Positions 1 through 64,000 of a stretch of DNA of 64,000 bases are shown in pieces. The notes under the pieces were generated by a model. The model saw only the letters and a list, made by a program, of their open reading frames with translations, was not told where the DNA came from and ran no database searches. Position 1 is the first letter of the stretch; each line of letters starts with the position of its first letter. Origin of the DNA: Pseudomonadota bacterium (GTDB lineage Bacteria > Pseudomonadota > Gammaproteobacteria > RBG-16-57-12); the NCBI GenBank assembly GCA_040752855.1, contig JBFMHP010000039.1:5202-69201 (forward strand), written 5' to 3'. A program made the position numbers and the translations under genes.

Positions 1-70
1 GCACTGCACTGCCACAACCTCCAAGAACCAACCAGAACGTACCCAAGAACTCTGCGCTGTATTTTTTCAT
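1..70 (-). CDS. aqpZ: aquaporin Z, 5' end only (runs off the window)
   Basis: Minus strand reads [23 protein letters not shown] from ATG at 70, with AGAAAGGA upstream; this is the AqpZ N-terminal AEFxGTFWLVxGGCGSAV motif. Confidence 0.9.
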
Positions 71-485
71 GATTTTTTTCCTTTCTTTGTCGGCTATAAG
101 ACCTAGCGCTGATTACCAGCGGATGTAACCCATCTTGTGTATTGGCGGGTCATGTGCACTTGCTATGTTCTGGTCTTCGTTTCATTGCAACGAACGCCAA
201 TGCTCTTTCAAAATTTATTCGAGCTCGTAGAGGTGCCCATATTTTTTCATATAGGTCGCGACATAAGCATAGTCCACTGTTGTGTTTCCGGATCGCTCAT
301 CCCTCTTTGCTTCTAATTTCCTGCTCTTATGCTTCAGTAACAATAAGCATAGCAAACGATTTTTCTCTGTGAGCAGCGTACAGAGCGATTTTACTTGTCT
401 GTACTTTAGGGACACACATACGCTCCCGTTATCATTCTGCCATCGCACGCATGATGTAGTACACAAGAAACATAATCGAACGCAG

Positions 486-1031
486 TTTACGAGGTTGATG
501 CGGCTCCGTATCCTACGCATCCCTTCCAACCCTGCGCTTCGTAAAAAGATAAAGATGAGGTGTATTCACCCGCAAATTTTTCCAGATCTGCAGACTGCGC
601 GTCATAGCCGAAGATAATCGTGAAATAGCCAGGATGGTTGGCGGTATAGGAACCCAGTGTGGTGGACTGCGGAAGCTAGTATCCGCGCACAACAATATAG
701 TGGCTATCGTTCTTAGCCGCATTGGCCTTGTTGCCGCGCATTACTTTACCGAACTCGTCCAGAAAGACTCAGCCCGACCCTGAACCAGCGCAGGATATTC
801 CTTGGGCACACCAGGGCTGACATGACAACCTTTGGTCATCAAAGGCGATCATTGTTTCGGCAGTGTTGCCGTAACGCAGCTCCGCAATAGCTCACCGCTT
901 TAGGCAGACAACCCCAGATTATCATCCAACGATGCATTGCGCAGAACGGAAAACAGACTGGTGAGCACCGCCGCATCGGCGAACGGGGGAGTCTCTGCGA
1001 CGGTCATCTGGGCGATGAAGCCATTCAGCAT
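486..1031 (-). pseudogene. probable degraded gene of unknown function
   Basis: Protein-like blocks (MLNGFIAQMTVAETPPFADAAVL..., AIAELRYGNTAETMIAFDDQ, FLDEFGKVMRGNKANAAKNDSHYIVVRGY*LPQSTTLGSYTANHPGYFTIIFGYDAQ...) broken by stops and frame changes. Confidence 0.35.
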
Positions 1032-1066
1032 AGCTCGACATCATATGGTGGGTGTACCGCAAACTA

Positions 1067-1358
1067 GAGATGTCCCTTCTCCCCCAGGGAGAAGGATAGG
1101 ATGAGGGGGGTACAAATCAATCCCCTCACCCTAGGAGTCCGCGCGGTAGAAAGCAACGCTGCTGCAAAAATGGGACAGCGGCCCGTTTTCTGCCGCGCAG
1201 ACTCCTACTCCTCCCGACTCGGTTTCGGACTTCGCCCTCGACTACCTGCTCCCGGCGCAGACTATCTCGCACCTCCTGGGCTCGTACCGACTCCATCCGT
1301 GGAGTCGTCCCTGAGGGAGCGGGGATGAAATTAGATATCTTTTGCCGCCCGGATAATA
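1067..1358. mobile_element. MITE-like element with CCCTCACCCTA/GGGAGAGGG-type palindromes and nested insertions
   Basis: Homologous to 2004-2211 (shared AATCAATCCCCTCACCCTAG, TCCCTGAGGGAG, AGATATCTTTTGCCGCC); left end not clearly intact. Confidence 0.7.
1132..1207. mobile_element. 76-bp nested MITE with 21-bp terminal inverted repeats
   Basis: Left TAGGAGTCCGCGCGGTAGAAA versus right reverse complement TAGGAGTCTGCGCGGCAGAAA (19/21); sits at the CTAG of the host element. Confidence 0.75.
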
Positions 1359-1422
1359 ATGTGCAAACGATGCGTACTACTCGCAAACATTAGCGAGGTT
1401 TCCCTCGCCTTTTGTCCATTTG

Positions 1423-1965
1423 TTATGAGTTATCGGGCTCCGGCGTCAGCACCAACTGACCATCTTTGACAGGGATGCGCTGACCTGGATCGTAATTCAT
1501 GCGCACGACCGCTTCTTTATCGCCGAGCCGGTATTTCACGTCATATCCCACGTGCTTCTGCGCGGTGTCGTATACCGTCTTGCAGCGGGTCTCCTTTACG
1601 TTCTCAGTGTCGGCGGCCTGCATATTGGCCTGAATCCGATTCCCGGCATACCCCCCTGCCACGGCACCACCGACTGTTGCCAAGGTTTTGCCCCTGCCAT
1701 CGCCGATCTGATTGCCCAGTAAACCGCCCACTACCGCACCGATGGCGGTTCCTGCGATCCGATCCTCGTCCTTGACCGGCGCCTGCTTCTTAACAACCAC
1801 GTCCTCGCAAACCTGGCGCGGCGTGCGGACGGTTTCCTTAACCTCTTCGACCTTAATGACTTCAGCGTACGAAGGACCCGCCATCATCTTATAACCGGCG
1901 ACACCACCAACGGCGGTCACTGAAACTGCGCCGATAACTACACCCGTCAACATCGACTTATCCAA
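1423..1965 (-). CDS. ycfJ: glycine-zipper 2TM surface antigen, YcfJ-like
   Basis: GTAIGAVVGGLLGNQIGDGRGKTLATVGGAVAGGYAGN glycine zipper and C-terminal GYDVKYRLG...MNYDPGQRIPV; TTG start with AGGAGG RBS. Confidence 0.85.
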   Translation of the reverse strand: MDKSMLTGVVIGAVSVTAVGGVAGYKMMAGPSYAEVIKVEEVKETVRTPRQVCEDVVVKKQAPVKDEDRIAGTAIGAVVGGLLGNQIGDGRGKTLATVGGAVAGGYAGNRIQANMQAADTENVKETRCKTVYDTAQKHVGYDVKYRLGDKEAVVRMNYDPGQRIPVKDGQLVLTPEPDNS

Positions 1966-2003
1966 GATTATTCCTCCTCAAATTGGGATTACTTTGAATT
2001 TGC

Positions 2004-2211
2004 TATTAACCCTGCGATCAAGTGAATCTGTCGCGCATTCAAGATACGCCCCTTCTCCCTCAGGGACGACTCCATGGATGGAGCCGGTTGAACGAAGTCC
2101 GGAACCCGAATCGCGAAAGAAAGATGAGGAGGTAAAATCAATCCCCTCACCCTAGCCCTCTCCCTGAGGGAGAGGGAATGAAAACAGATATCTTTTGCCG
2201 CCAGGTTAATA
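2004..2211. mobile_element. MITE-like element with imperfect TIRs and internal palindromes
   Basis: Ends TATTAACCCTGCGATCAA and CTTTTGCCGCCAGGTTAATA; internal CCCTCTCCCTGAGGGAGAGGG; a 47-bp CGACTCCATGGATGGAG element is inserted at 2067-2113. Confidence 0.7.
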
Positions 2212-2436
2212 AATAGAATGAAATTCAGCCCATATTCTAGCCAAGCTGCAAGACCGCGTGAAGCGCAACTAGGCCGCCATTGATCGTCAGGAATACCGAC
2301 GACGAAAGACTGTGAATTGCACCACATAATCAGTGGGCAACACTTGTATTCAGCGGCCGCCGAATAACGCAATCAAAACGATTTGAGGGATTTAGCCCGA
2401 ATGGCACTTACTTAAGACAAGCCGCTTGCTCGTCCC

Positions 2437-2952
2437 TTACGCGACAGCGGAAAACTCTTCCCGATACTTCGCCAAGCCGGCAACGTCTTTCATCTTGGAC
2501 TGATCCAAAATCAGCACCATAAACACATCATCCGGCACTTCCCACCCACACTTTATTCCATAGCCGGCGGCGGGCTGGAATCCGAAGCGCGGGCAGTACT
2601 CGGGGTGCCCCACGACCACCACAAAAGGGCAACCCATTCCCCGGAGCCGCTGAGTCCCCGCTTCGATCAACCTTCCACCGATGCCCTGCCCATGAAACTC
2701 AGGGAGCACCGCCATCTGCCCCAAACCTGCACCCATGATGATCTCGTTCCCACTGATCAACGACACCGGGCTATACAAAATGTGACCGACGACCCTATCC
2801 TCGATGACGGCAACCAGCGACAACATGACACCGCCATTTGATCTCAAGGGATCGACGAGACGTCCTTCCAGAGACTGCCCAAATGCACGTTCGCTCACCT
2901 CACGGATCGCGTTGATGTCCTGAGCGCGTTCGGCGCGGATAGTCGCTGACAT
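2437..2952 (-). CDS. GNAT family N-acetyltransferase, YhbS-like
   Basis: VVGHILYSPV, MAVLPEFHGQGIGGRLI (acetyl-CoA motif), VVVGHPEYCPRFGF; likely start MSATIRAE at 2952. Confidence 0.85.
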   Translation of the reverse strand: MSATIRAERAQDINAIREVSERAFGQSLEGRLVDPLRSNGGVMLSLVAVIEDRVVGHILYSPVSLISGNEIIMGAGLGQMAVLPEFHGQGIGGRLIEAGTQRLRGMGCPFVVVVGHPEYCPRFGFQPAAGYGIKCGWEVPDDVFMVLILDQSKMKDVAGLAKYREEFSAVA

Positions 2953-3613
2953 GCCAAATCCTGGTTTAATAGTTTGGTGGGTGTCCAATAATTCTATAAT
3001 TCGATTCGTGACTCAGCCCTCTACTACTATTTTTATAAAGCTCAGAATTACGTATGTGCTGAGACCAGCAATCAAAACGGCCTTTCTTAATGAGCGTGCT
3101 AGTTTTTGAATGCGAGGGTCATTGGATTCTCCGGTACCCCAAATGATATTAAGCACATCCATCGTCTCTGCAGCACCCAACTTGTATCCGATATAAAGTG
3201 CAGCTGATCCAATAACCAAAATCCACCCATAGAAGATCGGCAACGTGTAAACCGAGTTTATCCTCATGAGGAACCACATCTTAAACGGGAACTCCCATGA
3301 GAGCATAAGCGGAAGCAAAAACACCGTCAGCATCCCGAATGTGGAGGCGATGATACCCCCTATAATTCGACTCAGCGCCGACGGCTCATCTCTGCGAGGT
3401 AAATTATGTCCAGGCATGTCTTCAGCAACCCGTTCTCCTGCGTTTGTGCTGACCGATATGCACAGCCAAAGGGCGTAGGATGTGGTGAACGCAGTGAACC
3501 GCATCGTTCGGATTTTTGTAACCAGGTGTTCACGATCGATGCGGTTCGTTCCTTACCGCACCCTACGATGCTCTGACATACCAAATCCTGGTTTAATAGT
3601 TTGGTGGGTGTCC
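2946..3613. repeat. 41-bp direct repeat pair (2946-2986, 3573-3613)
   Basis: CTGACAT(G/A)CCAAATCCTGGTTTAATAGTTTGGTGGGTGTCC, one mismatch. Confidence 0.95.
3013..3417 (-). CDS. hypothetical membrane protein (about three TM segments)
   Basis: Hydrophobic stretches; probable start MPGHNLP because the longer ORF-track start lies inside a REP element. Confidence 0.6.
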   Translation of the reverse strand: MPGHNLPRRDEPSALSRIIGGIIASTFGMLTVFLLPLMLSWEFPFKMWFLMRINSVYTLPIFYGWILVIGSAALYIGYKLGAAETMDVLNIIWGTGESNDPRIQKLARSLRKAVLIAGLSTYVILSFIKIVVEG

Positions 3614-3728
3614 TGTAATTCGCCCTCTCGTAGCGCTCGTAGTGCATATCTAGACCTGACCCCGTTCGTGTGTGTTTGACCCCGTTCGTGTGTTCGATCG
3701 ATGCGGTTCGTTCCTTACCGCATCCCAC
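3475..3728. repeat. GTAG-type REP elements (3475-3505 +, 3538-3566 -, 3700-3728 -), BIME-like
   Basis: GTAGGATGTGGTGAACGCAGTGAACCGCATC and two copies of GT(A/G)GG(G/A)TGCGGTAAGGAACGAACCGCATC. Confidence 0.8.
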
Positions 3729-3759
3729 GAGCTACATATCTAGACCTAGCCCCGTTCGT
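3645..3759. repeat. TGACCCC/GGGGTCA-motif direct repeats
   Basis: CATATCTAGACCT(GA/AG)CCCCGTTCGT at 3645-3669 and 3735-3759; TGACCCCGTTCGTGTGT at 3657-3673 and 3677-3693. Confidence 0.85.
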
Positions 3760-3761
3760 CG

Positions 3762-3807
3762 CTCGGGCAAGGTTTCGCCCCATCGGCTGCAGCGCCGTGT
3801 TAGCCGG
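3762..3807 (-). other. truncated attC-like site (left half)
   Basis: Directly after the stop codon, minus strand reads CCGGCTAAC-ACGGC-GCTGCAGCCGA-TGGGCGAAACCTTGCCC, i.e. R'' + spacer + L'' + central loop; L' and R' are absent. Confidence 0.65.
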
Positions 3808-4833
3808 TCAATCTAGCGGCACCCTTAGTCGTGATTCCATCTTTTCTACCAGCCTATCCATACCTTTACGATCTTTCGAGTCCAGATTAATATCATCTTC
3901 GACTCTTATACTATATGTATCCGCATTTACATTTTTTATTACTCTAGATAATAATTCTCGAATCACGTCTTCCGCTTGAGATAAGTAACTATATAGCACG
4001 CGCAGATCCTTATGTTTATAAATAGCCACTTTTGGATGCGCTACATCGACATAGCTTCTAAGAATCAATAGCGGTATAAAATCTCCTTCAATTTCATCAT
4101 CAGTATAACCAAGGATTGTTAATCCTTTACGAATATCATCTTTAGAGTTCTCAGATGAGACAAACAATATTTCTACTGCTTTGCAGTAATTCAAAATTGT
4201 TTCAGCCATGAATTCCCATGGCGAGTCTCCACAAACATTTAGCCGACAAGCAATATGGAAGTATGATATAGCCGCAGCTAATCGACGATTGTTCGCTCCA
4301 TGAAATAGTGGAAAATAGTCCAATGAATTCACAATATGCCTTTCAAGAATTTCTTGCTCTACTGTTCTCATGCGAATTCGCCATTCCTGCGGCATATGCT
4401 CCCACCTGAACTCTATTCCTCCAACATTTCCTCCAATGTGTAATACTATCGGAGGATCTGAGAACTCTAGATTCAGAAGAGTGGGATATATAAACTTAAA
4501 TAAAGTTAATGTCCCATCGAGATGAGAAAGTGATTCACAACTAAATTCATACGTTAATTTGTCCCCCTTTAAAACAAATTTTGAATCACCGCGTTCAAAT
4601 ATTACATCCAGTGGCTCTAATCCAGGGTTAGACTTAGCTTGCCATTTACCATTATTAGCATTCATTAATACCGAGGCTGCATGTGCCTTTACGAGAGTAC
4701 GACCATAATCATTCTCCGTACCAAATGCCGTTGCGGGTGCTAATTTTAGATTCAGCATACATCTGTTTGGAAAAGACAACTCCTTACCAGATGGTACGAC
4801 CAATATACGAGTATGAAGCTGATATGTAAGCAT
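3808..4833 (-). CDS. AT-rich cassette-type protein with putative C-terminal HEPN domain
   Basis: GTTAGGC 13 bp upstream of ATG; helical C-terminus with LNYCKAVEILF and RSYVDVAH (R-x6-H). Confidence 0.65.
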   Translation of the reverse strand: MLTYQLHTRILVVPSGKELSFPNRCMLNLKLAPATAFGTENDYGRTLVKAHAASVLMNANNGKWQAKSNPGLEPLDVIFERGDSKFVLKGDKLTYEFSCESLSHLDGTLTLFKFIYPTLLNLEFSDPPIVLHIGGNVGGIEFRWEHMPQEWRIRMRTVEQEILERHIVNSLDYFPLFHGANNRRLAAAISYFHIACRLNVCGDSPWEFMAETILNYCKAVEILFVSSENSKDDIRKGLTILGYTDDEIEGDFIPLLILRSYVDVAHPKVAIYKHKDLRVLYSYLSQAEDVIRELLSRVIKNVNADTYSIRVEDDINLDSKDRKGMDRLVEKMESRLRVPLD

Positions 4834-4853
4834 AGTTACTCTTGCCGCCTAAC

Positions 4854-4873
4854 GAGGCTGTAGAAAAACTCCC
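4854..4873. mobile_element. solo IS terminal-repeat-like remnant abutting the cassette core site
   Basis: GAGGCTGTAGAAAAACTCCC resembles IS1182/IS5-type ends as I recall them; no partner end or transposase seen. Confidence 0.35.
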
Positions 4874-4971
4874 GACAAAGCCGGAAGTGACGTGAATCTT
4901 TGATGGGCGCCCTGTAAATCCTGTAAATCTTCAGTAAATCTTCATTACCGAATCCTGCGAGCTGAGCGCAA

Positions 4972-5897
4972 TTAAAGTTGATCTAATTCGATCACGTCCC
5001 GGATTCTATCAAACTGTACAGTCGTAGCCTCAAGACGAATCTCAAGAAACCCAGTCAGCTCTTTCGCTCGATCTGTCCGGGGCTTCCACTGGCTAAAGTC
5101 CATTGGCACGACGTCACTCACTATCTGAGTATTCGGAGCGAAAGTCGCTCTCTTTGAGTTCCAATTAAAAAATCCGGTTCCACTAATACCAACCAACCGC
5201 TCTAACTTGTCGCAGACCCGTTCAGCCCTAAACGAGATTGCAGTACATAGGTACTCACACCCGGATCGTATCGAAACGTATTGCGGGTTATCAAATTCAA
5301 CAGCAATATTGATCACCCAGCCAAGCTCTTTAGTTTCGGGTTCATTGTCGAGCAGGTAGTTTGAAACCAGTCGAGGACTTTCTTTCCTCGTATGGTTAAG
5401 TCCTCCGCATTGAAGTGCACCGGCGTACTTGGTTCGTTTGCAAAGTGAAGGCTTACCGAGATCTGGCCCCATCTCGTAATGTCCGCTTCCCATCGCGCTC
5501 CAATAAAGAACTTCTTGTTTGCTGGATCATTTTCGACTAGCGAAAGGGCCTGGATCCCATAGTGCGCACACTTGACCAATGCTGGCTTAGAGAAGCCGCG
5601 ACGAGACATTAGTATCTTGAAATTTGCATTGACATCCTGTGCTTTGGTTACGAATCCATCGACTTCTGGTGTTCCGACTTTTCTCCCAAGATCTTTACAT
5701 TCTATGATGCCCAACATCTGCTGACCTGCAAATACGCCGCGTACGACAACATCAAATTGTCGAGACTGTCCCAAGCGATCTGGGATGATCTCGTTGTGAG
5801 CAACAGTAGCTGCAGGGTCAATTTGTGTTTGAATTGCAGCCACAACTTTCTCAAAGGCAATCCCTGGCGGAGTTGCAGGCATGCTAGTAGACGTCAT
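4972..5897 (-). pseudogene. PD-(D/E)xK restriction-endonuclease-fold (Mrr_cat-like) gene split by a 1-nt frameshift at ~5364-5366
   Basis: FEKVV...RQFDVVV...IIECKD...VGTPEVDGF...SRRGFSKPA; one extra T in TGG TTT CAA AC joins the ORFs as KKVLDWFSNYLLDNEP; GTTAGGC 3 bp upstream of ATG. Confidence 0.75.
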
Positions 5898-6018
5898 ATG
5901 GCCTAACCCGATACATACAGAATCTATGCATACTGGAATATACAGAATCCTGCGACTCCATCTTATCCACCGCAACCACTCTCATCCAAAAGTTTATCCC
6001 GTGCAAGTTGTCGCCCAC

Positions 6019-6061
6019 AAAAACGCCCGAGCGATTTTCATCAGTCGGGCGTTAGTTTTTT
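6019..6061 (-). terminator. intrinsic terminator downstream of nrdJb, possibly bidirectional
   Basis: AAAAACGCCCGA...TCGGGCGTT stem with A/T tracts on both sides. Confidence 0.65.
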
Positions 6062-6090
6062 CAATTCACCATCCATGGCCGCACCTCAAA

Positions 6091-6804
6091 TCAACCGCAC
6101 TTCGATTCACCACAGTTCAAGCAAGTCATGCAATTATCCATCTTGATCATAGCCTTGGTATTGCATTTGCCACACAGTGCGGCGCCGGCTGGGAAGCTGT
6201 TGCTTTCGGCGGCTTCCGCTTGCTTAAGCGCCCCTTCGAATTCAGCGCGTTTTTCGGCGATGAGTTTCTTTTGGTGTTCGTCGAGGCCGTCATCTTTGAG
6301 CAGGCCGATCATGCGCATGTGGCGTTCGATGACGTCGCCGATTTCAGCGACGAGTGAGGGCATGTATTTGCCGCCTTTTTTGAAGTAGCCGCCGCGCGGG
6401 TCGAAGACGGAGCGCAGCTCTTCGACGAGGAAGGTGACGTCGCCGCCTTTGCGGAACACCGCAGAAATGATGCGGGTGAGTGCGACGATCCATTGGAAGT
6501 GGTCCATGTTTTTCGAGTTGATGAAGATCTCGAAGGGGCGGCGCAGTTCGTGTTTGGTGCCGGCGTTGAGCACGACGTCGTTGATGGTGACGTAGAGAGA
6601 GTGCTCGGTGAGCGGGGTGCGGATCTTGTAGGTGGAGCCGATCAGCATTTCCGGGCGTTCGAGTTTTTCGTGCATTTGCACGACTTTGGCCTCACTGGGC
6701 TTTTTCTCTTCTTTTTCCGCTTCTACTTTTTTGGCCAGGGCGGCTTCGTCTTCGGGTTTGGCGACGTTGAAGCCGACGATTTTCTTTTCGATTTTGATTG
6801 CCAT
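6091..6804 (-). CDS. nrdJb: class II ribonucleotide reductase C-terminal subunit NrdJb (TSCPD domain)
   Basis: GSTYKIRTP...YVTIND...PFEIFINSK and C-terminal CGKC...CMTCLNCGESKCG; directly downstream of nrdJa. Confidence 0.9.
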   Translation of the reverse strand: MAIKIEKKIVGFNVAKPEDEAALAKKVEAEKEEKKPSEAKVVQMHEKLERPEMLIGSTYKIRTPLTEHSLYVTINDVVLNAGTKHELRRPFEIFINSKNMDHFQWIVALTRIISAVFRKGGDVTFLVEELRSVFDPRGGYFKKGGKYMPSLVAEIGDVIERHMRMIGLLKDDGLDEHQKKLIAEKRAEFEGALKQAEAAESNSFPAGAALCGKCNTKAMIKMDNCMTCLNCGESKCG

Positions 6805-6885
6805 GGTTGGTCTCCGTTCGGTGCGTTGTTTGCACCGTGGGGGTTGTATTTTTTTGTATTGATGAGGGGTATTGATAATTTTATT

Positions 6886-6981
6886 CCCTCACCCTAACCC
6901 TCTCCCTGAGGGAGAGGGGATTGCATCATATTGTTGGTGGGCGGAGCCCACCCTACATCTCTCCCGCCTGCGGGAGAGGGG
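6886..6981. repeat. palindromic repeat cluster between nrdJa and nrdJb
   Basis: CCCTCACCCTAACCCTCTCCCTGAGGGAGAGGGG, GGTGGGCGGAGCCCACCCTAC and TCTCCCGCCTGCGGGAGAGGGG. Confidence 0.8.
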
Positions 6982-6992
6982 ATTACATCGAT

Positions 6993-9152
6993 TTAGAACT
7001 TGCCGTAATAGCCTTCTTTCAGGGCGTCGTAGAGGTTGGCGGCGGTGTGGATTTCGCCGTCGTATTCGATCTCGTCGTTGCCTTTGAGTTCGACCACGGT
7101 GCCGTCTTCCAGTGTGAAGCGGTAGAGGGTGTTTTCCAGGTCTTTCTCTTTGACCAGCACGCCTTGGAAGGCTTCGGGGTTGAAGCGGAAGGTGGTGCAG
7201 CCTTTGAGGCCTTGGTCGTAGGCGTAGAGATAGATGTCCTTGAAGTCTTCATACGGATAGTCCGTGGGGACGTTCGCGGTTTTGGAAATGGAGGAGTCGA
7301 TCCATTTTTGCGCGGCGGCCTGCACGTCGACGTGTTCCTTGGGCGTGATGTCTTCGGCGGTGATGAAGTAATCCGGCAGTTGCTCTTCTGCTTTGTCGGA
7401 ATACGGCATCGCCTTGGCGTTGATCAGTTCGCGGTAGGCGAGCAGTTCAAACGAGAACACGTCGACCTTTTCCTTGGTCTTCTTGCCTTCGCGGATGACG
7501 TTGCGCGAGTAGTGATGCGCGAAGCTCGGTTCGATGCCGTTGCTGGCGTTGTTGGCGAGCGACAGCGAGATGGTGCCGGTCGGCGCGATCGAGCTGTGAT
7601 GGGTGAAGCGCGCGCCGTGGGTGGCGATGTCTTCGACCACTTCGGGGGCGACTTGCGCGACGCGCTGCATGTAGCGGCTATATTTGGCCAGCAGCACCTT
7701 ACCTGTGAGTTTGTCGCCGATCTTCCAGCCGTCTTTCTTCATCTCGGGGCGTTTGCGCAGCATCTCGGCGCTGACGGTAAATTCCTGATCGAGCACCGGG
7801 GCGATGCCTTTTTCGCGCGCCAGCTCGACACCGACCTTCCAACCTTCCACCGCCAGTTCACGCGTGACGCGCTCGGTGAATTCCAGCGATTCGGGCGCAC
7901 CGTATTTCATGCCGAGCATGGTCATGGCCGAGCCGAGGCCGAGGTAGCCCATGCCGTGGCGGCGCTTGCCTTTGATCTCCGCGCGTTGCTGTTCGAGCGG
8001 CAGGCCGCTGACCTCGACGACGTTGTCGAGCATGCGCGTGAAGATGGCGACGACCTTGCGGTATTCGTCCCAATCGAAGTGCGCCTTATCGGTGAACGGA
8101 TGGCGCACGAATTTGGTGAGGTTCACCGAGCCGAGCAGGCAGGCGCCGTAGGGGGGAAGAGGCTGTTCGCCACAAGGATTGGTGGCGCGAATGGTTTCGC
8201 AGAACCAGTTGTTGTTCATCTCGTTGACCTTGTCGATCAGGATGAAGCCGGGCTCGGCGAAATCGTAGGTGGAGGCCATGATCAGGTCCCACAGGCGGCG
8301 GGCGCGGATGGTCTTGTAGATCTTGCAGGCGACCAGGCCGGCGGCGTCGGTGAGGTAGTCTTCCTTGGTGGGCCATTCGCGCCAGATCACTTGCGCGGGA
8401 TTGTTCAGATCGAGTTTGTCAGTCTCCGCTTCCTTTTCGGTGAGCGGGAAGATCAAATTCCAGTCGCCATCGTGCTTGACCGCTTCCATGAATTCCTGGG
8501 TGACCAGCAGCGAGAGGTTGAACTGGCGCAGGCGGCCGGATTCGCGCTTGGCGCGGATGAAGTCCATCACGTCGGGGTGGCTGACGTCGAAGGTGGCCAT
8601 CTGCGCGCCGCGGCGGCCGCCGGCACTGGAGACGGTGAAACACATCTTGTCGTAGATATCCATGAACGAGAGCGGGCCGGAGGTGTAGGCACCGGCGCCG
8701 GCCACGAACGCGCCTTTCGGGCGCAGCGTGGAGAATTCATAACCGATGCCGCAACCGGCCTTGAGCGTGAGCCCGGCCTCGTGGACCTTTTGCAGGATGT
8801 CGTCCATCGAATCACGGATGGAACCGGAGACGGTGCAGTTGATCGTGGAGGTGGCGGGTTTGTAGGCCTGGGCACCGGCGTTGGAGGTGATGCGGCCGGC
8901 GGGAATGGCGCCGCGGCGCAGGGCCCAGAGGAATTTCTCTTCCCACTCCTGTTGTTTTTCGGGGGTGGTTTCGACCTCGGCCAGGGCCTTGGCGACGCGC
9001 TTATAGGTGTCGTCGATGTCATGATCGAGGATCGTGCCGTCTTTTTTCTTCAGGCGATATTTCTTGTCCCAGATGTCCAGGGAGGCGGATTGGAAGGCGA
9101 TATCGGCGTTGGTGGAGACGGATTTCAAATGCGCGATCTTCATTGATGTCAT
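6993..9152 (-). CDS. nrdJa: adenosylcobalamin-dependent ribonucleotide reductase NrdJa
   Basis: PAGRI, STINCTV, GGRRGAQM, ATNPCGEQPL, IAPTGTISL, LKGCTTFR; ATG at 9152 with GAGAGGG RBS. Confidence 0.95.
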   Translation of the reverse strand: MTSMKIAHLKSVSTNADIAFQSASLDIWDKKYRLKKKDGTILDHDIDDTYKRVAKALAEVETTPEKQQEWEEKFLWALRRGAIPAGRITSNAGAQAYKPATSTINCTVSGSIRDSMDDILQKVHEAGLTLKAGCGIGYEFSTLRPKGAFVAGAGAYTSGPLSFMDIYDKMCFTVSSAGGRRGAQMATFDVSHPDVMDFIRAKRESGRLRQFNLSLLVTQEFMEAVKHDGDWNLIFPLTEKEAETDKLDLNNPAQVIWREWPTKEDYLTDAAGLVACKIYKTIRARRLWDLIMASTYDFAEPGFILIDKVNEMNNNWFCETIRATNPCGEQPLPPYGACLLGSVNLTKFVRHPFTDKAHFDWDEYRKVVAIFTRMLDNVVEVSGLPLEQQRAEIKGKRRHGMGYLGLGSAMTMLGMKYGAPESLEFTERVTRELAVEGWKVGVELAREKGIAPVLDQEFTVSAEMLRKRPEMKKDGWKIGDKLTGKVLLAKYSRYMQRVAQVAPEVVEDIATHGARFTHHSSIAPTGTISLSLANNASNGIEPSFAHHYSRNVIREGKKTKEKVDVFSFELLAYRELINAKAMPYSDKAEEQLPDYFITAEDITPKEHVDVQAAAQKWIDSSISKTANVPTDYPYEDFKDIYLYAYDQGLKGCTTFRFNPEAFQGVLVKEKDLENTLYRFTLEDGTVVELKGNDEIEYDGEIHTAANLYDALKEGYYGKF

Positions 9153-9256
9153 ACCCTCTCTTAATTGTAGTGGTTCTTGTTCTTGGTTGACTTGGTTGTG
9201 GATTTGTTCTGGCGCAAATCCTCTGGGAATGCGTGCTTTTTTTGATTGCACCCCAA

Positions 9257-9272
9257 ACACAATATGTTGTGT
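9257..9272. promoter_or_regulatory. NrdR box
   Basis: ACACAATATGTTGTGT matches the consensus acaCwAtATaTwGtgt, upstream of nrdJa. Confidence 0.8.
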
Positions 9273-9443
9273 GTTGGGCGTCAAGATTAGTGGGAATGAC
9301 ACAACATGTCAACACAGTGAGCATGATGGCTATTAAGTAAATAATTCTTAAATTACATATAGTTAAAACAATGTATTTTGCAACCCAAGGAAAAATTTCT
9401 AGTTTTTTCTGAAACTCGGGTGCGAATTGGTTTGTTCGCCATA

Positions 9444-9459
9444 ACACAAGATGTTGTGC
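9444..9459. promoter_or_regulatory. second NrdR-like box
   Basis: ACACAAGATGTTGTGC. Confidence 0.65.
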
Positions 9460-9482
9460 AGCCTTTGATTTTGAATATTGGG

Positions 9483-10370
9483 TCAATGACGGCTTGCTAA
9501 AAGCCGGTCAATCATCGATTCGGCTTGGCCGAGGTAGCCGCCCCCGAAGAGGTTGGCGTGATTGAGGATGTGGTAGAGGTTGTAGAGGACCTTGCGCCGT
9601 TCGTAGCCTTCCGCGAAGGGAAAGGCTGCCGCATAGGCTTGATAGAAGGCGGGTGAAAATCCGCCGAAGAGTTCGGTCATCGCGAGATCCGTTTCGCGGT
9701 CGCCGTAATACACGGCAGGATCGAAGATGACCGGCGCGCCGTGTGCATCGAAGGCGTAGTTGCCGGACCAGAGATCGCCGTGCAGCAGTGAAGGCGTTGG
9801 CCGATGGCCTTGAAGTAGAGCGGGAATGGCTTGGAGCAGTCGTTCACCACGCTGTTGTATCCTGCCGCCGAAGCCGCGCTCGGCCAGGCGTTGCAGCTGA
9901 AATCCGATGCGGTGCTCCTGCCAGAAGCGGCACCAGTCATCTGCATATTCGTTGGGCTGCGGCGTGGCGCCGATGGTGTTGTTGCGATACCAGCCGAAGC
10001 GCTTGCCCTGCACGCGGTGCAGCGCGGCGAGCTGTTCGCCCAGGCGCTGCTGCCCATCCTTGCCGCCGGAACCGAGGGCGACATATTCCAGCACCAGGTA
10101 GGCTTGTGCGCCGGCCACGCCGCCGCAGATCGGCGCGGGCACGCGGATGGCGCGGCTGGCGGCAAGCTCGCGCAGCCCCTCGGCCTCGGCCTCGAACATC
10201 TCCCGGGCATCGGCACTGTTGAGCTTGACGAAATACTGTTGCCCCGCGCCCGCGACGAGATACGCCTCGTTGATGCACCCGCCGCCCATGGCACGCTCTG
10301 ACTCCACCTGGAACGGCTGGCCGGTGGTCTCCGCGATGTGTTTGGCGATGATCGCCCAAGCATGACTCAT
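9483..10370 (-). CDS. fructosamine/ketosamine-3-kinase family protein
   Basis: GGGCIN, FVKLN, LLHGDLWSGN, FDPAVYYGDRETDLAMTELFGGF. Confidence 0.92.
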   Translation of the reverse strand: MSHAWAIIAKHIAETTGQPFQVESERAMGGGCINEAYLVAGAGQQYFVKLNSADAREMFEAEAEGLRELAASRAIRVPAPICGGVAGAQAYLVLEYVALGSGGKDGQQRLGEQLAALHRVQGKRFGWYRNNTIGATPQPNEYADDWCRFWQEHRIGFQLQRLAERGFGGRIQQRGERLLQAIPALLQGHRPTPSLLHGDLWSGNYAFDAHGAPVIFDPAVYYGDRETDLAMTELFGGFSPAFYQAYAAAFPFAEGYERRKVLYNLYHILNHANLFGGGYLGQAESMIDRLLASRH

Positions 10371-10468
10371 ATCCGAATATGCTCCGCGCGCCGCCATGAA
10401 ATGTTCATTGGCGGCCCTGTTACTGGTTATACTAACAAGCATACCGCGATAAATCCCGTAAGCCTGTC

Positions 10469-11026
10469 ATGCGCGAAAAGCCTCAGATATTGAACACCGA
10501 GATCCGGGCCAAGACCCGCTCCTTTACCGTGGAGGCGGTCGATCTGCGCTTCTCCAACGGCACCGAGGTGCAGTTCGAGCGCCTGGTCGGCTCGGGACAA
10601 GGCGCGGTGCTCGTCGTGCCGATGCTCGATGACACCACGGTGCTGCTCACCCGCGAATATTCCGCCGGGGTGCACCGCTATGAGCTGGCGCTGCCCAAGG
10701 GCCGGATCGAACCCGGCGAGGACAAGCTGGTGGCGGCCAACCGCGAGATCATGGAGGAGATCGGCTACGGCGCGCGCAAGCTCGAACACATCATCTCGCT
10801 TACCTTGGCTCCGGCGTATCAAAGCCATCACACGCATGTGATCCTGGCGCAGGATCTCTATCCGCAGCGCATGGCCGGCGATGAGCCCGAAGAGATCGAG
10901 GTGGTGCCGTGGCGCATCGACAATCTATCTGAACTCATTGCGCACGATGAATGCACCGAGGCGCGCAGCATCGCCGCGTTGTACATCGTGCGTGATCTGT
11001 TGAACGGCCGCGCGGGGGGCGCTTGA
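10469..11026 (+). CDS. nudE: ADP-compounds Nudix hydrolase
   Basis: LPKGRIEPGE...AANREIMEEIGYGA Nudix box, GDEPEEIEV; upstream of cysQ. Confidence 0.9.
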   Translation: MREKPQILNTEIRAKTRSFTVEAVDLRFSNGTEVQFERLVGSGQGAVLVVPMLDDTTVLLTREYSAGVHRYELALPKGRIEPGEDKLVAANREIMEEIGYGARKLEHIISLTLAPAYQSHHTHVILAQDLYPQRMAGDEPEEIEVVPWRIDNLSELIAHDECTEARSIAALYIVRDLLNGRAGGA

Positions 11027-11820
11027 TGCAGGAGCTCGAGCACCTGATCCCCGATCTGATCGAGCTTGCACAGGATGCCGGCGCGCGCATCATGGCGATC
11101 TACGAGGCCGGTTTTGATGTGACGCACAAGTCCGATCTGACCCCCGTGACCGAGGCCGACCTCGCCGCGCACCACGCGATACTCGCGGGGCTAGAGATCC
11201 TCACACCGGGGCTGCCGGTGCTCTCCGAGGAATCCGAAGAGATCCCCTTCAGCGAGCGTTCGCGCTGGCGCACCTATTGGCTGGTCGATCCGCTCGACGG
11301 CACGCGCGAATTCATCAAGCGCAACGGCGAATTCACCGTCAACATCGCCTTGATCGAGGAGCACGAGCCGATCCTCGGCGTCGTGTACGCGCCGGTCAGC
11401 GGGGTGTGTTATTACGCCGCACGCGGCCTCGGGGCCTTCAAACGCGGCAAGGATGGCGCAACCTCACAGATCCAAGTGAAATCGCGTTGCGACGCGCGAC
11501 TGATCGTTGCCGGCAGCCGCTCGCATCCCAGCACGTCCTTTCGCGCGTTCCTGAGCAAGATCAGCGATTATGAAGTGATCACCCTCGGCAGTTCGCTCAA
11601 GTCCTGTCTGGTGGCCGAAGGCAAGGTGGATATCTATCCGCGCCTGGGGCCGACCTCGGAGTGGGACACCGCCGCGGCGCAGTGCATCGTCGAACAAGCC
11701 GGGGGACTGCTCACCGATCTGAGCCTGCAACCGCTGCGCTACAACACCAAGGAATCCCTGCTCAATCCGCACTTCGTCGTCTTCGGCGATTGCAGCCGCA
11801 ACTGGCAGCAATATTTCTGA
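11023..11820 (+). CDS. cysQ: 3'(2'),5'-bisphosphate nucleotidase
   Basis: WLVDPLDGTREFI, GSSLKSCLVAEG, EWDTAAAQC. Confidence 0.95.
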   Translation: MMQELEHLIPDLIELAQDAGARIMAIYEAGFDVTHKSDLTPVTEADLAAHHAILAGLEILTPGLPVLSEESEEIPFSERSRWRTYWLVDPLDGTREFIKRNGEFTVNIALIEEHEPILGVVYAPVSGVCYYAARGLGAFKRGKDGATSQIQVKSRCDARLIVAGSRSHPSTSFRAFLSKISDYEVITLGSSLKSCLVAEGKVDIYPRLGPTSEWDTAAAQCIVEQAGGLLTDLSLQPLRYNTKESLLNPHFVVFGDCSRNWQQYF

Positions 11821-12020
11821 ACCCCGCCGGGCATATCAGAAGCGACTAACGAACTTTGCGGCGCGCCGCCCTCATCCGGCGCATCCCGCCGGAAATTTAC
11901 ATGTTTTAACAGCCGCGGTTGGCGGCTATATTTATAATGCGTTTAAAAGAAGAATTCGCCATGCAAGAAACGCCGGGCGTATTTCGCCGCGCGCATGGCG
12001 CACGAACCGAGGAGACAATA

Positions 12021-13376
12021 ATGAACACCAAGCAGCTTTACCCGCTCCTGCTGGGCGGCGCCATCCTGGCCGGCGTGAGCATGCCGGCAGCCGCCGAGAT
12101 GAAACCCGGCGACTTCTACGTCTCGCCCATGATCAATCACATCGAGGAAGACAGTGCTCGCAAGGTTGACGACGACAACAATTTCGGTGTGTCCCTCGGC
12201 CTGGGTTATGCGATCAGCAACCACTGGAACATCGAAGCCTACGGCGTACGCAATCGCCTGGAATATGAAACCGGAAACGGGCGGTACGACATGCTCGGCG
12301 CCGGCCTCGATGCACTCCTCATCTACGATCGCTCCAGCATCAGTCCCTACGGACTGATCGGCGCCGGCGCCTTGTGGACCCGCAGTGATGCCGTGCACCC
12401 CATGGCCAGCGCCGCCCTCGGCCTGCTCCTCCCCTTGAATCAACAAGGCGCGGCCGCGCGCATCGAGGCGCGCTATCGCCTCGACCAGAACGACGAGCAC
12501 TTCGCCGACGTTGACAGTTTCGAAGACTGGATCATCGGCGCCGGCCTGATAGTCCCGTTCGGCGCGGCCCCGGCACCCGCCGCGCCGGCCCCCACGCCCG
12601 CCCCGGCCGCCGTTGCCGTGCCCGCTCCCGCTGCGGCCCCCGCCGCCCCAGCGGCGATCGCCCTGCCACCGGCCGATGACGACAGCGACGGCGTGCCCAA
12701 CGGCGACGATCAGTGCCCGAACACCCCCGCCGGGGCCAAGGTCTACAAGACCGGCTGTGAAGTCGACAGCGATTTCGACAAGGTGGTCGACAGCGCGGAT
12801 GAGTGCCCGAACACCACGGCCGGCGTTGCGGTCGACGCGCGCGGCTGCGAGGCCGACGCCGATAACGACAAAGTGGGCAACAGCAAGGATCAATGCCCGA
12901 ACACCCCCGCCGGCATCCGGGTGGACGCCACGGGCTGCGAAATCGACAGCGATAAGGATGGCGTAGTCGACAGCGCGGACAAATGCCCCGGCACGGCCGC
13001 CGGCACCCGCATCGACAACCAGGGCTGCGAGCTCAAGGACGTCATCGTGCTCAAGGGCGTGACCTTCGCCACCGACTCCGCGCAACTGATCGGCGACTCG
13101 CGCCAGGTGCTGGATGAAATGGCCTCGATCATAAAACGCAACAAGGAGATGGTGGTCGAGATCCGCGGCTACACCGACAGCCACGGTTCCGAGCCCCACA
13201 ACGTGCAGCTCTCCCAGCGGCGCGCCGAGGCGGTGCGGGATTACTTGATCAGCAAGGGCGTGCCTCCGATCAGCCTCACGGCCAAGGGCTACGGCTCGAA
13301 AGACCCGATCGCCGACAACTACACCGCCACGGGACGCGCGGCCAACCGCCGCGTCGAACTGCACCGTCTCGAGTGA
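12021..13376 (+). CDS. OmpA/OprF-like outer membrane protein with Pro/Ala linker and thrombospondin type-3-like Cys/Asp repeats
   Basis: Signal peptide, beta-barrel region, repeated D-x-D-x-D-x-V...D-x-CPNT...GC, C-terminal GYTD...[13 protein letters not shown]...NRRVE. Confidence 0.9.
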
Positions 13377-13383
13377 GCCGTAA

Positions 13384-13416
13384 AAGCCCCGCGCCGGACC
13401 TCGGCGCGGGGCGTTT
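13384..13416 (+). terminator. hairpin after the OmpA gene
   Basis: GCCCCGCGCCG-GACCT-CGGCGCGGGGC followed by GTTT. Confidence 0.6.
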
Positions 13417-13453
13417 CAGATACAACCACAACAACACCAGAGAGGAGAACATC

Positions 13454-13861
13454 ATGAGCTTCGTACAAGAATTCAAGCAGTTTGCGGTCAAGGGCAATGT
13501 CGTGGACATGGCGGTGGGTATCATCATCGGCGCGGCCTTCGGCAAGATCGTCTCGTCCTTCGTTTCCGACGTGATCATGCCGCCGCTCGGCGTGCTGATC
13601 GGTGGGGTGAACTTCACCGACCTGGCGGTCACCATCAAGGAGGCCGCGGGCGATGCGACCGCCGTCACCTTGAACTACGGCAAATTCATCCAGACCATCT
13701 TCGATTTCGTCATCATCGCCTTCGCCATTTTCATGGCGATCAAGTTCATCAACCGTCTCAAGAAGCAGGAAGAGGCCGCCCCGGCCGCCCCGCCGGCGCC
13801 GAGCAAGGAAGAGGTGCTGCTTGCGGAAATCCGTGACCTGCTCAAGCAACAGCGGTCATAA
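13454..13861 (+). CDS. mscL: large-conductance mechanosensitive channel
   Basis: [28 protein letters not shown]; LLAEIRDLL. Confidence 0.97.
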
Positions 13862-13928
13862 TACGCGGGCGTCGGAGCGAACTCCGCACCGTTTGTCACC
13901 CCGGCCCGCACCGGGGCGACAGTGATCC

Positions 13929-13965
13929 CAGAAGCCTCCGCCTCGCCACGGAGGCTTCTGCTTTT
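13929..13965 (+). terminator. intrinsic terminator after mscL
   Basis: CAGAAGCCTCCG...CGGAGGCTTCTG followed by CTTTT. Confidence 0.75.
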
Positions 13966-13988
13966 AGATTTATTATCCGGAGGACCCC

Positions 13989-14816
13989 ATGGACTTCAGC
14001 AAGCTGGCTGAAATCGACTTCATGAAACTCTACGTCATCCCGTGGAGCATCAATATCCTGCTGGCGCTGGCGATCTTCTACATCGGCCGCCGGCTCGCCA
14101 AAACCATCACCAAGGGCATCGACACCTTGATGCACAAGGCCGAGGTGGAAGAGACGCTGCGCCGCTTCCTGCGCAACATCATCAACGTCGTGCTGCTGGT
14201 GGTGGTGATCATCGCCGCGCTCGAGCAGCTCGGGGTGAACACCACCTCGGTGATGGCCGTGTTCGCCGCCGCCGGCCTGGCCGTCGGCCTGGCGCTGAAA
14301 GATTCGCTCTCGAGCTTCGCCGCCGGGGTCCTGCTGATCATCTTCAAGCCGTTCAAGATCGATGACTACATCGAAGCGGCCGGCACCGCCGGCACCGTCC
14401 AGTCGATCACCATCTTCCATACCGTGCTGAGCACCGGCGACAACAAGGAAGTGATCGTGCCCAATGCGCAGATCTACGCCGGCACCATCGTCAACTACAC
14501 TGTGAACGAGACCCGCCGCATCGATCTGGTCTTCTCCATCAGTTACGACGACAACATCAAGACGGCCAAGGACCTGATCCAACAGGTGATCGATGCCGAT
14601 CCGCGCATCCTCAAAGAGCCGGAGCCCCTGATCGCCGTCGGCGCCCTGGCCGACAGCAGCGTCAACCTCAATGTACGCCCCTGGGTGAAGACCGACGACT
14701 ACTGGCCGGTGTACTTCGACCTGCTGGAGAAGGTGAAGGAAACCTTCGACGCCAACGGCATCACCATCCCGTATCCGCAGTTCGATCTGCACTACGCCAA
14801 GCCCCCGGCGCCATAG
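13989..14816 (+). CDS. mscS: small-conductance mechanosensitive channel
   Basis: AAGLAVGLALKDSLSSFAAGVL, IVPNAQI, GITIPYPQ. Confidence 0.92.
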   Translation: MDFSKLAEIDFMKLYVIPWSINILLALAIFYIGRRLAKTITKGIDTLMHKAEVEETLRRFLRNIINVVLLVVVIIAALEQLGVNTTSVMAVFAAAGLAVGLALKDSLSSFAAGVLLIIFKPFKIDDYIEAAGTAGTVQSITIFHTVLSTGDNKEVIVPNAQIYAGTIVNYTVNETRRIDLVFSISYDDNIKTAKDLIQQVIDADPRILKEPEPLIAVGALADSSVNLNVRPWVKTDDYWPVYFDLLEKVKETFDANGITIPYPQFDLHYAKPPAP

Positions 14817-14828
14817 GCGAGGCTGTAC

Positions 14829-14885
14829 GTAGGAGCCTGCCCTGCAGGCGATGACCGATCATTCGCGAGCAGGGCTCGCTCCTAC
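14829..14885. repeat. GTAGGAGC-type REP pair
   Basis: GTAGGAGCCTGCCCTGCAGGCGA...TCGCGAGCAGGGCTCGCTCCTAC between convergent genes. Confidence 0.8.
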
Positions 14886-15385
14886 CGCCGCACCGCGCCG
14901 CGAAAGCCGCGGTACCCGTCGGGACGGACGGCCACCGTATTGCGCACCCGGACGCACAGCCTGCCCGCGCGATCGTAAAAGCCGTATTCGAACACCGGAT
15001 CGCTCTTCTGGCGCTGCGCGAGTTCCTCCTCGATCCGCGCGCGCTGCTCCGGCTCGAAGCGAAACACCATCTCCAAGGCATCGGTGCCGGGATGGAGGAA
15101 CTCGACCTGCAGGGATTTGGTCCAGACAATGTAGTCGGGAAACGCCCGGGCGCAGGCCAGGCCGGCGATCGGGTCGGCCACCGCGGCCGGCGCCCCGCCG
15201 AACATCGTGCCGCCGGGATTCTGGCTGCGAGCCGACAAGGGCAGGCGCAGCCGCACCACGCGCCAATCCGGTTGCAATTCCAGCACCTTGACGCGCAGGA
15301 ACGCGAACATCGGAAACCATTCCAGCCGACGCGCTTGCGACAGCGGCAGCACGCGCATCAGCCAGGCGTGAACAATGTTTTTCAT
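14882..15385 (-). CDS. hotdog-fold thioesterase-like protein (DUF4442/PaaI-like)
   Basis: NPGGTMFGG...ADP, YIVWTKSLQVEFLHPG. Confidence 0.75.
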   Translation of the reverse strand: MKNIVHAWLMRVLPLSQARRLEWFPMFAFLRVKVLELQPDWRVVRLRLPLSARSQNPGGTMFGGAPAAVADPIAGLACARAFPDYIVWTKSLQVEFLHPGTDALEMVFRFEPEQRARIEEELAQRQKSDPVFEYGFYDRAGRLCVRVRNTVAVRPDGYRGFRGAVRR

Positions 15386-15444
15386 GATGCTTCCTTTGGA
15401 ACAGATCCACTATCATTAGACCACTAAGACCCACCCGAGACCCC

Positions 15445-16245
15445 ATGAACGACCGCCCCAGTATCGCCGTGCAGGCCAGCGACCCAGCGCTCGACGCCCA
15501 GGCACATGCCCTCGCCGGCAGACTTCATTGTCCGCACTTGCACGCCGGCGCCGCGGGCGAGCATTCATTTCTCCTGGCCGTCACACCAGAACATCTCGAA
15601 CTGCGCCAGACCGGCCCGGAGGCGCCCGGCCCGATCTACGTCGATTTCCTCGGCGGCGCGGTCGGCCACCGCCGGCGTTTCGGCGGCGGCAAGCATCAAC
15701 CGATCGCGCGGGCCGTCGGTCTGGGCAAGGGACCGGCGCCGAGCGTGGTCGATGCCACCGCCGGACTCGGGCGCGATGCCTTCGTGCTGGCCTGCCTGGG
15801 CTGCAAGGTCACGCTGGTCGAGCGCTCCGCGGTCATCGCCGCCTTGGTGGAGGATGGCCTGCAGCGCGCCGCGCGCGATGCCGAGATCGGCGCGCTGGTC
15901 ACAGAGCGCATGCAGCTGGTGCAGGCGGATTCGATCGACTACCTGAGGGCGCTGGCCCCCGCGCAGCGGCCCGAGGTCGTGTATCTCGATCCGATGTATC
16001 CGCATCGCAAGAAATCGGCGCTGGTCAAAAAGGAGATGCGCATCTTCCGCGCGCTGGTCGGCGATGATCCGGATCATCCCCAATTGCTCGCCGCCGCGCT
16101 CGCCTGCGCCGGCAAGCGTGTGGTGGTCAAGCGCCCGAAGGGCGCGCCGGAGATCGAGGGCCCCAAACCCACCATGGCGATTGTCAGTGAACACACCCGG
16201 TTCGATGTCTACGTCATCGCCGCGCTGCACACCCGGCCCGATTGA
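15445..16245 (+). CDS. rsmJ: 16S rRNA m2G1516 methyltransferase
   Basis: [42 protein letters not shown]. Confidence 0.93.
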
Positions 16246-17481
16246 TCAGCGCGCGAAGATCCGCCCCGATTCGAACACCATCGCCCCGAACCGCTGGCCG
16301 TCGATCACCAGCGAGCGTTTCAGCGCGAAATCGAACAAAAGCGGATTGTGGCGCCGGATCTGCGAGAGCGCCCCGGCCTGGAGTTCGCTCAGCCAGCCCG
16401 CATCCACATAGCGTTGCAGTGAAAACAGCGGCATCACGCCCGGCAGCGGATAGTCCGAGCCATTGATCAGGCGCGGATGCCAGTCGGGGCGCTTGACGAG
16501 CAGCGCGATCGTCTCCAAGTCGCGGTTGATCTGCGGCACCGCGGCGACATCTCCGAACAACAGCCCCTGGTAGCGCGGCTCGTCCATCAGCCGCGCAAAC
16601 AACTCGATGTTCGGCCGCTCAACACTCGGGGATTGCTCCAGATCGGCGCTCGCGCCGATCGAGGCGCAGTGGGCCACGATCACCTTCACCCCCTGCTCCA
16701 GCGGGCGGCGCAGCAGCAGCGGATTGTTCAGACGATGACTGTCGGCCACATCCACCGCGTGCTCTTCCCCCGCGTGGGTCAGCAGCGGAATGGCATGCTG
16801 GCGCATTGCTTCATAGAAGCGGTCGCACAGCGGCGAGGCCGGATCGATGCCCATCGCCCCCGGCAGCCACTTGACCGCACGCGCCCCGTGCGCCGCCGCC
16901 CAGGCGAGCCGCTCCACGCAATCCGCGCGATACGGATGGACCGATGCGATCCACTCAAAGATATCCGGCCGGGCTTGCCGCACGGCGGCGGCATACTCGT
17001 TCGGCACATGAAAAGGACTGGTCTCCTGGAGCTCGCGCCCCTGTTCGTCAACGCGATAATCAAAGGCCAGAAGCATGGCGCGCGCGCCGGGACGAAACTC
17101 GCCCATGAGCTGCGCCAACCGCGCTACATAGCCCGCGTCCACCCCGGCAGCGTGCGTCGCGCAGCTGGCGTTGAGATAAAACTGAAACTGGGCAAACTGC
17201 ACCGGATGCCACATCGAGCGCATATTGGGATTTACCCAGATGCCGCTGTCGCCATCGCCGGTGCCGACCAGATGCACATGCGCATCCCACACCAGCGACG
17301 CATCCAATCCTTCCCACGCCGCCGCCAACACGTCATGGCGCTGCAACTCCTCCGGCAGCCGGTCCTCCAGACAGGAGTTCCAGACGCCCTCATCGGGCCA
17401 GTAGCGAAAACCGGCCGCGCCGACGGCCGACAGCCCAAACAAGGAAAGGAAGTGCCGTCTATTCATATTGCGCATCGTCAT
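16246..17481 (-). CDS. Tat-exported metal-dependent amidohydrolase
   Basis: NRRHFL Tat motif, DAHVH, LLTHAG, IVAHCAS, NGSDYP. Confidence 0.8.
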   Translation of the reverse strand: MTMRNMNRRHFLSLFGLSAVGAAGFRYWPDEGVWNSCLEDRLPEELQRHDVLAAAWEGLDASLVWDAHVHLVGTGDGDSGIWVNPNMRSMWHPVQFAQFQFYLNASCATHAAGVDAGYVARLAQLMGEFRPGARAMLLAFDYRVDEQGRELQETSPFHVPNEYAAAVRQARPDIFEWIASVHPYRADCVERLAWAAAHGARAVKWLPGAMGIDPASPLCDRFYEAMRQHAIPLLTHAGEEHAVDVADSHRLNNPLLLRRPLEQGVKVIVAHCASIGASADLEQSPSVERPNIELFARLMDEPRYQGLLFGDVAAVPQINRDLETIALLVKRPDWHPRLINGSDYPLPGVMPLFSLQRYVDAGWLSELQAGALSQIRRHNPLLFDFALKRSLVIDGQRFGAMVFESGRIFAR

Positions 17482-17509
17482 AACAACTCCTGCGCGCCTC
17501 CACAGAGCA

Positions 17510-18535
17510 TCAGTGCTCTGCGCCCGCGTTTGGCGCGTCGAATTTGCGCATCCGCTCATCGGTCGCAGGATGCGTGGAAATGAGATTGGGCAGGCTGCCG
17601 CCCGCCTCGTCCTCCATGCGCTGCAGGATCGCGCCTAGATGAGCGGGGCTGATGTTCTGCGCGCGCAGCAACGCCATGGCGTAATCATCGGCCTCGCGCT
17701 CGGCATCGCGGGAAAATTTCATTTGCACCAGCATCGTCGGCACCGCCGCGGCCAGCGAACTGGCGGAGGTGATATCGCCGGTCAACACCACCAGCAACAG
17801 GGCGGTGGTGGAATTTTGCAGCACTTGCTGCATCGTGTGGCGGTGATGCAGGTGGCCAAGCTCGTGGGCAACCACGCCGAGCAATTCCCGATCATCCCGC
17901 GCCATGGCCACCAGCTCGTCGGTCAGCAGGATCACGCCGGAAGGCAGCGCGAAGGCGTTGGCGCCTAATTCCCCGCCCTGGCGAAAGACCATCTGGCGGG
18001 TCTCCACGCCCGCCGCTTGCGCCAGCGACTCGAATCGCCGGCGCAATTCATTCTGCCGCGACAACTCAAGCTGACTGGGCGAGGTGAGATGCTCGAAAAA
18101 CTCCAGGGCCTCGTCCCCCAGCTCCGTTTCAACTTCGATGGGGATGGCATGCGCCGCGTGGCGCGCCAGTGCAGGAATCCCATACTGAACCAGAGCAAAC
18201 AGCATGGCCACGCTGGCCGCCAAGACCAGCACTATGGCGGGCCAATGATTTTCGATCTTGTGGATGAACGCGTGCACGCCCTGCGTCGGGAGGCGGCGCA
18301 GCGCCTCGTCGAGCCCGGGCTGATCCGCGATCTCACACTGCGAGCCGTCGGCAAAATCGAGTTGCAAGCGCGTGCCGGCGATCCGGGGTTGGGCGACGAC
18401 ATCCGCATAGTCGTAGCGATGTTGCGCGTCCGCCCCTTCAATTACCAGATGATCGTCCCCAAATCGGATCGTGACGGCAACCCGCGCCGAGCTGCTGCCG
18501 TCATAGCGCCAGGCCTCAAGCTCACACGCCGACAT
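17510..18535 (-). CDS. M48 family zinc metallopeptidase (partner of DUF898)
   Basis: NAFALPSG, AHELGH, FSRDAEREAD, STHP. Confidence 0.88.
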   Translation of the reverse strand: MSACELEAWRYDGSSSARVAVTIRFGDDHLVIEGADAQHRYDYADVVAQPRIAGTRLQLDFADGSQCEIADQPGLDEALRRLPTQGVHAFIHKIENHWPAIVLVLAASVAMLFALVQYGIPALARHAAHAIPIEVETELGDEALEFFEHLTSPSQLELSRQNELRRRFESLAQAAGVETRQMVFRQGGELGANAFALPSGVILLTDELVAMARDDRELLGVVAHELGHLHHRHTMQQVLQNSTTALLLVVLTGDITSASSLAAAVPTMLVQMKFSRDAEREADDYAMALLRAQNISPAHLGAILQRMEDEAGGSLPNLISTHPATDERMRKFDAPNAGAEH

Positions 18536-19925
18536 CGATATCGAACACCTCGCCGACTTCTTCTCCCAGCGCGTTGATCCGCTCTTTTTCCGCCTGGACA
18601 AACGCAGCAAGGCCGCCGGCCGGCAGCAATGCAAGCTTGCTGATGCGGTAACGCGCCAGGCGGATCTTCGCCCAAGGAATCAGCAGGCCCAGACTCAGGA
18701 AAATCGCCAGCGCATTGGAAAAATACAGCCAGACCAAGTCGCGCGCCCGCAGACGGCTGCGGAAGCGATGACCGGCCAATTCGGCGCTGTTGTACACCAG
18801 ATTCTGGATGCGCGCCTTGATGTAGGCATACACAAACAGATAGAACACCAGCCCCGCAATAAACACCACCGACACCGCCCCCACCGCTAGCCAGACCCAC
18901 GGCGCGTACTGCACCTCGAGATCCGCCTCGCCGGCGGGCGGCTCACCTGCATCGATCGCATCCTGCTCGGTGACCTCCGCTTGCGCAGCCTCCTCGCCCA
19001 GCGTGCCCTCTTGCGAATACTCCGCGGCAGCACCGGACTGCTCCGCTTCATACTGATACTGCGAAGACGCTGGGTCTTCATTTGCCAGCGCCTCATCCGA
19101 CGCGATCGGCTGGCCATCCTCGCTCATGGATTGCGAATCTTCGGTTACGCCGTATGCATCCTCCTCCCCGCTCGGGATATCCTGACCGGCGCCGTATGCC
19201 TGATCCTCCATTGGCTGCTCTTGCGCCATGGCCTGCTCGATCTCCTGCGCGGCACGCGCGTTCTCCATATATTGCTGATAGGCCGGGTACATCGCGGCCA
19301 GCAGCAACAGCACAAACGGCAGCAGCATCAGGCTGAGTTTGAAAAAGATCCGGTAGAAGTCCTTGAAGCTGGCGGTAAAGTGAAACGGTGTGGTGCCATA
19401 GCCGCTGTGATTGACCAGAAAGCGGTTCATCGCAAAGACGTAATAGGGGTAGATCAATCCCAGCGTCAGGGGCAACAGCAAGGTCAGCCCGATGAACACC
19501 TTCGCCGCCTCGCCATAGCTCGCATTAAAGGTGAACCGGATGTTGCGGTGGGCGCTGTTGCGCGCGCGAAACGCCATGGCGCGGATCACGATCCAGGGCA
19601 AGGCAACCAAAAGCACGGCCAGAAAAATGATGGCCGTCCACGGTATGACATTGGTGATCACGCTGTACAAGATCAGCGCCACCACCGCGATCGCCCACCC
19701 CTTGAGGATGGTGAGCGGCAGGGCCAGATAGGCAAATGGCACATCCTCCAGCAAGGTATTGCCGTAGAAGTAACGATTGGTGCGCACCTTGGCCCAGGCC
19801 GAATAGATGCCCAGCGTGAGGATCATCAGCAGGATGTTCACGATCCAGATGCCAAAGTATTCGCTGGCGGTGCCGCGAAACTCGAACGGGATCTCTTGGG
19901 AGACAGCAGGGGCTTCCTGGCTCAT
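18522..19925 (-). CDS. DUF898 (YjgN) family inner-membrane protein with a long acidic insertion
   Basis: FRGTASEYFGIWIVNILLMILTLGIYSAWAKVR; C-terminal GEEVGEVFDIDVGV. Confidence 0.88.
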   Translation of the reverse strand: MSQEAPAVSQEIPFEFRGTASEYFGIWIVNILLMILTLGIYSAWAKVRTNRYFYGNTLLEDVPFAYLALPLTILKGWAIAVVALILYSVITNVIPWTAIIFLAVLLVALPWIVIRAMAFRARNSAHRNIRFTFNASYGEAAKVFIGLTLLLPLTLGLIYPYYVFAMNRFLVNHSGYGTTPFHFTASFKDFYRIFFKLSLMLLPFVLLLLAAMYPAYQQYMENARAAQEIEQAMAQEQPMEDQAYGAGQDIPSGEEDAYGVTEDSQSMSEDGQPIASDEALANEDPASSQYQYEAEQSGAAAEYSQEGTLGEEAAQAEVTEQDAIDAGEPPAGEADLEVQYAPWVWLAVGAVSVVFIAGLVFYLFVYAYIKARIQNLVYNSAELAGHRFRSRLRARDLVWLYFSNALAIFLSLGLLIPWAKIRLARYRISKLALLPAGGLAAFVQAEKERINALGEEVGEVFDIDVGV

Positions 19926-20030
19926 TTTGGTTCCTTTTTGCTCGTTATTGATTCCACAGGTATTTGCGCCGGGCGCTGAGGAAGCATAAACATCCCCCTC
20001 AACGAAATCCAGCGCGCAAGCGCGGCTCGC

Positions 20031-20258
20031 TCACATGAAATCCGCGCCCATCGTGCCGCTCAAACGCAGCACGACATAAATCAACGTTGCGCCGATGGCC
20101 ACCACGCCCACGATGCGCATCAACGTTCGCAGCCAAATGAATCCCTTCGGGATGGGGTGGCCGCGAAATATCCTCGCCTGCGTCTTGGGATAGAAGTGGA
20201 TGAAATAAATACCCAGCGCAAGATTGATCGCCACCGCGATCCACTCCGTCAGTTGCAT
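20031..20258 (-). CDS. small two-TM hypothetical protein
   Basis: Two hydrophobic helices; GAGGGG RBS. Confidence 0.6.
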   Translation of the reverse strand: MQLTEWIAVAINLALGIYFIHFYPKTQARIFRGHPIPKGFIWLRTLMRIVGVVAIGATLIYVVLRLSGTMGADFM

Positions 20259-20434
20259 GAAAAGCCCCCTCGTATCCGGTTCGGGCCTATCGTTTCATGG
20301 TCTGGCTGTGGAGCACAAGATTCGCGGCGTTTCCTGCGCCGTCCGCCGTCGGCAAAAAAATCGAGGAAAGCGAGCCTTGATTGTCCGCTTTCCTCGTCCC
20401 GGATGAGCCAGGAAGGAGCCGATTGGTGCGGCGG

Positions 20435-21250
20435 CTATTTGTCGCCTTCGTCCATCTTGCGGGTCTTGAATTCGGCAACCGTCTTCGCGCCGCTGACGGA
20501 CTTCGTTTCCGCCTTTCTGGCAACGGGGGCGACGGTCTCGCCGACAAACACCCATTCATTGGTCGCGGCGCGATAGACCCAGCCGGTCGCCTCGTCCGCC
20601 TCGCCGCGCGCTGCCTTGGCCTTGCTTGCGGTTTCTTCAGTCGAGGCGATGTTCAGCATCTCGATCTGGCAGTAGGGGCCGGCCACCACAGCGTCGTTGG
20701 GGCGCGCCTGCGGCTTTGCGGCGGGTTTCTCCGCCACCGGACGCGCCGCCACCGGCGCCGGTTTTGCCGCGGCCGGTTTTTTCTCGAAGATGTTTTCGCC
20801 GCGCAGGGATTCCATGTGATAGTTGCGCAGGGCCGCCATCAGGCTGTCGACGGTATCCTTGTTAGTGATCACCGTGCTCAGGCCCTGGCGCAGCACCTTG
20901 ACCAGCAGCGGCAGCATCTCGGCCATTTGCTTGCGCTCCACCGCGGTGGTCTTGGGCGCGAGGCTCCACAGCAGCTCCTCGGTGATCTCCAGCGCCAACT
21001 GCCAGCGCATGCCACCGCTGCCTTCCTCGAGATAGATATCGAGCAGCACCTCTTTCCAGGCGTGATTGAGCAGGATGTTGATCTCCGTCGGCAGCGTCTG
21101 TCCGGCGATGCGCAGCTTGAGCTCGCGCTCGACGACCTTTTTGCCCGCATCGACGTCACGGTGTCTGTCATTCACGCCGTTATCCAACCCCGGGGCTCCG
21201 CGCAGGGCGCTGATTCCCGCTTTTCCGGCAAACATTTCATTCATCGACAT
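20435..21250 (-). CDS. DUF1631-like protein (central helical region only)
   Basis: LP..INILLNHAWKEVLL...W..AL...EELLWSL...LPLLVKVLRQGL pattern. Confidence 0.6.
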   Translation of the reverse strand: MSMNEMFAGKAGISALRGAPGLDNGVNDRHRDVDAGKKVVERELKLRIAGQTLPTEINILLNHAWKEVLLDIYLEEGSGGMRWQLALEITEELLWSLAPKTTAVERKQMAEMLPLLVKVLRQGLSTVITNKDTVDSLMAALRNYHMESLRGENIFEKKPAAAKPAPVAARPVAEKPAAKPQARPNDAVVAGPYCQIEMLNIASTEETASKAKAARGEADEATGWVYRAATNEWVFVGETVAPVARKAETKSVSGAKTVAEFKTRKMDEGDK

Positions 21251-21374
21251 AACAGTTCCTCACTTCGCATTGCCAAAAACCACAGGCAAACTCTCTTAAT
21301 TGTTTACGGCCGCACTGCCGCAGTTTGCAGGTGGAGATGCTGGAATCGTGAGCAATATCACAATAAAAATGACG

Positions 21375-22352
21375 TTATTGGTCCCGCAACTGCCCCAGCA
21401 GGGCACTGCGGCTGACGCAGATCACCCGCCCGTCCTCGTCGAGCGCGAACAGAAAGACCGCGCCGTCGGCGCTTTTCCAGAGCAATCGCGCCTTCCGCTC
21501 GGCCTGCGCCTCCCGCCAGCGCACCGGGACGCCGGCCCGCACGCCGGCGAGCAGCCGTTCTTCGGCCAGGGCGCGATCACGGTTTACCGGATCGTCCTTT
21601 GCCGGACAGGTGGGCGGCGCGACGTGGGACGTCTGGGCAAGCACCCCCTCGCGCGCCAGGTATTCGTAGATCTCGAGATAGACCAGGGCCATGGCGTCGA
21701 GCAGGAGGTGCTCGAAGCATTGGTAGGCCTGCTGCTTGATGTCGATATCGGCCCGCAGTCCGGCCATGACGTAATTGAAGGTCTGGCAGACGTTACGCGG
21801 CGACACGGGCAGGGTTTCGGGGGTCAGATGCGTGCCGATCAGGAGCCGGTACTGCGACAGCAGGTTCGCCAGCAGCCGCTCGTATTGCTCGTCGGCCTTT
21901 TCGATCAGCTCGTCGGTCAGTTGCGCCTCAAGTTCTTCATCCCAGTCGCCGCGGCAGGCCGCCACCGCGCCCGCCTTCTCGCCCAGGCGATACCACCCCT
22001 CGGGCTTGAGTCCGCGGTAGTAGTGCTTGAATAGTTGCAGGGAAAAGCTCTGTTCCAGCGCCTCGCGCTTGGCGGCCAGATCGCGCATGGCGTCGAGGTA
22101 GAGCATCTTGCTACTGCCGCTGCGGGTATGGGTCAGCTCTTTACCGAGCGTCTCCCGATAGGCATCGAGGACCGTGCTAAACCAAGCGGTGATGCGCTGC
22201 GCCATGATTCTTTGGCAATGCATCAAGAGGTATTTTTTTTTCAGATCATCCAGGGCCTGGTAAGCCCCGCCGGCGCGGCCGTGTGCACACATGACAGTCC
22301 TGCCCCTCCTGTGTTCTGCACGCCTTGGGCGCCAGCCCAAGGCATATTTCAC
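21375..22352 (-). CDS. DUF1631-like protein (N-terminal plus C-terminal regions); start uncertain
   Basis: YLDAMRDL, PVSPRNVCQTF...YEYLAREGVL and C-terminal RKARLLW...FLFALDEDGR. Confidence 0.55.
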   Translation of the reverse strand: MKYALGWRPRRAEHRRGRTVMCAHGRAGGAYQALDDLKKKYLLMHCQRIMAQRITAWFSTVLDAYRETLGKELTHTRSGSSKMLYLDAMRDLAAKREALEQSFSLQLFKHYYRGLKPEGWYRLGEKAGAVAACRGDWDEELEAQLTDELIEKADEQYERLLANLLSQYRLLIGTHLTPETLPVSPRNVCQTFNYVMAGLRADIDIKQQAYQCFEHLLLDAMALVYLEIYEYLAREGVLAQTSHVAPPTCPAKDDPVNRDRALAEERLLAGVRAGVPVRWREAQAERKARLLWKSADGAVFLFALDEDGRVICVSRSALLGQLRDQ

Positions 22353-22443
22353 TACTTCAAAAGGGGTATCGTGAGGATCAAAAACGAGTGAAGCGGCGAA
22401 TGGCCGGAGTGTGAGCTAGTTCACATAATTTGTTTGCTGTATT

Positions 22444-23832
22444 TCAAAGCGCCACGACCTGCCCGGGCCGGGCGATCTCGGCGGCGGTCGCCCCCGCCGC
22501 CTCCAGGGCGGTCTTGAGCCCTTGCAGCGCCTCAGACTCTCCATGCACCAGCAACACCGGCGGCCGCCCCTTGAAGTTCTTATACCAGCCCAGCAGGCCG
22601 GCGCGGTCGGCATGCGCGGAGAGCCCGCCGACGGTGTGGATCGTGGCGGAGACCTTGATCGGCTCGCCCCAGAGCTGGACCTCGTCGGCCCCATCGACCA
22701 GGGCCCGGCCCAGTGTGCCGCGCGCCTGGAAGCCGACGATGATCACCTGGCAGTCCCGGCGCCAGAGGTTGTGCTTTAAATGGTGGCGGATGCGCCCACC
22801 GGTGCACATGCCGCTGCCGGCGATGATGATCGCCCCGTCGGTGATGCGATTGATCGCCATGGAATCCTCGGCGCGGCGGCTCAGGTGTAGATTCGGCAGA
22901 TGGAACGGGTTGCCGCGCTCACGGCGTTCGGTCGCGGCCTCCCGGTCGTAGAGATCCGGGTGTTTGGCATAGACCTCGGTGGCCTCGATGGCCATCGGGC
23001 TGTCGAGGAAGATCTCCCAGCGGTCCACCCCCCAGGCCTCGGCGTTCTTGCCGAAGACGTACAGCAGTTCCTGGCTGCGGCCGACGGCGAAGGCCGGGAT
23101 AATGATGTTGCCGCGGCCGCGGCGGCTGTCGCGGATGATGTCCGCGAGCTCCGCCCAGGTGGCCTCCCAGCTGCGGTGCAGGCGGTCACCGTAGGTGCTC
23201 TCCATCACCACCAGATCGGCCTCGTCGATCCGGGCCGGGTCTTTCAATATCGGCGCGCCGTGATGCCCCAGGTCGCCGCTGAAAACAAGCTTGCGCCGCA
23301 CGTCCCCTTCCTGCGCCCAGAGTTCCACGATCGCCGAACCGAGGATGTGGCCGGCGTCGTTGAGGCGGATCGAAATCCCCGGCAGGATCTCTCGGGTTTC
23401 ATCGTAGGGCAGCGGCTTGAAGCGCTGGAGCGCGGCGAGCGCATCGGCCATCGTGTAGAGCGGCTCGACCAGCGGCTGGTCGCGGCGGCGGCGCTTGCGG
23501 TTGTCCCATTCGGCGTCTTTTTCGTTGAGGTAGGCCGCGTCCTTCAACATGATGCGGCAGAGGTCGTAGCTGGCGGCATGGGTATAGATCGGGCCACGAA
23601 AACCGGCCTGGATCAGCAGGGGGATGCGCCCGGAGTGATCGAGATGGGCGTGCGTGAGGATCACCGCGTCGATCGTTTCCGGGTTGAACGCAAACGGCTC
23701 GCGGTTGCGCGCCTCGTCTTCCTCGCCGCCCTGGATCAAACCGCATTCGATCAACACGCGGTGCTCACCGCACTGGAGCAGGAAACACGAGCCGGTGACT
23801 TCCTCCGCGGCCCCCAGAAATTTCAGCTTCAT
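22444..23832 (-). CDS. beta-CASP metallo-beta-lactamase ribonuclease (YSH1-like)
   Basis: VTGSC, THAHLDHSG, AGHILGS, MESTYG, SAHAD, LVHGE. Confidence 0.92.
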   Translation of the reverse strand: MKLKFLGAAEEVTGSCFLLQCGEHRVLIECGLIQGGEEDEARNREPFAFNPETIDAVILTHAHLDHSGRIPLLIQAGFRGPIYTHAASYDLCRIMLKDAAYLNEKDAEWDNRKRRRRDQPLVEPLYTMADALAALQRFKPLPYDETREILPGISIRLNDAGHILGSAIVELWAQEGDVRRKLVFSGDLGHHGAPILKDPARIDEADLVVMESTYGDRLHRSWEATWAELADIIRDSRRGRGNIIIPAFAVGRSQELLYVFGKNAEAWGVDRWEIFLDSPMAIEATEVYAKHPDLYDREAATERRERGNPFHLPNLHLSRRAEDSMAINRITDGAIIIAGSGMCTGGRIRHHLKHNLWRRDCQVIIVGFQARGTLGRALVDGADEVQLWGEPIKVSATIHTVGGLSAHADRAGLLGWYKNFKGRPPVLLVHGESEALQGLKTALEAAGATAAEIARPGQVVAL

Positions 23833-23948
23833 CACGGCTCCCCTCGTACGTTCGATAAACCAAGTTTGAGACGGCGCCCGCGCAAATACAAGGTCACGGT
23901 TCGATCGTGTTAAACTGCCCGCGGATACGACATCGACAGAGGTTAGTC

Positions 23949-25331
23949 ATGCATACACCGCAACAGGACCCCGCGCGCATCCACGCACCTTGGGAAAAGG
24001 CCTTCACCAAGATCGTCACGCCCTTCGAGGAGTTCATCCATCACCAGTCCGCCAGCGGCCTGTTGTTGATGGCCTGCGCCTTGGTGGCGCTGCTGCTGGC
24101 CAATTCCTTTCTGGCGCAGGCCTACGCGCACGTGCTGCACCTGCCGCTCGGCCTGAACATCGGCGGCTGGGAACTGGAGAAGCCCCTGCACCACTGGATC
24201 AACGACGGCCTGATGGCCTTGTTCTTCTTCGTGGTGGGACTGGAGATCAAACGCGAGATCCTGGTCGGCGAACTCTCCGATCCGCGCCAGGCGGCGTTGC
24301 CGATCGTCGCCGCCATCGGCGGGATGGTCGTGCCGGCGCTGCTCTTCACTGTGTTCAATCTGGGCGGCGACGGCATCGCCGGCTGGGGCATCCCCATGGC
24401 CACCGACATCGCCTTTGCCGTCGGCGTATTGGTGCTGCTCGGCACACGCGTGCCCAAAAGCCTGATCACCTTCCTGGTGGCGCTGGCCATCGTCGATGAC
24501 TTGGGCGCGGTCGTCGTCATCGCCCTGTTCTACACGGAAGAACTCCAGCTCAGCGCGCTGGGCATCGCCGGCCTGCTCTGGCTGGTGCTCATCGCCTTCA
24601 ACCTGTTCGGCATCCGCCGGGCCTTGCCATATTTCATCGTCGGCAGCCTGCTCTGGCTGGCCATGCTCAAGTCCGGCGTGCACGCCACGCTGGCCGGGGT
24701 GATCACGGCGCTGACCATCCCCGCGCGGCCGCAGTACGACTCCGAACGCTTCACCCATCACGCCCGCGCCCTGCTCGACAAGTTTGACGCCGCCCATGCA
24801 CCGGGCCAGAGCATCATGAAAAACGATACGCAGAAATCCCTGCTGCAGGCGCTCGAAAACGGCGTGCACGGCGTGACCACCCCGTTGCAGCGCCTGGAGC
24901 ACAATCTGCACCTGCCGGTCGCCTTTTTGATCATCCCGATCTTCGCGCTGGCCAACGCCGGCGTTCCGCTGCACTTCAGCGACCTCGGCACCACGCTCGG
25001 CCACCCCGTCACCCTCGGCGTGATCGCCGGCCTGGTGCTCGGCAAGGTGACCGGCATCGCCGGGGCCTCCTGGCTGGCGCTTAAGCTGGGGATTGGCATG
25101 CTGCCGCGCGGCACCACCATGGCGCAGATCGTCGGCGTGGGCCTGCTCGGCGGCATCGGCTTTACCATGTCGATCTTCATCGCCGAACTGGCCTACGCCC
25201 ACCAACCGGAGTACCTCGTGATGGCCAAAACCGGTATCCTATTCGCCTCCGCGATCGCGGGCATCGCCGGCTATCTCTGGCTGCTCGCCCACACCCAACC
25301 CCGTTCCAAGGAAACTACCCATGAGCAATGA
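23949..25331 (+). CDS. nhaA: Na+/H+ antiporter
   Basis: WINDGLMA, GWGIPMATDIAF, ALAIVDD, GIGFTMSIFI. Confidence 0.95.
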   Translation: MHTPQQDPARIHAPWEKAFTKIVTPFEEFIHHQSASGLLLMACALVALLLANSFLAQAYAHVLHLPLGLNIGGWELEKPLHHWINDGLMALFFFVVGLEIKREILVGELSDPRQAALPIVAAIGGMVVPALLFTVFNLGGDGIAGWGIPMATDIAFAVGVLVLLGTRVPKSLITFLVALAIVDDLGAVVVIALFYTEELQLSALGIAGLLWLVLIAFNLFGIRRALPYFIVGSLLWLAMLKSGVHATLAGVITALTIPARPQYDSERFTHHARALLDKFDAAHAPGQSIMKNDTQKSLLQALENGVHGVTTPLQRLEHNLHLPVAFLIIPIFALANAGVPLHFSDLGTTLGHPVTLGVIAGLVLGKVTGIAGASWLALKLGIGMLPRGTTMAQIVGVGLLGGIGFTMSIFIAELAYAHQPEYLVMAKTGILFASAIAGIAGYLWLLAHTQPRSKETTHEQ

Positions 25332-25626
25332 AGACCTCTACGTCGGCATCGACCAAGACCGGTGCGGCGGCATGACCCCCACCGGCACGATCATCAAGGA
25401 CGCCTGGCTGTTCGACCTCATCCCCGAGAACGAGACCTGCGCCGGCTGGAGTAAAAAACGTATATTGGACCTCTACGACAGGGTCTATGCCGCGTGGGAG
25501 CCCTACGGCCACATGGTCAGCAACCTGCCGCCGGAGCTGCGCGCCAAGCACACCGCCATCCACGAAGCGGCGATCAAGCGCGCGCGTGAATTGGGGTGGA
25601 ATCCCGAGCTGGGGGAGGATGACTGA
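25321..25626 (+). CDS. hypothetical protein overlapping the nhaA stop
   Basis: Clean ORF with host-like codon usage and AAGGA RBS. Confidence 0.7.
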   Translation: MSNEDLYVGIDQDRCGGMTPTGTIIKDAWLFDLIPENETCAGWSKKRILDLYDRVYAAWEPYGHMVSNLPPELRAKHTAIHEAAIKRARELGWNPELGEDD

Positions 25627-25693
25627 TCCGCGCCGTGCAAGTGTTGCCGGCACGAGATGCCGGGAACGGCTGCGCCTTATCCCGGCCTACGCA

Positions 25694-26929
25694 CTAGCTT
25701 GAAAGCTTCTCGAAGATCCTGAATCCCGCGACATAGGTTCCGATCCCGCCGCCCACGCTGCTCAAGATAAACACCAGCAGGATGCGCGTGACACGATTGC
25801 GCAGCCAGCCCTTCAGGGTGGTGGCATCCCGCCGCACCTGGCTGAAGTCGGCCACCTTGGGCCGGCGCAGCCAGGTCTCGACCACGGCGGTGACCATGCC
25901 GACGCCAATGGCCGGATTGAGCGTAGTGAGCGGGGCGGCGAAAAACGCCGAGAGGATCGTGAGCGGATGGGCCAGCGCAATCAGCGTCCCGAGCGCCGCG
26001 CATCCGCCGGTAATCACCACCCAGTCGAGCACCAGCGCCCAGCCCAGCTCGGTATCGCGGCTGAAGCCGATGGCAAACCCGATCAGTACCAAGCCCACGA
26101 TCAACCAGGGGATGAGCTTGGGCCAGGGACTGGGCGGCGGCAGCCGGTCGAGCTCCGCCAACTCCGCGGCGGGGTCGCGATCAGACTCGTTGAGATACTT
26201 CGCCGTACCCTTGAGATGTCCGGCGCCCAGCACCGCCAGCACATGGCGGTACGGCGTTTTCATGGTCTCCTCGCGCAGCCGCGCGGCCATGTAGCGGTCA
26301 CGCTCATCGATCAGCGGCTGATAGAGTTCCCGCGCCTGCTCCGCGAACTGGTTGAAACTCGATTCCAGGATGTCGCCTTCCTTGAGCCGCTCAATCTCGG
26401 CTTCATCGATCTTTTCGCGGCTGAACACGCTCAGCAGCAGCCCCGAAAAAATCTCCATCCGCCGCCACCAGGGCACATTCGCGTAGACCCGCTTGAACGT
26501 GGTGCCGATCTCACGATCGATCAGCAGCACCGGCAGATTCGCCGCCTGCCCGCCCTGGATGGCCGCGCGCATCTCGGCGCCCGGCTCGATGCCGAACTGA
26601 TCGGCCAGCCGCTGCTGATAGGCCCCCAGCGCCAGCGAGGCGGCCACCATGGTCGCCTTGCCCTCGCGGATGACCTGAAACAGATCCATGCGCGCCAGGG
26701 CCTCGGGGTTGACGATGGCATTGTGCCGCGAGGGACAGAGCTCCACGGCCACTGCATCGTACTCGCCGCTCTCCAGCAGCGCCTTGACCTGCTCGGCGCT
26801 GGCGCGCGAGACATGCGCGGTGCCGAGCAGGGTGATCTTGCCGCCGTTGACCTCCAGCGTGACTACCGGCCCTTGCGTGGCGTGCGTCGCGGCCGCCGGC
26901 GTGGAATGTTCGGAATGTTCGGATGCCAT
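25694..26929 (-). CDS. TraB/PrgY/GumN family protein
   Basis: LLGTAHVS, VAVELC, PGAEMRAA, LIDERD, AVLGAGH, C-terminal TM helices. Confidence 0.9.
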   Translation of the reverse strand: MASEHSEHSTPAAATHATQGPVVTLEVNGGKITLLGTAHVSRASAEQVKALLESGEYDAVAVELCPSRHNAIVNPEALARMDLFQVIREGKATMVAASLALGAYQQRLADQFGIEPGAEMRAAIQGGQAANLPVLLIDREIGTTFKRVYANVPWWRRMEIFSGLLLSVFSREKIDEAEIERLKEGDILESSFNQFAEQARELYQPLIDERDRYMAARLREETMKTPYRHVLAVLGAGHLKGTAKYLNESDRDPAAELAELDRLPPPSPWPKLIPWLIVGLVLIGFAIGFSRDTELGWALVLDWVVITGGCAALGTLIALAHPLTILSAFFAAPLTTLNPAIGVGMVTAVVETWLRRPKVADFSQVRRDATTLKGWLRNRVTRILLVFILSSVGGGIGTYVAGFRIFEKLSS

Positions 26930-27026
26930 TGGGATTACATGCGCCTGAAATCAAACAGCCGCCACTATAACAAGGATGGACCGGCGGCGCATTGACGCGG
27001 CGCACACCCTATCGGCCTCGCGTCAT

Positions 27027-28148
27027 TCAGAAAACCGCTCGCGAGACAGCCCAATAAACGCCCGTAAGTGCAATCAATCCCGAAACCGGCAAGGTTACAC
27101 GCGCGCGGTACGCCCGCGGATCTCTGAACCAACGCCCGAGCAAGAGGTACGCAAGCGCGATCACCGCGAGCTGACCGAGTTCGATGCCGAGGTTGAAACC
27201 GATGAGCCCGGTGATGAACTCCGAACGCTGCAAGCCGATCTCGTTGAGCACGCCCGCAAACCCCATACCGTGCAGCAGCCCGAAGCCGAACACCACGAAC
27301 GGCCGCCACGGGCGCAGTCGCGAGGTCAGGAGGTTTTCGATCGCGACATAGGCGATCGACGCGGCGATCAGCGGCTCGACGATGCGCGGGGAGAGCGCGA
27401 TCACCCCCTGCAGCGTCAAAGCGAGGGTGAGCGTGTGCGCCAACGTGAAGGCTGTGACCTGGATCAACAGCGGCCGCAGCCGCAGAGACAGCAGGAACAG
27501 CCCCAGGACGAACAGGATGTGATCCAAGCCCTGGGGCAGGATGTGCGTGAACCCCAGGACGAGATACTGCAGCGCGGTCGCGGCGCGCCCCGGCGCCTGG
27601 CCGGCGGGGCCAAGCGCATAGGGTTCGCTCGTGCGCCCGTCCGTGATCCACTGCGAGACCACCGTCCCATCGGCCTGGGCGATCCGCAGTACCGAAGGGC
27701 CGAATGCCGCAGCATAGGTCCAGCGGAAGACACGCGCATCCACGGGGATCGCACCGCTCAGCGCGATGCGGCTGAGGCGCGCGACACGCAGATCGCCCAC
27801 CGCGGGGATTTCGACGACCTCGATGCGCGGCTCGACGCGCCGCTGATCGAACTCGAGCGCGACACCGGCGCGGAATACATCGCGCCACACCTCAAACTGG
27901 CGACGCAGCTCGAGCGGCGGCAAGGCGCGCAGCGCGTCGTAACGCCGCGCGTTAGGCGATGCCGCGCTGGTGGCATGCTCCGGGCCGATCTCCGCCATCA
28001 GGGCCTCGAGATTGAGCTGGATCTCGATCCGGTACTCTCCGGCGGCAAACACGCCGGTCACCACCGCCGGGCGGATTTCATGGGCGCTAACGGTGATTGA
28101 CCACGCCAGCAGCCACAGCGCTCCGATGAACTCACCTAGATGACGCAT
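27027..28148 (-). CDS. HupE/UreJ family protein with N-terminal periplasmic domain
   Basis: GFTHILPQGLDHILF, TAFTLAHTLTL, FGLLHGMGFA, GFNLGIELGQ; signal peptide ending VSA-HE. Confidence 0.88.
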   Translation of the reverse strand: MRHLGEFIGALWLLAWSITVSAHEIRPAVVTGVFAAGEYRIEIQLNLEALMAEIGPEHATSAASPNARRYDALRALPPLELRRQFEVWRDVFRAGVALEFDQRRVEPRIEVVEIPAVGDLRVARLSRIALSGAIPVDARVFRWTYAAAFGPSVLRIAQADGTVVSQWITDGRTSEPYALGPAGQAPGRAATALQYLVLGFTHILPQGLDHILFVLGLFLLSLRLRPLLIQVTAFTLAHTLTLALTLQGVIALSPRIVEPLIAASIAYVAIENLLTSRLRPWRPFVVFGFGLLHGMGFAGVLNEIGLQRSEFITGLIGFNLGIELGQLAVIALAYLLLGRWFRDPRAYRARVTLPVSGLIALTGVYWAVSRAVF

Positions 28149-28163
28149 CGCGCATATCCGCCG

Positions 28164-28577
28164 CTACGCCTGCGCGGCGGCCAGCAGCGGCGCGGGATTC
28201 CACCAGCCGGTGACGCGCCGAATCCGCCCGCCGGGAGCGAATTCAAAGACATCGATGCCAGACACCCGCGCCTCGGCGCCGTTGCGCGCTACGCAGTGTG
28301 CCTTCCAGCACACGGCAGCGGAACCGCCGCAGACTTGGATCTCATGGGGCACGAAATCGAGCACGGCGAACAAGGCCGCAAAGCCTTCAAAAAATGTCGC
28401 CAGGGCGTCGTGGCCGCGCCTGGGCGCAGCGTCCGCCGGATCGACCAGTTCCCCATCCGATTCGAAGGTGGCGCACCACGCCGCGCGGTCACGCGCGCGG
28501 ATCGCCGCAAAGTAATCGTGGATCATCGTGTGTGCGCGGTTCGGCACGCCTACTGCTTCGGTGATGCTCTGTTGCAT
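28164..28577 (-). CDS. SnoaL/NTF2-like protein
   Basis: YFAAIRARD...W...F...DP...G; SGIDVFEFAPGGRIRRVTGWW. Confidence 0.8.
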   Translation of the reverse strand: MQQSITEAVGVPNRAHTMIHDYFAAIRARDRAAWCATFESDGELVDPADAAPRRGHDALATFFEGFAALFAVLDFVPHEIQVCGGSAAVCWKAHCVARNGAEARVSGIDVFEFAPGGRIRRVTGWWNPAPLLAAAQA

Positions 28578-28611
28578 GATGATCTCCTTTGAATAAGATT
28601 TCCGCTCCGGC

Positions 28612-28647
28612 AAAAAAAACCGCGGCCGGCCAGCGCCGCCCGCGGTT
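28612..28647 (-). terminator. intrinsic terminator after the DUF4331-lipoprotein pair
   Basis: Minus strand AACCGCGG...CCGCGGTTTTTTTT. Confidence 0.75.
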
Positions 28648-28652
28648 ACACC

Positions 28653-28877
28653 TCACTCCACCGGCTCCGCCTCGACGTCATCTATCTCGTTCGCGACAAT
28701 CGTCTCGACATCCTCGGGCTCGCTCTCCTCCAGCGTTGTCGCTGTCATCCGCTGCACGGCCGCGCTGAATTCCTCGCCCTGGACCGGGGTGTTTTCCGCG
28801 GCGTTGTCGCTGTTGCAGGCCGACAGGGCGGCAAGGGCGGCGATTAACGCGCACATCGCTATCAGTTGGTAGTTCAT
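28653..28877 (-). CDS. small acidic lipoprotein
   Basis: LSAC lipobox, very acidic C-terminus, GAGGA RBS. Confidence 0.75.
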   Translation of the reverse strand: MNYQLIAMCALIAALAALSACNSDNAAENTPVQGEEFSAAVQRMTATTLEESEPEDVETIVANEIDDVEAEPVE

Positions 28878-28887
28878 GGCGGCATCC

Positions 28888-30354
28888 TCAGTTCGGCGAG
28901 CCGGGCAGCGGCGTCTTGAGATAAGGGAAAACCCCGTCGAACATCGTGGCATCGACGGCGGCCCCGTCGGTGAGCGCGGCCGCGCCGGCGGGCGCGTCCG
29001 CCGGAACACAACCGAACACCGTCGGGTTGTTCAACGTGCACAGCACCCCCATGGCCACGCGCAGTTCGATGTCCACCACATCATCACCGGGTCGCCGGCC
29101 GTTGGGAAAACCGGCATTATCACCGCCCAGCACCCCGAGATTGTTTTGCGCGCCCTGCGGCGCGGGTGCGATCGAGGTATTGAGTCGCAGCATCTCCGCC
29201 GCAGAGACATGCGCGGGCTTGTTCAGCCCCGACACCCCGGTGAGAAACGCCGCGACCAGATCCTGGCGCGGGAAATTGCTCGGCGCCGGTGCGCTCGGAA
29301 ACAGCAGCTCGATGATCGCCGGCAGCGTGGGGTTGGTCACATAGTCGGCGAACTGCGCGTCATGCTGCGGCTTGGCGGCGTTGAACTTGTCCTTGTCCTT
29401 GAGGCCGATCACCAGCTCGTTGACCAGCGGCATGCCGAGACGCGAGACCTGCACCCACGCCCCACCCTCCTTCGCCGGGCGAGCATAACTGGGAGCCGTG
29501 CGCAACAGCCGGCCTTGCCGCAAACTCGCCGTGGTCCAGCCGCCGATCACCGGATCTTTTGCCGTCGCCAGGCAGCTCTTGTGCACCTCCAGGATCAACG
29601 AGGTGATGTTCTCGTCCGCAATGATGTTGGGCTCCCCATCCACCGGACCCAGCGGATTGGTATTGATGAGATCGAAGATCTCGCCGAGATTCACCACAAA
29701 TGACTCTTGGCGCTGGCCGACGAACATGCGCCCGGGCTTGCCGCAGCCGGGGATGTTCACGTTATAGACATGCGCGGCGGCATAGGCGGCATAGTCCGGG
29801 ATGGACTTGTTGCCGATATTGTCGACCGGCTTGGCGAAGCTCTTGGCGCCGGTATCGGCATTGCTGAGGGCCTGGCGCTGTCCCGTGCGGCGATTGCCGC
29901 GCACCACGCTCACCTCATAGCTCTCCAGCACGTTCAGCGCCGCGGTGTTGCCGGCCGCAATCGCGCCGGAGTTGATCAGCGGAATCGCCACCTGCTTGCC
30001 GCCGACGTTGAGGCTGGTGTTCTGGAGCTGATTTTTGAAACGGAATTGGAAGGTGATGTCCTCCTTGGCGTCCCCGTCATTGTCGACATGGATCTCGTAG
30101 AGGGCATCCGGATCGAGGCTGAAATAATTCGGTCCGCCGTAGGCATCCTGCAAGGGCAGGTAATTGGCGATGAGCGTGACATACTCCTCGCGCCCCTGCT
30201 CATAGCTCATGAACATATAGAAGTCCGTGCCATCGACCTTGGGCATTTCGGTGATGAACGGGGCCTCCCGGTGGCTCGAGGCCAAGACACTCGCGCCCGG
30301 CAGCGCGATGACGGCCGCGGCGCTCAATGCAATCGTTAATGTACGCAGTGACAT
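28888..30354 (-). CDS. DUF4331 family exported protein
   Basis: Signal peptide then SSHREAP, D-x-TDFYMF, QVSRLGMPLVNE, GFPNGRRPGDDVVD, FPYL. Confidence 0.9.
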   Translation of the reverse strand: MSLRTLTIALSAAAVIALPGASVLASSHREAPFITEMPKVDGTDFYMFMSYEQGREEYVTLIANYLPLQDAYGGPNYFSLDPDALYEIHVDNDGDAKEDITFQFRFKNQLQNTSLNVGGKQVAIPLINSGAIAAGNTAALNVLESYEVSVVRGNRRTGQRQALSNADTGAKSFAKPVDNIGNKSIPDYAAYAAAHVYNVNIPGCGKPGRMFVGQRQESFVVNLGEIFDLINTNPLGPVDGEPNIIADENITSLILEVHKSCLATAKDPVIGGWTTASLRQGRLLRTAPSYARPAKEGGAWVQVSRLGMPLVNELVIGLKDKDKFNAAKPQHDAQFADYVTNPTLPAIIELLFPSAPAPSNFPRQDLVAAFLTGVSGLNKPAHVSAAEMLRLNTSIAPAPQGAQNNLGVLGGDNAGFPNGRRPGDDVVDIELRVAMGVLCTLNNPTVFGCVPADAPAGAAALTDGAAVDATMFDGVFPYLKTPLPGSPN

Positions 30355-30401
30355 GATTCTCTCCTTTGAACTGTGGCAACAGCACGACGCTGTCGAATCA
30401 T

Positions 30402-30428
30402 TACTACGCGCGATCCGCGCGATTGGAT
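30402..30428 (-). promoter_or_regulatory. putative ECF sigma promoter for the DUF4331 operon
   Basis: ATCCA-N14-GCGTAGTA on the minus strand. Confidence 0.7.
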
Positions 30429-30454
30429 GTTCGCGCCGCACGCACAAATGCCAA

Positions 30455-30481
30455 ATCCATTTCGTGCGCGCGTGCGTAGTA
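30455..30481 (+). promoter_or_regulatory. putative ECF sigma autoregulatory promoter
   Basis: ATCCA-N14-GCGTAGTA on the plus strand; both elements and the spacing are identical to the divergent copy. Confidence 0.7.
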
Positions 30482-30568
30482 TCAAGAAAGCTATGACTAA
30501 ATGTTCAGAGCATCCCCCAACCTACATCACGCGCTTCGCAGTGAAATCGCAAATTTCAGGAGTGAATT

Positions 30569-31270
30569 TTGAACGCAGCAAACCGCGCAACCATTGAAGC
30601 AGACGCGCATACGGCGATGGATGAAGATAGGGCTGTGCTAGACTTTTCGGTCATGGACGATCTGTTACCTTTGGCACCCGAGCGCGCTAAGGCCGACCGC
30701 GAATCCGCGTGGCGGGAACTGCTCGCGCGCATCGCCGCCGGCGAGCACGCCGCGGTGGCCGAGCTCTATGATGCGAGCGCCGCGCGCGTCTACGCCTTGG
30801 CGCGCCACCTCACGCGCGATGCCATGCTGGCCGAAGACGTCGTCTCCGATGTCTACCTGCAAATCTGGCAGCAGGCCGGGCGCTATGACGCGGCGCGCGG
30901 CGGCGTGCTCACCTGGCTGCTCACCATCTGCCGCTCGCGCGCGCTCGATGCCCTGCGCCGGCGCGAACCCGCCGAGCCGCACGCCGATCCCTACGCCAAC
31001 GCGCCGGACCCGCACGCCGCGGGAGACGATCCCATCGATCTGCTGAACGCGCTGGAGGGCGGCAGCCGCATTCATATTGCGCTCGCGACTCTCGGCGCGA
31101 CCGAGCGGCAACTCATCTCGGCCGCCTACTTCGAGGATCTTAGCCACACGCAGATCGCCGCCCGCACCGGCATGCCGCTGGGCACCGTCAAAACCGTGCT
31201 GCGCCGCGCCGTGCAGATGCTGCGCGCGGCGCTGGAGCACAACCTGTCCACGCTGGAGAAAACGCCGTGA
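30569..31270 (+). CDS. ECF sigma-70 factor, SigK/RpoE-ChrR-like (true start may be 30618 or 30653)
   Basis: AEDVVSDVYLQIWQQAGRYDAARG..LTWLLTICRSRALD; SHTQIAARTGMPLGTVKT. Confidence 0.92.
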   Translation: MNAANRATIEADAHTAMDEDRAVLDFSVMDDLLPLAPERAKADRESAWRELLARIAAGEHAAVAELYDASAARVYALARHLTRDAMLAEDVVSDVYLQIWQQAGRYDAARGGVLTWLLTICRSRALDALRRREPAEPHADPYANAPDPHAAGDDPIDLLNALEGGSRIHIALATLGATERQLISAAYFEDLSHTQIAARTGMPLGTVKTVLRRAVQMLRAALEHNLSTLEKTP

Positions 31271-31740
31271 CGAAAAGCTGTGACAACACCCCCGAGGCAC
31301 TCGACGCCACCGTGCTGAACGCACTGGTCGACTCGATCGCCCCGCTCGCGCCGCCCGCCGGGTTACGAGACAAGGTGCTCGCGCGTGTGCGCGAACACCC
31401 AGGCGCGGGCGGCCTGATCACGGTGCGCGCCGGCGACGCCGGCTGGAAGCCGATCGCGCCCGGCCTGGAATACAAACTCCTGCTGATCGATCCACACAGC
31501 CGCACCAAGTCATTCCTGCTGCGCGCGGCCCCCGGGACCAGCCTGCCGCCGCACGGTCATTCCGGCTTCGAAGAATGTCTGGTGCTGGAGGGCGAATTCA
31601 GCATGGGGGACCTGACCCTGCGCGCGGGCGACTTCCACTGCGCCGCCGCCCATGCCTTACACGAGGAGGCGCGCACCGAACGCGGTGTGCTGGTCTATCT
31701 GCGCGCCAGCATCGACGACTACCCCTTCGTGGCGGCGTGA
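31267..31740 (+). CDS. ChrR-like cupin-domain anti-sigma candidate
   Basis: PPAGLRDKVL, HGH..FEECLVLEG...GDFH...H; GTGA overlap with the sigma gene. Confidence 0.8.
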   Translation: MTKSCDNTPEALDATVLNALVDSIAPLAPPAGLRDKVLARVREHPGAGGLITVRAGDAGWKPIAPGLEYKLLLIDPHSRTKSFLLRAAPGTSLPPHGHSGFEECLVLEGEFSMGDLTLRAGDFHCAAAHALHEEARTERGVLVYLRASIDDYPFVAA

Positions 31741-31769
31741 GCGCCCGGCCGCCAGTGAGGTACTAAACC

Positions 31770-32657
31770 ATGCCGCACCGCGCACTCGACCCGCACATCA
31801 ACGCCGGCTGGCGCGCCGTAATCCTGGTCGCACTGTTGTCTGCCGCCCCGGCACAAGCCCATGAATTTTGGATCGAGCCGCAACACTACCGCGTCGCGCC
31901 AGGGGCCACGGTGGCACTGCGCCTGTTCGTGGGCCAGGACTTCAAGGGCGACGCGCTCATCTATCTGCCGGAGCTGGTCGAGCGCTTTGTGCATGTGGGT
32001 CCGCAGGGCGAAACGTCGATCGACGCCGTGCCGGGCGACGATCCTGCCGGAGAGATCAATGTGACGGAGACTGGCCTGCACCGCGTCGCCTACCGCAGCA
32101 AAGCCTCTTCGATCAGCTTCAACTCACGCGACGAATTCGAACGCTATCTGGACTTGGAGGGATTGGAGCGGATTCGGGAGACCTCTGATTACAACGCACG
32201 CACGCGTCCACCGATCCACGAGTTGTTCTCGCGCTGCGCCAAGACGCTGATCGGCGCCGGCGCCTCCCCTGCTGGCACCGATCAGCCACTCGGCTTGCGG
32301 TTGGAATTGATCGCAGAACGCAATCCATACACGCCCGGTGACTTCACCCGGACGCCGGTGCGGCTCTTGCTGGATGGAAAACCCTTGGCCGGTGCGCTAG
32401 TGAAGGCCTTTCATCACAGCGACCCGCGCTACAACACCCGCGCACGCACCGACGCGCAGGGTCGCGCGTTGCTAGACCTCCATCACCCCGGGGTGTGGCT
32501 GCTCAACGCCGTGCACCTGTTCCCCGCATCCGCGGCGGCGCACGCCCAATGGGAAAGCCTGTGGGCCTCGCTCACCTTTCAACTCGATGAGACGGTGCTG
32601 CGTCCGCCGCGCGCGAGCAGCGACTCGAATGCTTCCACCGGCAGCGGTCGGCTGTAG
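31770..32657 (+). CDS. DUF4198 family exported protein
   Basis: AQA-HEFWIEP, FSRCAKTLI, GLRLELI...NPY, RTDAQG, WESLWASLTF. Confidence 0.85.
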   Translation: MPHRALDPHINAGWRAVILVALLSAAPAQAHEFWIEPQHYRVAPGATVALRLFVGQDFKGDALIYLPELVERFVHVGPQGETSIDAVPGDDPAGEINVTETGLHRVAYRSKASSISFNSRDEFERYLDLEGLERIRETSDYNARTRPPIHELFSRCAKTLIGAGASPAGTDQPLGLRLELIAERNPYTPGDFTRTPVRLLLDGKPLAGALVKAFHHSDPRYNTRARTDAQGRALLDLHHPGVWLLNAVHLFPASAAAHAQWESLWASLTFQLDETVLRPPRASSDSNASTGSGRL

Positions 32658-35600
32658 AGATAACCCTGCACCTCGTGACAATTGAGCGCGCGCAGGAATT
32701 CCTGTTGCTCGACGGTCTCCACGCCCTCGGCCACCACATCGAGTTGCAGGCTCCGCCCCAGCGCGAGCACCGCCTCGGTGATGGCCGCGTCATTGGCGTC
32801 CTGCGGGATGTCGCGCACGAAGGAACGGTCGATCTTGAGCTTGTCGACCGGCAGTCGCTTGAGATAACTGAGCGAGGAATAGCCGGTGCCGAAGTCGTCG
32901 ATGGCAATCGTCACACCGATGGCTTTCAGCGTATCGAGCATGCTGATCGCCCAATCGGCCTTCTGCATGATGAAACTTTCGGTGATCTCCAGTTCCAGAT
33001 GACGCGCCTCCAATCCCGACTCCTCCAGGGCCTGGACCACGCTGGAGACGATGTCGCCGCGCTGAAACTGGATGCCGGAGACATTGACCGAGATACGCTT
33101 CAGCCCGTGCGCCTGCCATGACCGGGCCTGGCGGCAGGCCTCGGCGAGCACCCAGTCGCCGAGCCGCACGATCAGGCCGGTGTCCTCGGCGAGCGGAATG
33201 AACTTGTCCGGCATCACCAGCCCCAGCTGCGGGTGGAGCCAGCGCACCAAGGCCTCGGCGCCGCACAGCCGGCCGCTGGGGAGATGATATTGCGGCTGGT
33301 AATGCACGACCAGCTGGCCGGCCCCCAGCGCCTGGCGCAGCGCGGACTCCATCGTCAAGCGCTCGAAGGCCGCGGCGGTGAGCGACGCGGTGTAGAACTG
33401 ATAGTCGTTGCGCCCTTCTTCCTTGGCACGATACATGGCCGCATCGGCGTTGCGGATCAAGGTGGCGCTGTCCTGTCCGTCGCGCGGATAGAGGCTCACG
33501 CCCATGCTGAGGGTCAGGTGCAGCTCATGGCCCTTCACATGAAACGGCTTGGCGAAGGCTGTCATCAGTTTCTGCGCCAGCACCGCCACGTGCTGCACCT
33601 CCTGGATGTCCTCCATCACGATGATGAACTCATCCCCGCCCAGTCGCGCGACCGTATCGTCTTCCCGGATGATCTGCTTGATGCGGTTGGCCGCCTCCAC
33701 CAGCAGCTGATCACCCACCGGATGCCCGAGGCTGTCATTGACGTTCTTGAAGCGATCGAGATCGAGAAACAGCACCGCGACCTGGTGGCCGTCGCGATGG
33801 GCGCGATGCAGGGCGTGATCGAGGCGGTCGTTGAGCAACAGGCGGTTGGGCAGCTGGGTCAGCGGATCGTGGTGGGCCAGAAAATCAAGCTGCTGCTGCG
33901 ACTGTTTGAGCGCCGAGATATCGGAGAACACCGAGACATAGTTGGTCAGGCGCTGGTGCTGGTCGTAGACCGCGCTGATGGTCGACCAGGTGGGAAAGAC
34001 CTCGCCGTTCTTGCGCCGGTCCCACAGCTCGCCCTGCCAGACGCCATCCTCCTGCAACGACCGCCGAAGTTCCGCGTAGTATTCCGGGGTGTGGCGCCCG
34101 GAGCGCAGCAGCTTGGGATTTTTGCCCAACACCTCGGCCTCCTCATAACCGGTGATCGCGGTAAAGGCGGTGTTCACCGCCACGATCCGGTTATCGGTGT
34201 CCGAGATCACCACCCCTTCGGCGGTGCTCTCCACCACGGCGGCCAGCAGTCGGTATTTCTCCTCGACGAGCGCGCGCTCGCTCACATCGCGCGCCATCGC
34301 GATCAACAGGGGCTGCTCACCCTCGCCCGAGAATTTACTCAGACGCACCTCCACCGGAAACAGACTGCCGTCCTTGCACAGATGCACGGTGCTGTATTCG
34401 ACATATTCCTGCGCGCCGCTCAACACCTGCTCCACCATCCGGCGCACGGTTTCCACCGGCAGTTGCGGCATGATCTCGACCGGCCCGAGGGTCAGCAGCT
34501 CCTCGCGGGTGTACCCCATGCGCGCCAAGGCGGAACGGTTGCAGTCGACGAACTTGGCGGTGGCGGGATCGATCAGCAGGACATTGTCGACGGTGTTATC
34601 CAGCGCGCCTCGAAAGCGGGATAAGGCCCGCTCGCTGCGTTGCAGGGCATCGAACAGCCGGGCGCTGTGCATGGCGTGCGCCAGACTCGGCGCAAGCAGC
34701 GGCACGAAGCGGCGCAGCTCCGCGGTGAAGCCGTCGAGTTTGCCGGAACCGAGCTTGAGGACGCCGAGAAACCGGTCCTCGGCCCACAAGGGCACGAGAT
34801 AGGCGCTGCGCATGCCGGCGGCCACCAGCGCCTGTTCGTGCGCATATCCCGCGGCCTCACGGGCAAGATCGGGAAGGTAACGGGGCTGCTGGGCGGCGAT
34901 CATCTCCACGAGCAAGGTCGTCTCCATCGGCTGATAGCTACCGGCCGGCGCGACCGCCGGCATCGACCCATTGACGGCGTAGACATAGAAACCGCGGGCC
35001 TCCTCATCCAGCAGAACGATGGCGTAACGCAGATCGCCCAGTTCGCGATACAGGAACGCCAGGGTGGCCTCGGCCACCGCCTGCTGCGAGAGTCCGGAGA
35101 TGATTTGCAGGTATTGCGCCAAGAGCTGGGCGTAGCGCTGACTTTCCTCGAGGGACTGCGCGATCGTGCGCTTCTGCCGCTCGAGCCGGTAATGCCCGAT
35201 GACCCTGCCATAAGTCGCGATCAAGGGGTGCAAATACTCCACCAGCAACTGATCGTATCCGCCCGGCCGGTTGGCCAAGCCGATCATCGCGACCAACACC
35301 CCGGCGTGATACACCGGGATGCCGATATAGGAATGCAGCGGGGGATGGCCGTCGGGCAGGCCACAGCGGCGCGGATCGCTGGCCGGTGCGTTGGCGATCA
35401 CCACCTGGCCGCTGGTCATCACCGCCCCATACAGGCTGTCGAGACGCCGGAACTCCATGCCATTCTGCTGGCTTTCGGCAAACAGCCGGCGCGTGGCCTC
35501 ATTCCAGGCGACATCGCAGCAGGCATGGGTCTTAAGATAGGGCCGGCCCTGTTCGTCTAGTAGAACCTCGCCGATATTGCCGTACTCACTGGCCGTCAAG

Positions 35601-35749
35601 GCCCGCAGATCCCTGAGCAGATCTTCGAACAGGGTGGCGGGGGCATCTTCCCGGATGACATGCTCCTGGGCGCGGCTGATCGCCTGCAACAAGGCATAGG
35701 CCTCGCTCAGGCCAAAAGCGCCCGTGGCGTTTGGCTCGTTTCCGTACAT
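32579..35749 (-). CDS. GAF-GAF-PAS-PAS diguanylate cyclase/phosphodiesterase
   Basis: HHDPLTQLPNR, ARLGGDEF, AEALVRW, IDDFGTGYSSL. Confidence 0.95.
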   Translation of the reverse strand: MYGNEPNATGAFGLSEAYALLQAISRAQEHVIREDAPATLFEDLLRDLRALTASEYGNIGEVLLDEQGRPYLKTHACCDVAWNEATRRLFAESQQNGMEFRRLDSLYGAVMTSGQVVIANAPASDPRRCGLPDGHPPLHSYIGIPVYHAGVLVAMIGLANRPGGYDQLLVEYLHPLIATYGRVIGHYRLERQKRTIAQSLEESQRYAQLLAQYLQIISGLSQQAVAEATLAFLYRELGDLRYAIVLLDEEARGFYVYAVNGSMPAVAPAGSYQPMETTLLVEMIAAQQPRYLPDLAREAAGYAHEQALVAAGMRSAYLVPLWAEDRFLGVLKLGSGKLDGFTAELRRFVPLLAPSLAHAMHSARLFDALQRSERALSRFRGALDNTVDNVLLIDPATAKFVDCNRSALARMGYTREELLTLGPVEIMPQLPVETVRRMVEQVLSGAQEYVEYSTVHLCKDGSLFPVEVRLSKFSGEGEQPLLIAMARDVSERALVEEKYRLLAAVVESTAEGVVISDTDNRIVAVNTAFTAITGYEEAEVLGKNPKLLRSGRHTPEYYAELRRSLQEDGVWQGELWDRRKNGEVFPTWSTISAVYDQHQRLTNYVSVFSDISALKQSQQQLDFLAHHDPLTQLPNRLLLNDRLDHALHRAHRDGHQVAVLFLDLDRFKNVNDSLGHPVGDQLLVEAANRIKQIIREDDTVARLGGDEFIIVMEDIQEVQHVAVLAQKLMTAFAKPFHVKGHELHLTLSMGVSLYPRDGQDSATLIRNADAAMYRAKEEGRNDYQFYTASLTAAAFERLTMESALRQALGAGQLVVHYQPQYHLPSGRLCGAEALVRWLHPQLGLVMPDKFIPLAEDTGLIVRLGDWVLAEACRQARSWQAHGLKRISVNVSGIQFQRGDIVSSVVQALEESGLEARHLELEITESFIMQKADWAISMLDTLKAIGVTIAIDDFGTGYSSLSYLKRLPVDKLKIDRSFVRDIPQDANDAAITEAVLALGRSLQLDVVAEGVETVEQQEFLRALNCHEVQGYLYSRPLPVEAFESLLARGGRSTVSSS

Positions 35750-35878
35750 AACTCCCCCAATGAGCGCCCCAATCTTTGGGCTACTCGAGCACGCACCGCG
35801 CCAATCCCCCGATCCGGCGCGCGCCACACTCAAAACATTAATTTGACTATGCTAATCGACCTTGCCGGGGTTCGGCAA

Positions 35879-37348
35879 TCACCGCGACTTGAACAAGGCC
35901 TTCATCAGACTGCTGGCAAGCTTTTTGCCCAGCGAACTGCCCACGCTGCGCACGACACTCTTAGCCAGGGCCTCGCCGACACCCTCGCGCTGGCGTCCCG
36001 AGGACTTGCGCGGCGCTTCCTTGGCCGCCTGTTCCAGATCCTCCTCGCGCGCCGCGCGCTCCCTGGCCGCATGCGCGCGCAGCATTTCATAGGCCGATTC
36101 GCGATCCACCGGCTTTTCGTAACGCCCCGCCACCGGACTGGTGCGCATGAGCGCCGCGCGCTCCTCGGGGCTCACCGGCCCGAGGCGCGAGGTCGGCGGA
36201 CAGATCAGCGCGCGCTCGACCATCGACGGCACGCCCTTGTCGGTCAACACCGAGGCCAGCGCCTCGCCCACACCCAGCTGGGTAATCACCTCCTCGGTGC
36301 TGAAGGCCGGATTGGCGCGAAAGGTCTGCGCAGCGACCTTCACCGCCTTCTGGTCCTTGGGTGTGAAGGCACGCAACGCGTGCTGGACGCGATTGCCGAG
36401 CTGCCCGAGCACCGTATCCGGCACGTCGGCCGGATTCTGAGTGATGAAATAAACGCCCACGCCCTTGGAGCGGATCAGGCGCACCACCTGCTCGACGCGA
36501 TCGAGCAGGGCCTTGGGCGCCTCGTTGAACAACAGATGCGCCTCGTCGAAGAAGAACACAAGCTTGGGCTTGTCGAGATCACCGGCCTCCGGCAGTTCCT
36601 TGAACAGCTCGGTGAGCAGCCACAGCAGGAAAATCGCATAGAGCTTGGGTTGCAGCATCAGCTTGTCGGCGGCCAGCAGATTGATGTAGCCGCGCCCCTC
36701 GCTGTCGGTGCGCATGAACTCGGCTATCTCCAGCGCCGGCTCGCCGAAGAAGCGGTCGCCGCCGTGCTCCTCCAGCTCCATCAGCTTGCGCTGGATCGCG
36801 CCGATCGAGGCGCTGCTCATCGCGCCGTATTGATCGCTCAGCGCGCCCGTATCCTTGGTCACGTAGTTGAGCATCTCGCGCAGATCCTTGAGATCGAGCA
36901 ACGGCATCTGCTGATCGGCGGCGATCTTGAAGATCACCTGCAACACGCCCTGCTGAGTATCGTTGAGATCCATCAGACGCGCGAGCAACAGCGGCCCGAC
37001 ATCCTGCACCGTAGTGCGCACCGGATGCCCCTGCTCGCCGTACACATCCCAGAACAGCACCGGGTTGGCGCGATACTGGAAATCCGCCAGCCCCACCTCT
37101 TGCGCGCGTTTTTCCAGAAAATCCTTCGACGTGCCCGCCTGGCTGATGCCGGAAAGATCGCCTTTGACATCGGCCATGAACACCGGCACGCCCTGGCGCG
37201 AGAAGCCTTCGGCCAGCACCTGCAAGGTCACGGTCTTGCCCGTGCCGGTGGCCCCGGCGATCAGGCCGTGGCGGTTGGCGTATTTGAGCAACAACGACAC
37301 GGGCTGATCGCCCTTGCCAACAAAGATCGTCTTGTCGTTCATAGTCAT
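35879..37348 (-). CDS. yjgR: HerA-like ATPase, DUF853/YjgR family
   Basis: [41 protein letters not shown]. Confidence 0.9.
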
Positions 37349-37583
37349 ACCCACGTTCAGAAAAAGTGCCGGGAATCATACGGGCGCGGCTGGCAATGGA
37401 TTCAAAGACGGCCGTACCGAGATTGATTGTGAAACAATGTAATATCCGCCGCGATCGAATTGCGGCCGCGCCGCTCGGGCTATAATAATTCAGTCATCAA
37501 TGATACCGTAGCCCGCAGCGGCTCGAAATCATTAGTTTAGCGGACCATCCATCCACTCACCGAGGAAAAGAGGAGGAAGCATC

Positions 37584-37970
37584 ATGGACATTCTGAAAGA
37601 CATCATCAATGAAAAAGGCGCCGACTTGATCGGTTCACTCACCAAGGCCGGCTTTGCCGGCGATATCGCCAAATACTTTCTGTCCGAGGCGGGCACCAGC
37701 ATGATCTCGGCCATCGGCAGCGGCAACGTCGATCTCAGCTCCGGCAGCGTCGATCAAAAATCCAACGCGCTGCTCAACAACATCGACCCCACGGCCCTGG
37801 CCACCAAGGTCGGCATCAATAAGGATCTGGCCAGCAAGGGCTTGGCCATCATCGCCCCGGTGGTGATCAAACTCCTCCAAGACAAGCTCGGCGACAATCA
37901 AGGACTGCTTGGCATGCTGGGCGCGGCCAAGAGCAGCGGCGTCGGCGATGTACTCAAAAAACTCTTTTGA
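37584..37970 (+). CDS. hypothetical protein
   Basis: Strong AGGAGG RBS and host-like codon usage. Confidence 0.75.
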   Translation: MDILKDIINEKGADLIGSLTKAGFAGDIAKYFLSEAGTSMISAIGSGNVDLSSGSVDQKSNALLNNIDPTALATKVGINKDLASKGLAIIAPVVIKLLQDKLGDNQGLLGMLGAAKSSGVGDVLKKLF

Positions 37971-38011
37971 TCCGCGGCCAATCCCATTCAACCAACTCGA
38001 AGGACGCTCCC

Positions 38012-38419
38012 ATGGCATACAAGATAGAAGATCTCGAAGGCATCGGACCAAAAATCGGTGAAACCCTGCGCGGCGCGGGCATCACCACGGTCGAGGCCCT
38101 GCTCAGCTCCGCCGCCAGCGGCACCGGGCGCAAGGAGCTCGCCGCCAAGACCGGCCTGAGCGAAAAGAATCTGCTGCAGTGGGCCAATCTCGCCGACCTC
38201 TGCCGCATCAAAGGCATCTCCACGCAGTACTCCCAACTGCTGGAGGCCGCCGGTGTCGATACCGTCAAAGAACTCGCCACCCGCAATGCCCCCAATCTGA
38301 CGCAGAAGCTCCGCGAAATTAACGAGAGCAAAAAACTGGTGCGCGTGGCGCCGGCGGAAAACACCGTCGCCGATTGGATCGCGCAGGCCAAGACCCTGCC
38401 CGCGATGATCACGCACTAA
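38012..38419 (+). CDS. DUF4332 helix-hairpin-helix protein
   Basis: IEDLEGIGP, WANLADLCRIKGI, LLEAAGVDTVKELATRN. Confidence 0.88.
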   Translation: MAYKIEDLEGIGPKIGETLRGAGITTVEALLSSAASGTGRKELAAKTGLSEKNLLQWANLADLCRIKGISTQYSQLLEAAGVDTVKELATRNAPNLTQKLREINESKKLVRVAPAENTVADWIAQAKTLPAMITH

Positions 38420-38551
38420 CATCACCCGCCATCAAACATGGCCGGCCGCACCAACCGGCCATGTCTCGTTTCTTATCACGCCCAGAAAACAGCAAGGCCC
38501 GATACGCACACCGGCAACATCGGGCCTGGTCGGGATCAAATCAACCGAACG

Positions 38552-39007
38552 TCAATCGATCTTCACCTCGATCGCCTGCGGCTTGGCCGGCTCCTGTTTC
38601 TCCAGATGCACGGTGAGCACGCCATCCTTGTGTTCGGCGGTCACGCGATTCTCATTCACATTCTCCGGCAGCGTGAAACTGCGCGCGAAACTACCGTAGT
38701 AACGCTCGACGCGATGGAATTTCTCGCCCTTTTCCTCCTTCTCCGATTTACGCTCGCCCTTGATGGTCAACACGCCGGCGTGCACCGTGACCTTCACATC
38801 GTCCTTCTTGATGCCGGGCACTTCCACCTTGATCAGATACTCCTTGTCCGTCTCCGAGATATCCACCGCCGGGCTCCAATCCGAGGTCGAGATCACCTCC
38901 TGCCCGCCTTCGCGGCTTAACATCGGACGGCCGAACGCACGCGCATACTGATCGAGCATGTTTTCCATTTCACGAAACGGATTCCAACGTACAATCGCCA
39001 TGGTCAT
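38552..39007 (-). CDS. Hsp20/alpha-crystallin small heat-shock protein
   Basis: WSPAVDISE, GVLTIKGER, ERYYGSFARSFTLP. Confidence 0.95.
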   Translation of the reverse strand: MTMAIVRWNPFREMENMLDQYARAFGRPMLSREGGQEVISTSDWSPAVDISETDKEYLIKVEVPGIKKDDVKVTVHAGVLTIKGERKSEKEEKGEKFHRVERYYGSFARSFTLPENVNENRVTAEHKDGVLTVHLEKQEPAKPQAIEVKID

Positions 39008-39073
39008 TCCTCCTTATCACTAGTGGTTGCGAGACTCGAATGAATCATTTCAACGCGGGTTGCGCATGAAGTT

Positions 39074-39102
39074 ATATAGGTGCCGCCCCAGGGGATTTCA
39101 AG
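39074..39102 (-). promoter_or_regulatory. sigma-32 (RpoH)-like promoter for hsp20
   Basis: Minus strand CTTGAAA...CACCTATAT resembles the consensus CTTGAAA-N13/14-CCCCATAT. Confidence 0.7.
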
Positions 39103-39170
39103 GACGTGATCGATCCTCCGGGCGCTGTGTTATAGTGATTGACATCGCAACATAACCACACAGAGGCACC

Positions 39171-42092
39171 ATGAGCAAAGGCCAGGCCTATCCCAGCTTC
39201 GAATGGGTTCGCAGCGAACCGATCAAATCCCTCAATCTGGTGGTCGAGGAATACCGTCACCGCGCAACCGGCGCGCCGCATTATCATCTCGCCGCGCAAG
39301 ACAGCAACAATGTGTTCATGGTCGCGTTGCGCACCATCCCGCAGGATTCCACCGGCGTAGCCCACATCCTGGAACACACCACGCTCTGCGGCAGCGAACG
39401 CTATCCGGTGCGCGATCCGTTTTTCATGATGACGCGCCGTTCGCTCAACACCTTCATGAATGCGTTTACTTCCAGCGACTGGACCGCCTATCCCTTCGCC
39501 AGCCAGAACAAGAAGGACTTCGACAACCTGTTGCAGGTCTATCTCGACGCGGTGTTCTTCCCCAAGCTCGATCCCCTGGATTTCGCCCAGGAAGGCCATC
39601 GGCTGGAATTCGCCGAGACGGAGAATACAAATTCGCCGCTGGTCTACAAGGGCGTGGTCTACAACGAGATGAAGGGCGCGATGAGTTCACCGACGCGCGT
39701 GCTGTGGCAGTCCCTCACCGAAAAGATCTTTCCGACCATCACCTATCACCACAACAGCGGCGGCGAACCGGAGAAGATTCCGGATCTCACCTACGAACAA
39801 CTCAAGGCCTTCCACGCCGCGCATTACCACCCGTCCAACGCCATCTTCATGACCTTCGGCGACGCGCCGGCGCATGAACATCAGGAGCGCTTCGAGCGCT
39901 TGGCGCTGCACCGCTTCAAGCGCCAGCGACTCGACATCACGATCCCCGATGAACAGCGCTACGCCGCGCCACAAGCGCACGTGGAATACTATGCGCTGGA
40001 AGGCCAGCCGCGGGATGCCGAGAAGACCTATATCAGCCTGAGCTGGCTGCTCGGCAAGAGCACCGATCTTGAGACCATGCTCACCGCCAATCTGCTCAGT
40101 GATGTGCTGCTCGACAACAGCGCCTCGCCGCTGCGCCATGCCCTGGAGACCACCGACCTTGGCAGCGCGCCCTCGCCGATCTGCGGGCTGGAGGATTCCA
40201 ACCGCGAGATGGTGTTCTCCTGCGGCGTGGAAGGCTCGCGCCCGGAACATGGGCAGGCGGTGGAAGACCTCATCCTCGGCGTGCTGCGCGAGATCGCCGA
40301 CCAAGGCGTGCCGCGCGAGATGCTCGATTCGATGCTGCATCAACTCGAACTCAGTCAACGCGAGATCGGCGGCGATCACTATCCGTATGGCCTGCAATTG
40401 ATGCTAAATGCCTTGAGCCCCGCGATCCACGGCGGCGATCCGGTGGCGCAGCTCGACATCGATCGGGCGCTGGAGCGTTTGCGCCGGCGTTGCGAACAGC
40501 CTGACTTCATCCAGTCCTTGGTAAAGGAGTGGCTGTTGGAGAATCCGCACCGCGTGCGTCTCACGCTGGTGCCGGATGCGCAAATCAACCAGCGCAAGGA
40601 AGCGGAAACCGCCGCGCGTCTGGCGGCGATCAAGGCGCGTTTGAGCGAGGAAGAAAAACGGCAGATCGTGCGTCAGGCGCTCCAACTCAAGGAACGCCAG
40701 AACCGCAAGGACGATCCCGAGATCCTGCCCAAGGTCGGCCTCTCCGACATCCCGCCCGACCTGCTGATCCCGGAAAGCACCGCGCGCAGCGTGCGCAACA
40801 TCCCCGCCACCTGGTATGCGGCGGGCACCAACGGGCTGGTCTATCAACAACTCATTGTGGACCTGCCGGATTTCGACGACGAGCTGCGCCAACTGCTGCC
40901 GCTGTACGCCGACATTATGTCCGAGGTCGGCAGCGGCGGACGCGATTATCTCGCCACGCAGGCGCAACAAGCGGCGGTGACCGGCAGCATGAACGCGAAT
41001 GTCTCCATCCGCGGCGCCACCGACGATCCGCAGAAATTCCGCAGCTACTTCGTGCTGAGCAGCAAGGCCCTGGTGCGCAATCAGGCGGCGATGAGCACAC
41101 TGATGCAGGAGACCTTCGAAAGCGCGCGCTTCGATGAACTGCCGCGGCTGCGCGAGCTGATCGCGCAGATCCGCTTCCACGCCGAGCAGGGTGTCACCGA
41201 CCAGGGCCACAGCCTGGCCATGCTGGCGGCGAGCAGCCGCATGAGCCCGACCACGGCCCTGCATCATCAATGGGAAGGCTTGGAAGGCATCAAGCGCCTC
41301 AAGGCACTCGATGACGCCCTCGAGAACGACGAGGCATTGAGCGAATTCGGCGCGAAACTCGCGCGCATCCGCGATATCTTGATCCAAGCACCGCGCCAGT
41401 TGTTGGTCATCGGCGAGGCCGCGCATCACGAGCGCTATTTCGGCGCATTGGAACAGCACTGGCACCCGGCCCCGACCACAACCCTCACACCATTCCGTGT
41501 GCCGTACCAACCCGGCGCGGTCAAAGAGGCGTGGATCACCAGCACCCAGGTGAACTTCTGCGCCAAGGCCTATCCCACTGTGGCGGCCGATCATCCGGAT
41601 TCCCCGGCGCTGATGGTGCTCGCGCCCTTCCTGCGCAACGGCTTCCTGCATCGCGCCATCCGCGAACAGGGCGGGGCCTACGGCGGCGGCGCGACCTATG
41701 ATGGCAGCTCCGGCAGCTTCCGCTTCTACTCGTACCGCGATCCGCGCCTGACCGAGACGCTCGCGGATTTCGATCAGTCACTCACCTGGTTGCTCACCGA
41801 AGACCATCCCGCCCATACGCTGGAAGAGGCCATCCTCGGGGTGATTGCGCGCATCGACCACCCCGCCTCGCCGGCCGGCGAGGCCAAGAGCGCCTTCCAC
41901 AACAATCTGCACGGACGCACACCGCAACAGCGGCGCGCCTATCGCAGCCGCGTGCTGCACGTCACGCTCGATGACCTGCGCCGCGCATGCAAGCAGTATC
42001 TGACCGCTGATCAGGAAAACATCGCTGTCGTCTGCGGCGACAAGGCCAAGGAACAGATGCAGGGATTGGGGCTAGAGATCAAACAGCTCTGA
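39171..42092 (+). CDS. M16C family metallopeptidase (presequence protease-like)
   Basis: DSTGVAHILEHTTLCGS (HxxEH), TFMNAFT, GVVYNEMKG, IREQGGAYG, SYRDP. Confidence 0.93.
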   Translation: MSKGQAYPSFEWVRSEPIKSLNLVVEEYRHRATGAPHYHLAAQDSNNVFMVALRTIPQDSTGVAHILEHTTLCGSERYPVRDPFFMMTRRSLNTFMNAFTSSDWTAYPFASQNKKDFDNLLQVYLDAVFFPKLDPLDFAQEGHRLEFAETENTNSPLVYKGVVYNEMKGAMSSPTRVLWQSLTEKIFPTITYHHNSGGEPEKIPDLTYEQLKAFHAAHYHPSNAIFMTFGDAPAHEHQERFERLALHRFKRQRLDITIPDEQRYAAPQAHVEYYALEGQPRDAEKTYISLSWLLGKSTDLETMLTANLLSDVLLDNSASPLRHALETTDLGSAPSPICGLEDSNREMVFSCGVEGSRPEHGQAVEDLILGVLREIADQGVPREMLDSMLHQLELSQREIGGDHYPYGLQLMLNALSPAIHGGDPVAQLDIDRALERLRRRCEQPDFIQSLVKEWLLENPHRVRLTLVPDAQINQRKEAETAARLAAIKARLSEEEKRQIVRQALQLKERQNRKDDPEILPKVGLSDIPPDLLIPESTARSVRNIPATWYAAGTNGLVYQQLIVDLPDFDDELRQLLPLYADIMSEVGSGGRDYLATQAQQAAVTGSMNANVSIRGATDDPQKFRSYFVLSSKALVRNQAAMSTLMQETFESARFDELPRLRELIAQIRFHAEQGVTDQGHSLAMLAASSRMSPTTALHHQWEGLEGIKRLKALDDALENDEALSEFGAKLARIRDILIQAPRQLLVIGEAAHHERYFGALEQHWHPAPTTTLTPFRVPYQPGAVKEAWITSTQVNFCAKAYPTVAADHPDSPALMVLAPFLRNGFLHRAIREQGGAYGGGATYDGSSGSFRFYSYRDPRLTETLADFDQSLTWLLTEDHPAHTLEEAILGVIARIDHPASPAGEAKSAFHNNLHGRTPQQRRAYRSRVLHVTLDDLRRACKQYLTADQENIAVVCGDKAKEQMQGLGLEIKQL

Positions 42093-42102
42093 GCTGCATA
42101 TC

Positions 42103-42235
42103 AATGTAGGGTGGGTTAGGCGCGCCGTTTGCGCCGTAACCCACCAAGCGTGCCGTCAGGCACTCCTTGCCAAACACGGTGTTGCTGCGCAACGCCCGGT
42201 GGGTTCCGCGAAAAACGCTACACCCACCCTACATT
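42103..42235. repeat. inverted GTAG-type REP pair
   Basis: AATGTAGGGTGGGTTA...CACCCACCCTACATT between convergent genes. Confidence 0.8.
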
Positions 42236-42265
42236 TGACAACAGGCGGGTTACGTCATTGAAGCT

Positions 42266-43792
42266 TCATTTCGCCGGCGTGGCGGAGACCACCCGCACCT
42301 TGGCGCCCGCTGCGCCCACGCTCACTTGCGGCGCGAACTGCGCGGCCTTGCCCGCAGGCAAGGGGCTGTCAAAACTGATGCGATAGGCACGATCCGTCAC
42401 CACCTCCACCACGATGCCGGTGATGTCGACCGGCGTCTTGTTTTTCAGTTGCACGATGAACTTGCCGCTGTTGTCAAAACCACTGCCGATCGCAACGTAC
42501 TTCTCGGGATGATCGGCGAGATCCAAGCGCACCAGACCCGTAGCGGCTTGCTTGCCCAAGTCGGACTGGGTCTGCGCCACCACGGCATAGTGCTCGATGG
42601 CCTTGGCCTTCTCGCCGCGCCCTTCTGCGATCACGCCCAGCTGATAGTGCGCCAGCGCCGTGGGCAGCCGCTTGATACTGTTCTGGTAGTCGGTCTGCGC
42701 GGCGGCGTTGTCACCGAGCCGCTGATTGGCCAGCCCGCGTTTGAGATAAAACGAAAAATAATCGGGATTGCGTTGCAGCGCTTGCGTGTATTGCGCGTGC
42801 GCCTCTTTAAATTTGTTCTGCTGCAACTCGCTATCGCCTAACAGTTCATAGAACAGACCTTCGCGGCGCTCCAAATCGATGGCCTCCTCGGCCAGGGCGC
42901 TGGCCTTGCGGTAATCCTTCTTTTGCAGCGCCGTTTGGCCCTGCGTGTACTTGTCATAGGCGGGCTTGCTCGCCAGCACGGTCTTGAGCTGCTTGCGGTA
43001 GTTCTCGACGCCCATGGTGAGCCCGGGCCGCTTGAGCTTGGCGGCCGTGACGCGGTTGGCCTCTACGCGCTCGCGCGAGGGCGGATGCGAGGCGAACAGC
43101 CCCTCCAGCCAATTCGCCTCCTTCCCTTCAGAGAGCTTGACGAAGGTCTCCTGGAGCTTGATCGCGGCGTCGGGATCGTAGCCGGCGCGCACCATGTATT
43201 CCATGCCATAGTTGTCCGATTCGAGTTCGGCATCGCGCCCATATTTGGTGCTGATCAGCTGCGAACCCAACGCTGCACCGCCGACGATGAGATTGCTGTA
43301 TTCATTGTTTGCCGCCGCCACGCCGATGGCCGCCACGCCGACCTGCATCAGGATGCCGCGCTCCATGCTCTTGGCCCCGTGGCGCGCCGCGGCGTGGACG
43401 ATCTCGTGCCCGAGCACGGCGGCGAGTTCCGCCTCGGATTCCAGGTGATAGAGTAGGCCGCGATTGACCGCGATCTTGCCGCCGGGCAAGGCCCAGGCGT
43501 TGGGGATGGAGTTGTTCAGCACCACGAATTCGTAGGGCAGGTCCGGGCGGTCGCTGACCTTGGCGAGCTTCTGGCCCACTTCATTGACGTAACGTGACAA
43601 TCCGGGATCGACGTTATAGACGCCGCCTTGCGATTGCTGGCTCGGCGCGTAATTCTCCTCGCCGATCTGCACCTCTTGCACCTGCGAGACCAGGTGCAGC
43701 TCGCGCTTGCCGGTGACGGGGTTCTCCGAGCAGGCCATCAGCAGGCTCACGCCCACCAGCACCGTCAGCGTTGATCGTAATGTCGTCTTCAT
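42266..43792 (-). CDS. M48 metalloprotease lipoprotein with TPR repeats (BepA/YfgC-like)
   Basis: LMAC lipobox, NPVTG, PNAWALPGG, GHEIVH, ASHP, TPR-like helices. Confidence 0.88.
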   Translation of the reverse strand: MKTTLRSTLTVLVGVSLLMACSENPVTGKRELHLVSQVQEVQIGEENYAPSQQSQGGVYNVDPGLSRYVNEVGQKLAKVSDRPDLPYEFVVLNNSIPNAWALPGGKIAVNRGLLYHLESEAELAAVLGHEIVHAAARHGAKSMERGILMQVGVAAIGVAAANNEYSNLIVGGAALGSQLISTKYGRDAELESDNYGMEYMVRAGYDPDAAIKLQETFVKLSEGKEANWLEGLFASHPPSRERVEANRVTAAKLKRPGLTMGVENYRKQLKTVLASKPAYDKYTQGQTALQKKDYRKASALAEEAIDLERREGLFYELLGDSELQQNKFKEAHAQYTQALQRNPDYFSFYLKRGLANQRLGDNAAAQTDYQNSIKRLPTALAHYQLGVIAEGRGEKAKAIEHYAVVAQTQSDLGKQAATGLVRLDLADHPEKYVAIGSGFDNSGKFIVQLKNKTPVDITGIVVEVVTDRAYRISFDSPLPAGKAAQFAPQVSVGAAGAKVRVVSATPAK

Positions 43793-43832
43793 TACACGAT
43801 AACCTCGCACTTGCTTATTGCAGGAGCAGACA

Positions 43833-44010
43833 TGAATGGCACTTACTTAAGCTCAGTTGCATGAAATAGCACCCCCCTCCCTTGACGGGAGGAGGTTAGG
43901 GGGAGGGTGAGAACACTGAAATATCAGCGCAATGCTCACCAGTCTACCCCCACCCTAACCCTCCCCCATCAAGGGGGAGGGAATCTATCGTCTCAAGTAA
44001 ATGCCATTCA
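43833..44010. mobile_element. MITE with 19-bp TIRs and internal palindromes
   Basis: TGAATGGCACTTACTTAAG versus right reverse complement TGAATGGCATTTACTTGAG (17/19). Confidence 0.8.
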
Positions 44011-44032
44011 GGTCAGACATCAATGATTCTGA

Positions 44033-46027
44033 TTATTGCATATCTCCATGCGCGGTTGCGCCCGGTCGACGCTTGAGCTGGCGCACCAGAAACCGCGCCG
44101 GGTTGAGCGCATCGACGAGTTCCCGCTCCAGCGGCAGTGGGGCGCCGGTGATCTGCGCGCACAACAGTTCCGCGCACAACAATGCGCTGGTGATGCCGCG
44201 CGCGCCGAGTCCGGCGCAGACATACAAGCCCGGATGGTGCTGCGCGCGCGGATAACTCTGCGGGTGCCGGCCGTGATGCAGCTCGGCGTAGTCGCTCAAA
44301 AACAATGCGCGCTGCGGCAGCGGCCCGACCATCGGCAGCTGGTCGGGCGTGGCGGCGCGGATGCCGACGCGATGGCCGAGCGGCGCCGTCTCGGCCCAGT
44401 CCCGAGCCAGATCGGGCAATGCCTGCCGCAACAGCGCGAGATTGTGCGCATCATCCGCGGCGCGGGGCTCCAGCCTTGCATCATGGGGTGCAAAACTCGC
44501 CCCCAGCACGTGGCGCGCATCCACGGCGGGGATCACATAGCCCTCATGGCACACGGCGCAGCGCAATTCCCGGCTCTGGTCCGTGGCCGCCATCACCGTG
44601 ATCTGCCCGCGCGCCGGGATGACCGGCAGCCAGGCGCTTTGCTCGAATGCGGCGGCATGCGCGCCCGTGGCGATGATCACGGCCTCCGCCTCCGGCACGG
44701 TGTCGCCCGCAGCATCCCGTACGGTCCATGCGCCGGCACCGTCTTGCACCAAGGCGTTGGCTTCGACCCGGTAGCGGCAGTGTATGCCCTGATGTTGCAA
44801 CAAGGCCGCGACCAGCCGGGAGGGCTGCAACCAGCCGCCGCGCGGGAAGTACATCCCGCCGGCCGGCGCCTCCACGCCGCACAACTCGCGCGCCTCAGCC
44901 GCCTCCATCCAACGCGCCAAGCCCTGCGCATCGCCCAGGGCGGCAAGCACCGACCGATAGCGCCGCGCCGTTTTGTCATTTTGCGCCAGCATCAGTACAC
45001 CTTGGCCGAGCAGGCCGCAGTCGCCGCCGGCCTCCGTCAGCCGCGCGAACACGCGCAAGGCATAGAGAAAGGCCGCGAGATAAAAGCGGCTGTAAAGACT
45101 CGGCTCCGCCGTCAAGGCCGGATAAAACACCCCCGCCGGATTGCCCGAGGCCGCCTGCGCCGGGGTCGCGGACGCCTCCAGCACCACCACCTCCCAGCCC
45201 GCCTCGGCCAGCGCACGCGCGCACGCCGCCCCCGCCAACCCGGCGCCGATGACCGCGGCGCGGCCCGGCTTGCGCGGCTCGGGCAAGGCATACCACGGAA
45301 CCGAATCAACCCTTGACTTCGCCTCGGTCAGTTCGCCGCACAGCATCTCTCGCTTGCGGCCGAAGCCCGAAAACTTGCGCGGCGCAAATCCCGCCGCCTG
45401 CAAGCCGCGGCGCACCCAGCCGGCACTGGTGAATGTAGCGAAGGTGCCGCCCGCCCGGGTTAGCCGTGCCATCCGGGTAAACAGCGCCTCACTCCACATC
45501 TGCGGATTCTTCGCCGGATCGAACCCATCGAGATACCAGGCATCGGCGCGTACTTCGAGCTGCGGCAGCACCTCCTCCACATCACCGAAGCACAAGGTCA
45601 GCGTGATGCGATCCTGCGGGAAAGACACCCGATGCAAGCCACGAAACGGCGGCGGATAGTGCGGGAGCAACTGCGCCCCCAGCGCGTGCAGTTCCGGCCA
45701 TAATCCCAGGGCGCGCTCCAGGTCTCGCGCCGCAAGGGGATGCTTTTCGATCGAGACGTAATGCAGCCGCGCCCCCGGCGCGGACGATGCGCGCCAGGCC
45801 GCCCAAGTCGCCAGAAAATTCAGGCCGGTGCCAAAACCGGTTTCCACGATTGTGAACCCCGCCCTGTTTTCCCAACGCTCGGGCAGTCTATTCTGTTGCA
45901 GAAACACGTAGCGACTCTCCGCCAAGCCGTCCAGGCGCGAGAAATAGATGTCGTTGAATCCGAGGGAAACAGGTCCCTGGTCTTCCCAGGCCAGCTCGGC
46001 AGGTTGAAGGACATAGGATTTCAACAT
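44033..46027 (-). CDS. mnmC: bifunctional tRNA mnm5s2U34 methyltransferase/FAD oxidoreductase (start approximate)
   Basis: ETGFGTGLNFL, WYLDGF.PAKNP.MW, GRKREM, IGAGLAG, ASGNPAG, GLGARG. Confidence 0.95.
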   Translation of the reverse strand: MLKSYVLQPAELAWEDQGPVSLGFNDIYFSRLDGLAESRYVFLQQNRLPERWENRAGFTIVETGFGTGLNFLATWAAWRASSAPGARLHYVSIEKHPLAARDLERALGLWPELHALGAQLLPHYPPPFRGLHRVSFPQDRITLTLCFGDVEEVLPQLEVRADAWYLDGFDPAKNPQMWSEALFTRMARLTRAGGTFATFTSAGWVRRGLQAAGFAPRKFSGFGRKREMLCGELTEAKSRVDSVPWYALPEPRKPGRAAVIGAGLAGAACARALAEAGWEVVVLEASATPAQAASGNPAGVFYPALTAEPSLYSRFYLAAFLYALRVFARLTEAGGDCGLLGQGVLMLAQNDKTARRYRSVLAALGDAQGLARWMEAAEARELCGVEAPAGGMYFPRGGWLQPSRLVAALLQHQGIHCRYRVEANALVQDGAGAWTVRDAAGDTVPEAEAVIIATGAHAAAFEQSAWLPVIPARGQITVMAATDQSRELRCAVCHEGYVIPAVDARHVLGASFAPHDARLEPRAADDAHNLALLRQALPDLARDWAETAPLGHRVGIRAATPDQLPMVGPLPQRALFLSDYAELHHGRHPQSYPRAQHHPGLYVCAGLGARGITSALLCAELLCAQITGAPLPLERELVDALNPARFLVRQLKRRPGATAHGDMQ

Positions 46028-46171
46028 CCCCGCAAGCATAGGGAAGAGACTGACAAGTTTCAAACTCCGCGGAGGGCGAGAAAAATGTTAAAGATTGTTA
46101 ACGGACAGGCCGATAATAAAGCTATCTTCATGAGCAGGGCTGCGCTCGATTCATTGCACGGAGGTGACGAT

Positions 46172-46456
46172 ATGACAACGGAACGTGAAGTTAACCCTCA
46201 ACCCAAGCAGGACCGGACCGGCCTGCGCGCATGGTTCAACGTCGAGCATCTGCTCACGGCGAATCTGGTGGTCGCGGCCCTGTTCCTGATCTACACCGCC
46301 ATTGGTTTCTTCAGCCAAATCTATGAGTTGTTCGACCTGAACGCCTCAGACTTCATGACCGTGATCTCGGCCTTTTACGGCGCGATCTTCTATTTCGGGC
46401 TCTCCTGCCTCGTCTGGCTGAGCATGACGCCAGACGGCAGCGAGCACGACGCTTAA
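46172..46456 (+). CDS. small membrane protein
   Basis: GGAGG RBS; two hydrophobic segments. Confidence 0.65.
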   Translation: MTTEREVNPQPKQDRTGLRAWFNVEHLLTANLVVAALFLIYTAIGFFSQIYELFDLNASDFMTVISAFYGAIFYFGLSCLVWLSMTPDGSEHDA

Positions 46457-46525
46457 TCCCCCAGCCTCACTCACCCCAACCACACCCGACCCTGGAGCGC
46501 TGCGCTCCAGGACGCGGGATCTTTA

Positions 46526-46554
46526 TTGACAACAATGTCAGCTGACATCATTAT
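46526..46554 (+). promoter_or_regulatory. sigma-70-like promoter with a perfect 14-bp palindrome in the spacer
   Basis: TTGACA-N17-CATTAT; ATGTCAGCTGACAT at 46535-46548. Confidence 0.6.
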
Positions 46555-46626
46555 GACCTAAAGATTCGGACGCCCTTTACGACAAATATTGTGAGGTAAT
46601 AACTCATACCGAATCGAGAGGAAGAT

Positions 46627-46896
46627 ATGCTTGGACTGATCCTGCAATATTTTTATCCCTTGGTGCGCGAGGACAATCGCTGGGCGGTATCGCGTGAGCT
46701 CATGGACAACCACGTCGAAAAATATCTCGCCCGCTGCGCCATCCCGACCTTTTTGTTCTGGGGACTGGACCTATATTTTCTCACCACCAATCCGATGCTC
46801 GCCGCCGTTTGCCTATCCATCACCCTGCCCTTCGCCTGGACCTTCGGCCTGCTGCTGCGCGAATACCTCGAATACCGGAAATCACACCGGCACTGA
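46627..46896 (+). CDS. small membrane protein
   Basis: GAGGA RBS; two hydrophobic segments. Confidence 0.6.
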   Translation: MLGLILQYFYPLVREDNRWAVSRELMDNHVEKYLARCAIPTFLFWGLDLYFLTTNPMLAAVCLSITLPFAWTFGLLLREYLEYRKSHRH

Positions 46897-46912
46897 TCCG
46901 CAACGGGGCCGG

Positions 46913-47458
46913 TCAGATCAACAGCGCCGGCCCCGCAGCGCGCACCCTGACCAACGAATCGCCGCAACACCGGCAATAATAATGCGCCCGCCCGCTGCGA
47001 ATCTTATTGTGACGCTGCGCGCTGAGCTGGTGTGACTGACAGCTGCACCGATACTCATAGCGCATCTGCCGGCGCTGCGGGATGCCCGTGAGTTCATAGG
47101 CGCAGGTCACGCTGTCATCGGCGCCGAAGGCCAGCATCACCGCGCGCCACTCCGGCCCGTGCGGGCGGATATTGCGCAGACCATGCAGCACATCGGTCAC
47201 ATAATGCGCCACCTCGTGCGGGACGGTGGTCTGGAGATTGTCATCGAAGTACTTGGCGAAGAGATACGGGTTGTAGCGAATCCAGCGTTCGTGCCTGCGC
47301 ACGCGGTACATGCCCGCGCTGCGGCCGCGCAGATCGAAGCTCACATCGATCGGAGGAAAACAGCGATTGAACAACCGGCCGGCGAGCTGGATGTAATCGT
47401 AGGTTGCGATCCTGACACGCTGTTGCTGCTCGGCATCGATCGGTGCGATCAAATTCAT
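46913..47458 (-). CDS. sprT: SprT family zinc metalloprotease
   Basis: [24 protein letters not shown] and Y.CRCCG. Confidence 0.88.
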
Positions 47459-47721
47459 CGGCAACCCCCCGCGCTCAACAAGCGCTCCTTCGCCGCCTTG
47501 CGCATCCGCTTGAGCTGCGCCTCCCGGCGCGCCGCCTGCGCGCGATCGACACACGCCTCCTGATACACCAACCGCACCGGCCGTCGCCCACGGGTGTATT
47601 TCGCACCCAGCCCAGGGTGCTCGTTGTGCTCAAGCAGGCGCCGCTCGAGATCCGTGGTGATCCCCGCGTAGAGGCTCTCATCCGCGCAGCGCAACAAATA
47701 GACAAACCAGGATTCAGACAT
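47455..47721 (-). CDS. GIY-YIG nuclease, YhbQ/UPF0213-like
   Basis: [39 protein letters not shown]. Confidence 0.9.
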
Positions 47722-47785
47722 GCGCGTAGTATACGGCAGACACACGGGACGTGAAATTCTGTTTGGCAGCGTCCAACGGTCCGCA

Positions 47786-48856
47786 TTACAACAGCGATGT
47801 TGCAGAGACTTGAGCTGCGGTGATCTTCGGCAGTGATTGGTGATGCCGGATAGTCAGGCGGGACAGCGCCTCCTCCAGGCGCGCCCAGTCCGTCGCATCG
47901 CCGGGCAGGCCGAAGCGCAGGCTCGAGCATTCGATAAACAGGCGACTGAGGATGCCCTGGCGCGCCAATTCGTCATGCAGTTCTTGCGCGTCAGGCGTGC
48001 GCACCCATTGGAACAAGGCGCAACCGCCGTCGGGCACGAGGCCATGTTGCGCGAGCATGACCTGCAGGCGTGCCCCATCAGTGCAAAGTCGTTGCCGCGC
48101 GGCGTTTTGCCAGGCGCGGTCCGCAAGCGCGGCGCCGGCGACCCAGCGTGCCGGTGCGCTGACACTCCAGGGACCCAGCAGGCCGTGCAGCCGCTCGAGT
48201 AGCGCCGGTTGCGCACACACAAACCCCACCCGCGCGCCGGCCAGGCCGAAGAATTTGCCCAGCGAGCACAACACGATCAGGCCGGGACGCGTACTGTAGT
48301 GGCACAGGCTGTGTTCGGGCGTGACATCCATGAAGGCCTCGTCGACCACCAGCCAGCCGCCACGGGCGGCGAGCCGTGCGTGCCAGTCGAGCAGCTGCTC
48401 GACGGGGAAGCGCGCGCCGGTGGGATTGTTGGGGTGTATCAGCAGCAGCACGTCGGAATCCTGCACGACTTCGTCCAGGCGTTCCGCTGCGACGGCGGCA
48501 ACCTCATGACCGGCGCGCCGCCAGGCGCAAGCATGTTCGGCATAACCGGGATCGAGCACGGCGACACGCGAATGCGGGCGCAGGCGCGGCAAGGCCTGGA
48601 TCGCCGCCTGTGATCCGGCTACCGGCAACACGTATTCGGCCTCGTAATAGCTTTGTGCGGCCCGCTCCAGGCCGTCATCGTCTTCCGGCAGACGTGCCCA
48701 ACACGCGGCTGGAATCGCGGGCACCGGCCACCCGTTAGGGTTGACACCGGTGGACAGATCGAGCCATCGATCGAGCGCGATGCCGTACCGCGCCGCCGCA
48801 GAACGCAGACGGCCGCCGTGGTGCAGCAGCGTGGCTTGCTCAGGCAGCGATGTCAT
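47786..48856 (-). CDS. cobD: L-threonine-O-3-phosphate decarboxylase (CobD; CobC in aerobic nomenclature)
   Basis: [39 protein letters not shown]. Confidence 0.9.
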
Positions 48857-49748
48857 AATCGACCAGCCAACCTCCTGTAAACAGAATGAGCCCCCAAAGC
48901 AACAGGGCGCGCCGGATCAGGCGCAAGGCGCGTTCGATATCACCGGTCCGCGCGCCACGCCCTTCACCCAATAACGGCCGCGCCTGCATAGCGCCGTGAT
49001 AACTCACTGGTCCACCGAGCAACACGCCGAGACTGCCCGCGCCCGCCGCCATCACCGGTCCGGCATTCGGGCTTTTCCACCGGGCGCCTTGCGAGCGCCA
49101 GCAGCGCAGTGCGCGGGTGAAGTGGCCGACCAAGGCATAGCTCAACGCCGTCAGCCGCGCCGGGATGAAATTCATCACATCATCCAGGCGCGCCGCGGCC
49201 CAGCCGAAACGAGAATAGCGCGCATTGCGGTAGCCCCACATCGCATCCAGCGTGTTGGCCAAACGGTACAGCACCACTCCGGGTGCGCCCGCGAGGACAA
49301 ACCAGAAGATGGCGCCGAAGATGGCGTCGTTACCGTTTTCCAGCACCGATTCCACCGTCGCCTTGACGACACCCTCGGCGTCCAGCGGTTCGGTATCGCG
49401 GCTGACCATGAAGCCGACCCGCAGCCGCGCCGTGGACAGGTCACCGCGGAGCAAGGCCTCGCGCACCCGCCCGGCGTGTTCGCCGAGGCTCTTCCAGCCG
49501 ATGGCAAGATAGAGCACGGCCACGTCGAACACGCTGCCCCACGGCAATGCGTCGATCAGTAGCGCGAGCAGGACGAACGGTGTGAGCAGCAGAGCCACCG
49601 CGAGACAGCCGCGCGCGCGCGAGTCGGCATGGAGACGGCGTTCCAGCGCCTGCGCCAGCCGTCCGAACCCGACCAGCGGGTGGAAGCGGCGCGGTTCGCC
49701 AAACAGCCCGTCAAGAACGAGGGCAGTGAACACAGGCAATGCGGCCAT
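48840..49748 (-). CDS. cbiB: adenosylcobinamide-phosphate synthase
   Basis: HPLVGFG, VSRDT, ESVLENGND, YRLANTLDAMWGY, SPNAG. Confidence 0.93.
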   Translation of the reverse strand: MAALPVFTALVLDGLFGEPRRFHPLVGFGRLAQALERRLHADSRARGCLAVALLLTPFVLLALLIDALPWGSVFDVAVLYLAIGWKSLGEHAGRVREALLRGDLSTARLRVGFMVSRDTEPLDAEGVVKATVESVLENGNDAIFGAIFWFVLAGAPGVVLYRLANTLDAMWGYRNARYSRFGWAAARLDDVMNFIPARLTALSYALVGHFTRALRCWRSQGARWKSPNAGPVMAAGAGSLGVLLGGPVSYHGAMQARPLLGEGRGARTGDIERALRLIRRALLLWGLILFTGGWLVDYDIAA

Positions 49749-49751
49749 GGC

Positions 49752-50417
49752 TCAGTAGGAGGTCGGTGTCGGTTCGGCTTGCTCCGGCCAGCGGTTCTCG
49801 AAGAGAACATCACCGAATGACAATCGCTTCCCCCAGCCGGCCTCCTCGAACATCGGCCTGGGATAAAAGGCAGCGACATGCCCAATGCAGAGAAGGGCGA
49901 TCGCACGCGCACCCTCGGGCAGGGCCAGTGCTTCGCCGACTGCCTTTGGATCGAAGAAGGAGACCCAACCAAGACCGATCCCCTCCGCTCGCGCCGCCAA
50001 CCACATGTTCTGGATGGCGCAGCCCACCGATGCCACATCCATCTCCGGCAGCAAGCGGCGTCCGATGATGTGTCGCTCGCGCCCTGGCATCAGCACCACC
50101 GTCACCAATTCGGCACAGTCGAGCATCCCCTCGATTTTCGCTTTGCGGAACTCTTCATTGCGTGAGGGCAGCACCTGGGCGGTGAGCTCCTTCTCTTCCA
50201 TTACTAGCCGGTGCAGATGCCGTCGTAGCGCATGATCAGCGATCCTGATGAAGCGCCACGGCTGCATGAAACCCACCGAAGGTGCCAGGTGGGCGGCCTG
50301 TATCAGTCGCTCCAGCATCCCCGCCGGCAGTGGACCGGGTAAAAAGTGCCGCATGTCGCGGCGCTCGCGTATCGCACGGTAAACGGCGGCAATCTCGGCG
50401 TCTGTATAGCGGCTCAT
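49752..50417 (-). CDS. bluB: 5,6-dimethylbenzimidazole synthase
   Basis: RRDMRHF, APSVGFMQPWRF, PEMD..S..CAIQNMWLAARAEG.GLGWVS. Confidence 0.92.
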   Translation of the reverse strand: MSRYTDAEIAAVYRAIRERRDMRHFLPGPLPAGMLERLIQAAHLAPSVGFMQPWRFIRIADHALRRHLHRLVMEEKELTAQVLPSRNEEFRKAKIEGMLDCAELVTVVLMPGRERHIIGRRLLPEMDVASVGCAIQNMWLAARAEGIGLGWVSFFDPKAVGEALALPEGARAIALLCIGHVAAFYPRPMFEEAGWGKRLSFGDVLFENRWPEQAEPTPTSY

Positions 50418-51706
50418 GGCAGGAACAACCTCGCGCTGGCATCGGGATTGGAGGGGAAATAGAAATGCAGGTAGGAAGCAGTCAACCGCCCCTGCCGGTA
50501 TACCGCCTCCGGCGCGCCGTGGTGTCGGGCCGCTGCGGAATGCGCAATCGGCGCAGCGTCGTCCGCCAGGGATGAATAATGGAAGGTGTGTCCTCTGAGC
50601 TCGCCTTCCGGCAACCGCACGCTGTGCAAGCCGAGATTGGCGAGCGTCTTCCGCATGATTGCGCAGCCTGGGAGCAGCCCGACCATCTCCGCGCGGCGGC
50701 CTTGGACGTCGGTGAGCGATTCGACCAGATACAGCATGCCCCCGCACTCGGCGACGATGGGACGGCCGTCGGCGTGAAAGGCGCGAATCGCCGCTTTCAT
50801 CGCCTCGTCGGCGGCGAGTCGATCGAGATGCAGTTCAGGATAGCCGCCGGGCAGGTAGAGCGCACCGGCTTGCGGCAACGTCTCGTCATCGAGCGGCGAG
50901 AAAAACGCGAGCTCGGCGCCGAGCGCTTGCAGCAGTTCGAGATTGGCACGGTACAGAAAGGAAAATGCGGCATCCCGCGCCACGGCGATACGTATACCCG
51001 CCAGAATCGGTTTTATCGTTGACTGCGGCGGCGCAGTGAACGCGACCGGGCGCAGCGATGCAGTGTTTCCGCCGTTGAGCGCGGTGGCGGCGCGCGCGAT
51101 GCGCGCATCGAGATCACCGACCTCGGCGGCCTGAACCAGGCCGAGGTGCCGTTCCGGCAGGGCGATGGCAGCGTCGCGCGCCAGCCAGCCGTATGCGATC
51201 ACCCCCGGCGGCAGGCCCTCGGCGAGCATCTGATAGTGACGCTCGCCCGCGACGCGGTTGGCGAACACGCCGGCAAAGGGCAGGCCCGGGCGATAGGTCG
51301 CCAGGCCATGGGCGACGGCGCCGAAGGTCTGCGCCATGGCGCCGCCGTCGATCACCGCGAGTAAGGGAATGTCGAACAGCATCGCGAGGTCGGCACTGGA
51401 GCGCTCACCGTCGAACAGGCCCATGACGCCTTCGATGAGAATCAAGTCAGCCGCGCCCGCAGCGTCATATAAAAGTTGGCGGCAGTGCTCTTCACCGCCC
51501 ATCCACAAGTCGAGTTGATACACCGGATTGCCGGAGGCGTGTTCAAGGATCATGGGATCGAGAAAATCCGGCCCGGTCTTGAACACACGCACGCGTAGTC
51601 CCTGATCACGGTAACGGCGTGCGAGCGCGGCGGTGACTGTGGTCTTGCCTTGGCCGGAGGCCGGCGCGGCGATAAACAGCGCGGGGCAATGCCGGGATGC
51701 GCTCAT
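50414..51706 (-). CDS. cobB: cobyrinate a,c-diamide synthase
   Basis: SGQGKTT, FKTGPDFLDP, IEGVMGLFDG, ERHLGL, PGGYPEL, AECGG. Confidence 0.93.
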   Translation of the reverse strand: MSASRHCPALFIAAPASGQGKTTVTAALARRYRDQGLRVRVFKTGPDFLDPMILEHASGNPVYQLDLWMGGEEHCRQLLYDAAGAADLILIEGVMGLFDGERSSADLAMLFDIPLLAVIDGGAMAQTFGAVAHGLATYRPGLPFAGVFANRVAGERHYQMLAEGLPPGVIAYGWLARDAAIALPERHLGLVQAAEVGDLDARIARAATALNGGNTASLRPVAFTAPPQSTIKPILAGIRIAVARDAAFSFLYRANLELLQALGAELAFFSPLDDETLPQAGALYLPGGYPELHLDRLAADEAMKAAIRAFHADGRPIVAECGGMLYLVESLTDVQGRRAEMVGLLPGCAIMRKTLANLGLHSVRLPEGELRGHTFHYSSLADDAAPIAHSAAARHHGAPEAVYRQGRLTASYLHFYFPSNPDASARLFLP

Positions 51707-52365
51707 AGATCCACCCCCTTCTGCGCCCGCACGCCGGCGCGAAAGGCATGTTTGACGTCGCGCAGTTCGGTCACGGTATCGGCCGCCGCAATGAGCGCTT
51801 GGGGCGCGGCGCGGCCGGTTATCACGACGTGCTGCATGGGCGGGCGGGCCGCCAGGTCGTCGAGCACGGCAGCGATATCCAGCCAGCCGTATTTGAGCGG
51901 ATAGGTGAGTTCATCGAGCACCACCAGTCCCAGGTCCTCGTCGCGGAGCATCTCGCGCGCCACGGCCCAGCCGCGTTGCGCGGTCTCGGTATCGCGGGCG
52001 AGGTTCTGTGTCTCCCAGGTGAAGCCCTCTCCGAGCACGTGCCAAACCACGCCGGGCTGGCGGCGAAAGAACCCTTCCTCGCCCGTGATCGCTCCCGGCA
52101 TCCTGCCTCCCGCGACACTCGCACATCCCTGTGCGTCGCCACTGCGCCCTTTGATGAACTGCGCCACACCGACCCGCAGGCCATGGCCGAGCGCGCGCGC
52201 CGCCATGCCGAAGGCCGAGGATGACTTGCCCTTGCCGTTGCCGGTGAGCACCAGCAGCAGGCCTTGGTCGCGATCGGCGCGCTCAATCGCCGCATCGACC
52301 ACGGTCTTCTTGCGTTGCATGCGCGCCCGGTGGCGCTGTTCCCGATCGGTCGCGTTCATCGTCAT
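51703..52365 (-). CDS. cobO: cob(I)yrinic acid a,c-diamide adenosyltransferase with an in-frame 17-aa repeat insertion
   Basis: TGNGKGKSSSAFG, QFIKG, GFTWETQ, VLDEL, ITGR, KHAF.AG. Confidence 0.92.
   Translation of the reverse strand: MTMNATDREQRHRARMQRKKTVVDAAIERADRDQGLLLVLTGNGKGKSSSAFGMAARALGHGLRVGVAQFIKGRSGDAQGCASVAGGRMPGAITGEEGFFRRQPGVVWHVLGEGFTWETQNLARDTETAQRGWAVAREMLRDEDLGLVVLDELTYPLKYGWLDIAAVLDDLAARPPMQHVVITGRAAPQALIAAADTVTELRDVKHAFRAGVRAQKGVDL
52087..52137. repeat. 51-bp element, copy 1 (inside cobO)
   Basis: GATCGCTCCCGGCATCCTGCCTCCCGCGACACTCGCACATCCCTGTGCGTC. Confidence 0.92.
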
Positions 52366-53024
52366 CGCGCGGCGCTCGCCCTGTGCGTCGGTCGCTCTCG
52401 GCATCCTGCCTCCCGCGACACTCGCACATCCCTGTGCGTCGCTTTTACGTTGCGGGCCAGTTCGAACAGCGCATGCACCAGGGCGGCAACGCCGACGTAG
52501 AAGGCCAGCGATTGCAGATACCTCGGGAAATATTGCGCCAGCCGCCCGGCGAACTCGGCGAGGGTCGGCTCGACAAAGCGGCCGGAGAAGAAATAGAACC
52601 CGCCGCTGGAGAACAGCTCGCAGACCACGGCGCCGGTCATGACGGCCCCGGCAAGCGGCAGCAACGTATGCCACTCGAAGCGATATTGCCCGGCATACCA
52701 GCGTCCGGCGAACCAGAGGGCGCCGTAGGCCGGTAACAGGAAGAAGTAGGCAGGGGTCAGGCAAAAGGCCCGGCCGCCGCTCACGATCTCCGCCAGGCTG
52801 GCGCCACCGAGCAGGTGAGGGGTGAAATCCAGCCCCCAGACCAAGGCGAGCATGGCCGGCAGGGTCCACACCGGCCGCAGGTACACGCCGGCGAGAAAGA
52901 ACACGGCCCAAGAGGCGCCGGGCAGGCTGTGCAGCGTCGCGAAGTGCTGGCCCCTAGTGGCGATGAGCAGCAGCATCAGCATGGCGCCGATCAGGATTTG
53001 ATTGCGGTTCGATAATGTCAACAT
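52362..53024 (-). CDS. btuM: BtuM-like solitary S-component cobalamin transporter
   Basis: TR..HF...HSLP.ASWAVFFL.GVY and FCLTPAY (Cys ligand motif); directly downstream of btuB. Confidence 0.8.
   Translation of the reverse strand: MLTLSNRNQILIGAMLMLLLIATRGQHFATLHSLPGASWAVFFLAGVYLRPVWTLPAMLALVWGLDFTPHLLGGASLAEIVSGGRAFCLTPAYFFLLPAYGALWFAGRWYAGQYRFEWHTLLPLAGAVMTGAVVCELFSSGGFYFFSGRFVEPTLAEFAGRLAQYFPRYLQSLAFYVGVAALVHALFELARNVKATHRDVRVSREAGCRERPTHRASAAR
52390..52440. repeat. 51-bp element, copy 2 (inside the btuM 3' end)
   Basis: 49/51 identical to 52087-52137. Confidence 0.92.
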
Positions 53025-53054
53025 GACGGGCTCCTTGGGTTGTGTCGTTTGTGG

Positions 53055-54845
53055 TCAGGGTTGATAGCGCAGGGTCAGGTACAGGCTGCGCCCCGGCTGG
53101 TTGTAGAACGCGGCGGTCTCATAGTCCTTGCCGAGCAGGTTCTCGATGCGCGCCTGCATGAGCCAATCCTTGGCCAGGCCAATCTCGGCACGCACGTCGA
53201 GCGTGGTATAGCCGCCCAAGCTCCGGGTGTTGGCGAGATCGTCATAGCGGTTGCCCGCGGCGAGCAGGGTGGCACCCAGGCGGCAATGGCCAAAATCGCG
53301 ATCGGCGTCGAGGCGCAGGGATTGCCTGGCTCTGCGCGGCAGCATGTTGCCGTCATTGGCGCCCCCAGAACGGTTTTCCGGATCGAGCAGCGTGAGGTTC
53401 GCGTTCATATCCCAGCTTCCCAGCCGGACGCCGGTTACCGCTTCCAGGCCGCGGATGCGCGCCTGGTCGATGTTGGCGGGTGCGAAGGTGCTTGAGTCGA
53501 AGGCGATCAGATCATGGATGCGGGTCTCGTAAGCGTTGAGCGACCACCGGCCCCAGGCGGGCTCACCGCGCAGGCCGAGCTCCATGCTGCGCGACTCCTC
53601 GGGGCGCAGGTCCGGCTTGCCATAACCCGGAAAGTACAGCTCGTTGAACGTCGGCGCCTTGAATGCGGTCCCATAGACTGCAGTCAGCCGCAGGCCTGCG
53701 CGCAGGGCGTAACCCCAGGCCGCGCCGCCGGTGTTCCGGTTGCCGAACTGTTCGTTGTCTTCCCGGCGCAGGGACAGTTGCACATCCTGGGCCCCGAACG
53801 CCCCCTGATATTGGGTGAACAGTCCCGTGTTGTCGCGCGCGCCAACGGCATAGGCAGCGGTGCCGTCGACCCGGTCGTCTTGATAGTCGGCGCCGAGCGT
53901 GAGCAGATGATCGGTGGCGATGGAAAGGTCGTTCTGGAAAGAGAGCGTATCCCGTTGCGTGTCGAAGCGGCTCTTAAAGACGCCGTCTTTGAAATTATCA
54001 GACTCATCCCGGCTGCGGCCCGCTGTCAGGGCGATGCGCCACATGTCCACGGGGGAAAAGCGCAGCGTCCCGCCCGACACCTGTTGCACCGACTCGGATT
54101 CGTTGACGGCGCTGCCGTCGAACTCGTTATCGCCTTCGGCATGCATGGCGTGGATGTCCAGCTCGATCCCGCTGTCGAACTGACGGCCCGCGCGCAGCGA
54201 CCCCGACCGGTTGCGATAACCGTCGCGATCGGGATCGGAATCGGTGCGGGCGTCAAAGCCCTCGGTGGCGAAGCCGCTCGCGCTCACATTGAACCAGCCG
54301 CGATCGCCGCCGCCCGACACTCCCGTCGATACGTTATGGGTGCGATTGCTACCGCCGCCGATATGAAAGAAGGGCTTGAAGGCGCCGCCGCCCTTGCGGG
54401 TGAAGATCTGGATCACCCCACCGATGGCCTCGGAGCCGTACAGGCTGGAGCGCGGCCCGCGCACGATCTCGATGCGTTCGATCTGCTCGACGGGAATATC
54501 CTGAAACGACGTGGTGCCCAGCGTCGCCGAGCCGACCTTGACGCCGTCGACCAGAACCAGCACGTGGTCGGACTCGGTGCCTCGCAGGAATACCGAGGTG
54601 GCCTTGCCGGCGCCGCCGTTGTTAGCGATGCTGACGCCCGGGACGCCACGCAGTAAATCCTGGACGGACTGCGCCTGCAGGCGCTCTATCTCTTTTTTCG
54701 TGATGACGGTTACCGAGGACAGCGTCTCGTCCGCCGTTTGGGCGGTGCGGGTCGCGGTGACGATGAGGGGATCGAATTCGGTGGCAAAAGCCGAGCGGGC
54801 GCACAACAGCATCAGTGCCGCCGCAGGCAGACAGCGTTTCTTCAT
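53055..54845 (-). CDS. btuB: TonB-dependent vitamin B12 receptor
   Basis: IVTATR, RGTESDHVLVLVDG, IERIEIVRGPRSSLYGSEAIGGVIQIFT; under a cobalamin riboswitch. Confidence 0.92.
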   Translation of the reverse strand: MKKRCLPAAALMLLCARSAFATEFDPLIVTATRTAQTADETLSSVTVITKKEIERLQAQSVQDLLRGVPGVSIANNGGAGKATSVFLRGTESDHVLVLVDGVKVGSATLGTTSFQDIPVEQIERIEIVRGPRSSLYGSEAIGGVIQIFTRKGGGAFKPFFHIGGGSNRTHNVSTGVSGGGDRGWFNVSASGFATEGFDARTDSDPDRDGYRNRSGSLRAGRQFDSGIELDIHAMHAEGDNEFDGSAVNESESVQQVSGGTLRFSPVDMWRIALTAGRSRDESDNFKDGVFKSRFDTQRDTLSFQNDLSIATDHLLTLGADYQDDRVDGTAAYAVGARDNTGLFTQYQGAFGAQDVQLSLRREDNEQFGNRNTGGAAWGYALRAGLRLTAVYGTAFKAPTFNELYFPGYGKPDLRPEESRSMELGLRGEPAWGRWSLNAYETRIHDLIAFDSSTFAPANIDQARIRGLEAVTGVRLGSWDMNANLTLLDPENRSGGANDGNMLPRRARQSLRLDADRDFGHCRLGATLLAAGNRYDDLANTRSLGGYTTLDVRAEIGLAKDWLMQARIENLLGKDYETAAFYNQPGRSLYLTLRYQP

Positions 54846-54983
54846 TTTTTGTTTTCCTCCGGCGCACTCACCCGCGCGCCAATCGGTGACACAAAGACAC
54901 CGCGGAGGAAAAGAATCAGACGGAAACAGGGAAAGAAGAACGACCTGTCAGCCGCAGCATCGCCCTCCGCAATGCCAACCAAC

Positions 54984-55190
54984 GGCTTCAGGCCGGTCTC
55001 CGGGCTCGCGAGCGGTCTTGAAAGACCTGGGCGGATCGCCTTCCCACGTCGAAACGCAGTGGCTCGATGATCCGCGTGCTACTCACTTACCGTTGCGGGG
55101 GCAGCGCCGGAATTGTTCGACAAAATGTCAGGAACGCACCGGCTTCCCGTTTCATCCCTTGGGTGGATACCCTTGGGACACCTGAAGCAG
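54984..55190 (-). ncRNA. cobalamin (AdoCbl) riboswitch
   Basis: Minus strand AGGTG...AAACGGGAAGCCGGTG...ATTCCGGCGCTGCCCCCGCAACGGTAA...GCCACTG...GGGAAGG...GAGCCCGGAGACCGGCCTG. Confidence 0.93.
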
Positions 55191-55387
55191 GCCATAAACT
55201 AAACCTGCAACGTCGAAGCAGTCAAATTTTTTTCGCGCGGGCGCGACCGTCATCCAACCGCTTGAACGGTCACCGCGCAACTCATCGACTTTGAACGGCG
55301 CCGTCGACGATCGTTGGAGCCGTTGGCCCTGCGCCGGGGAACAAAGCCCGCTGGAGTCCTCGCGATCTTGCAGAAATGCGCAAAAAA

Positions 55388-55416
55388 AAAAGACCAACCG
55401 CGATTGGTTGGCCTTT
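55388..55416 (-). terminator. intrinsic terminator after tRNA-Phe
   Basis: Minus strand GGCCAACCAATCGCGGTTGGTC followed by a T tract. Confidence 0.8.
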
Positions 55417-55425
55417 ATATTTTAG

Positions 55426-55501
55426 TGGTGCCCGGGGGCGGAATCGAACCACCGACACGAGGATTTTCAATCCTCTGCTCTACCGACTGAGCTACCCGGG
55501 C
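55426..55501 (-). tRNA. tRNA-Phe (GAA)
   Basis: GCCCGGGTAGCTCAGTCGGTAGAGCAGAGGATTGAAAATCCTCGTGTCGGTGGTTCGATTCCGCCCCCGGGCACCA; 76 nt, encoded CCA. Confidence 0.98.
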
Positions 55502-55516
55502 GCCGGAAGAAGGCGT

Positions 55517-55545
55517 ATTAAACCTGTAGAACGGCCCTGAGTCAA
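55517..55545 (-). promoter_or_regulatory. sigma-70 promoter of tRNA-Phe
   Basis: TTGACT-N17-TTTAAT. Confidence 0.7.
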
Positions 55546-55560
55546 GCGCCGTGGGCGCGG

Positions 55561-55833
55561 CTACTTCTTGGGGGGAACGTAGTCTTCGGGGAGCTTGCCG
55601 CCGTCGCCGAAGAAGAAGCTGTTCATCTGCTCTTCGAGAAAGGCGCGGTGCTTGGGATCGATCGGGCTGAGGCGGTATTCGTTGATCAGCATGGTCTGCT
55701 GGCGCAGCCACATTTGCCAGCCTTCCTTCGAGACATTTTCGAAGATTTTCTTGCCCAGCGCACCGGGATAGGGCTGCCGGTCGAGGCCTTCGGCCTCTTT
55801 TCCTGTTTTGACGCACTTCACCATTCGAGTCAT
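55561..55833 (-). CDS. yggX: Fe(II)-trafficking / oxidative damage protection protein
   Basis: RMVKCVK...[13 protein letters not shown]...VSKEGW..W...QTMLINE. Confidence 0.95.
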
Positions 55834-55850
55834 GGATACAACACCTTTCA

Positions 55851-56906
55851 CTATGTGATTTGCGATGCGAGTTGCGCGAGCAGGCGCTCTACCGGGGCGG
55901 CCAATCCGCGCGCATCGGGTTGTTGAGTGTTATACCAGACTATGTCGCCCGGTTCCATGATGCGATGGCCTGCAGAGCGCGATTGCAGCAGCAGCGGTTG
56001 GATGTCGAGATGAAAATGGCTGAAGGTGTGGCGCAGCACCGCGCCCGGGGTGGGCTGCCGCACCGTGAGGCCGTAGCGGCGCGCGCACCAGGCCTCGAGC
56101 GGATCGTCCTGCGGCCACTCCGGCAGGCTCCACAAACCACCCCAGATGCCGGTGGGCGGGCGACGTTCGAGCAGCACGTGTCCGTGGTCATCGCGAATGA
56201 TCAGCATGGTGGTGGTGCGCACGGGCAGCGCCTTGCGTGGGCGCGGGGTCGGGAAGTCTGCTGTACGCTGCAATTGCCTCGCCTGGCAGCCGGAGTGCAG
56301 CGGGCAGTGCTCGCACTGCGGCCGGGTGCGCGTGCAGCAGGTCGCGCCCAGGTCCATGATGGCCTGGGTGTACTCGGGCACGCGCTCATGCGGGGTGTGC
56401 TGGTCGGCCAGCGCCCAGAGTCGTTTTTCAACCGCGGGCTGCCCCGGCCAGCCTGAGATGGCGTGATAGCGGCAGAGCACGCGCTTGACGTTGCCGTCGA
56501 GGATCACCTGGCGGCTGCCGGTGCTGAAGGCGAGGATCGCCCCGGCGGTGGAGGGGCCGATGCCGGGCAGGGCCACGACCTGCTCGAACTCGGTGGGAAA
56601 ACGCCCGCAATGCTCATCGCGGATGCGCTGCGCGGCGCGGTGCAGATTGCGCGCCCGGGCGTAATAGCCGAGCCCGCTCCAGAGGTGCAGCACCTCGTCG
56701 ATGCCGGCATCGGCGAGGCGCACCACATCGGGGAAGCGTGCCATGAAGCGCTGGTAATACGGAATGACGGTCGTGACCTGGGTCTGCTGCAACATAATCT
56801 CGGAGATCCAGATCGCATAGGCGTCGCGCCCCTGCTGCCAAGGCAGGTCCTTGCGGCCGGAATGGTCGTACCAGGCGAGGAGTTGTTTGGCGAAGGAGTC
56901 TGACAT
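55851..56906 (-). CDS. mutY: A/G-specific adenine glycosylase
   Basis: [37 protein letters not shown], 4Fe-4S Cys motif. Confidence 0.96.
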
Positions 56907-57085
56907 GGCTGCGCTTAACATACAGGATTGTGATTGCGAAAACAGCTAGCAACCGCTGGCAGCCGCGGCGGCATAAAATGATCGATAACCTTGTCTAAAA
57001 TTACTTGACCGCATCTGAACGAGACAATTCTCAAATTCCCGGAATTGACGTAACATGACCGCTCGAACATAAATAGCCGCCAACC

Positions 57086-57514
57086 ATGCTGCAGCTGCGC
57101 CGACACATCCTGAACAACGCGTATCTCTGGACCATCTGCCTGGCAAGCGCGCTGGTTTTCGTGTTCTGTGTGCAGCCGCATATACATATTCACACGGACC
57201 ACCAACACACCGCCGACGTAGCGCCACACCCCCACCAAGCCGATGTGCATCAATCCCATTTGGGAAACACGCATGACGCCGAACACGGCTCCGCGGCCCA
57301 TTTGGAGCATGAAACCTATGTCGTCAATGTCTCACCCGACGGGATACACAAATCCTTTACTTCCATGCTGCTGGTCTGCGCGCTTATAAGCATTGTCATT
57401 CTCTTGCTTTCGCCGGCAACCCGCCTATTGCTGAGTTTCCCGCATCAAGACGATTTCCCTCACCTTCGCCGCCGCGCGGCCCTGCCGCCCCAACTGCGCG
57501 CGCCGCCGCGCTAA
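57086..57514 (+). CDS. His-rich two-TM protein with a C-terminal RAPP motif (upstream ORF of czcCBA)
   Basis: TM1, then HIHIHTDHQH...HPH...H...H...H...H..H, then TM2, ending LPPQLRAPPR*. Confidence 0.75.
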   Translation: MLQLRRHILNNAYLWTICLASALVFVFCVQPHIHIHTDHQHTADVAPHPHQADVHQSHLGNTHDAEHGSAAHLEHETYVVNVSPDGIHKSFTSMLLVCALISIVILLLSPATRLLLSFPHQDDFPHLRRRAALPPQLRAPPR

Positions 57515-57650
57515 ACATCCCTCTTCGCATCACTGAAAAGCACTGACGCCACCGGCGTTCAGGCATGCCTGCGCGCTGTCACGCCGGGCATCCGGAACCT
57601 TCGTCCGCGGGCAGTGCACATCAACCGGCAAAAACACAGAAGGAATACAC

Positions 57651-58910
57651 ATGAGATATGCATTCATTTGGATGCTGGCGTGCATGGCGACACCCATCGC
57701 CCAGGCAACGCCGGAAACCGCCCCCTCGCCCCTCACACTGCAACAGGTGATCGGCCGGGTGCTGGAACGGAATCCACAGCTCGCGATTCACGATTTTGAG
57801 CGCCAAGCAGCGGCCGCCAGAACACGCCAGGCCGAGCAAAGCACTCCGTATGAACTGCGGATGGAGCTGGCAAACCTGGCCGGCAGCGGCGCCTATCAGG
57901 GTATCGATCGGCTGGAGTCCACCCTCAGCCTCATCAGGCTGCTGGAGACCCGTGAGTTACGCGCCTCCCGCCGCGACCTGGCGCAGCAGCACACCCTGTT
58001 GTTGCGCAATGAACAGGACAGCCAACGCCTGGATCTGCTGGCGCACGCAACCGAACAGTTCATCCATGTGGTGGTTGATCAACACAAACTCAGGATCGCC
58101 GAGGACCATCTGACCCTGGTGCGCCACACTCACGAGATCGTTTCGCAGCGGGTCAAGGCGGGCAGGAGCCACATCGCCGAACAACGCCGCCTGGAGATGG
58201 CGTTGGCGCGCGCCGAGATCGAGCTGGAACACGCCGAGCATGAACTCAATACATCACGCCTGAAACTGGCGGCCTTTTGGGGCGAATCCCAGCCGGACTT
58301 CGGCAGCGCAACCGCCGACCTGGTTGCCCTGCCCTCACTGCCCCCCTTCGCGCAACTGGAAACCCTGCTGACCGACAATCCCGACCTGGTGCGTTTCGCC
58401 AGCGAGGAACGCATCGCCCAGGCCCGCGTAAAGCTGGCACAGGCGCGCCGCGCGGCCCCCATGGAGCTGTCAGGGGGCCTCCGATATTTCAACGACGTCA
58501 ACGACGCCGCACTGACGGCCTCCATCAGCATTCCGCTGGGCGCCGGGTCCCGTGCCCGGCCCGAGATCGACGAAATGCAGGCCCTGTCGGCACGCGAACC
58601 CCTGCGTTTTGAACAGCGGCGTCTGGCGCTGCGCGCCGGTCTCTATGAACTCTACCAAGAGGCGCTGCATGCCCGCACCGCGTTCGAAGCGCTGCACCAT
58701 CGGATCATCCCGGCGGCGCAACTGGCGGCAGAAGACTACGAAACGGGGTATCAGAGCGGCCGCTTTTCCTTGCTCGAACTGAACGAAGCCCAAGGCGCCT
58801 TGCTCGACGCCCGGCGCGAGGCGGTGCTGGCCGCCGCCAACTACCACCGCCTGAGCATTGAAATCGAACGGCTGACAGGCGCCGCGCTGCGAACCGGAGA
58901 ACCATCATGA
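57651..58910 (+). CDS. czcC: TolC/CzcC family outer membrane efflux protein
   Basis: Signal peptide, LTLQQVI..VLERNP.L, GY.SGRFSLLEL..AQ; operon context. Confidence 0.85.
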   Translation: MRYAFIWMLACMATPIAQATPETAPSPLTLQQVIGRVLERNPQLAIHDFERQAAAARTRQAEQSTPYELRMELANLAGSGAYQGIDRLESTLSLIRLLETRELRASRRDLAQQHTLLLRNEQDSQRLDLLAHATEQFIHVVVDQHKLRIAEDHLTLVRHTHEIVSQRVKAGRSHIAEQRRLEMALARAEIELEHAEHELNTSRLKLAAFWGESQPDFGSATADLVALPSLPPFAQLETLLTDNPDLVRFASEERIAQARVKLAQARRAAPMELSGGLRYFNDVNDAALTASISIPLGAGSRARPEIDEMQALSAREPLRFEQRRLALRAGLYELYQEALHARTAFEALHHRIIPAAQLAAEDYETGYQSGRFSLLELNEAQGALLDARREAVLAAANYHRLSIEIERLTGAALRTGEPS

Positions 58911-60178
58911 ACAAAAATTTTCTGTACACGCTGTCAGTCGCCGTCATCGGCACGGCGCTGCTTTTTTGGCTGCTCTTCGACGAGCCGCACCACGATGAGG
59001 CTCACGGTCACGACGACCACGGCGGTCATCACGGTGAGGGCGCCGGGGAAGCGATGGAAAGAGGTCCGCATGGCGGACGCCTGCTGCGCGACGGCGATTT
59101 TGCCCTGGAGATCACGCTGTTCGAACAGGGCGTACCGCCGGAGTTTCATCTCTACAGCTATCAAAAAGGTGCAGCGATCGATCCCGCAGACGTCGACGTC
59201 GTCATCAAACTGACGCGGCTAGACGGCCAGGTGGATACCTTTAATTTCACGCCGCAAAATGACTTTCTGCGCGGCGACGGCGTTGTCACCGAGCCCCACT
59301 CGTTTGACGTCGCGGTCGAGGCCACCCATAAAGGTCAACGCCACCAGTGGCAGTATGAAAACTACGAAGGCCGCGTGCAGATCGCCGACCCCATCGCCCA
59401 GCAAAGCGGTGTCCAAACGCAGATTGCCGGGCCGCGCACCCTTGAAGAAACCCTGAATCTCACCGGCCGCATTCAGGCCGATCCCAACCGGCTGTCGCAG
59501 GTCCGCGCCCGCTTCCCCGGCATGGTGAAACAGGTGCAACGGGAGCTTGGCGAGCAGGTGCGGCGCGGTGATGTGCTGGCGGAGATCCAAAGCAACGAGA
59601 GCCTGCAAACTTACCGGCTCACGGCGCCCATCGGCGGCGTCATCATTCAGCGCGATGTGCAGGCGGGCGAAATCACCGCCGACGCGCCGCTGTTTGTCAT
59701 CGCCGACCTCTCCAAGGTCTGGGCGGAACTCGATGTCTTCAACCAGGACATCGGTCGCGTGCGTCCCGGCCAGGCGGTTGTGCTGGAAACCCTCAGCGGT
59801 GAACGCGCAGCAGGAAAGATCGATTGGCTCTCGCCCATGGCGGCCCACGCCAGCCAGAGCGTGCAGGCGCGCGTCGTCATCCACAACGACGACTTGAAAC
59901 TCCGACCCGGCCAATTCATCCGCGGACGCGTCACCGTCGCCGAGCATAACGTCCCCCTGGCGGTGCGCAAATCGGGCATCCAGGCGTTTCGCGATTTTCA
60001 GGTGGTCTTCGCCCGCATCAACAACACCTACGAGGTGCGCATGTTGGAGCTGGGGCGCGAGGATCACGATTGGGTCGAGGTGCGGGGCGGCCTCAAGCCA
60101 GGCACGGAGTACGCGACCGAAAACAGTTTTCTGATCAAGGCCGACATCGAAAAGTCCGGCGCGTCCCATGACCACTAG
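58907..60178 (+). CDS. czcB: heavy-metal RND periplasmic adaptor with His-rich N-terminus
   Basis: HHDEAHGHDDHGGHH, RGPHGGRLL, VRARFPG, APIGG, KSGASHDH. Confidence 0.88.
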   Translation: MNKNFLYTLSVAVIGTALLFWLLFDEPHHDEAHGHDDHGGHHGEGAGEAMERGPHGGRLLRDGDFALEITLFEQGVPPEFHLYSYQKGAAIDPADVDVVIKLTRLDGQVDTFNFTPQNDFLRGDGVVTEPHSFDVAVEATHKGQRHQWQYENYEGRVQIADPIAQQSGVQTQIAGPRTLEETLNLTGRIQADPNRLSQVRARFPGMVKQVQRELGEQVRRGDVLAEIQSNESLQTYRLTAPIGGVIIQRDVQAGEITADAPLFVIADLSKVWAELDVFNQDIGRVRPGQAVVLETLSGERAAGKIDWLSPMAAHASQSVQARVVIHNDDLKLRPGQFIRGRVTVAEHNVPLAVRKSGIQAFRDFQVVFARINNTYEVRMLELGREDHDWVEVRGGLKPGTEYATENSFLIKADIEKSGASHDH

Positions 60179-63364
<3,186 letters not shown>

Positions 63365-63376
63365 AGGAGTACACCC

Positions 63377-63829
63377 ATGGTTAATTCAATTCGCAATCGT
63401 CATATTCGAAGATCATTGTTGGCCGTTATCACGTTACTCACAACGACGGCCTGTTCCACAACCAAGCTGGTAAAAGACGAGCGCGGCATCAATATTGACC
63501 GTGTCGACTCAAAGGCTGCGGTTGTCAGTCGTGCTTATTTAACTCAGACCGGTGATCAGCTTACGGTGAGGGGAGAAGTCAAACGTCGATACCTTAGTCG
63601 CGGCCCGATTCCTGGGCACCTGCATATCACCTTGATTGATCCACAGGGGCAAACCGTCAAAGAGGCGGATATCCGCTATATGCGGCGCAGCGCACATTCG
63701 TCAACTGCAACATTCAGCGCCAAATTACCCACGGAATTGCAGCCCGGCAGCCTGATTAAAATCACGCATTTTGATACCAAAAACCATGACAACCCCTCGC
63801 ATGATGGAATTTGGAGGGATATCGAATAA
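63377..63829 (+). CDS. hypothetical lipoprotein
   Basis: TTAC lipobox-like motif, AAGGAG RBS, directly after czcA. Confidence 0.7.
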   Translation: MVNSIRNRHIRRSLLAVITLLTTTACSTTKLVKDERGINIDRVDSKAAVVSRAYLTQTGDQLTVRGEVKRRYLSRGPIPGHLHITLIDPQGQTVKEADIRYMRRSAHSSTATFSAKLPTELQPGSLIKITHFDTKNHDNPSHDGIWRDIE

Positions 63830-63857
63830 CCTGATCAACTAACGGTGGCCATGGCGA

Positions 63858-63885
63858 GGTGGGAAAGCAGGTCTGCTTTCCCACC
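63858..63885. terminator. perfect hairpin after the czc operon
   Basis: GGTGGGAAAGCAG-GT-CTGCTTTCCCACC; no clear U tract. Confidence 0.5.
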
Positions 63886-64000
63886 CATCCAATCAGTGCC
63901 CACAAAAAATCCGACCGAATTAAGACTTGACTGGTAGTCGTTCAGACTCGCTCTACAAACTGTTTAACGAGAAAGGTGTTGGCGCCATATTCCAATTTCC

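Follow-up and report, generated by a model that had tools for sequence, protein, structure and literature searches.

Czc-type heavy-metal RND pumps are a textbook case of two-component control. The window analysed here, a 64,000-nt stretch of DNA from a gammaproteobacterium, raises the question of what might control such a pump where no regulator is seen directly beside it, and whether the small histidine-rich ORF at the head of the operon could do so. As the original prediction had stated, neither a czcRS-type nor a MerR regulator adjoins the genes: the genome has 11 OmpR-type and five MerR matches, all of which lie off this 71.8-kb contig. A leader with an RAPP end before an efflux operon, taken together with its membership of a conserved but unnamed family, is probably a His-based relative of the known copper-sensing leader peptides, a view drawn from sequence comparison. 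More specifically, the balance of the evidence leans, by a modest degree, towards a cis-acting, membrane-inserted and force-sensitive ribosome-arrest sensor of czcCBA, of the same kind as CruR and CutF, with histidine replacing cysteine. The features on which this proposal draws are collected in the table.

Table. Features of the leader and the downstream operon (positions in the window)
Feature	Positions	Strand	Basis or remark
Promoter-like hexamers TTGACG (57045-57050) and CATAAA (57068-57073), 17 nt apart	57045-57073	+	Read by eye; putative
Leader ORF of 142 aa, rich in His, with a pair of hydrophobic segments and LRAPPR before the stop	57086-57514	+	ATG start, TAA stop; homologues found
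Hydrophobic segment 1, residues ~12-29, predicted signal anchor or signal peptide	57119-57172	+	Hydropathy; AlphaFold2 helix 2-28, pLDDT 77-89
His-rich loop, residues 31-90, 14 His, 0 Cys	57176-57355	+	Between the hydrophobic segments; starts with PHIHIH
Hydrophobic segment 2 (TM2), residues 91-110, FTSMLLVCALISIVILLLSP, predicted stop-transfer helix	57356-57415	+	Hydropathy 3.34 over 15 residues; AlphaFold2 helix 84-116
Tail from TM2 to the arrest motif, residues 111-137, sequence variable, length fixed	57416-57496	+	Spacing across 146 members
RAPP codons CGC GCG CCG CCG, residues 138-141 of 142	57497-57508	+	Read from the sequence
Spacer between leader and czcC, 136 nt	57515-57650	+	czcC Shine-Dalgarno GAAGGA 57639-57644; czcC ATG 57651
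C-rich, G-poor tract right after the stop, 16 C and 6 G in 40 nt	57515-57554	+	Composition
czcC	57651-58910	+	Pfam OEP; NCBIfam IhpA/IhpB and CzcB/NccB matches in czcC/czcB below cut-offs
czcB	58907-60178	+	HlyD_D23; NCBIfam CzcB/NccB, below cut-off
czcA-like RND gene, 1057 aa	60191-63364	+	Assigned by length and use as BLAST reference only
Lipoprotein-like ORF, 150 aa, at the operon end	63377-63829	+	No Pfam family

Translation bears out the architecture that had been described for this ORF, including its length, its two hydrophobic segments around the His-rich loop, the placement of the RAPP codons and the length of the spacer. A basic N-terminus (MLQLRRH) precedes the first hydrophobic segment and a basic tail comes after the second, the C-terminus reading AALPPQLRAPPR with the tail LPPQLRAPPR directly ahead of the stop, so that a single Arg codon (57509-57511) separates RAPP from the stop codon (57512-57514). 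Signal and transmembrane assignments are read from hydropathy and AlphaFold2 helices only. The genes czcC, czcB and czcA (57651-63364, + strand) presumably form the operon that the leader controls. A mutY-like ORF (55851-56921) is divergent from the leader and a convergent 667-aa ORF comes after the operon, while the lipoprotein-like ORF at its end is related to ORFs found in another genome between family leaders and OEP genes (BLASTP 22% identity, E = 4e-08).

The RAPP end of one ORF in a GC-rich genome is not beyond chance. Of this genome's 18,045 six-frame ORFs (60 aa or longer), eight carry RAPP within their last 10 residues, and the 11 other orderings of R, A, P and P occur in 6-29 ORFs each under the same test, RAPP being no rarer than its permutations; the case for an arrest motif therefore rests on conservation across the family. 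The leader matches no Pfam or NCBIfam family, and its nearest ESM Atlas clusters are all annotated 'hypothetical protein', yet it belongs to a conserved family of 176 representative clusters that is unnamed in both collections. Mean column identity across the family is only about 22% (alignment of 130 of 159 sequences), and counts across these relatives are not independent. Loss of RAPP in homologues had been set beforehand as grounds for abandoning the idea, and the motif was found near the C-terminus in 150 of the 159 sequences examined, 1-3 residues ahead of the stop in 141 of these 150, while all 10 close sequences compared share PQLRAPP unchanged. Five of the nine exceptions carry RGPP, RSPP, HAPP or QAPP. 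In the 130-row alignment, which omits four of the nine exceptions, conservation reaches at least 90% at P135, L137, R138 and A139 and is complete at P140 and P141. At 25 distinct loci the codons of the L-R-A-P-P stretch include all four for Ala, all four for Pro, six for Leu and five for Arg; synonymous codons thus vary freely at the motif, and selection acts on the peptide. Three profile matches were handled separately: L022, whose 384-aa protein lacks RAPP, proved a spurious match and was dropped; at L040 no RAPP-ended ORF was detected; and L041, which ends TRAPPFA and precedes an OEP gene, was kept out of the 29 located ORFs discussed below, as it has fewer than six His.

Conservation is not confined to the C-terminus, with an LHxH motif after segment 1 and ExDxSPxGxxK ahead of TM2, and this would also suit a stable small inner-membrane metal-binding protein working in trans as a chaperone, pump accessory or CzcI-like regulator, for which RAPP would tune its own synthesis or be a protein-interaction motif. 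Weak resemblance to CbtA (7 of 130 members) and resemblance to a Ni/Co efflux transporter model (7 members) point the same way. We nevertheless consider such a protein improbable, since the best-conserved block of the family is the RAPP end itself, 1-3 codons from the stop, since the family ORF comes first in the operon in 29 of 29 cases, and since the products of CruR and CutF are reported as undetected in cells (PMC9426467; PMC9973294). Its structure prediction argues likewise: the AlphaFold2 model is poor overall (pLDDT 67, pTM 0.36) and the loop is disordered in it (pLDDT 51-57), which suits a nascent-chain sensor better than a folded domain. The distance between TM2 and RAPP, too, is fixed while the sequence between them is not.

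This last property bears on the arrest-sensor proposal as well. The original prediction had asked whether the spacing from TM2 is kept, and it is: the end of TM2 lies 24-34 residues (median 31) from the second Pro in 146 members, against a loop length that varies from 52 to 119 residues. Published force profiles show transmembrane helices to pull from the point at which their N-terminus lies ~45 residues off the peptidyl-transferase centre until their C-terminus lies ~45 residues away (PMC7886326), and the TM2-RAPP spacing, set against these profiles, matches a helix caught in this range. A caution follows from the same match: with TM2 at the strongest-pulling position the stall might always release fast, with or without metal. 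Loop composition fits the suggestion that His stands in for the Cys of copper sensors, as only 2 of 146 members have a CxxC there whereas the median number of loop His is 11; in the family alignment H32 never varies, and conservation at H34 and H63 is 90% or more.

Family neighbourhoods tie these ORFs to metals. Each of the 29 distinct family ORFs that were located comes first in a metal-related gene set, on the same strand as the next gene and 36-342 nt away from it, and 18 of them stand directly before OEP/czcC-type genes, in line with the expectation that homologues would be found upstream of czcC. For the remainder the next gene is a second family ORF (one case), a small lipoprotein-like ORF (two) or a HupE_UreJ_2 gene with or without DUF3240 (eight), and the window genome's own leader paralog (G000:C42) also lies beside HupE/UreJ-type genes. 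Tandem family leaders are present in some genomes. Across five genomes with czcC-linked leaders, an OmpR-type gene was found in no case within 5 kb and in one case within 10 kb. Such neighbours bear on whether the peptide might report not on metal but on membrane insertion, secretion capacity or envelope stress, in the manner of MifM, VemP, ApdA and ApdP, the His residues being incidental. Substrates that monitor Sec and YidC were indeed found by the architecture seen here, a localisation signal at the N-terminus and RAPP at the C-terminus with a spacer of over 30 residues in between (PMC10987492). Against this, none of the 29 family ORFs is followed by sec or yidC, the gene sets being all metal-related, and the loop has a median of 11 His with invariant or near-invariant positions; we regard this explanation as very improbable.

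RAPP and RGPP arrest translation in many sequence contexts (PMC12992588). The leader agrees with this arrest class in having the motif at the C-terminus of a small protein, in conservation of the motif while the rest diverges, in its place on the same strand directly upstream (29 of 29 family ORFs), and in an N-terminal signal or transmembrane segment more than 30 residues from the arrest site. ApdA, ApdP and the Streptomyces RAPP/RGPP upstream ORFs likewise have the RAPP core near the C-terminus of a small localised protein (PMC12992588; PMC10951233), and some ORFs of this type have transmembrane segments and metal-related downstream genes (PMC12992588). Those characterised monitor Sec/YidC, however, and the metal-linked Streptomyces ORFs are unrelated in sequence and have copper-related neighbours, the word 'efflux' being absent from the paper's main text (PMC12992588).

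Working precedents for metal-responsive leaders are CruR (PMC9426467) and CutF (PMC9973294; bioRxiv 10.1101/2025.02.05.636593). CruR (Bp2923) of Bordetella pertussis, a DUF2946 protein whose properties had been correctly given as background to the original prediction (PMC9426467; PMC12992588), is likewise a leader of ~145 aa that begins with an export signal, contains a metal-binding motif and carries RAPP 1-3 residues ahead of its stop (PMC9426467; arrest, PMC12992588). It also acts in cis, as is only proposed here, and heads a metal-homeostasis operon across a long spacer, 162 nt compared with 136 nt (PMC9426467). Membership of the leader in DUF2946 (PF11162) was rejected, there being no match at E <= 1; 13 of 130 family members match PF11162 weakly (best 1e-05), and hhalign of the family against four DUF2946 proteins, a small alignment, aligned only the last eight columns with a probability of 1.5%. 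The conserved CxxC, which in CruR is fixed 45 residues from RAPP (PMC9426467) and marks DUF2946/CruR leaders at about that distance, is absent from the leader with its Cys-free loop, and the four DUF2946 examples, judged by eye only, have no strongly hydrophobic second segment to compare with TM2. Finally, the target of CruR is a copper-repressed TonB-dependent uptake operon (PMC9426467), whereas this leader precedes an efflux pump.

Under a strict CruR logic the stall would be the default state with the operon on, and metal would add pulling force and release the stall, so that Rho terminates in the spacer and downstream genes go down. This is the sole mechanism shown for a RAPP-type metal leader in the published account (PMC9426467), and the 136-nt spacer is closer to that of CruR than to the short one of CutF. 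At 26 of 29 family loci the 40 nt that follow the stop hold more C than G (for the 60 nt beyond, 12 loci are up and 11 down), and the post-stop tract could, judging from its composition, act as a Rho-loading, rut-like element or an anti-Shine-Dalgarno-like one. The skew in the window is modest, though, at 16 to 6 in those 40 nt, Rho involvement is putative, and repression by metal, sensible as it would be for the HupE/UreJ-type genes headed by eight of the 29 ORFs, would be counter-productive for an efflux pump such as those of the OEP/RND operons headed by 18. On these grounds the CruR direction appears unlikely. HupE/UreJ genes are usually read as encoding Ni/Co uptake. One response direction cannot obviously suit both these and the efflux operons of the same family, a difficulty that attends the arrest-sensor proposal as a whole.

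CutF of Rhodobacter capsulatus is a nascent exported leader that stalls in a metal-dependent way and thereby switches on the detoxification gene after it (PMC9973294; bioRxiv 10.1101/2025.02.05.636593), the direction expected for an efflux operon. It differs in its stall at PPP, which is EF-P sensitive, in its CxxxC and in being fully secreted (PMC9973294; bioRxiv 10.1101/2025.02.05.636593), where the leader here has RAPP, and its short spacer is described as forming a stem-loop that hides the cutO ribosome-binding site, compared with 136 nt and no significant structure here. With the working definition of CutF-like proteins in PMC9973294 the leader agrees in its length of 142 aa, its PP at 140-141 and its 136-nt gap; its hydrophobic N-terminal segment (by hydropathy) is a candidate for the signal peptide. 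The same source tempers the novelty implied by the original prediction, since His-only CutF-like proteins beside HupE/UreJ genes were reported there in 2023, with Ni/Co binding suggested (PMC9973294). Two such clusters of Ozturk et al. 2023, numbered 14 and 17, have HupE/UreJ neighbours as do the eight family ORFs and the paralog (PMC9973294); they are likened to the leader family by description, TM2 and its spacing being absent from the available part of that account (PMC9973294). There, His-only clusters go with HupE/UreJ and Cys-containing ones with OEP/RND (PMC9973294), whereas here a His-only member heads czcCBA. CzcI of Cupriavidus metallidurans is likewise a small ORF directly upstream of czcCBA and a proposed metal-sensing regulator. 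It is set apart by description only, CzcI and CzcI2 being stated to lack the C-terminal proline motif (PMC9973294). Literature searches found no arrest peptide described for czcCBA, only PMC9973294 as a relevant prior account for CutF, histidine-rich and HupE, and nothing related for DUF3240; the matches listed for RAPP in connection with czc were unrelated by title.

How a stall would be read out downstream is less clearly marked in the RNA. The stems named in the original prediction do appear in the minimum-free-energy fold, but that fold (57480-57670) is no better than chance, at -58.1 kcal/mol against -55.4 ± 4.0 for shuffles (z = -0.67), 45 of 200 of which are equally stable. An intrinsic terminator was sought on the + strand of the spacer and none was found, and Rfam gave no match for the spacer at E <= 1; these results stand against the arrest-sensor reading. 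Alignment of three close spacers revealed short conserved blocks, in too few sequences for covariation. Duplex formation of the post-stop tract with the czcC Shine-Dalgarno would be weak for the leader studied here (-5.3 kcal/mol), with stronger partners elsewhere in the spacer; among three close relatives such pairing enters the minimum-energy fold of only one, and a CCUC:GAGG closing helix is seen in that of the same-genus relative only. Spacer lengths vary widely, from 43 to 342 nt, a poor fit with a stalled ribosome directly melting a ribosome-binding-site hairpin.

Upstream of the leader, the putative promoter was omitted by a strict consensus scan because position 6 of its -10 hexamer is A, not T. 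This hexamer ends 12 nt ahead of the ATG, so that the 5' leader would be very short or absent, with no Shine-Dalgarno and a transcript start predicted at about 57078-57082. The TTGAC box stands at equal distance from the ATG in six of six aligned relatives, and a promoter match of at least 9 of 12 positions, with the -10 ending 7-12 nt ahead of the ATG, is present in seven of seven close relatives, consistent with a promoter here and a near-leaderless start of the leader mRNA.

What the sequences show is the layout of the leader, its conservation and fixed spacing across the family, its operon neighbourhoods and the absence of a regulator alongside. From these data we suggest a mechanism in which the arrest itself, the binding of metal, the compartment where it is sensed, the sign of the response and the step at the RNA level are inferred. 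Segment 1 would target the nascent chain to the membrane, exposing the His-rich loop outside the cytoplasm, and the ribosome would stall at RAPP with Pro140 (57503-57505) in the P-site and Pro141 (57506-57508) in the A-site, an assignment borrowed from toeprints of CruR and ApdA/ApdP (PMC12992588), CruR stalling with the third and fourth motif codons in these sites (PMC12992588). TM2 would then be ~31-49 residues from the peptidyl-transferase centre, within the range of helix pulling during membrane entry, so that ease of translocation and integration of loop and TM2 would govern stall duration. Loop-bound divalent metal (Zn, Co, Ni or Cd) may alter this process and hence the length of the stall. 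Parked one codon short of the stop, the ribosome would cover the start of the C-rich tract, and czcCBA expression would be set either by blocked Rho loading, as for CruR, or by a freed czcC ribosome-binding site, as for CutF. With an efflux pump downstream, metal would be expected to lengthen the stall and turn the operon on. A bolder generalisation, which we advance tentatively and at less than even confidence, is a cysteine-free class of transmembrane-hairpin arrest peptides in which the second helix, ~31 residues from RAPP, supplies the release force and the metal-loaded disordered His loop gates it. Members would be translated from near-leaderless mRNAs, be read out through the post-stop C-rich tract, and control Zn/Co/Cd-type RND efflux and HupE-type transporters without a two-component system or transcription factor, with tandem leaders as serial sensors.

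If the arrest-sensor proposal is true, an entire set of czc-type pumps and HupE-type transporters would be switched by a nascent peptide that reads extracytoplasmic metal on the ribosome, and the principle of CruR and CutF would reach beyond copper and cysteine to other metals, with histidine as ligand. The family would, in addition, be a naturally occurring case where a defined transmembrane helix, kept at constant spacing from the arrest site, generates the release force, making the conversion of metal binding into force directly testable.

The observation of a His-rich leader ORF ending in RAPP ahead of czcCBA is confirmed, with the RAPP codons at 57497–57508 as originally placed and one further codon before the stop (Table). 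The gene order after the spacer is a czcC-type gene, czcB, an RND gene (1057 aa) and a lipoprotein-like ORF (150 aa). An AlphaFold2 model of the leader, computed with 130 relatives as input, is poor overall (pLDDT 67, pTM 0.36) and shows helices at residues 2–28 and 84–116 flanking a disordered loop (pLDDT 51–57), followed by an unstructured tail. The czcB adaptor (58907–60178) has a His-rich N-terminal stretch of its own, EPHHDEAHGHDDHGGHHGEG, directly after its membrane anchor. The lipoprotein-like ORF 3′ of czcA (63377–63829) belongs to no Pfam family and appears to be an accessory conserved across such operons, since related ORFs (22% identity, E = 4e-08) sit between family leaders and outer-membrane efflux (OEP) genes in another genome, G402. 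Beyond the window on the same contig, the locus is closed by a convergent 667-aa ORF (L032 1211–3214, minus strand; G000:C39) that, from its HELGHYLGLPDLYD motif, looks like a putative secreted metalloprotease.

Table. Leader ORF and flanking features in the window
Feature	Position	Strand	Description
Promoter-like hexamers	57045–57050; 57068–57073	+	TTGACG, 17 nt, CATAAA; −10 end 12 nt before leader ATG
Leader ORF	57086–57514	+	ATG to TAA, 142 residues; translation
N-terminus		+	Basic, MLQLRRH; read from sequence
Hydrophobic segment 1	residues about 12–29	+	Hydropathy
Loop	residues 31–90	+	60 residues, opens with PHIHIH; 14 His, 8 Asp/Glu, 0 Cys
Second hydrophobic segment (TM2)	residues 91–110	+	Very hydrophobic, FTSMLLVCALISIVILLLSP
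Tail		+	Basic; C-terminal end AALPPQLRAPPR
Spacer, leader stop to czcC	57515–57650	+	136 nt
GAAGGA	57639–57644	+	Ahead of ATG of czcC-type gene

On its own, the RAPP motif is not beyond chance in this genome (62% G+C): six-frame translation gives 18,045 ORFs of 60 aa or longer, 8 of which have it within the last ten residues, and the eleven other orders of R, A, P and P occur there in 6–29 ORFs each. The arrest-leader reading of 57086–57514 is supported by comparative evidence. A word-indexed search found nine homologues at 44–75% identity, all containing PQLRAPP, and profile comparison with 1.84 billion representatives gave 176 matches at E ≤ 0.001, of which 31 reached ≤ 1e-10 and 10 reached ≤ 1e-30. 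Conservation of RAPP among homologues, the check attached to the original prediction, holds in 150 of 159 family sequences, with one residue after the motif in 86, two in 42, three in 13 and four to nine in 9; the nine other members have RGPP (3), RSPP, CGPP, HAPP, QAPP or RGPL, or, in P0084, no such motif at all. A family alignment was made from 130 of the 159 sequences; 8 closely related sequences were set aside, as were 21 that were fragments, N-terminally extended or outliers, and these omissions include four of the nine RAPP exceptions. The alignment has a mean column identity of 22%. H32, P140 and P141 alone are invariant, and conservation is 90% or more at H34, H63, P135, L137, R138 and A139; the extended C-terminal motif is x-P-[PQ]-L-R-A-P-P. 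Synonymous codons vary at L-R-A-P-P across 25 distinct genomic copies (all Ala and Pro synonyms, six Leu and five Arg codons), which argues that selection here acts on the peptide rather than on an RNA motif. The leader stop codon in 25 loci (38 to 64% G+C) is TAA in 20, TGA in 4 and TAG in 1.

The spacing between RAPP and TM2 likewise proved conserved. Among the 146 members that are 125 aa or longer, with TM2 boundaries set by a simple hydropathy rule, 24–34 residues separate the end of TM2 from the second Pro (median 31, quartiles 29–32), as against a loop length of 52–119. These loops contain a median of 11 His (range 4–17); 126 have no Cys and only two have CxxC. The family is read as one of His-only, two-helix, RAPP-ended putative leaders with a fixed helix-to-arrest distance. 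In a register borrowed from toeprints of CruR, ApdA and ApdP (PMC12992588), Pro140 in the P-site would set TM2 of the window's leader 30–49 residues from the peptidyl-transferase centre, and the pull exerted by a transmembrane helix is reported to start with its N-terminal end about 45 residues from that centre (PMC7886326). Since this distance fits published force profiles, we infer that the arrest site may be positioned at the moment of TM2 membrane integration.

The family is unnamed. Neither Pfam nor NCBIfam places the window's leader protein in a family above curated cut-off, each of the 30 nearest ESM Atlas clusters is annotated 'hypothetical protein' with no Pfam family in common, and three family members looked up have no source name attached. 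The leader fits the working description of RAPP-type arrest leaders, and agrees with CutF-like proteins in size, PP motif and neighbour. Membership of DUF2946 is rejected for lack of a profile match and of CxxC; that profile matches its relatives weakly in 13 of 130, and profile–profile alignment with DUF2946 proteins is confined to the last eight columns. The leader is a candidate to act like the Bordetella pertussis leader CruR and the Rhodobacter capsulatus leader CutF, with resemblance to them evident in the C-terminal motif only. RAPP-dependent control by CruR (DUF2946, CxxC) of a copper-repressed TonB receptor operon is established (PMC9426467), and its arrest has been demonstrated in vitro (PMC12992588); for CutF (CxxxC, PPP), copper is reported to prolong stalling and thereby turn cutO on (PMC9973294; bioRxiv 10.1101/2025.02.05.636593). 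Elsewhere in the window's genome, a Cys-type DUF2946 ORF of 129 aa (score 25.8 bits, cut-off 23.7), ending GEPPRSLHA and not RAPP, precedes a second OEP-MFP-RND operon (G000:C21, L034 3860–10282; also L001), with an OmpR-type regulator gene (C21:137051–137278) about 4.7 kb upstream.

The spacer stems named in the original prediction do occur in the minimum-energy structure, but this is no better than that of shuffled sequence (z = −0.67; 45 of 200 shuffles as stable). The spacer contains no plus-strand terminator in a terminator scan and no Rfam match, and spacer lengths across family loci range from 43 to 342 nt. In 26 of 29 loci the first 40 nt 3′ of the stop are rich in C and poor in G (16 C and 6 G in the window; Wilcoxon p 5e-6 for C over G, a value overstated because the loci are related), and the next 60 nt are without skew (12 up versus 11 down). 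Stalling at RAPP, which leaves one to three codons to the stop, would place the ribosome over the beginning of this tract. This would fit a site for Rho loading, as for CruR (162-nt spacer), or equally an anti-Shine-Dalgarno element of pyrimidines, as for CutF. In the window the tract pairs weakly with the czcC ribosome-binding site (−5.3 kcal/mol), and such pairing appears in the minimum-energy fold of the same-genus relative only. Upstream, the promoter-like layout recurs in 7 of 7 close relatives (−10 end 7–12 nt before the ATG), and more distant members give no clear match. With the −10-like hexamer so close to the leader ATG, and no Shine-Dalgarno sequence between them in the window, the leader transcript may be nearly leaderless.

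By whole-genome searches, each count including the window's genome, the family occurs in 4 of 7 genomes from the order, in 17 of 400 genomes sampled from the class and, with a stricter threshold, in 7 of 401 sampled across the phylum. The relatives that have names are MAGs: Candidatus Tenderia, Thiohalomonadales and an unclassified gammaproteobacterium. These loci yielded 29 distinct family ORFs. The next gene on the same strand is an OEP gene in 18 of them (11 through BLASTX against the CzcC of the window, 6 through Pfam, 1 as nearly identical to one that was tested), DUF3240 followed by HupE_UreJ_2 in 4 (2 Pfam-tested, 2 by similarity), HupE_UreJ_2 directly in 4, a 150–165-aa lipoprotein-like ORF followed by an OEP gene or further leader in 2, and a second family ORF 36 nt away, then czcC, in 1. 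In one such tandem (L003/L006/L027; genome G004 and a Thiohalomonadales MAG) a single czcC is preceded by two different His-rich, RAPP-ended ORFs with 36 nt between them, and in G402 (L018/L024) a unit of leader and small lipoprotein-like ORF is repeated ahead of an OEP gene. The window's genome also has a leader paralog (C42:120181–120573, minus strand, 130 aa, ending LRPPLRAPPL; loci L007, L033, L035) heading a DUF3240 (PII-like), HupE_UreJ_2, DUF6488 operon, the arrangement given for His-only clusters in the CutF paper (PMC9973294).

As described there (PMC9973294), the 2023 catalogue comprises 5,334 'CutF-like' proteins in 29 clusters, two of which have histidine-rich motifs only and lie beside HupE/UreJ genes, with nickel or cobalt binding suggested; OEP/RND neighbours are assigned to Cys-containing clusters, and CzcI is given as lacking a Pro motif. 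The neighbours listed in a survey of proteins with C-terminal RAPP/RGPP (EMBO J, 2025) are TonB receptors, YcnI, PCu(A)C, PepSY and DsbA/thioredoxin, and 'efflux' is absent from its main text (PMC12992588). Among the papers searched, none joins an arrest peptide with czcCBA, and published supplementary lists may include family members, czc-linked ones too. The proposed absence of an adjacent regulator stands, none of the genome's 11 OmpR-type or 5 MerR matches lying on the 71.8-kb contig; of four further genomes whose leaders are linked to czcC, two have no OmpR-type gene on the same contig, and in the other two the nearest lies 7.4 kb and 19.7 kb away. The overall mechanism, in which the leader would be a metal-sensing ribosome-arrest regulator of czcCBA, is on balance modestly favoured by these sequence comparisons. 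These putative His-only RAPP leaders head czc-type efflux operons besides HupE-type ones, here with no regulator adjacent.
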